Below are positions 1 to 24,851 of a stretch of DNA of 24,851 nucleotides, piece by piece (position 1 is the first letter of the stretch; each line of letters begins with the position of its first letter). The stretch comes from a virus. Its lineage: Duplodnaviria; Caudoviricetes. Position numbers and translations under genes: made by a program. The stretch covers positions 1 to 24,851 of IMG/VR virus record IMGVR_UViG_3300017785_001977. One strand, given 5' to 3'. The notes beneath the pieces were generated by a model. That model ran no database searches. It was not told the DNA's origin and saw only the letters and a list, made by a program, of their open reading frames with translations.

Positions 1-1256
1 GCACCACCGACAACAGAGCCAGCAGCAGCACCTTTTGCAGCACCTTTGGTAACGTCCATGACAGCACGCCCCAATGGCTGGAACTGTGCTAATCCAGCCG
101 CTAGCTTACGGCCTGCTTGTGATACACTTTCATCAAGTGCGACACGCTCTAGACCACCAAGTCTTGAGGCTTCTTGTTGTGCAATACGAGCAGCAGCACC
201 AACCACTTCAGCGACCTTTTCAGTTGCTTTAGCACCACCAACAACGCCAGCGGTTAGACCTAAGTCACCCATGGCAGATGCTGTCAATGCCGTAGCTTGT
301 GCACCAACTCCAGAGCCTGGAGCTACAGACTCAGCAATGCGACCAACTCCTTGCAGTGCTCTGCTAGGTAGTGAAGCAACGCCTTGAACGGCTCCAGCAG
401 TGCCTTCGATGGCTCTAAGTCCTGCTTGTGTGATGGCACTAGGAGCGGTCGATGCTCCAACAGTTCCAGCAGTTCCAAGTGCAGCTTTAGCACCCATCTT
501 AGAGAATAGACTTGCACCTGTCTTAAGTGCGGTAGAAGCAGCTCCAGCTAATAAGGTCGGATCAACATATTGGAAGCCTCTGGAGACTTCTTCAATGGGT
601 GCACCACGCATGGTCAACTCCATTGCATAGAGGTTGTTTACGGCATCAGCGTCACTCTGCATCTGTGCATCTACAAGCCTATTATAATCCTCTTCGGTTG
701 TAACATCCTCAACTTCCATCGGGTAAGCATTCGGAAAGTTTGGATTGTCCACAAGTCGAGTCGTCCGCTTTCCAACAAATTCTTCTTTGCTTGGAAGACG
801 TTTTACGGGATTTAGGATCTTTCCTGCAATATCAACTAGTCCAATAGTCCCAGCGACCATTCCAGCACCTGCTGATTCAGCTACGTTGGCAACTTCACCT
901 TGAGAGAGTTTATAAGCAGTTGCTCCAATTCCAGTTCCAACTTCATCAGTAATGCGACTAAAAGTATCCTTAGCAATTCCAAGACCTTCACCAAATGAAA
1001 TCTTCTTGTCTGCTTGATTCTGATTAAATAGGATATACTCATCTCTTGATAAAGACCCAGGTGCATTTGGAATGAATGGATTAACCAATTCCCCACCTTC
1101 AATGACAGCATTCTTCACCCTCTCAACGTAGTCTGCCATGTCCTTACCATTAGGCGGAAACATAGCTGTGACAGAATCATTGATTTGTTCCTGAGTAGCT
1201 TCATCAGGAAACTCAAGGGTTTGATTGCGAGACTCAATGAAGACTTGTTTGGGCAT
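1..1256 (-). CDS. Large internal virion/ejection protein, N-terminal part (runs off the window edge)
   Basis: Not in the ORF track because its stop lies outside the window. ATG at 1256 (MPKQVFIESRNQTLEFPDEATQEQIN...), 1 nt after the previous stop. The frame stays open to position 1. Ala/Gly-rich helical sequence and last position in the virion module fit a podovirus ejection protein. Confidence 0.7.
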   Translation of the reverse strand, partial: MPKQVFIESRNQTLEFPDEATQEQINDSVTAMFPPNGKDMADYVERVKNAVIEGGELVNPFIPNAPGSLSRDEYILFNQNQADKKISFGEGLGIAKDTFSRITDEVGTGIGATAYKLSQGEVANVAESAGAGMVAGTIGLVDIAGKILNPVKRLPSKEEFVGKRTTRLVDNPNFPNAYPMEVEDVTTEEDYNRLVDAQMQSDADAVNNLYAMELTMRGAPIEEVSRGFQYVDPTLLAGAASTALKTGASLFSKMGAKAALGTAGTVGASTAPSAITQAGLRAIEGTAGAVQGVASLPSRALQGVGRIAESVAPGSGVGAQATALTASAMGDLGLTAGVVGGAKATEKVAEVVGAAARIAQQEASRLGGLERVALDESVSQAGRKLAAGLAQFQPLGRAVMDVTKGAAKGAAAGSVVGG

Positions 1257-1257
1257 A

Positions 1258-2280
1258 TTACTGTTTAGGTTCGTATCTTTTTGTGTCTTTATTATACACC
1301 ATGGTAGTTGTTGCAGTCGCTACTGGTTTTCCTGTTGGTTGAGTAGTTGGAGATGTGATCTCTCTCGGTTGATAGTAAGTTGACATCAATGGATCAAACT
1401 TGGCAAGCCTGTCGAGGTTTTTGTTATACTCTCCAGAAACGCGATCTCTAATGCTCTTCATCTTGTTAACAAATTGAGGGAGATTAGTCCCAAAGACTTG
1501 CTCACTTGTGAAGATTCCTGATGGGTTAAACACTCTTTCATTCAACTCAGACATCAACATCTTTGCTTCATCAGCACCCACAGCATCAGGACTACCAACC
1601 TGTAGGGAGTTGATTAACTTGCCTAGTGTTCTGGCATTTGAAAGCCTACTGTTAATGTCAGTATCTGGATTTTCTAACTGAACTAACGCTTCCTCAAGTT
1701 GTCCAAGCATTGGATCAATTGTCACAAGGTAATCTGACGCTTTGGTCATCACTTTTGACATTACTTCAGATGGCTTCTTCTCAGGGTTTGCTGCCTGCTT
1801 TTGAGCCTGCTGCAAATCAAATCGTGCCTTCCTTTCCTGCAATTTAGCTTGTTCTAGCTCAACACGTTCTTTCTCAGACATCGGTTGTTGGATCTCTGGA
1901 GGTGCACCATAATACATCTCAACATCTTTAACTGCTTTCCTTTGAGCCGTTTCAAGTGCTCCATTTTCAGCCAAGTGTTGAACTCCACCAAACTTGTTGG
2001 CAATTTGATTAAACCTGTCTTGAATCAGCTTGTTGTAAGCAATCCGACGAGGATCAGGCTGCATCATTTGTTGCTGTGGAGCCTGTTGAACGAACTGTTG
2101 TTGAGGCATTTGAGTCTGCTGTGGGGCGTAGTTCTCAACAATAGGCGGTTGAACTTGTTGAGCCATCCCTTGTCCGTATTGACTCAAGATATCCTGAGAG
2201 ATGGGCATTGCTTGATAAGACTGCCGAAGCAAGTCTTGAGCATACATATCGAGTCTTGGTTGTTGTGATGGTTCAGCCAT
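1258..2280 (-). CDS. Putative ejection/DNA transfer protein (Gln-rich N-terminus, coiled-coil)
   Basis: 340 aa ORF, Q/P/M-rich low-complexity start followed by helical segments; lies among ejection genes. Confidence 0.55.
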   Translation of the reverse strand: MAEPSQQPRLDMYAQDLLRQSYQAMPISQDILSQYGQGMAQQVQPPIVENYAPQQTQMPQQQFVQQAPQQQMMQPDPRRIAYNKLIQDRFNQIANKFGGVQHLAENGALETAQRKAVKDVEMYYGAPPEIQQPMSEKERVELEQAKLQERKARFDLQQAQKQAANPEKKPSEVMSKVMTKASDYLVTIDPMLGQLEEALVQLENPDTDINSRLSNARTLGKLINSLQVGSPDAVGADEAKMLMSELNERVFNPSGIFTSEQVFGTNLPQFVNKMKSIRDRVSGEYNKNLDRLAKFDPLMSTYYQPREITSPTTQPTGKPVATATTTMVYNKDTKRYEPKQ

Positions 2281-2298
2281 GGCAGTCGTTGTGATGTG

Positions 2299-2919
2299 TT
2301 AGAAACCTCTGTTTGCGCGTATTGTGCCAACTCTAGGCATCATGCTGCCAAAGTTGTCAAATGCACCACCATAAACAGGAACGGATGGTTGAGATTGAAT
2401 TGAAGGCAGCAAATTATTACCAGCAGGCAGTTCAACTTGTCCATTTAGAGGCAATGGTGGCTCATCATATGATCCAATCGCTTGATTGAGTCCTTGACTA
2501 TAAACACCTCTTTGCATCTGTCCTTGAGCCTGTGCAGCCCTAGCTTGTGCTTGGTTGATGCCATAAAGCATTTGCATACGTTGAGCCTCTTGACCTAGAG
2601 AGTTCTGGAACACCGCTTGCTGTTCTGGACTCATCTGACCCATGTTCATGTATTGATCAGCCAATACTGGATTCATAGGAACGCCAGTCGCTTGTGATGT
2701 GGACTGTAAACCTTGGTATTGAGCAGCAGAGCCTTGCTCGAAAGCTTTATCAGCAGCTTTTTGAGCCATGTATTTTTGAGCAATGCCACCTAGACCACTC
2801 GCAACCATGCCAATAGTTTGGGCATTTTGCTTGGTTGGTGCAGTCATCATGTTATACGCATCATCTGGAAGCGTCTTAAATCCTTGTCTGTAAGCTCCGA
2901 AGTATCCACCTTGATTCAT
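2299..2919 (-). CDS. Putative ejection/internal virion protein
   Basis: Likely start is MNQGGYFG at 2919, 5 nt after the upstream stop, rather than 2964. Q/G/A/M-rich composition. Confidence 0.55.
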   Translation of the reverse strand: MNQGGYFGAYRQGFKTLPDDAYNMMTAPTKQNAQTIGMVASGLGGIAQKYMAQKAADKAFEQGSAAQYQGLQSTSQATGVPMNPVLADQYMNMGQMSPEQQAVFQNSLGQEAQRMQMLYGINQAQARAAQAQGQMQRGVYSQGLNQAIGSYDEPPLPLNGQVELPAGNNLLPSIQSQPSVPVYGGAFDNFGSMMPRVGTIRANRGF

Positions 2920-2924
2920 AGTAT

Positions 2925-3728
2925 TTAGTCTTTCATGTAAGTTGCTTTTTCCTGTGATGCCCAAGGCACCTGTCCTGAAATGTTTTCGATTGTCATGTCC
3001 AGCTTAGGACAATGCACAAACTTAGGAGCGTTAACCCTACGATCAACGCAACGAGTGCAAGCGTGAACGTAGTCAACGTTATGCGCCTTCTCTGCCTTCT
3101 CTCTCCACTTGCCATTCGCTTTTTCGTAACGGTAGGAATCATATGGAACGTCATAGCGTTCGATGTATTCCCACACGTCATCATGAGTCCAGTCTCGAAG
3201 AGGAAACATAGCAGTTGCTTGATTCCACATAACCCTTGAGTCAATACGAGTTCCAACGTCACCACCGACGATTGTGTCTGTATCACAGCCCTTGTGACCT
3301 ATCCACAATGCATCAAATGCAGGAGCCTCCAGCATCAACTGCTTTGGTCGTTTAATGATGTCTAGTGAGCAGGTAAACGAGCAGCCTTGAATAGGCTCCA
3401 CAATGCCAGTAGGACACGTTAGAATGTTTGAGTTGATCTGATACACGTTCTGCACTTCAAACTCATCACCTGTCTGCTGGTAAGAAGACTCTTGAGGATG
3501 CCAATTGTAAGCTAACAAATTCCATCGCTTAATGATCTCATCAGCGAAGACATACTTCCTTGGTTCCCATGGTTCACGAAAGAAGATCACAGGCATAGAG
3601 ATGCCCATGCCTTTCATGATGTGAAGAAGTGCCATCGAATCCTTGCCACTACTCCAACAAATCATCCCTTTAGGAAACGACTTGATGCCACTGGCAATAA
3701 GCTTCTTTGTAGTTTCTAGTTTAGTCAT
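2925..3728 (-). CDS. PAPS reductase family (PP-loop adenine nucleotide alpha-hydrolase) protein
   Basis: PP-loop ICWSSGKDSMALL, WIGHKGCD, FPLRDWTHDDVWEYI and CTRC are family motifs. The C-terminal ECGLH of true CysH is absent. Confidence 0.85.
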   Translation of the reverse strand: MTKLETTKKLIASGIKSFPKGMICWSSGKDSMALLHIMKGMGISMPVIFFREPWEPRKYVFADEIIKRWNLLAYNWHPQESSYQQTGDEFEVQNVYQINSNILTCPTGIVEPIQGCSFTCSLDIIKRPKQLMLEAPAFDALWIGHKGCDTDTIVGGDVGTRIDSRVMWNQATAMFPLRDWTHDDVWEYIERYDVPYDSYRYEKANGKWREKAEKAHNVDYVHACTRCVDRRVNAPKFVHCPKLDMTIENISGQVPWASQEKATYMKD

Positions 3729-4513
3729 TAGAATAGACCGATTCCGATTACAGCAGCACTTGCACCTGCACCAATCATTGCTGACTTGTTGGCAGCACCA
3801 GCAGCTTGAGAAGTAAACTTATTCTGTGCATTCTGTGAGTAGATATCAGATGCCATCTGTGACTCAGGTTGGAACTGTCGTCCTGACATTAGTCCAGAGG
3901 CTTGACCTGCTAGACCGGAAAGCGTTTGAGCCATCGGTTGGTAGGTCGTGTTGTAATACTGAGGAACGCCAGATGTCTCTAGTTGGTTAGCCACATTGCC
4001 AGCAAACTGTTGTCGTTGCTGCCTGAGTGCTTCACCCATTCCATACTGGCTCATGATCTCCGCACCAATAGCACGGTTACCTGTGCCCATACCTCTAGCA
4101 GCATACGCAGCCCTAGCTTGTTGCTGTGCAATCCTTTGTTGCTCTGGCGTTAGACTAGAACCAGCGGCTAGACCTTCCTCGGCTTGTGTCTGTAGTTGTG
4201 AGAGCAGGTTAGCAGATCCAGCACCTTGTCGAAACTGCTGCACGAACTGAGGCATATACTTCTGCTGCTGAGCAATGTCAGCTTCAGACATTTGGTTCTG
4301 GTAATCAATTAGGCCAGGCATTGCCTCACCGTAGATACCTTGTAAGCCTTGCAGACTTTGACCTAACTGCGAGATGTTAAGATCAGTGTATTGAGGTTGA
4401 TACTGCCTCTCTGCTGCCAGAACTTTAGGCGCAAGCCTCATCTGTGCATTGAGAGTATCAGTCATCATCTTCGCATACGAGATGGGTTTTGGTGGTTCAG
4501 GTGACGATCCCAT
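3728..4513 (-). CDS. Putative DNA pilot/ejection protein
   Basis: MGSSPEPPKP start, Gln/Ala-rich helices, ARGMGTG motif and hydrophobic Gly/Ala C-terminus (GAGASAAVIGIGLF), typical of small podovirus ejection proteins. Confidence 0.6.
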   Translation of the reverse strand: MGSSPEPPKPISYAKMMTDTLNAQMRLAPKVLAAERQYQPQYTDLNISQLGQSLQGLQGIYGEAMPGLIDYQNQMSEADIAQQQKYMPQFVQQFRQGAGSANLLSQLQTQAEEGLAAGSSLTPEQQRIAQQQARAAYAARGMGTGNRAIGAEIMSQYGMGEALRQQRQQFAGNVANQLETSGVPQYYNTTYQPMAQTLSGLAGQASGLMSGRQFQPESQMASDIYSQNAQNKFTSQAAGAANKSAMIGAGASAAVIGIGLF

Positions 4514-4835
4514 ATTTTTCTTTCATTTTGTTGAAGTTTTGAGCGTGAAATTTGTTTAAACCGTGACGCTGAAAGACAAGATACTCTAAAGCGTGAGGAG
4601 CTTTTAGTAAGATATCCTTTAAGTCACTAGCGGCAAGATGCACAAACCAGCCATTATGTCTATCAGTTAAAAAGAACGGTTTGTATCCGTCCCAGTAACA
4701 TTGTTGAGCCAAACAGAAACTTGTGTCAGATGAGTAAACGACTCCATACTGAATGCAACTAGCCAACATGCTCTCGAAAGGAGCGGCATCAGGCCACTTC
4801 TCAAGCCATTGTTTAGCTAGTTGCCATGGTTTCAT
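4497..4835 (-). CDS. Virion assembly protein (T7 gp13 / P22 gp14 positional equivalent)
   Basis: 112 aa, aromatic-rich (GWFVHLAA), located between tail and ejection genes. Call rests mainly on synteny. Confidence 0.4.
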   Translation of the reverse strand: MKPWQLAKQWLEKWPDAAPFESMLASCIQYGVVYSSDTSFCLAQQCYWDGYKPFFLTDRHNGWFVHLAASDLKDILLKAPHALEYLVFQRHGLNKFHAQNFNKMKEKYGIVT

Positions 4836-6161
4836 TTACCAGATTGATTGAAAGTGAAACTCACCAGATGTTTCGGTGTTGATTCCTCCGGTGTCGTAAC
4901 TAACAAAAGCAAAGCCACTAACCGTCTTCAAGACATTTGATGGAACATTGCTCACGATGTTATTAACCTGAGGAGTGAAAAGATTGGTGCTTGATGTGAA
5001 CTTTACCGCAGAAAGGTTTAGAATATATGCATCAGCGGAAGGTGGTTTATTAGTAAAGTTCACACGAATTACCCGTGATGAATCTTTACCGTAGGCTGAG
5101 TAAGCATTATTGCCTGCAAGTAAAGCATGCGAATACCAATTGATTGCAACATTGGTTTGAACTGAGGTTGTAGCCGTAACAATCGTAAATGTGTTTGCAT
5201 TAGCGACCGTAACAACACTATACCAGCCAGAGGTTAAGCCAGTCCCAGTAAAGTATGCTGCATCATCAACTCTAAACCCATGAGCTGTCTTTGTTACAGT
5301 CATTGTCTGTGATCCAGATGTTCTGCTGTAAGTGGCTGAAACAGTGACAGGGTTAGCACTAATATTAGCCCATGCTTTAATAAATGCGCCAACAGTTGTT
5401 TTGAGTCGGTTGGAATCTGACACGTCTTTGAACAAGAACTCATCACCAGTCCCAAGTTCAACACTGGCAACGTTAATCGGAATGTTACCTTGTAGCGGTC
5501 CAGTGAGTGTCGAGCTGATAGTCAGTGCCTTCTCATACCATGTCACATTCCCAACTATGTCACCTGCATCAGCAACTGTAACGGTAAACACATCAACAGA
5601 CGTTACTGTGACAGTATAAGTGCCGTTGAGAATACTGCTAGTTACTGGCACTGCACTTGTCCCTGTAAACACAAAGTAACGAGAATTGCCAGTGGTTAAG
5701 CCATGAGCAGTCTTTGTGACTGTGAGAAGGGTTGTCGTCCTTGCCCACGTTGCACTAGCTACAGCAGCAGTTCCTAGCGTTGTATCACTGCTAACCGTTA
5801 CAGGTGCGCCGAAGCTGGATGTTGCATTGACTGTTAGGGTATCAGCAGCAGCATCTCCTAGAGTTGTGTTGCCATTTGCAGTCAATGCGCCAGATAAGGT
5901 TGTTGCGCCAGTTACGGCAAGGCTAGCAGCAGACGTTCCTGTTGGAAGGTTAGCGGCTAGTGTGGAAAGGCTTACCTTCTTAGCAGGTGAAGCTCCAGCC
6001 GTAGCAATTAGGAACTCATCAGCAGGTGCAGGAGAAGCTACTGCATCTTGACCTGATATAAACGTTGCAAGAGGCTTTGCGTCAATAACGTGGTTCGTTA
6101 GTGCATCAGCATTGAGAACGTTACCTTGAACGAATGTTTGAGTGGAAACGAGTGTTGGCAT
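4836..6161 (-). CDS. Tail fibre/spike-like protein with two repeated beta modules
   Basis: Thr/Ala/Gly/Val-rich; fibre-like SLAVTGATTLSGAL...TLGDAAADTLTVNA segment; two TVTKTAHG...Y.V...FT modules. Confidence 0.7.
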   Translation of the reverse strand: MPTLVSTQTFVQGNVLNADALTNHVIDAKPLATFISGQDAVASPAPADEFLIATAGASPAKKVSLSTLAANLPTGTSAASLAVTGATTLSGALTANGNTTLGDAAADTLTVNATSSFGAPVTVSSDTTLGTAAVASATWARTTTLLTVTKTAHGLTTGNSRYFVFTGTSAVPVTSSILNGTYTVTVTSVDVFTVTVADAGDIVGNVTWYEKALTISSTLTGPLQGNIPINVASVELGTGDEFLFKDVSDSNRLKTTVGAFIKAWANISANPVTVSATYSRTSGSQTMTVTKTAHGFRVDDAAYFTGTGLTSGWYSVVTVANANTFTIVTATTSVQTNVAINWYSHALLAGNNAYSAYGKDSSRVIRVNFTNKPPSADAYILNLSAVKFTSSTNLFTPQVNNIVSNVPSNVLKTVSGFAFVSYDTGGINTETSGEFHFQSIW

Positions 6162-6164
6162 ATT

Positions 6165-8114
6165 TTATTCGGTTGAGACTAGGTTACGACCAGGAGTAAT
6201 TGCATCAATAGTTAAGCCACGAATGGTTGGACGTCCTGCGTTAATTGTGAACTTGATGTCTATGGCATAAGCTCTGCGTGAGACCTTAGCTCTGACATTC
6301 TTATCCTCTGCGGTTGTGCTTGTAAAGTTAATCAAGCTGATGTCAGTGTCTGGATTAGTAGCAATGGCAGAGATGTCCATGTTTGTGCTAGCATCCAGAA
6401 GCATATCAGTCTGAAGACCAGAGAAACGCTTTTGATCAAACGTCTTGAAGGAGTAGCGTCTGCTTGTGAGTATAGCTGGGATCGTAGATTGAATCACTCC
6501 TGTAACAAATACAGCTGAATCGGCACCTGCTGTATCTCCTAACAGAGCAGTTCCTAGAACTGGCGTTCCAGTTCCATTGTTAAGCAGATCAACTTCACCT
6601 TGTTCGCTTAGATGTAGCTTTCTCAACGAGACTGCAAACATCTGGTTTCTGTTGTTGTAGACTGCCTGCAATAGCACTCTCGGTGCATACGAACCGACAT
6701 TGATGTTCTGAGGATACTTATCCACCGATTCCCATGCTTGATTCAGCAGTGAGTAAACCAACGTTGCATTGTTCGTCGTAGGAGCTACATCGGAATCAAT
6801 CAGAGGAATAGACAGATAATAACGGTTGTTAAAAAACAGACCACAAGCGTTCTGAGCATACTGCGTGTTGATGTCCTCAATAATGTCAGAGATTAAATCA
6901 GACAGAGGCTTTTGATCACCTACTAGCTTGAGGTCTAACGTGTTATTGAGCAGGTAAACGCCACGATCTGAGAGGAAGAACACCTGTTGCCCTGCGAAGG
7001 TAATAGAACGCCTTGCAACACATCCAAACTGGTTGGTTAGAGTCTGAACGAAGGAAGTGTTGTCGATTCCTCGGTCAATCGTTGTGTTCGTAATAGCAGG
7101 TGGAGGAATAAAACCGTAGTAAATGCTGTTGCGCTTAAAGATGAGAAACTTGTCCTCTTGGAATGGCACAAAGCCTACGATGTAGTCATTATCTCCCACA
7201 TTGATCTTGAATTGATCTAGCGAGACATCAAACACGTTCGGTTCGTAATAGTTAGACGCTGCAATTTCGTCACGGCTAACGCAAAGCACGATGCGACCTT
7301 GGAAATACATTCCGAAGTCTGCTGGAGGCATACAAGCGTCGGTTTCGTTTGAAAGATACGGATATTGATCAGCAGCATCAGTTGCGTTGTCCACTGCTTG
7401 AGGAACTGCGCTCACTGTTTCGGTTACACCATCAAACACCAAGGGAGTTTTTGCTTCGATGCATTGAAAGGTTGTGTGATTCTTAGAACCTGACGCTGTC
7501 GTTGAATAAGTCAACGTTGTTGACAAAGGTAAAGTCTCTACAAAGTAGGAACCTGAAAGGTCTGGATGCGATGGAACATAAACGATAAGCTCATCGCCAA
7601 TTGAGTAACCATGAGCAGCAGAAAAGGTCAGCGTCACAGTTGTTCCGCTTCGACTAACTACTGCTGTTCCAGTGTTAGTCTTTACATCATTTCTGCTATA
7701 ACCTCGCAAGATGTAAATCTTGTTCTCAGCTTGGAAGGCATCAACTGGATCTGACTCGGAGATTGAACGGACGTAAGTAGTTCCACCGATCACTTGTGAA
7801 GGGTAGGGTCTAGCTGAAGAAATAGTCTTCGTTGTCGTGTTATAGGTGTAAAGTGCAGTCTCAGAGACTAGGACGATAGACTGCTCACCTGTGGAACTTG
7901 TATAAAGGCAGCTAGTCAGAAACTTCTTACCACCAGATACAAGGTCAGGAGTCGTTAGGTCTAAACATCCTGCACGAACCTTAGCCTCTCCACGATCCAT
8001 TCGCATATTCTGTGCGTATTGCACATAACCTGCTGCAACGTTGACAGGATTCTCTCGGCTGGATATACCAACAAAGCCAAGGTCTCCGTCTGTTTGGTAT
8101 GGATTATTAGGCAT
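6165..8114 (-). CDS. Tail tubular protein B / nozzle (P22 gp10- or T7 gp12-like beta-propeller)
   Basis: 649 aa; AQNMRMDRG, FQGRIVL, FLIFKRNSIY, GCVARRSI, VFFLSDRGVY, NRYYLSIP and LVYSLLNQAW are nozzle/stabilisation-protein-like motifs. Confidence 0.75.
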   Translation of the reverse strand: MPNNPYQTDGDLGFVGISSRENPVNVAAGYVQYAQNMRMDRGEAKVRAGCLDLTTPDLVSGGKKFLTSCLYTSSTGEQSIVLVSETALYTYNTTTKTISSARPYPSQVIGGTTYVRSISESDPVDAFQAENKIYILRGYSRNDVKTNTGTAVVSRSGTTVTLTFSAAHGYSIGDELIVYVPSHPDLSGSYFVETLPLSTTLTYSTTASGSKNHTTFQCIEAKTPLVFDGVTETVSAVPQAVDNATDAADQYPYLSNETDACMPPADFGMYFQGRIVLCVSRDEIAASNYYEPNVFDVSLDQFKINVGDNDYIVGFVPFQEDKFLIFKRNSIYYGFIPPPAITNTTIDRGIDNTSFVQTLTNQFGCVARRSITFAGQQVFFLSDRGVYLLNNTLDLKLVGDQKPLSDLISDIIEDINTQYAQNACGLFFNNRYYLSIPLIDSDVAPTTNNATLVYSLLNQAWESVDKYPQNINVGSYAPRVLLQAVYNNRNQMFAVSLRKLHLSEQGEVDLLNNGTGTPVLGTALLGDTAGADSAVFVTGVIQSTIPAILTSRRYSFKTFDQKRFSGLQTDMLLDASTNMDISAIATNPDTDISLINFTSTTAEDKNVRAKVSRRAYAIDIKFTINAGRPTIRGLTIDAITPGRNLVSTE

Positions 8115-8115
8115 G

Positions 8116-8592
8116 TTAAATCAGCTTCTGAATGTCTTTGCCGTTACTTTCCATCCTTTCCTTTGCTTGAGCAAGAGACAGCCCAAAGGTAACTTGGAAG
8201 TGTGGATTTTCTGTAAAGCTCTTCCACGTTCCAGCCCATTCGATGCCCTTTGCTGCTGCTAGCTTGCCTATTTCAGCGTAGAGTTTGTCAGCTTCAGCAG
8301 GTTTCTTCTCGTCGAGGTAAACACCACCTTTGAATAAGCCAAGGTCTATGGCTAAACCGTAGTTATGCCAACTAGACCCAGGTTTTGCTTTGGTTACTAT
8401 CGGTCCAGGCTTAGTTCTACCAGAGGCATAAAGAGCAGCTTGTGCAGACCATGAACGAAGTCCTGAGATTACCTCAACGGTCACGCCTTTAGGAGCTAGA
8501 AACAACTCAACTTGCACGATAAACGGCTCAAGTTTAGCGAGTGCTTTCTTGTTTAGTGATCCAAGGTTTTCAATGGTTCTCTTTGTTCTCAT
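8116..8592 (-). CDS. Endolysin, peptidase M15 family (L-alanyl-D-glutamate peptidase-like)
   Basis: SGLRS..AQAALYASGRT, SWHNYGLAIDL and WAGTWKSFTENPHFQ Zn-peptidase motifs. Start reassigned to MRTKRT at 8592. Confidence 0.9.
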   Translation of the reverse strand: MRTKRTIENLGSLNKKALAKLEPFIVQVELFLAPKGVTVEVISGLRSWSAQAALYASGRTKPGPIVTKAKPGSSWHNYGLAIDLGLFKGGVYLDEKKPAEADKLYAEIGKLAAAKGIEWAGTWKSFTENPHFQVTFGLSLAQAKERMESNGKDIQKLI

Positions 8593-8713
8593 GGCTTTTC
8601 TTCTCCTCTTCTGCTGCTGCAAGATCACAGCTTATGAATAGAGCTATGATACCAAGTGATCCTACTGCTATAAAAGCAAACAGGACTCCTAGAACTATGT
8701 TAATGACAGTCAT
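8570..8713 (-). CDS. Small single-TM membrane protein of the lysis cassette (47 aa)
   Basis: Not in the ORF track: MTVINIVLGVLFAFIAVGSLGIIALFISCDLAAAEEEKKSHENKENH. ATGA overlap with the o-spanin stop. Confidence 0.55.
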   Translation of the reverse strand: MTVINIVLGVLFAFIAVGSLGIIALFISCDLAAAEEEKKSHENKENH

Positions 8714-8958
8714 TTATCTCTGCCAATGGTTAGTGCGCGGGTAAACGCAGCCTGTGAATAGAGATACTCACCAGTGCCCGTCCAGACGCCTTCGCTGAAC
8801 TGATACTGCGTGCCTTTAATGCTTGTCATTGAGGTTGGAGTATAGAGTGCCGATGAGTTTATCAACGACTCTGCGCTCTCTATCGAGGACCTCGATTTGC
8901 AAGAGAGCAGACTCAGTAGCCCCAACAGACAAACGGAGTATTTCACGATCAATTTCAT
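8710..8958 (-). CDS. Outer-membrane lipoprotein, o-spanin (Rz1-like)
   Basis: MKLIVKYSVCLLGLLSLLS-C lipobox signal; overlaps the upstream i-spanin candidate in another frame. Confidence 0.65.
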   Translation of the reverse strand: MKLIVKYSVCLLGLLSLLSCKSRSSIESAESLINSSALYTPTSMTSIKGTQYQFSEGVWTGTGEYLYSQAAFTRALTIGRDK

Positions 8959-9040
8959 GGAGTCTTTGAAAGGGTTTTGAGGCATTGACTGCCAACCAGA
9001 CTCGCAAAGTCAGCTTGAGTAGTTCGATAATGCCTATCAT
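8816..9040 (-). CDS. Inner-membrane i-spanin candidate (Rz-like)
   Basis: MIGIIELLKLTLRVWLAV hydrophobic N-terminus followed by a charged coiled-coil. Start at 9040, because the track's extension to 9073 runs through a tRNA-like element. Confidence 0.55.
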   Translation of the reverse strand: MIGIIELLKLTLRVWLAVNASKPFQRLHEIDREILRLSVGATESALLQIEVLDRERRVVDKLIGTLYSNLNDKH

Positions 9041-9046
9041 AAAAAG

Positions 9047-9110
9047 TGGAGCAAGGGCGGGACTTGCACCCACTGTAGGCTACGGTTTATAGGTCCGCTC
9101 CTTACCCTGC
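9047..9110 (-). ncRNA. tRNA-like RNA lacking the D-arm, with encoded 3' CCA
   Basis: GCAGGG-TAAGGA-GCGGACCTATAAACCGT-AGCCTACA-GTGGG TGCAAGT CCCGC-CCTTGC-T-CCA: 6-bp acceptor stem, 5-bp T-arm with 7-nt loop, anticodon-like arm, CCA. Confidence 0.55.
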
Positions 9111-9116
9111 ATTTGG

Positions 9117-9293
9117 TTAAATTCCTGTCTTGTCCCCGTCTTTAGCGGCAAGCAGTCCAAGGCCGACAAGCACGCCAACAACAGCTTCAAGCTCGTCTTT
9201 AAACTGTGGGAGCCAGGTTGATGTGATTACGGCAGCGATGGCGAACACGCCAACGAGTGAGGTTTTCCAGTTTTTGAGTAAGTAGTCTTTCAT
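9117..9293 (-). CDS. Holin candidate (58 aa, two TM segments)
   Basis: Not in the ORF track: MKDYLLKNWKTSLVGVFAIAAVITSTWLPQFKDELEAVVGVLVGLGLLAAKDGDKTGI, with NWKT and AKD motifs typical of small phage holins. Confidence 0.7.
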   Translation of the reverse strand: MKDYLLKNWKTSLVGVFAIAAVITSTWLPQFKDELEAVVGVLVGLGLLAAKDGDKTGI

Positions 9294-9457
9294 TTGCGTA
9301 GGTTGTTAATTGCTGAAATGCAGCCTAATACACCTGCTAGAGTTCCGACTGCGAGAGAACTTAGCTTTAACCAAACTTCAATCTCTGCCATGCTTGCAAC
9401 AGTGCTAACGAAAGCGAGTATTGATCCAATAAAAGGATTCAAGTTGTTTTCATTCAT
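9290..9457 (-). CDS. Second holin/antiholin-like two-TM protein
   Basis: MNENNLNPFIGSILAFVSTVASM...SLAVGTLAGVLGCISAINNLRK; two hydrophobic helices and basic C-terminus; ATGA overlap with the holin. Confidence 0.55.
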   Translation of the reverse strand: MNENNLNPFIGSILAFVSTVASMAEIEVWLKLSSLAVGTLAGVLGCISAINNLRK

Positions 9458-9474
9458 GGCAAATCTGAGTGGCA

Positions 9475-9642
9475 TTAGTCGTCTTTAACTAGTTCGAGTT
9501 TTTGGTCAGGAATAAGCTCCTCGACTTTAGCCTTCACCACTTCAGCGACCGCTTGAATGACTAGCTGATTGCCAGTCTGAGCAGCAGAAGCAAAGGCTTC
9601 ACAGAGCTTTAAGATTTCAGTGCGGATGTCGGCAGGATTCAT
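9475..9642 (-). CDS. Small hypothetical protein (55 aa)
   Basis: Not in the ORF track: MNPADIRTEILKLCEAFASAAQTGNQLVIQAVAEVVKAKVEELIPDQKLELVKDD. ATGA overlap with the upstream gene, and it fills the gap. Confidence 0.6.
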   Translation of the reverse strand: MNPADIRTEILKLCEAFASAAQTGNQLVIQAVAEVVKAKVEELIPDQKLELVKDD

Positions 9643-9899
9643 GAGAGTTGTGATTCGATTTGGGCGATAAGAGCTTGACGCTCGGCGTATGGAAGAGAAG
9701 CAGCAGCAGTGCCAATGCGTTGCACGGCTACGGCGTAAGCATTCGCCACATAGCTATCAACTGCCTTCATAGTGACATGGGAAAGATAGCTTTCTGCTGT
9801 GTAAGGTGTTACGCCTTCCGCAAGCGTCGCGTTAGCCGTTGCGGTTGTTGCTGTAAGAGCGTCAAGCTGCTCCTGATTAAGTGTCAAGTTTAGAATCAT
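9639..9899 (-). CDS. Small helical protein, possible tail fibre assembly chaperone
   Basis: 86 aa, ATGA-coupled to the tail fibre gene. Confidence 0.45.
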   Translation of the reverse strand: MILNLTLNQEQLDALTATTATANATLAEGVTPYTAESYLSHVTMKAVDSYVANAYAVAVQRIGTAAASLPYAERQALIAQIESQLS

Positions 9900-10837
9900 A
9901 TTGTTGAAAGTAGGATTTTATATTCTGTTCCGCCGATTTTGATTCGTGCAGTATGCGTAGAAGATAGCGCCACATCAGCCGAAGCTGTTTGAGTGGCAAG
10001 ATTTACTAGTCCTGTGCCAGCCGTGGTAATGTTGATATCCACGTTATCAGCTCCTGTGCCTGCGGTTTCTGCAGCTAGGGTGACAAGTGTTGAGCTTGAT
10101 GCAAGCGATGCGCGAACGTAATTGCTGGCATCCGTGTAAGTGCCGTAAACTCGTTTTGTTTGGGCGTTAGCGCCATTTCGCTGCGCGAGGATATTGGCGT
10201 CGTCTCGTCGAAGAATTAAATCTTCAGCGGCGTTTCCAGCTCCATCAGTTGTTGCAGTCCAGCCAATAGCCGTTGTGCTACCAACGGAAAAAACAGACCC
10301 TGGGTTTAGAAATGCTCCACTAGTTCCGCCAAACCTAATCCGTCCAGCCCCACCAAAGTTTGGGTTAATAATGATATTCCCGCCAGCTGTCCAGCCGCTA
10401 CTTACGGTTGCTGCAAATCTACTGACTCCGTTAATTTGAGCATCAATTAAATTACCCACAAAACCGCTGGCAGCATTGGCACCGATAAGCGTTCCACTCG
10501 TTGACCAGTTTGTTGATGTCGTGCCGGAAGGTTCAACAATCAAAGTCGGTTTTGTCGTTGTTGCGGTGCCACCTGTAAAGGTTGTTCCTGTTAGGCTCAC
10601 AACTGGAGCGGAAGCAGCACCGTTTGTGCTGTTAATTAGCGCACCCGTGAGAGTGCCACCAGTTAGAGGCAAGACAGCTAGTGCAGTCCGTTGTGCAGCA
10701 GCGTCAGCAGCTTCAATGAGCGTTGCTCCTGCTGCTGTAAATGTAAACTTACGATCTGCGCCTGATTGTGTCCCATAAAACAAACCACCTGTGGTGGCAG
10801 TTGCTGCTGTTAAAGCTCCAAGTGTTGAGTTTGGCAT
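9896..10837 (-). CDS. Tail fibre protein
   Basis: DAAAQRTALAV and LPLTGGTLTGAL fibre repeat motifs, T/G/A-rich body, C-terminal IKIGGTEYKILL strand motif. Confidence 0.8.
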   Translation of the reverse strand: MPNSTLGALTAATATTGGLFYGTQSGADRKFTFTAAGATLIEAADAAAQRTALAVLPLTGGTLTGALINSTNGAASAPVVSLTGTTFTGGTATTTKPTLIVEPSGTTSTNWSTSGTLIGANAASGFVGNLIDAQINGVSRFAATVSSGWTAGGNIIINPNFGGAGRIRFGGTSGAFLNPGSVFSVGSTTAIGWTATTDGAGNAAEDLILRRDDANILAQRNGANAQTKRVYGTYTDASNYVRASLASSSTLVTLAAETAGTGADNVDINITTAGTGLVNLATQTASADVALSSTHTARIKIGGTEYKILLSTI

Positions 10838-10840
10838 AAA

Positions 10841-10981
10841 TTAGTTGAGTAAAAGTTTAGATGTTCCGTCAGCAAGCAGCAAGAAATCCGTTCCGTTAGC
10901 TAACAATAAGAACGACTCGCCAGATGGAATTGGCGGTTTAGCGTTGGTCCTAATGTTAACGGAAAGCGTGATTGCAATCAT
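10841..10981 (-). CDS. Small virion protein (46 aa) with tandem LLLA(N/D)GT motif
   Basis: Not in the ORF track: MIAITLSVNIRTNAKPPIPSGESFLLLANGTDFLLLADGTSKLLLN. Confidence 0.6.
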   Translation of the reverse strand: MIAITLSVNIRTNAKPPIPSGESFLLLANGTDFLLLADGTSKLLLN

Positions 10982-10987
10982 CAGAGA

Positions 10988-11254
10988 TTACGCTGGAAGT
11001 TTATAAGCACGAACACGACCAGATGTCAGAGTAAAGGCAGTGATGCCTAGACCGTTGATGATCGTTGTTCCTGCTGGAAGAGTAAAGCCAGTCATAGTAT
11101 CACCTGTCTTACCATTCTCGGTGAAGACTGAGAAGATGGCATCAGTTAAAACTTGAACAGCATAGAACTTACCTGTTGCGGCAGTTGTTCCAGTTTCAAC
11201 ATCTACACCGTGACAAGCTCCGGCTGCTCCTGCGATATTTACGTTATTTTGCAT
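10988..11254 (-). CDS. Small beta-rich virion protein
   Basis: 88 aa; FYAVQVL...TLPAGTTI...FTLTSGRVRAY; follows the adaptor gene. Confidence 0.55.
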   Translation of the reverse strand: MQNNVNIAGAAGACHGVDVETGTTAATGKFYAVQVLTDAIFSVFTENGKTGDTMTGFTLPAGTTIINGLGITAFTLTSGRVRAYKLPA

Positions 11255-11258
11255 AATA

Positions 11259-12020
11259 TTAGTATGTGAAGACTCTCATTGTTTTGACCTGCCCTTCAGA
11301 ACGAAGAACACGATCGACTTGCATCATCTTTGCTTGGTCAGCTTCTTGATCTGCTAATGCAGCAGACTCAAACTGTGACTCAGAACGAAGGTAATCCGAA
11401 AGGATAGCACGGACAAGGTAGTCTGTGGTGAAATAAGGAACTTCGACCATCTGCCAGCGTGCAGGAGTGTTGACCGGATGCTCACCAGAGTTACCAGCAG
11501 AAAGACAGGTGTAGAAGTTACCTGCACCACCGGAAGTTTTAGAAGGCTGATAGCTTCCTGAAAGCATCCCAGTGTCAAAGTAGATCTGAGCACCTGTCGT
11601 ATAGTTGGAGCTAGCATCATAAGCCTCACCAAAGAACGTTGGAGGTGGCAAGCGATACTCGACCCAGACTGGATTGGTAGAACTTAGCATTACGATGCGG
11701 GAAGAGTCACCGCTATCGTCTAGATAGTAACTCACGTTTACTGCTCTAGCAGTCACGCGAGGGTTGAGTTGGTAGACATTCAAAATGTCACCGTTAGCCT
11801 CTGTAATATTGATGTATGCCACTGAGTCGTCACCAGTGGTAACAGACATCTCTTCAACGCGAACAATATCAGGCCAGGGTTCCTGCTCCCAAATGTCAGA
11901 GATACGTTGAGTCGCGAAGTCACGAATCATGCGAAACGTCGAGTCCTGAATCGCTGAACGATCCATTCCGCACAACGTTATTGCACGATACAGTATTTCG
12001 CTAAAGTTGGTTGTTCTCAC
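11259..12020 (-). CDS. Head-tail adaptor / tail tubular protein A with inserted carbohydrate-binding-like module
   Basis: IWEQEPWP motif, helical termini, position after the capsid gene; insert YDASSNYTTGAQIYF...FYTCL...P...WQMV. Confidence 0.6.
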   Translation of the reverse strand: MRTTNFSEILYRAITLCGMDRSAIQDSTFRMIRDFATQRISDIWEQEPWPDIVRVEEMSVTTGDDSVAYINITEANGDILNVYQLNPRVTARAVNVSYYLDDSGDSSRIVMLSSTNPVWVEYRLPPPTFFGEAYDASSNYTTGAQIYFDTGMLSGSYQPSKTSGGAGNFYTCLSAGNSGEHPVNTPARWQMVEVPYFTTDYLVRAILSDYLRSESQFESAALADQEADQAKMMQVDRVLRSEGQVKTMRVFTY

Positions 12021-12367
12021 GCGTAGACTTTACGATGTTTTGGTGTTCGAGTCGAGGAGTAACCCACATGAATTTCTTTCGTTCCGCCGCTGTTTACTTT
12101 GCAGTAAGGATTCTTCTCCATGTAACGCTTTCGGAATGCTGCATCCTTCCAGCAGTCATATCCTAAACGTTGACCCCAATAGTGAAACGAATCTGCATTG
12201 ATTCGCATCTGTAACTGACCAATGCCGTCAATAGACTTGGCCTTGATCTGATTAACCTGTCCGACTGCTTGCGTTTGAGCCTCAGCCATTACCTTTTGAA
12301 AGTTCCATCCTGTTTTGAATTCCTTGAGCATTGCTCCATGGAGTTCTTCGGGGATTTGTTCGATCAT
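12017..12367 (-). CDS. Conserved-type hypothetical protein following the major capsid gene
   Basis: 116 aa (HYWGQRLGYDCWKD..F.K); ATGA-coupled to the adaptor. Confidence 0.6.
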   Translation of the reverse strand: MIEQIPEELHGAMLKEFKTGWNFQKVMAEAQTQAVGQVNQIKAKSIDGIGQLQMRINADSFHYWGQRLGYDCWKDAAFRKRYMEKNPYCKVNSGGTKEIHVGYSSTRTPKHRKVYA

Positions 12368-12434
12368 AAATAATGGCTGAGGATGTGTTACGCGATGCTA
12401 GTTGCAATCATGCACTAGACTATAGGAGATTCTA

Positions 12435-13439
12435 CTATGAGGAAGCAGAGAATTTCCCTAGTCCTAGAGGATTTTTACATACGAGTCCGGCTACGGCTTT
12501 TATGAGCCGTGCGGGGCCGCCACCAGCATTAGGAAGTTCTGTAACCTCTGGGAGGTTGGTATAACGCAATTCAAGGAGGTCCATATCAAGGACATAACCA
12601 CGGAAGGCGTTAAAGTTAAACAGAGTTGGATGCAGACGGAGGCTACCGAAGTCACCTTCAAACAGATCAACAGAGGAGCTGATCGTGTCGCTAAAGGCAT
12701 CACGGTTGAGCGTGCGAACACTTGCAAAAGTATTTGCAGTTGGAGTCGAGAGTTGTGTTGCTGTGTAAAGCAAGTTACTGAAAGCACGTTTCAAGGTTGG
12801 GCCAACGACAGTGTCGAAGGTCTTCATTTGACCAGTTTCGTTGTAGATGCTGGTAAGAACTGCCTGTGCATCAGTTTCAGCAAATGAACCTGTTACAGTG
12901 GTGTTGATGCTAGCAGATGGAGTGCGATAAGCAGATGGAACAGGATTAGTGCTTTGAGCAGAGTTGTTGATCCACGAACCAAGAGCACGAGTCAAATATG
13001 GAGTCGGCACGCTTTCAACTACACCTGCATCAGCTTGCATGTCAGCATCGCCGCAGACGGTTTTCTCCATATCCCTTTTTAGTACTTTTATACTCTTCGC
13101 AACCATCCCTGCGAGTTCATCGCGGAGACCAGCAACAATGGAAACGTCCACCGAAAGAGGAGAAACGCGAATTGCACGTTGGAAAACTTGGATATAGTTG
13201 CTCAGTTTTGCGCGACCTTCGTTTAAGTTTTCGTATGCGGAAACGTCCAAACCGTCAACAGAACCAGCCACGCTAGGAGATGGCATATTATCAACCTGCC
13301 ATGAGAGCAAAGTATTGCCTGGCTTGTTGCCTTTAGGGATCATCGACGTTGCAGGAGTGTCCTTAGCGTCAACGAGTGTGATGTAGTCGGCAAGATCTTC
13401 GCGTTTACCGACCTGAGAGCGTTCAAATAGTGCAGCCAT
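12435..13439 (-). CDS. Major capsid protein (SU10/DUF5309-like, HK97 fold)
   Basis: GKREDLADYI...DTP, LSNYIQVF, LKRDME and FEGDFGSL motifs; directly follows the scaffold gene. Confidence 0.85.
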   Translation of the reverse strand: MAALFERSQVGKREDLADYITLVDAKDTPATSMIPKGNKPGNTLLSWQVDNMPSPSVAGSVDGLDVSAYENLNEGRAKLSNYIQVFQRAIRVSPLSVDVSIVAGLRDELAGMVAKSIKVLKRDMEKTVCGDADMQADAGVVESVPTPYLTRALGSWINNSAQSTNPVPSAYRTPSASINTTVTGSFAETDAQAVLTSIYNETGQMKTFDTVVGPTLKRAFSNLLYTATQLSTPTANTFASVRTLNRDAFSDTISSSVDLFEGDFGSLRLHPTLFNFNAFRGYVLDMDLLELRYTNLPEVTELPNAGGGPARLIKAVAGLVCKNPLGLGKFSASS

Positions 13440-13467
13440 AATATTTTATTTTATTGAGTTTGTTAGG

Positions 13468-14490
13468 TTAAAGGAATCTCTCAGCAAGTAGTGCTTTGAG
13501 GGCATCCTTATCGTTTGGGTTTTTCCTGAATGCTTCCTCGGTAGAACGAGACTTCAGCGACTTTGAAGATTGGACAGGTGATGCAGATGTCTGCTTTGGA
13601 TTTGATGGAGCCTTTTTGATAGCAGATGTTGGCTTGACCTTAGATTCCCGAATCCGTTTGCCTTCGATCATGTCTCCAATGGAGAGCTTGAAATCAGGGA
13701 ACTTTTGGATCTCTGGGAACTCACGAAGTAAAGCGTTAGCATACTGATACTCTTGGCTTGAGCGTTGTTTCCAGAACGGATAAGTCTTCTCAGCTTCTGC
13801 ATCAAACTGCTTACGCGTCTGAATGTAGTTCATCTGAGAAGGCAAGTGTTCTTCAAGGGCATCAATAGCGTTAAGCTTGATCTTGCGGATGTCTTCCGCA
13901 GAGTATTCAATCTCTTCACCATTCTTGCCAGCCACAACGGCACCATCAGGATTTTCTTCCGCCCACCGTCTAACCTGTCGAGCATTTCGGATCTCCGCAT
14001 GAACATCAGTGTCGCTTTGCAGCTTGAAGTATGGGTTTAATCCTTTGTCAGTTGGTGCGAAGTCCTTTTGGGAATTGGCAGCTTGTGACTCTGTTTCGGC
14101 TAGTTTTTCAGCGAGAGCATTTAGCTTTGCCTCGGCTTCCTTCTTCTGAGCGACTAATTTGTCGATCCGTTTCTGGACTCCTTTGGAAAGTTGCTTGTCC
14201 TGTTTGTCTTCATCGTCAGCTTTGGACTCTTCTGCTTCGTCAGCATTATCGTCTTCGACATTAGATTCAGTTTCAGAATCCTCTGATTCAGTCTCATCCT
14301 CTGCGATTTCCTCGCTAGATTCTGGTTCTTCTTCTTCGGTATCTGTCTCAGTCTCAGCCTGAGTTTGCTGCTCTTCTGGGTCAGCGAAGAGTGTCTGTCT
14401 AAGCAGGGAAGTCAGACCTTCAGTGTCTAACGAACTACTCGGCAACGTGGTTTTAGAAGGTTCACTAACCTGATTTGGTGATGTAGGCAT
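13468..14490 (-). CDS. Capsid scaffolding protein
   Basis: Very acidic N-terminus, KGVQKRIDKLVAQKKEAE coiled-coil, basic/Pro-rich C-terminus; lies between portal and capsid genes. Confidence 0.8.
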   Translation of the reverse strand: MPTSPNQVSEPSKTTLPSSSLDTEGLTSLLRQTLFADPEEQQTQAETETDTEEEEPESSEEIAEDETESEDSETESNVEDDNADEAEESKADDEDKQDKQLSKGVQKRIDKLVAQKKEAEAKLNALAEKLAETESQAANSQKDFAPTDKGLNPYFKLQSDTDVHAEIRNARQVRRWAEENPDGAVVAGKNGEEIEYSAEDIRKIKLNAIDALEEHLPSQMNYIQTRKQFDAEAEKTYPFWKQRSSQEYQYANALLREFPEIQKFPDFKLSIGDMIEGKRIRESKVKPTSAIKKAPSNPKQTSASPVQSSKSLKSRSTEEAFRKNPNDKDALKALLAERFL

Positions 14491-14561
14491 AAGCAAGAGG
14501 TTTAAAGACCATCAAGAGGTCGAACTAACGAACAGAGCTTGAGAAACTCAGGAACGTGAAA

Positions 14562-14589
14562 AACCTAAGCCTACTTTTTTGAGCGTCAA
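14562..14589 (-). promoter_or_regulatory. Putative sigma70-type promoter for scaffold/capsid genes
   Basis: TTGACG-N16-TAGGTT, ahead of an approximately 65-nt leader. Confidence 0.4.
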
Positions 14590-14831
14590 GGGTCAGAGAA
14601 TTCCACCTCAGTCTCAGACCGTGTCGAATAGTCCTCAATGATTGCACGCAGGTCGATTAGAGCGGCTACTTGTCCAGCGTAGTATGCACGATCCTCGCCC
14701 TTGTTGACCACATCTAGAACGCTAGACAGTGCAGAGTTATGCTCACTCTGGATGACTGCGTAGAGTGCATCCCAGAACGCTTTGGTGCCCATCTTGAGCG
14801 TGAATGCTTCGATGACTTTGATCTCTTCCAT
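14586..14831 (-). CDS. Small protein between portal and scaffold (head assembly associated)
   Basis: 81 aa with RAYYAGQ..AL motif; canonical post-portal position. Confidence 0.6.
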   Translation of the reverse strand: MEEIKVIEAFTLKMGTKAFWDALYAVIQSEHNSALSSVLDVVNKGEDRAYYAGQVAALIDLRAIIEDYSTRSETEVEFSDP

Positions 14832-14832
14832 A

Positions 14833-16968
14833 TTACATCTGTGGAGGTTGTTGCTGTTGCATCATCTGGTCACCGACTGGCGTTACACCAGTGCGTCCAA
14901 TTTGAGCATTCTGCTGCTGCATTACGCTCATCTGCATGTTCTTAACGTAGTTTTGCATTAAGGTCTGGAACACTGGGTCTTGCTGTGCTGCTGCCTGCGC
15001 TTTTGGATTCTTGGAGATAATGTCCTGAACGTATTGCATACGAGTCTGTGCACTAGGATCGTTCTCTTTATACATCGGCTCATTGCCTAGCATCATCATA
15101 CCAATGTCAGATTGAACTTCTCTGAACATCTGCTCAGATGCGCTTGAGTTGTCCATGATCAAGTCACGCGCAGACTCAGGAGCCACGGCTTCGATGATCA
15201 TCTGGATCAACTTGTTACGGTTAAGAACTCCACCTGCATCAAGAGGCACAACAAACGAGGAAATCGCCTGTAGTTTCTTCGCAACAAGGTCATTATCAAG
15301 CGATTGGATGTTGAACCGCACAATGAAGTCAAAGCCACTAGCAATGTCACTCATGTTACTTGGAAGCTGAACACCTGTGATGCGTTGGATCTCTTCCGGT
15401 GGCATGTATTGCAGACACAGACTGAACATCTGGTTGTAGATTTTCGACCAAGTGCAGAGCCAACGGTTAACCAACTGTTGCTGCATCAATTGCGTCTTGA
15501 TTGGCACCACAGTTGCACGGCTCAAACCGAAGTAGTTGGCATGGTTGTTCTCGACACGCTCAATGAGGTTAAATGCAGTCGTGGGAGCACGGTTAGGAGA
15601 CTCTAACCAAGAGTAATCATCTGGACGAGTAACAGGAAGCTGAACACCTGGGCCAATCTTGTTGATCTGACCAATGCGCTTCACCACTTTCATCGGTGGC
15701 AACGTCTCAAATGCTGTGCGATCACGAATCGAATCGTGTTGAGCCTTGATTTCGTCCTGATCGGTGATGGTCAGTTCTGGAATGCCTCGACTCTCGGTGA
15801 TTGGACGACGAACAACTTCACGGCGGAACTCAATAAACGGATACTCACCGTGAGCATAGTCTAACAACTCATGCTTGGCATACAAGTCCTGCTCTACGAG
15901 AGGAGAGAACACTGTGCAGTAGATAGCAGCGATGCCGTCCTTGTCGATCTGACGAGTGTAAGCATAACAGATTTCAATTAGGTTGTCTTGGCGGATGATC
16001 GGAGAGGCACCCAGAGCAGTGATCGTGTCGAGTGGGTTGGTATACCAAGACTGCTTGCCTGCTGTTTCCACAGCCTGATCAATAAAGTCCTCATCCCAGT
16101 CTTCTTCTTTGACTTTGGAGCGAAGATCCACCTCGTTCATGTAGATACGGCGGAAGATTACACGGGCTGATTGTAGGTCCATCGTCTCCGGTGGCAGCGC
16201 AATCTCCTCAAAAGGTTTGAGAGCAGTTACACAAGGTAAGTTTTTGCTTACATACGTCTCATACATCTCACCTTCTCCAGTCTCGCGAAGTTGCTTCACG
16301 AACTTCTTGATGTCTCCTAACTTAAAGTCTGGCAGATTCATGGAAATCAACTGAACGGCTTGATCTGCTGCCTCTGGATTCATGATTAGGTCAGGAAGCT
16401 GAGAGAGTGCGGAGTCTGGACCTGCCTGCTGCGAGAGTGCAGCGATTTCGTCCATGCTGATCTTTTGCAGACGCTTGGAGAACTCCTGATCCCATCCTAC
16501 ATGGTAGATCATCCAGCCATAGTGCAGACCATACTGTGATCCTAGCTCTACCTCACGCGAGATTTCAGCCCGTAGCTTCTGTTGGGTGACCCAGTTCATG
16601 AGCGTAGACGCTGCGCTTGCAGTCGCCATGTCGTTGAACTCGGTAGGCAGAACGCCAAGCTGAGAACGCTCAAACGAGGTCGTTAGAAGGCAAGAAAGCT
16701 CATTGATAGTCGAATCAGCAAGTCGATTCCTAACATCACTCGCGCCTTCAAATGGAAACGCCTGTCTATTGTTTGGTAGATTCTCAGAATGCTTCTTTCC
16801 ATCGTCGGATTGTCCAGCCCATCGGCAGAATCGGATATCATCAGCGGCATTTAATCTTTCTACGTTAGCGGTTGTGTAGAGTGAACGTGTCAGCTCTTTC
16901 GAGAGTTCAAGAACGTCTGGCGTTTCCGAATAGAAAGCTAGTTTGTCGCTGCTGTTTGATTTCTTCAT
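14833..16968 (-). CDS. Portal protein
   Basis: 711 aa directly after the terminase; HGEYPFI, SRGIPE and DRTAFETLPP portal-like motifs; Gln-rich tail. Confidence 0.85.
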   Translation of the reverse strand: MKKSNSSDKLAFYSETPDVLELSKELTRSLYTTANVERLNAADDIRFCRWAGQSDDGKKHSENLPNNRQAFPFEGASDVRNRLADSTINELSCLLTTSFERSQLGVLPTEFNDMATASAASTLMNWVTQQKLRAEISREVELGSQYGLHYGWMIYHVGWDQEFSKRLQKISMDEIAALSQQAGPDSALSQLPDLIMNPEAADQAVQLISMNLPDFKLGDIKKFVKQLRETGEGEMYETYVSKNLPCVTALKPFEEIALPPETMDLQSARVIFRRIYMNEVDLRSKVKEEDWDEDFIDQAVETAGKQSWYTNPLDTITALGASPIIRQDNLIEICYAYTRQIDKDGIAAIYCTVFSPLVEQDLYAKHELLDYAHGEYPFIEFRREVVRRPITESRGIPELTITDQDEIKAQHDSIRDRTAFETLPPMKVVKRIGQINKIGPGVQLPVTRPDDYSWLESPNRAPTTAFNLIERVENNHANYFGLSRATVVPIKTQLMQQQLVNRWLCTWSKIYNQMFSLCLQYMPPEEIQRITGVQLPSNMSDIASGFDFIVRFNIQSLDNDLVAKKLQAISSFVVPLDAGGVLNRNKLIQMIIEAVAPESARDLIMDNSSASEQMFREVQSDIGMMMLGNEPMYKENDPSAQTRMQYVQDIISKNPKAQAAAQQDPVFQTLMQNYVKNMQMSVMQQQNAQIGRTGVTPVGDQMMQQQQPPQM

Positions 16969-16969
16969 G

Positions 16970-18619
16970 TTAATAAGATCCTATTTCGCCTTGAGGTTGG
17001 AAGCTTTGACTGTTTTGATGGGTCGGATTCATCACCGCTAGATAGCGCAGAACATCGACAGGATCTTTAGTTGCTCCCTTGTCTCCGTCTGCACCTGTCC
17101 ACTCTCGGAGTGAGTAAATGATGTTTTTGCACGTTTCACTAACATAAAGGTTAGGCTCATTTAAGAGCGCAAGCAAGGGTTCGTCCTTATCCCACGCTAA
17201 CCAGTTGTTAATGATGCTCACTCCTTCCTCGATTCGGAGTCCTGCGGCAGGTGTGAACCACATCGGGTCTGGATCTTCGGCTAAGAGGTCAGTCAGACTA
17301 GTGCCACCGTCCTTACCAATCGCCTGAGTGCCACCAGCTCTAGGGTCAATAAACCTGTCAGCGATCTCTTCCTTACCTTCAAGCTCTTCGATGAGTGCTT
17401 TGTAGTCGTTAATCCCTCGACCAGCACCGTTTCGTTGTGCTGCCCCTGCTTTTCCGTCAGGTTTATCGCTTGGGATTGCCCATTCACCCAGATCGATGCT
17501 AGGCCACTCTCTGTAAATGAACTTTCTACCGTGTTCGTCCACTCGGAGCCACAACATGAACCAGTTACGAGCACCAGCAGGATCCATTGCCATGTAATTC
17601 GTGCCCTTTTCTGGGATCTGATCGTCAGGAATCACGTTCCAATTGCCAAATTTGGGGAATTGGGAGCCTGAAAGACTCTCTGCCCATCCATAAGCACGAA
17701 TCTTGACCTCGTAATTGGTGCGTCCATGTAACGCTCTTTTGATTTCGCTGAACGGTGAATAGACGTTAAGCTCCGAATGGAACCAGATAGCCCTGTTACT
17801 CGGATTATGGCAGGTAGCTTGGAATGGCATGGTGCCACGTTCACCACCAGGAACGTTGATTGAGTCCTTGAGCAGGGAAGCTGGGAGCCATTTAGTGATC
17901 ATCGCACCTGCAATGTATTCTTTCACCACCGAAGTATAACCACTGATCGGCGTGAAGGTCAGAATCATCTTACCTCGTCTCGTTGCAGTTCGGTAACGTA
18001 GCGTTTTGATCCAGTCGGCTGTGATTTCTTCGTCAATCCAGATCAAATCTACCTCACCACCTTCGATGACCTTGATGTCTTGAGACTGGTTGAGAAACCA
18101 GCACTGGCTTTTGTTGGGAAGGACAAAGGTATTGTCTGAGAATCCGTTTTTTTGCGTGAAAGCAACATTGGTGATCTTCGTCTTGCGTGCCGTTTTATAT
18201 TCTGCTGGCAGGTATTTGTAGACTACAGGTTGCTGCATCTGCACGCTACTCATGTTAGTCGTATGGATGCACCACACTCGCTTGCCTGGGTTCTGGCTAA
18301 GGTATTGAGCCACTCGTTTTGCAGCGTATTCAGTCTTAGACGCACGGTTTCCGCCAAAGATCATGAGTTCTGAGATAGCTGGATCTGACAGCAGGCTGTC
18401 GGCAATCTTCCAGTGATCGGGTTCGTAGCCGTGACGATAAGGGTCCATCGTCTCTGCCATGATCTTGTCCTCACGCAGTTGCAGAAGCTCACAAGCACGG
18501 TCGATGCCCTTGTTCTTGATGATGTTGGCTATCTGCTCCGCACTGGGAGCGACCATGATAGGATGAGGCGTAGGCGTATATTTGCCTAGCGTCTCCTTGG
18601 ATACTTCGTTGATAAACAT
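16970..18619 (-). CDS. terL: Terminase large subunit
   Basis: Walker A GGNRASKT, Walker B LIWIDEE, coupling motif TFTP, RNase H-like nuclease AMDP and DPVDVLRY. Confidence 0.92.
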   Translation of the reverse strand: MFINEVSKETLGKYTPTPHPIMVAPSAEQIANIIKNKGIDRACELLQLREDKIMAETMDPYRHGYEPDHWKIADSLLSDPAISELMIFGGNRASKTEYAAKRVAQYLSQNPGKRVWCIHTTNMSSVQMQQPVVYKYLPAEYKTARKTKITNVAFTQKNGFSDNTFVLPNKSQCWFLNQSQDIKVIEGGEVDLIWIDEEITADWIKTLRYRTATRRGKMILTFTPISGYTSVVKEYIAGAMITKWLPASLLKDSINVPGGERGTMPFQATCHNPSNRAIWFHSELNVYSPFSEIKRALHGRTNYEVKIRAYGWAESLSGSQFPKFGNWNVIPDDQIPEKGTNYMAMDPAGARNWFMLWLRVDEHGRKFIYREWPSIDLGEWAIPSDKPDGKAGAAQRNGAGRGINDYKALIEELEGKEEIADRFIDPRAGGTQAIGKDGGTSLTDLLAEDPDPMWFTPAAGLRIEEGVSIINNWLAWDKDEPLLALLNEPNLYVSETCKNIIYSLREWTGADGDKGATKDPVDVLRYLAVMNPTHQNSQSFQPQGEIGSY

Positions 18620-18621
18620 GG

Positions 18622-18837
18622 TTACTCACTTCCGATGGGAAGTTGATTCATCCGTGTATAGATCGAATCAAGCACACCTTTCCGTTGGTCCTTGCTCCAC
18701 CGCCAGATGTTGCCTCCATCAACGAATCGGAGCGATCCGTGCAAGCTATCAAGGAGCACCATTAGCTCCCACTGGTTAATCATTGGAAGCGAACAAGGCG
18801 ATGATCCCAATTCGTCAAGCATTTTGGAGTCTTTCAT
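18622..18837 (-). CDS. Hypothetical protein (71 aa)
   Basis: Co-oriented ORF ending 2 nt before terL. Confidence 0.55.
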   Translation of the reverse strand: MKDSKMLDELGSSPCSLPMINQWELMVLLDSLHGSLRFVDGGNIWRWSKDQRKGVLDSIYTRMNQLPIGSE

Positions 18838-18857
18838 AAGTTATATCAGACTTAAAT

Positions 18858-19040
18858 CTAGTTAAGATCTGTTTCATCAGACCTAACACACGCACAGTTT
18901 AACTTTGCAAGCAGTTTCTCAGCAAAGTCTTGATCTAGTCCGAAGTCGCTGATGTAGTCGAGGAACTCAGGAAAGAAGTCTTCGATAAACAGAGCCATGG
19001 CATCCAGTTCTTTGATGTTAAATCTAAAGGAGTCTTTCAT
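18858..19040 (-). CDS. Small acidic hypothetical protein (60 aa)
   Basis: D/E/F-rich ORF directly after a promoter-like element. Confidence 0.55.
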   Translation of the reverse strand: MKDSFRFNIKELDAMALFIEDFFPEFLDYISDFGLDQDFAEKLLAKLNCACVRSDETDLN

Positions 19041-19047
19041 TTTTGAG

Positions 19048-19075
19048 AACGTAAGTCACGAAAAAGCACTGGCAA
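19048..19075 (-). promoter_or_regulatory. Putative promoter for the packaging/virion operon
   Basis: TTGCCA-N16-TACGTT; the -10 box lies 7 nt from the ATG at 19040, suggesting a near-leaderless transcript. Confidence 0.4.
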
Positions 19076-19099
19076 GAGTGAGATTGCCTCTTGTTTCAG

Positions 19100-19127
19100 T
19101 TGACTAGTCCCTGTATTATTGCATCAT
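19100..19127 (+). promoter_or_regulatory. Putative promoter for the plus-strand ncRNA
   Basis: TTGACT-N16-CATCAT (alternative: TTGTTT-N17-TATTAT at 19091-19119). The predicted start at about 19134 coincides with the first stem. Confidence 0.5.
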
Positions 19128-19133
19128 AGATAA

Positions 19134-19545
19134 TGGTTTGCTCTGCGGGATCGGAGTGATCTGATCTACTTGCAAACCAGCAACTAGCTCGACTTTGATC
19201 CCGCGAAGTCGGGCTTTTTGTTTATTGGGCATCTCTGCCTAAAATAACCTTTAGTGTCACTGCGTTGTGCTCCATGGGAAGGTGTTGAGAATTCGGTGGA
19301 CGATGGATAGCAGATCAGTCGTCCTAAAGTCGCAGGTGAAAGCCTGGGCTGCCGTTGAATCGTTTGATCCGTGTTTACTGAGACAGCCGAGCGGAGAGAT
19401 TCAACAGTGCGAAGGTGTTCCCGATTCCTGACGAATAAGAATTCCAAAGCTTGCAGTATCCCAGCAATGGGACTGCTATGCTCAGATGAAACCGCTCAAG
19501 CCCTCTGAATAAGTAGTTTACTGACCAGTAAATGTTGCAAATACA
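19134..19545 (+). ncRNA. Large structured non-coding RNA of unknown class
   Basis: Many helices, GNRA loops GTGA, GAAA and GCAA, and G-U pairs valid only on the plus strand. No credible ORF; occupies the largest intergenic gap. Confidence 0.65.
19186..19223 (+). terminator. Intrinsic terminator/attenuator within the ncRNA leader
   Basis: AGCTCGACTTTG-ATCCCG-CGAAGTCGGGCT hairpin followed by TTTTGTTT. Confidence 0.7.
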
Positions 19546-19556
19546 GTGCAGGATTT

Positions 19557-20276
19557 TCAACAAAACAAGTCAAGTTGCGAAGTCTCTCGCTTGATCCTTT
19601 CCTTGGCAGCTTCAAAGTAGTCTGCATCAATCTCGCAAGCGGTTAAATGCATTCCAGCATAGTGACAGGCAATAGCGTGCGATCCTGAGCCTAGGTGAGT
19701 ATCTAGGATACGTTGACCTGCTGTAGCGTAGTTCTTGAGAAGCCACTTGTAGAGGGCAACTGGCTTTTGAGTTGGGTGGATTTTTGTGTCATACCCAGCA
19801 CTGAAATGGTGCATAGCAAATCTACGGCAAGAACTATCAAACGATGTCCATGCTAACTCAAAATCAGCCATGTTGTTTGTGCCATTCATCTTGTCCCATG
19901 ACAAAAAACACCGTGTTGAGTTCAAGTGATCAAGAAAGTAATTGCCTCCCCAAATGATCTGATTTTTTGATACTCTGCGAAGTTCAGCAAAGTATTGTCC
20001 ATTTGGTGTTGCACTATCCCATTCTCCGCCAGTAATGCCATTCATGCCACGCATCATTGAAGACTTACTTTCGGTTGTCTTTTTAAATTGAGACACGATC
20101 CCAATCCCATAAGGAGGATCAACAATAGCCAAATCAAAGTGTTTATCTGGAAACTCCTTCATCACGTCCATGCAGTCAGCTAGACGTAGATCTAAGGTTC
20201 CAGCATGAGGAATTACCGCCAGTGACTCCTTCACCGGAGTAGGCTCGTGTTCAAGGTTGAATGAATCGGGAGTCAT
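19557..20276 (-). CDS. Orphan DNA methyltransferase, N6-adenine/N4-cytosine family (beta class)
   Basis: DLAIVDPPY catalytic motif precedes HPTQKPV and ILDTHLGSGS SAM-binding motif. No adjacent restriction nuclease. Confidence 0.92.
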   Translation of the reverse strand: MTPDSFNLEHEPTPVKESLAVIPHAGTLDLRLADCMDVMKEFPDKHFDLAIVDPPYGIGIVSQFKKTTESKSSMMRGMNGITGGEWDSATPNGQYFAELRRVSKNQIIWGGNYFLDHLNSTRCFLSWDKMNGTNNMADFELAWTSFDSSCRRFAMHHFSAGYDTKIHPTQKPVALYKWLLKNYATAGQRILDTHLGSGSHAIACHYAGMHLTACEIDADYFEAAKERIKRETSQLDLFC

Positions 20277-20301
20277 AAATTATGTTCTTTCAACAGTTTT
20301 G

Positions 20302-20359
20302 AACTGTCAACGATTCCTTGACGGTTGGAATACCATATTGCTAACGTCAGCAAAATGGT
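20302..20359. repeat. Two adjacent operator-like palindromes
   Basis: AACTGTCAA-CGATTCC-TTGACGGTT (20302-20326) and ACCATATTGCTAAC|GTCAGCAAAATGGT (20332-20359, 12 of 14 positions symmetric). Confidence 0.75.
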
Positions 20360-20383
20360 CTGCACATGAGCAGTATATAAAAA

Positions 20384-20695
20384 TTATAATGCCAAACGTT
20401 TCCTCTCATAAACTGGCTTATTGTGAGTTATTCGAAAAACTCGAACAGCCGATTTTGAGCACTTGAGAATGAGAGCAATATCAAGGTTAGAGTTCTGTTT
20501 CCATGCTCTGTCACTGATCTGCGGTAACTTCTCTTTGAGTGCAGATCGTTTAGCCTTGTCAGGTGCTCTAGGAAGACCTCTCTCACGTCGAGCACTCCTC
20601 ACCGTCTTGTCACAGCATCCTAGCTGAGTTGCAATCGCCTCGTTCGTCTGGTTCCAGTCTGTAATGGAGCTGAAGTCTACTTTGTTGTATTTCAT
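20384..20695 (-). CDS. DNA-binding protein with two HTH-like repeats
   Basis: W.QTNEAIATQLGCCDKTVRSARRERG and WKQNSNLDIALILKCSKSAVRVFRITH. Confidence 0.65.
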   Translation of the reverse strand: MKYNKVDFSSITDWNQTNEAIATQLGCCDKTVRSARRERGLPRAPDKAKRSALKEKLPQISDRAWKQNSNLDIALILKCSKSAVRVFRITHNKPVYERKRLAL

Positions 20696-20883
20696 ACCTT
20701 TGGTTGGTCAAAGAACTCTATTAATTCTTCTTCGGTGAATATCGGCTCAATGTCACGTTCATGTTCAATACGCTTTCCGCATTCAGAACATTGGCAATTG
20801 CCTTGATCGTCCACAATCATCTCAAGATCACAGCATTCAGGCACTTCGGGATATTCGGGTGGATCGTTCCAGTAGTCATTCAT
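20692..20883 (-). CDS. Small acidic zinc-ribbon protein
   Basis: ECC...CQCSECGK; 63 aa. Confidence 0.55.
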   Translation of the reverse strand: MNDYWNDPPEYPEVPECCDLEMIVDDQGNCQCSECGKRIEHERDIEPIFTEEELIEFFDQPKV

Positions 20884-20887
20884 AGCT

Positions 20888-21412
20888 TTAATATCTCCCT
20901 AGCTTCCTCGGTTGGTATTTACTGACTAAGGTATAACCGTCCATCCGAATGATGATCCGCATACCAGGAATGAACATCGAGGAATCTTTACAACGACAAA
21001 TCACCTCCCTACCTCGGTATTCCACGATCAACATCGTTCTGTTCGGCATTCTGCAACGCTTTACAATTGCAGTCTCTTCACCCTCAAAGAGTCGTTGAGT
21101 GGCATTCAACACTTGTGGAACATCTTCAGTCTGTGGAACATCTAGAGCTTGTTCGTTGATTGGTTCGTCGTCGTCTGGCATCAGGTTTTCTGATTTACTT
21201 GATTGCCATTGATTTTCAATCGGCTTGCGAATACCTAGCAGATTATCACCGAAGTCATTCACGAAGAACTTGTGACCTACTTTTACGAAGGACTGTGGGA
21301 TTGCCAGCAGAATGTCTTTAGCCTGTTTCTTGGTTAGGCCATGCTTCTCTGCTGCGATGAGTAGAGGAACAGTTCCTTCAGGTGGACGGATGGACTTGGA
21401 TTGTGTTTTCAT
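20888..21412 (-). CDS. Hypothetical protein (possible N-terminal DNA-binding domain, C-terminal beta domain)
   Basis: Likely start MKTQSK at 21412; two domains joined by an acidic linker. Confidence 0.55.
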   Translation of the reverse strand: MKTQSKSIRPPEGTVPLLIAAEKHGLTKKQAKDILLAIPQSFVKVGHKFFVNDFGDNLLGIRKPIENQWQSSKSENLMPDDDEPINEQALDVPQTEDVPQVLNATQRLFEGEETAIVKRCRMPNRTMLIVEYRGREVICRCKDSSMFIPGMRIIIRMDGYTLVSKYQPRKLGRY

Positions 21413-21662
21413 TTGTTTCCTTATTGTAGCTTTGAATGGCAACTTACTTGCGACCTTTAACTGCAACTCGCAACTTGTCACGTTCTAGTTTTCTCCTGTG
21501 ACACCAGTCGAGTGCTTTGGCAAGTCTAGGGTTATCCAGAGAGGGGCTTTTGTGAATATTTTCTGACTGTGAGGATTCATCAACTTTTTTACAGCTCAAA
21601 ACTTTTTGACCCCCTCCGCCCCTAGTCTCAACGTCACTCTTGAGATTGAGTATTAATAGTTC

Positions 21663-21675
21663 TAAATCGTTGATA
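21663..21675 (-). promoter_or_regulatory. IHF-consensus site
   Basis: Minus strand TATCAACGATTTA matches WATCAANNNNTTR exactly. Confidence 0.4.
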
Positions 21676-21726
21676 CTGAGTGATGATGTATTATACATTA
21701 CGTGGATTGTTTGTAGTTATGCCAGG

Positions 21727-22188
21727 TTATTGAGACTCTGTTACCTCTGTAAACTCTCCCTCGATGACCATTCCTTCGCTTCGGAGGAGTTCATTGACGG
21801 AAGATTGGTCGATTCTGAGCCTATGTTCTACCACTGTTTGAGGTTGATCGTGAAGAGCTTGGATTTTGTCAATCGCCACGGCAATAGCGATGGGTAAACT
21901 AGCCAACGGCATATCATCAATTTCCTTCACCAACCTCTCACTTCCCTTGCTCACAAAGTGACTTAGCGTGGCAGCAGTGCTCTTCTTCCAGCTAACCAGA
22001 TTGAACCCTTCAGCTTCATCCTCCAGCTTGTTTTTGAGAGCAGTAACTGCATGAGTCGAGGTCTCATGTTTCTTCGCACAAGCTACGACTCCTAGACCTT
22101 CCTGTAGGTCAGCAATAATCGCTTCACGCTTCTCATCTGGTATCTGATTTCCTGAATGTCTGTTGTTACTTGTTGGAAGTCTGTCCAT
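21727..22188 (-). CDS. HTH protein, terminase small subunit candidate
   Basis: N-terminal HTH (PDEKREAIIADLQEGLGVVACAKKHETSTHAV), helical oligomerisation-like core (LPIAIAVAIDKIQAL), short C-terminal strand. Confidence 0.5.
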   Translation of the reverse strand: MDRLPTSNNRHSGNQIPDEKREAIIADLQEGLGVVACAKKHETSTHAVTALKNKLEDEAEGFNLVSWKKSTAATLSHFVSKGSERLVKEIDDMPLASLPIAIAVAIDKIQALHDQPQTVVEHRLRIDQSSVNELLRSEGMVIEGEFTEVTESQ

Positions 22189-22191
22189 ATA

Positions 22192-22416
22192 TTAAGCTGA
22201 TTGGTTGTTTCTTTGCGTTTTAAGTATGGTTTTACGCATGTTTAGATCATCTCCGCTATCTTGTATCACATCACCCTCTAAAGACGCGTTAAATCGATTG
22301 TAATGATTAAAGTAGTCCTCAAGAGCGGTAAACTTAATATCCTCCTGGAGTTTAGTCATGACTGGCATCCTGCAGAGTGCTTGAGCTAGTTTGTGAGTTA
22401 GTTGGTCTGTTGTCAT
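22192..22416 (-). CDS. Hypothetical protein (74 aa)
   Basis: Likely start MTTDQL at 22416, 1 nt after the dnaB stop. Confidence 0.55.
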   Translation of the reverse strand: MTTDQLTHKLAQALCRMPVMTKLQEDIKFTALEDYFNHYNRFNASLEGDVIQDSGDDLNMRKTILKTQRNNQSA

Positions 22417-22417
22417 A

Positions 22418-23674
22418 TTAGTATTCCGATTGTTCTCTGAACTTATAGAACTGACCAAGGAAGTCCAATTGCTTCTCCCAAAACCTTTCACCCGTCCTGT
22501 TCTTGATGCATTTGAGAAGTCTCTTCGTGTCATCGTCATCCACCTTCTCAATGTAAACGACATGATCAGCATCCTGTCCAATGGCTCTAGATTCTCTCAA
22601 CTGCCCGAAGTCGTTGAGTTGGCTAGCAGTCAGGATAACCTTGCCACACTTCACAGCAGTCCTCTTCAATCGTCTGGAGATGCTAGCAATGATCTCTTCC
22701 CTAGATCCTTTCTTATTCCCATCATCCTCCATGAGTTGGAGATAATCAACCATAGCAACATCACAGTCAGACTGCTCGATGTCTGCTAGGATCTCACTGG
22801 CTGAGGCTCCATTCACATCAACAATATCGCACTTTGCGACACCTAGCTTCTTCACTGCATCCATGAGTGCTGCTTGCTCTGCTCTGGTCATCATCCCTTT
22901 CCAGACCGATTGATTATCAAGGTTGCCCTGTGAGCATAACAAACGATATGCTTGTTCCTGTTGAGTCATCTCAAGCGGATAGATGCGAACCTTCTTCCCA
23001 AGAGCAACAGCAGACTCCAAGAAGTTCTGCATCAAGACTGACTTACCATCTCCAGGTTTTCCAGCTATGACCCAGACTCTACCACCTTGCATTCCGCCAG
23101 TTTTGGAGTCGATGAACGGAAACCCAGTCGAGATGCCTGATAAGGCTCCACCTGCTTGCATTCGCTTTTCAATGTCCTCAAGTAGGGTGATTGTAAGCTC
23201 TCCAATCGGTTTGGAGGATAGAGGCTTACCTTGGATCTTGCTGGCAGTCTCAATCACTCGTTCCGCTTCGCTTAATGCTGCTGGTATCTCGTTGATAGGC
23301 ATGTTCAGTGCCTGTTCTGAGAGGTTGAGAGCATCCTTGTAAGCTTGGACTCGTTGCACTAGTTCATAGCGTTGCCTGAGTTCGGAGACTGCTACAGAGA
23401 CATTTTGTCCAGTCACTGGACTTGTGAAATACTCTGTCAGCGTTGCTGCTCCACCGACTTCGTCTAGCTTACCTTGGTAGCGTAGTCGAGCAGTCATCGT
23501 GACGAGGTCTGGAGTCTCATCACGTCCGATTGTGTTGACCAGCTCGATGAAGATCGGTCGAATCATCGGAGAGAACATATCAGCAGTGATTGCGTGGATG
23601 TGCTTACCAAGGAACTGAGGGAATTGCAGGAAGATACTGATCAACAGTTCTTCGTTGGCTTTCTTGAGGATCAT
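22418..23674 (-). CDS. dnaB: Replicative DNA helicase, DnaB family
   Basis: Walker A AGKPGDGKS, PLEM, VDYLQL, SQLN and LRESRAIGQDAD; N-terminal LDEVGGAA domain. Confidence 0.95.
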   Translation of the reverse strand: MILKKANEELLISIFLQFPQFLGKHIHAITADMFSPMIRPIFIELVNTIGRDETPDLVTMTARLRYQGKLDEVGGAATLTEYFTSPVTGQNVSVAVSELRQRYELVQRVQAYKDALNLSEQALNMPINEIPAALSEAERVIETASKIQGKPLSSKPIGELTITLLEDIEKRMQAGGALSGISTGFPFIDSKTGGMQGGRVWVIAGKPGDGKSVLMQNFLESAVALGKKVRIYPLEMTQQEQAYRLLCSQGNLDNQSVWKGMMTRAEQAALMDAVKKLGVAKCDIVDVNGASASEILADIEQSDCDVAMVDYLQLMEDDGNKKGSREEIIASISRRLKRTAVKCGKVILTASQLNDFGQLRESRAIGQDADHVVYIEKVDDDDTKRLLKCIKNRTGERFWEKQLDFLGQFYKFREQSEY

Positions 23675-24420
23675 AAACGGTCGTATTGGCTGAGTTGTTT
23701 AGGTTTAATGAAGTTCTCTGCATTCGACTTTGATGCTGGCTTCTCATCCTCGTAGCGTCTTGAGTTGAGGTAGGTCGCTGGAAAAGGAATGTATTTCACT
23801 CCTTCTTTCGTCCAGTCTTCTGACTTACTCTGCCAGTTTAAAGCGGTAAGAACTGTTTGAAGATCTGGTTTAATCTTAGCCCAGGCTCTCTCAGCATCTG
23901 CTTTGGCAGTCTTTCTTGGGTAGGCAGTCCAGAACTCATTGAAGCCTGCTGGTATATGTTTATTTGGATTAGAAGTTATAGTAGGAGTTAGAGTAAGAGT
24001 CAGAGAGCTTATCTCTGGGTTATCTGTTTGGTTATCTTCTGAACATAACCTTGGGTTATCTTTTTGGTTATCATCTTGGTTATCTGTTTGGTAATATGGG
24101 TTTGATTTACCCTTCACAAAGTTAGGGTTTCCACCCTTCTTTCCATTCTGAACACATGTAGTCTTGTATTTGTTCAGATTATTACGAACTGATTCCAATT
24201 TGGCATTCTTACCATCAGGAAACTTGCGTAACACATCAAGCGTTACATTTGACCCTGCTATTCGTGTAAGTTTAGGAATGTCCTCAACTGGAATTGATTC
24301 TCGGCTCCACTGATAGCAAAGCAGACGAATGTAGGTTCCTACCTCTTCAGCGGACAGATCACAGGTGCCTCCAATGAAGTCGTCAGGGTAGAATTGAAAA
24401 GCTGGAGCTTTGGGTTTCAT
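23671..24420 (-). CDS. Phage replication initiator (YdaU/DUF1376-like N-terminus)
   Basis: PAFQFYPDDF...LSAEEVGTYIRLLCYQW, NGKKGG and C-terminal FNEFWTAYPRK...PFPATYLN..RYED; contains iterons; coupled to dnaB. Confidence 0.85.
   Translation of the reverse strand: MKPKAPAFQFYPDDFIGGTCDLSAEEVGTYIRLLCYQWSRESIPVEDIPKLTRIAGSNVTLDVLRKFPDGKNAKLESVRNNLNKYKTTCVQNGKKGGNPNFVKGKSNPYYQTDNQDDNQKDNPRLCSEDNQTDNPEISSLTLTLTPTITSNPNKHIPAGFNEFWTAYPRKTAKADAERAWAKIKPDLQTVLTALNWQSKSEDWTKEGVKYIPFPATYLNSRRYEDEKPASKSNAENFIKPKQLSQYDRL
24006..24096. repeat. Iteron array, putative replication origin
   Basis: Exact GGTTATC at 24018, 24030, 24054, 24066 and 24078 (12-bp phase), with an inverted ATAACC in the skipped slot. 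Confidence 0.75.
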
Positions 24421-24632
24421 AAACGATAACCCTCCTTTTCAAGCTGAACGATGGCAGCATGCAAGAATTCAATAACATCAGGAATTCTTGATGCTTCAAT
24501 GAAGATAGTCTGATCTGCTTCACCATTGTGATATCTTTCTGATGTTCTATCAAAATGAGTTTCTAGAACAACTATGTCGGCTACGAGTGAAAGCGTTAGC
24601 TCTTTTTGAGGTTCAAATGTAAGTTTATTCAT
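24417..24632 (-). CDS. Small hypothetical protein, first gene of the replication operon
   Basis: 71 aa; ATGA-coupled to the initiator; follows the structured leader. Confidence 0.6.
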   Translation of the reverse strand: MNKLTFEPQKELTLSLVADIVVLETHFDRTSERYHNGEADQTIFIEASRIPDVIEFLHAAIVQLEKEGYRL

Positions 24633-24638
24633 AATAAC

Positions 24639-24768
24639 AAAAAACCCTCAACACTGCCGTCGAGTTGAACCGTGCCCAATGAAAAAGCACCTCGACGACA
24701 GGATTGAAGGATTATTGTGTTGATGATCATTGTAATGATACCGCAGGGGTTCAAACCTGTTCTCGGCA
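24639..24768 (-). ncRNA. C4/CI-like antisense RNA and attenuator leader
   Basis: 5' hairpin with TTGAACC in its loop; long branched hairpin with an unpaired GGTTCAA bulge followed by a T6 tract. Confidence 0.65.
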
Positions 24769-24773
24769 ATGGG

Positions 24774-24801
24774 ATTATGCTCTGTTGTCTGTATGAGTCA
24801 A
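24774..24801 (-). promoter_or_regulatory. Sigma70-type promoter of the replication operon
   Basis: TTGACT-N16-CATAAT; the first hairpin begins about 6 nt downstream. Confidence 0.65.
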
Positions 24802-24816
24802 GGATAGCTTTAATGA

Positions 24817-24851
24817 CTATGCTTTAAGTTTCTTCAATACTTTACGAGCAA
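24817..24851 (-). CDS. Possible 3' end of an upstream gene (...ARKVLKKLKA*)
   Basis: Open frame from the window edge to TAG at 24817-24819; too short to verify. Confidence 0.3.
   Translation of the reverse strand, partial: ARKVLKKLKA

Follow-up and report, generated by a model that had tools for sequence, protein, structure and literature searches.

A strongly covarying plus-strand RNA behind a putative hypervariable attenuator in a phage genome: a candidate RNA-primed second origin

What could a gene-free stretch of about half a kilobase do in a phage genome, and does it encode a functional RNA? The window analyzed here, which is the whole stretch of 24,851 nt, contains such a gap at 19041-19556. 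At 516 bp it is the largest between minus-strand ORFs, in agreement with a preliminary description, made from the letters alone, that had put it at about 500 bp. Capsid, scaffold, DnaB, and initiator are encoded by this phage according to the PHROGs search; the product of the large terminase gene, which served as the query for gathering relatives, matched only an unnamed PHROGs family. Iteron-like GGTTATC repeats lie inside the initiator gene (24005-24100), and gene and iterons together probably form the phage's own protein-started origin. The hosts are likely Verrucomicrobiota, the phylum named in the record titles of five of eight terminase relatives in GTDB. A PAPS reductase-like gene was observed amid the virion genes (window 2925-3728), and an 87-aa minus-strand ORF has no PHROG match. 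The features are collected in Table 1.

Table 1. Features of the cassette, its surroundings, and related RNAs (window positions unless a locus is named)
Feature	Position	Strand	Basis
Promoter-like site, sigma-70-type (TTGACT, 16 nt, CATCAT)	19100..19127	+	promoter scan
Module A, predicted two-state switch	19130..19223	+	fold vs shuffles, terminator scan, alternative fold
Module A P1	19134-41/19172-79	+	predicted fold
Module A inner hairpin	19148-67	+	predicted fold
Intrinsic terminator	19186-19223	+	terminator scan
Specificity pair (with terminator 5' arm and loop)	19145-57 vs 19192-204	+	complementarity, duplex energies
Middle module, two hairpins	19224..19288	+	covariation 19248-51/19279-82; other modules instead in relatives
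Core 5' domain: P2, P3, P4, P5, three pseudoknots	19289..19405	+	covariation
Core 3' domain: R1 19433-39, hairpin 19453-76, R2 19507-13	19406..19514	+	alignment, repeat tests
DNA palindrome outside the cassette	19517..19532	no strand	still present at the empty site of L011
Large terminase subunit (putative)	16970..18619	-	inferred: Walker A-like motif; portal, scaffold, capsid neighbours
DNA methyltransferase, variable neighbour	19557..20276	-	PHROGs search
DnaB-like helicase	22418..23674	-	PHROGs search
Replication initiator	23671..24420	-	PHROGs search
Extended EGFOA RNAs	L369:747-993, L366, L374:8650-9040, L375:14980-15310, L377		

All local helices listed in the preliminary description lie where it had placed them. 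The plus strand folds better than its shuffled versions (z -2.9, 0 of 100 shuffles as good), and the minus strand gave z -1.0 with 16 of 100 shuffles as good. Homologues were collected by pattern scans of viral and metagenome contigs, and 42 distinct cores were aligned, with 61-93% identity to the core of the window and 22 effective sequences at 92%; L066 was excluded from this alignment (A1) because of a long insertion. The core spans 225 nt, and across its 40 pairs in 42 cores 98.3% of the 1680 pair cells are canonical, compared with 28-39% in slid controls. Changes on both sides were found in 24 of the 40 pairs. Four of the helices proposed earlier are among those that covary (19298-304/19318-24, 19333-46, 19355-61/19398-404, and 19368-72/19391-95), and the plus strand is the RNA strand, as had been argued, for G-U cells number 115 against 4 A-C cells in the same 1680. 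A protein-coding core was rejected; stops interrupt all but 7 of 252 frames across it, and core lengths fall in all three frames.

Three pseudoknots in the 5' domain of the core extend the earlier list of helices. The first, 19293-97/19386-90, is C-G in 34, U-A in 7, and U-G in 1 of the 42 cores, and the second, 19329-31/19382-84, is U-A in 25 and G-C in 17 of them. The third, 19310-13/19349-52, involves the P2 loop, forms 3-6 bp in 42 of 42 cores, and shows changes such as GCAA/UUGC. Altogether 44 columns are invariant across the 42 sequences; further pseudoknot candidates (UCA/UGA, GGA/UCC, UCCY/GGGA, and GUUUGA/UCAAGC) fall in invariant columns and hence carry no covariation signal. Window columns 19349 and 19473 were observed to share one letter (C/C in 30, T/T in 12), and the two GCAG and two CTGC words may permit a swap of partners.

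Other parts of the proposed fold did not withstand the comparison. The long-range pairs GGGAA/TTCCC (19276-80/19418-22) and GAATTC/GAATTC (19289-94/19439-44) do not belong to the helices that 90% or more of the cores retain, a test whose alignment does not include 19276-80; 19279-82 covaries with 19248-51 in place of the supposed long-range partner. GTGA is not a conserved GNRA loop, as the loop in most homologues has 5 nt (for instance UGAUC). The helix TTTACTG/CAGTAAA (19517-32) is flanking DNA rather than part of the RNA, since it is retained in L011, which is without the entire cassette. The sequence GTTTACTGA was seen both in the conserved loop of the core (window 19373-19381) and in the flanking DNA palindrome (19516-19524), which occurs in up to three copies in relatives; it is possibly a protein-binding or pac site.

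The stretch had been viewed as one multi-domain phage ncRNA of an unnamed class. An undescribed, strongly covarying plus-strand RNA is indeed present; however, the whole is a modular, probably regulated cassette and more than one RNA, because it is divided by an intrinsic terminator that was absent from the earlier list. The promoter-like element noticed ahead of the first stem was recovered as a sigma-70-type site followed by P1. Such sites lie upstream of 26 of 44 switch homologues, compared with 3.4% of 2000 random windows. Module A is 94 nt in length, comprises P1, the inner hairpin, and the terminator, and folds with z -6.9 (0 of 200 shuffles). Its alternative fold is 7 kcal/mol weaker than the main one (-36.0 vs -43.4 kcal/mol). 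In 41 switch variants, a set obtained after removal of five reverse-strand false matches, the specificity-pair duplex has a mean energy of -19.6 kcal/mol for cognate and -11.3 kcal/mol for non-cognate combinations (0 of 10000 permutations), and these variants fall into 23 cross-pairing classes. The class differs even between near-identical phages and reassorts with the terminal RNA. These foldings and energies suggest that module A is an attenuator. A second candidate attenuator family, with P1 GCTTCG/CGAAG and, by eye, the same pairing with the terminator loop, was observed in L041, L066, and L356.

The cassette occupies a slot with exchangeable content. Among 32 loci with a related terminase, 16 have at least 96% identity and also cover the upstream region; the slot of these close relatives holds the RNA of the window (B1) in eight, B2 in three, B3 in two, and nothing in three (L004, L006, and L011). 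In L011, 19089 is joined directly to 19514. Near-identical phages thus contain other RNAs in the same slot, two of which end with the direct-repeat design described below for the core. The position between early and packaging modules that had been noted for the window is correct there but not general, for in G159 and G160, whose head module differs, the cassette has the scaffold/protease gene on one side and the capsid region on the other and again runs against the genes. In general, a cassette starts with a promoter, switch A, and a middle module; carrier stems with tRNA-like inserts may come next, then the terminal RNA, and in some cases a small ORF. Hairpin-and-T-run terminators stand close behind some cores (L042 and L045), and small ORFs, unrelated to one another, come directly after about half of the cores. 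The carriers that were checked have DnaB; a tyrosine integrase was found in 0 of 15 carrier records, several of them incomplete, a serine resolvase in 0 of 5, HTH_3 in 1 of 5, and ParA in 0 of 5 complete records.

Several side observations concern the variety of this slot. At least three more terminal RNA types stand behind module A in L269, L214, and L313. In L014, L029, L030, and L137, small ORFs that appear HNH-like and PD-(D/E)xK-like by eye, with weak or no Pfam matches, directly follow the terminal RNA. Tandem carrier stems of 17-18 bp occur in L312, L319, L330, L335 (=L118), L337, L313, and L326; their hypervariable inserts of 80-130 nt have a tRNA-like start and end, and four of them score 29-34 bits as tRNA. 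Such arrays are possibly decoys.

The most distinctive feature of the 3' domain is a 7-nt direct repeat. GAATAAG is present at R1 and again at R2, where the core ends, and the two copies vary together among homologues (GAATAAG, GGAAG, AGAATGA, GAATGAG, GAAAC, GGAAC, GGAA). With 12 distinct R1 types, R1 and R2 match at 5.7 of 7 nt inside lineages vs 4.3 between lineages, a concert reached in 0 of 20000 permutations and seen in several separate branches. The two copies lie 64 to 76 nt apart, a spacing that follows no frame. No lineage-specific RNA partner for R1/R2 was found in the core, and none appears among the top covarying pairs, module A and the middle module included.

The same design was found outside the family of the window. 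A 3'-domain pattern that was derived from B3 and a fourth slot RNA, and that allowed any letters in the repeat, identified 20 viral loci with 14 distinct 3' domains. In 11 of these 14, each of the two anchor motifs is followed by one and the same word of 4-8 nt, with eight different words in all; the chance of a repeat match is 1 in 256 per domain, and the three domains without a repeat are one near-identical group. The B1 core itself reached at best 9 bits with this EGFOA-type 3' domain, and 4 of 42 cores scored above zero (210 shuffles, at most 0.6). Its link to that domain is therefore weak by sequence and rests on the design and the common slot.

In L369, the 3' domain lies downstream of an RNA of the Rfam family EGFOA (64.9 bits), and in L366 downstream of one at 34.4 bits, under the 37.7 cut-off. 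The L369 RNA matches nine Paenibacillaceae plasmids. Five of them were examined: one has the match between repA and parA, another has it two genes before parA, and three have the same anchor-repeat-hairpin-repeat end. A repA is present in one examined plasmid, and the others may have a Rep as well, the PLSDB gene table being incomplete. EGFOA RNAs were observed to run 3' past the Rfam model into a domain of anchor, word X, G-tract hairpin, anchor, and X again, within plasmid replication and partition regions. Other long non-coding stretches, of no assigned class, in unrelated phages (L355, L361, and L364) end with the same paired-repeat domain.

In ColE1 RNA II, one G run base-pairs with the template strand of another that lies farther downstream. 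Its 3' repeats are G6 at L376 429-434 and 676-681 and AAACGCCTG at 600-608 and 696-704. The B2 RNA, which occurs in 10 viral contigs (such as L018:4330-4557 and L002:4075-4330), ends with a G6-N-G6/7 tract that is invariant and is followed by GAGAGAGAG; the pyrimidine stretch that pairs with the tract is variable (7 sequences). The tract may be likened to the mitochondrial CSB II priming tract. In the origin region of phage RedRock (L380:4199-4239), TACGGC was noticed twice, 34 nt apart, around a C6/G6 hairpin, a post hoc sighting missed by the profile scan.

In searches for known families, Rfam gave no gathering match in the window, only chance matches up to E 10, and its ribozyme and intron models had no match there. 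ARAGORN found neither tRNA nor tmRNA in the window; the preliminary description had seen no RNase P, tmRNA, SRP, or group I/II intron hallmark. The EGFOA covariance model (RF02955) did not match the window and reached gathering level in L369 only. By-eye comparison with known consensus features led to rejection of group I, T-box, HDV-like, IS200/605, and bridge-RNA likenesses for their wrong topology. The RNA of the window had no match in plasmids or named phages, and the GTDB pattern scan for it was empty. In 156 genomes (5 + 151), the RNA model had two weak matches, both in apparent coding DNA, and revealed no host RNA similar to the core. The GTDB pattern scan, the 156 genomes, and the plasmid search gave neither an integrated nor a plasmid copy of B1. 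The model matched none of the other slot RNAs (63 sources), and B2 and B3 gave chance matches only against plasmids. No description of the element was found in the literature; the 10,006 models of Fremin 2023 and the PMC10690425 and PMC5737381 supplements lay outside this comparison and may hold parts of it. Modules A and B1 match no Rfam family; even if the cassette is no origin, it contains a new triple-pseudoknot RNA family with a putative hypervariable attenuator.

Expression of the cassette may be indicated by one low-depth contig. In the assembled contigs of one metatranscriptome run, 189 nt agree fully with 19210-19398 (depth 2.3), with neither strand nor ends defined, and two further contigs of this run lie on the scaffold gene. 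Four more runs yielded short pieces from relatives; several runs are probably DNA.

Of the four functions suggested earlier, the best fit is a primer similar to ColE1 RNA II; ribozyme, scaffold, and sponge are less likely, as nothing specific speaks for them. ColE1 RNA II primes replication via a lasting hybrid, and the trigger of this hybrid is termed speculative in the available portion of PMC5043065. The two systems share a protein-free transcription unit, a folded RNA, 3' direct repeats, and, as far as the consulted sections of PMC5043065 and PMC3035462 describe, small-RNA control with variable loops. The direct repeat which in ColE1 links upstream RNA to the primer 3' end has its counterpart in R1/R2. 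There is, however, no sequence likeness; no Rfam or plasmid match indicates RNA I/RNA II homology, and the unit of the window is about 385 nt, compared with 550 in ColE1. Its putative regulator is the 5' piece of its own transcript that ends at the terminator, instead of an opposite-strand RNA, and its repeat is a variable word of 4-8 nt instead of a fixed G run. A consensus scan of 18500-20500 found no minus-strand promoter-like site, and so no ColE1-style antisense RNA I promoter.

Similar considerations apply to other replicons. The MRB replicons of Vibrionaceae (pB1067) have a Rep-less origin of about 500 bp in which a few variable small-RNA bases set incompatibility and keep plasmids compatible (PMC3035462, in part). 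Their RNA I is, however, antisense from the opposite strand, whereas switch and target of the window lie on one strand; a 68-nt RNA I fully complementary to RNA II is absent from the window, which has no sequence match to these replicons and no plasmid match. RNA-based prophage origins are described in mycobacteriophages, where the non-RepA parABS phages (RedRock, Et2Brutus, and others) have a gene-free stretch of about 600 bp amid virion genes and replicate without integration (PMC7157519, in the sections available). Unlike in these, no ParA was found in the five complete carrier records, and the RedRock stretch scored zero with the A, core, and 3'-domain profiles. ARRPOF (255 nt, four pseudoknots) is part of a pKH9 replicon that does not depend on Rep, as stated in parts of PMC5737381 and PMC12990946. 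EGFOA RNAs in L369, L366, and Paenibacillaceae plasmids close with the same repeat design, but the RNA of the window has no Rfam match even at E 10. In the main text of the EGFOA preprint (10.64898/2026.07.01.735769), as available, 'replication' and 'plasmid' are absent.

Same-transcript complementarity is also present in module A, where a role in readthrough is predicted. In phage P1, the small C4 RNA and its target lie on one transcript and govern readthrough. An equivalent arrangement exists in P4 CI RNA and Gifsy-1 IsrK (PMC4825925, in part). Unlike C4, CI, and IsrK, with which no Rfam match is shared, the predicted target in the window is the terminator itself and the controlled product would be mainly RNA.

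The reading favored here, which is given an even chance, is an RNA-primed, Rep-independent second origin that serves a plasmid-like phage state and has its copy number set by the attenuator. Established so far are the order of the parts, their folds and covariation, the variability of the specificity pair, and the concerted change of the repeat. Host RNA polymerase would initiate near 19130; pairing of 19145-57 with 19192-204 would prevent the terminator, so that the core is transcribed. The folded core would then expose R1 for pairing with the template strand of R2, its identical copy in the DNA, this pairing would seed a lasting RNA-DNA hybrid, and the 3' end of the hybrid would prime host Pol I, as in ColE1 RNA II. 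As copy number rises, terminated 94-nt RNAs would accumulate and, in nascent transcripts of their own class, block the switch, which would provide both copy control and incompatibility between co-infecting phages. This negative feedback is a kinetic argument rather than a result, and the available part of the IsrK report indicates that the opposite sign of short-RNA control is possible (PMC4825925).

Evidence bears on this origin from both directions. An RNA word identical to a DNA word at the transcript end, with its letters free to vary, is predicted by ColE1-like template pairing, and thus the concert of R1 and R2, with no RNA partner found, counts in favor. So do the 3'-domain repeat in 11 of 14 domains, with EGFOA and plasmid replication regions among its settings; the direct repeats of ColE1 RNA II and the G-tract end of B2; and the hypervariable, reassorting specificity, which resembles MRB incompatibility through loop changes. 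The lack of integrase and resolvase and the single HTH_3 record agree with a plasmid-like state. On the other hand, DnaB and an initiator with iterons mean that no RNA primer is needed for lytic growth; the cassette is optional, being missing from 3 of 16 close relatives; and ParA is missing from all five complete records. The weak link of B1 to the EGFOA-type 3' domain the lack of a plasmid, named-phage, or credible GTDB match, and the repA of one EGFOA plasmid also count against it, and when an inverted repeat changes jointly and fast, the change can be neutral. GC skew does not help the origin either: in five genomes it does not switch at the site, an uninformative outcome.

A primer likewise does not explain the small ORFs after the core and the tRNA-like inserts, which better fit an operon of cargo or decoys. 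In such an early accessory RNA operon, the switch would meter a series of RNAs and small proteins as cargo, probably trans-acting anti-defence decoys, and the core would be one cargo. Free recombination of modules, dispensability of the cassette, and the long carrier stems with tandem hypervariable inserts upstream of the core (L312, L335, and others) are in keeping with this explanation; it is nevertheless considered unlikely, as it accounts neither for the concerted R1/R2 nor for the same 3' design in plasmid replication regions, and none of the 156 genomes searched has a core-like host RNA. Some defence reverse transcriptases use direct repeats flanking a template. A similar layout here, together with three pseudoknots and so many invariant columns, could indicate a catalytic or template RNA that cuts or joins RNA at R1 and R2, or that serves a host reverse transcriptase jumping between the repeats. 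This appears improbable, given no internal guide for R1/R2, no Rfam ribozyme match, a repeat spacing that keeps no frame, and RVT_1 in 0 of 4 records with a related 3' domain.

The orientation of the cassette, which opposes the flanking genes in the genomes mapped, raises the idea of a transcription device. Readthrough antisense RNA, possibly made processive by the core, would silence lytic genes of a repressor-less phage under P4 CI/IsrK-like control, IsrK being a short terminated RNA that acts on its own long form (PMC4825925, in the part consulted). The insertion site varies among phages, however, terminators follow closely after some cores, and R1/R2 would be unexplained, so this idea is rated as distinctly improbable. 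An element that acts as single-stranded DNA, for instance a lagging-strand origin, would fit the statement of Weinberg 2017, in the sections available, that plasmid motifs of such size could act as ssDNA (PMC5737381); the promoter and terminator conserved alongside, the G-U pairs and GNRA loops, and the metatranscriptome contig all point to RNA, and the ssDNA alternative is very improbable.

To our knowledge, RNA-primed replicons are known from few families. RNA-primed origins as such are not new; control by a terminated 5' piece together with a variable guide word would be. A broader proposal, possible but doubtful, is that of a replicon family in which the changeable guide word of a folded RNA finds its own DNA origin, the terminated 5' piece sets copy number and class, integrase-less and Par-less freshwater phages persist as plasmids, and EGFOA RNAs are primers. 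If the cassette is an origin, EGFOA, whose structure is already solved, would gain a function, and vectors for Verrucomicrobiota could be developed. The natural series of R1/R2 variants makes the hybrid-trigger step of the ColE1 type testable. Integrase-less phages are usually scored as lytic; if the second origin is real, a freshwater group of them would have a hidden plasmid state with many compatibility classes.

Follow-up and report, generated by a model that had tools for sequence, protein, structure and literature searches.

What does a long, bulged hairpin do immediately ahead of the replication genes of an uncultured phage? The window, a whole phage record of 24,851 bases with an estimated completeness of 64%, carries its long open reading frames (ORFs) on the minus strand. 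From the right end, these encode a 71-amino-acid (aa) protein, a DUF1376-like initiator, DnaB, a methylase and the virion proteins, including an SU10 capsid protein; among cultured phages, the capsid protein and DnaB have only ~30% matches. A sequence-only reading of the locus had proposed a C4/CI-like antisense RNA switch placed directly on the replication operon, and profile matches to the initiator and DnaB confirmed the placement:

24417..24632, minus strand: 71-aa ORF, the first, exchangeable gene after the element, with no Pfam or PHROG match
23671..24420, minus strand: DUF1376-like replication initiator/primosomal protein (PF07120 at E 4e-6, below the curated cut-off; phrog_9327 at E 7e-31; phrog_270)
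22418..23674, minus strand: DnaB-like helicase, overlapping the initiator stop (PF03796 at E 5e-39; phrog_19 at E 3e-61)

The 71-aa ORF overlaps the initiator as the initiator overlaps DnaB, and the leader element stands ahead of this replication unit. As a protein query the 71-aa ORF returned no confirmed relatives, and its slot is taken in related loci by an initiator, an HNH nuclease, a methylase or another small ORF. The 60–64-aa first-gene ORFs of L037, L054, L071, L096 and L137 look like it by eye, L137 being the one that was aligned. Several GATAACC-type repeats inside the initiator gene (~23990-24100) are a likely iteron origin.

All the motifs named in the sequence-only reading were recovered in their places on the minus strand, and the 231-nt element region folds at −60.4 kcal/mol (z −3.05), with none of 200 shuffles as stable. 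The parts of the element are as follows:

24774..24801, minus strand: sigma70-type promoter-like site TTGACT-N16-CATAAT (10/12 match; −35 at 24796-24801, −10 at 24774-24779, 16-nt spacer)
24740..24767, minus strand: leader target hairpin, whose 8-nt loop TTTGAACC (24748-24755) exposes site a
24748-24754, minus strand: site a, TTGAACC, unpaired in the fold (p ≥ 0.93) and co-varying with the bulge
24727..24732, minus strand: site b, CAATGA, which holds the AUG of the leader frame and is the complement of the inner loop in 20/20 elements
24629..24730, minus strand: 33-codon leader frame, with its AUG inside CAATGA, crossing the whole hairpin and ending in a TGA that overlaps the ATG of the 71-aa ORF (ATGA)
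24645..24710, minus strand: long hairpin with an outer stem of 8+11 bp, a 7-nt bulge and an inner stem-loop (−34.3 kcal/mol)
24672..24690, minus strand: inner stem-loop, whose loop carries b' (TCATTG, 24677-24682)
24665..24671, minus strand: bulge a', GGTTCAA, the complement of site a
24639..24644, minus strand: U-tract (T6), intrinsic-terminator-like, closing the long hairpin
24610..24616, minus strand: second TTGAACC, in codons 6-8 of the 71-aa ORF, probably not a working target

A promoter scan of 18000-24851 found sites at chance level (10 vs 10.2), the one above being among the two best of the 10. Its support comes from position, because it beats all random control windows at the locus and because a −10-like hexamer recurs in relatives, 17–21 nt before the leader loop in 17/20 and often weak. 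The predicted transcription start, near 24767, falls at the base of the leader hairpin. A 9/12 promoter-like site on the plus strand (24606-24635), which could have been the source of a counter-transcript, is not conserved, its −10 hexamer appearing by eye in 4/20 alignment rows, and such sites occur at the chance rate. The leader AUG is partly hidden by a local ATCATT/AATGAT hairpin (24726-24739, minus strand; unpaired probability 0.16–0.37), which is absent from L054 and L078, two elements otherwise nearly identical to that of the window.

Relatives of the element were collected in two ways. Thirty loci carrying initiator homologues were examined, five of which have the element upstream, and pattern scans gave 11, 38, 25, 116 and 7 loci. 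The patterns fixed part of the outer stem, and the one behind L109, L113, L137 and L204 also required ATGA 12 nt after the stem. After removal of matches without the hairpin, of duplicates and near-duplicates and of L073 (identical to the window), the final set comprised 20 distinct elements including the window; because these sequences are related, counts over the 20 elements are not independent events. A scan of a genome collection contributed one of its seven matches, L223, the other six having failed the hairpin filter; its 38.8-kb contig is binned under the name Caulobacter (bin label only). The exact pattern of the window's inner hairpin had no matches in viral contigs, a DNA search of cultured phages gave only eight short matches, all inside genes, and plasmids gave none. 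Model R1 found no element in the cultured Akkermansia phage Chantilly.

The long hairpin has the same architecture throughout the set. It had been described as branched, which in the C4 sense it is not, as all 20 folds show one outer stem, one 7-nt bulge on the 3' side and one inner stem-loop. Base pairing holds in 98.9% of outer-stem cells, and 6 of the 19 outer-stem pairs have changed on both sides across the 20 elements; the stem opens CC(T/C)TCAAT in 20/20, a feature fixed in part by the search patterns. The first 8 nt after the stem hold 5–7 T in every element; part of the set came from patterns that required TTTT, and the 11 loci of one pattern scan did not. The hairpin is thus a candidate for antisense RNA and terminator stem in one. 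Neither the window nor 20 related loci matched any Rfam family at the gathering score; at E ≤ 10 the window returned six unrelated chance families, C4 not among them, and the C4 covariance model (RF01695) run alone gave 0 matches at E 10.

Both unpaired segments of the hairpin find a complement upstream. The proposed pairing of the bulge GGTTCAA with TTGAACC in the leader loop (a:a') is kept as 6–7 bp in 19 of the 20 elements and co-varies among three types, TGAACC, TGGAAC and TGGACC. Its covariation score was 0.239 against 0.106 ± 0.025, a value reached in 0/500 shuffles, and slid controls were all lower. Fifteen cells had changed on both sides, again reached in 0/500 shuffles; two pairs show a both-sides change, no more than in shuffles. 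The second proposed contact (b:b'), between the loop TCATTG and CAATGA, holds in 20/20 elements and also comes in three types (CAATGA/TCATTG, CGACATGA/TCATGTCG and CCTATGA/TCATAGG), all of which span AUGA, with cognate matches of 6–8 nt vs 4–5 nt between types. Because its TCAT is invariant in 20/20, the inner loop can be read as an anti-start-codon. The a types and the b types combine differently across the 20 elements. The fold predicted for the terminated RNA leaves a, a' and five of the six b' bases unpaired (p ≥ 0.93), and the bare duplexes are short contacts of −7.3 (a:a') and −4.0 (b:b') kcal/mol. The covariation signal is compatible with pairing in trans and in cis alike.

We also considered a nested antiterminator in cis made of both contacts and rejected it (−23.1 vs −47.4 kcal/mol); a:a' and b:b' form no antiterminator because forcing them into a nested fold costs 24 kcal/mol. 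By eye, L031 (element at 1485-1636, minus strand) combines the window's loop type with another bulge type, with one mismatch in seven and a shifted register; it may have arisen by recombination or as a chimera of assembly, or be a variant insensitive to its own RNA.

The key part of the arrangement had been missed in the sequence-only reading: the inner loop has as its target the start codon of a reading frame that crosses the hairpin and ends where it could couple to the next gene. This leader frame is open in all 20 elements, over 29–38 codons, whereas shuffled sequence is open only 16–26% of the time. Stop and following start share exactly 4 nt in 17/20 elements, the stop lying at −1, +8 and +20 in the others, and the exact overlap is found in 13 of the 16 elements that were obtained without the ATGA-requiring pattern. 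The peptide sequence is not conserved; the frame itself is kept. In L071, one base lost in the hairpin is accompanied by one gained in the linker, and in L223 two bases are gained and two lost, the frame being preserved in both. The ATGA frame results from five of the seven distinct length layouts, an outcome with a probability of ~0.045 by hand arithmetic if the layouts are independent. These features suggest that the leader frame is translated and coupled onward.

The second TTGAACC, which had been put forward as a downstream target, fared differently. Within its first 90 nt, the next gene matches the bulge over at least 6 nt in 2/20 elements, against a background of 2–6% per 90 nt. The two cases, the window and L137, share a GGTTCA bulge and encode homologous small proteins (33% identity, E 2e-6) with common TFEP codons, and L054 and L078 carry the window's own hairpin without the downstream match. 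The word itself is not enriched, with 6 copies in the window vs 3.4 expected and 14/100 shuffles reaching 6. Directly downstream of the element there is neither a partner for b nor an a+b site. We therefore rejected a downstream target as a general feature, the matches being 2/20, at chance level and confined to the TFEP run, and the downstream TTGAACC may have a local role in the window alone. Of the two targets assigned to the bulge, the upstream site co-varies with it and the downstream site is not kept.

Complete relatives place the element in a consistent genomic order, on one strand: recombination genes, promoter and element, a variable gene, initiator and DnaB, then terminase and virion genes. 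This order rests on 92 of the 138 called ORFs of G001, G002 and G004; in G006 a primase-helicase replaces the initiator and DnaB. Model R1 finds one element per genome. The claim that the element is an immunity switch, in the lysogenic sense, was not supported. Tyrosine integrase (PF00589) was found in 0/6 family genomes (98–100% estimated completeness, two with terminal repeats), serine recombinase (PF07508) in 0/5, and HTH_3, S24 repressor and ParA in none of five family genomes each, absences by HMM that leave room for an unfamiliar recombinase. A Pfam scan of 77 selected ORFs (called at ≥70 aa) likewise gave no lysogeny genes, only a weak ParB_N below the cut-off. Lysogenic immunity is doubtful because these near-complete relatives show no integrase, repressor or ParA.

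Similar leaders occur ahead of initiators outside the window's family. Two further initiator scans supplied 160 loci, each scan contributing the best 80 of >500 confirmed, and a descriptor for a long bulged hairpin with a U-tail, applied to 190 initiator loci, gave 76 distinct candidates. The complement of the bulge lies ≤70 nt upstream in 24/44 sense hairpins, compared with 2/44 downstream, 1/44 far upstream and 0/32 on the other strand. The 24 hairpins with an upstream match have the same layout in mostly unrelated letters, and 4 of them belong to the window's family. In 19 of the 24, the frame ends between −6 and +8 of the next start, in one it is fused to the next gene, and in four (L004, L024, L274 and L324) there is no coupling; the other 52 candidates comprise 38 without a next gene, 2 coupled, 2 fused and 10 not coupled. 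The wider set holds 14 distinct a-words, with non-cognate a matches in 18/182 pairs. In that set a 5-nt b match fails to separate cognate from non-cognate pairs (non-cognate matches in 107/272 pairs), and in several of the wider families b lies just 5' of the AUG, not over it. L320 and L024 were found by model R1 at E < 0.001 and L013, L392 and L017 more weakly, scores that hint at distant kinship; L013 also fits the layout by eye. None of the 20 loci tested had an Rfam match.

An uncatalogued RNA element is thus real, and the upstream part of the C4/CI-like model stands, with bulge and loop matched to two upstream sites and a U-tract behind the hairpin; its downstream target and its C4 and Rfam membership do not. 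Because loop and bulge match the start codon and the upstream loop and change together with them, the element is likely an RNA-only feedback switch on replication. The reading that we favour, with a little over even confidence, is a ribosome-gated attenuator with RNA feedback, in which ribosomes keep the terminator open and couple onward while accumulated leader RNA blocks the AUG in trans; in this scheme we infer that the promoter is used, the frame translated, the transcript terminated and a stable RNA released that works in trans. A ribosome that started at the AUG of CAATGA, in a leader whose sequence is observed and whose translation is predicted, would melt the stem, suppress termination at the U-tract and reinitiate on the ATG of the 71-aa ORF, which the leader stop overlaps. 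Ribosome-free transcripts would end near 24636, presumably yielding an RNA of ~130 nt, or the 66-nt hairpin, with a' and b' unpaired. Through the pairing that covariation reveals, such an RNA could act in trans by kissing loop a of a nascent leader and covering its AUG with UCAUUG, and termination would follow with loss of coupling. The likely result is that the output of initiator and helicase is held down by negative feedback and that a second phage with the matching a/b type is repressed; integrative lysogeny is an improbable outcome.

The most serious competitor, which we consider possible but clearly less probable, confines all of this to one molecule. In a cis-only attenuator, a double pseudoknot would cover the AUG, ribosome loading would race the folding of the hairpin and thereby set the level of initiator, and no diffusible RNA would be made. 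Such an attenuator accounts for all of the covariation and for the coupled frame, and agrees with the lack of a downstream target and of a C4-type processing signal. It also fits the single a+b target, adjoining the hairpin, that 6/7 genomes have on the sense strand. (G003 has a second a-plus-b-like site on the sense strand at record position 28560, far from its element.) Timing and geometry speak against the cis-only attenuator. The decision of the ribosome at the AUG would mostly have been made once b' is transcribed, so that pairing in cis should add little to termination, and in five members 9 nt join AUGA to a stem of ~24 bp, which by estimated geometry would strain b:b' with the stem intact. 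Moreover, at least 14 a-words in one conserved frame are as expected of specificity groups, although drift can give the same.

The sign of the control could also be reversed. In Gifsy-1, according to PMC4825925, the short orf45 contains STnc1160 and is translationally coupled to anrP, and a short 5' RNA, IsrK, which ends at its own terminator before orf45 and is complementary to STnc1160, activates this coupling in trans. By analogy with this similar layout, a:a' and b:b' in cis would hold the transcript inactive until a short 5' fragment with a and b titrated the hairpin and freed the AUG. The terminator scan of the window found none between the leader hairpin and the leader frame; a separate short 5' RNA would therefore have to arise by cleavage, and we regard positive feedback of this kind as improbable. 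Slightly more improbable still is the full version of the earlier proposal, a processed C4/CI-type immunity RNA with upstream and downstream targets that silences a prophage. The upstream a/b pairing and the position before replication genes do fit P4 CI, and the window and L137 have a 6–7-nt downstream match, both with the GGTTCA bulge. These matches, however, are the 2/20 in the common TFEP run and have no b partner downstream, RF01695 stays unmatched even at E 10, and the six family genomes have no integrase.

The known carriers of C4/CI-type RNAs are a few temperate phages and satellites of Proteobacteria, and in P4 it is the blocking of a small ORF, kil, that drives termination. The trans-acting attenuator favoured here has its closest precedent in P4 CI RNA, a same-strand antisense RNA that is released by processing from the replication-operon leader and ends transcription early by pairing with a site upstream (PMC4825925, PMC3632133); RNA control of replication genes is therefore not new (PMC4825925). 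Our element likewise sits in a replication-operon leader and has a pairing of the upstream seqA type. Unlike P4 CI, it has no conserved seqC-like downstream site, no integrase in its relatives and no Rfam match; its blocked start codon lies upstream of the RNA, the frame crosses the RNA, and the base of the RNA is a U-tract terminator-like stem.

The comparison with C4 is similarly divided. In C4, a second target set downstream is labelled a2/b2. The C4 RNA of P1/P7 (RF01695) has three stem-loops, P1–P3, and a closing stem that begins (5') with GGW, the RNase P site (PMC5320573); it controls the icd-ant antirepressor genes (PMC8198154), and in the c4-a1b1 target motif the target lies in a hairpin loop of ~8 nt (PMC2864571). 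The two have in common b' at a translation start, a' on an upstream specificity site, a target in a loop of ~8 nt and types defined by a few changed letters. The element differs in having two stems rather than three, no GGW start, no second target set and no covariance-model match, and what follows it is an initiator, DnaB or a primase-helicase, an HNH nuclease or a methylase, not icd-ant.

As in isrK-orf45-anrP of Gifsy-1, a short ORF contains a structured RNA and appears to be coupled to the next gene (exact overlap in 17/20), and the 5' leader is complementary to the nested RNA. There, the control is an activation and concerns an antirepressor of an integrated prophage, whereas here the nested RNA is the terminator-like stem itself, again with no Rfam match. 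By the tests that define them, the element is a member of none of the P4 CI, C4 and Gifsy-1 systems. In plasmids, antisense RNA limits the initiator by blocking a coupled leader peptide (CopA/tap/repA of R1, repY/repZ of IncI), and the CopA/Inc regulators are counter-transcripts from the opposite strand with full complementarity. Our element resembles this copy control by outcome and departs from it in its candidate regulator on the same strand and its two contacts of 6–8 nt; no conserved opposite-strand promoter was seen. Our literature search found no account of the leader, which may stand as an unnamed candidate in the supplements of Weinberg 2017 (c4-2) and Fremin 2023, both outside that search.

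The element thus represents a smaller C4/CI-type form, in which the candidate repressor RNA is its own terminator and the target is the start codon of a frame that crosses the RNA, and it sits ahead of replication genes in many uncultured phages. If it acts in trans, RNA alone would let these phages set initiator dose or exclude their kin, and the natural variation in a and b (three types each in the family and at least 14 a-words in the wider set) would offer ready orthogonal switches; if it acts in cis only, the family remains an attenuator absent from catalogues and deserves its own model. We put forward a broader view tentatively and well short of conviction: RNA-only replication switches may be widespread and uncatalogued in phages without a recognisable integrase or repressor, with a leader of 130 nt serving as target, leader-peptide message, terminator and antisense repressor, and with a and b words recombining as specificity groups of the incompatibility type that limit a phage's own replication and exclude coinfecting phages of the same type.

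A few loci depart from the common layout or add to it. L004 (~60-230) and L274 (~1360-1490) have the bulge-to-loop pairing without a coupled AUG frame, both with TTTCGA in the inner loop, and are possibly a form with the a contact only. The promoter region of L004 is common to L033, which carries the window's family, and the elements look exchangeable. By eye, 86–88-nt hairpins in L253 (462-549) and L304 (1178-1263) have two bulges, one matching the leader loop and the other the bases before the leader AUG. The leader frame of L251 and L262 ends at the second of two overlapping starts, and in L032/L001 a long ORF in a different frame overlaps the methylase gene that follows the element. Elsewhere in the window, terminator-like hairpins lie between the methylase region and the virion genes (19071-19088 and 19186-19215), and a PAPS-reductase-domain gene is found at 2925-3728 as well as in the relative G006 (L398, 7183-8385).
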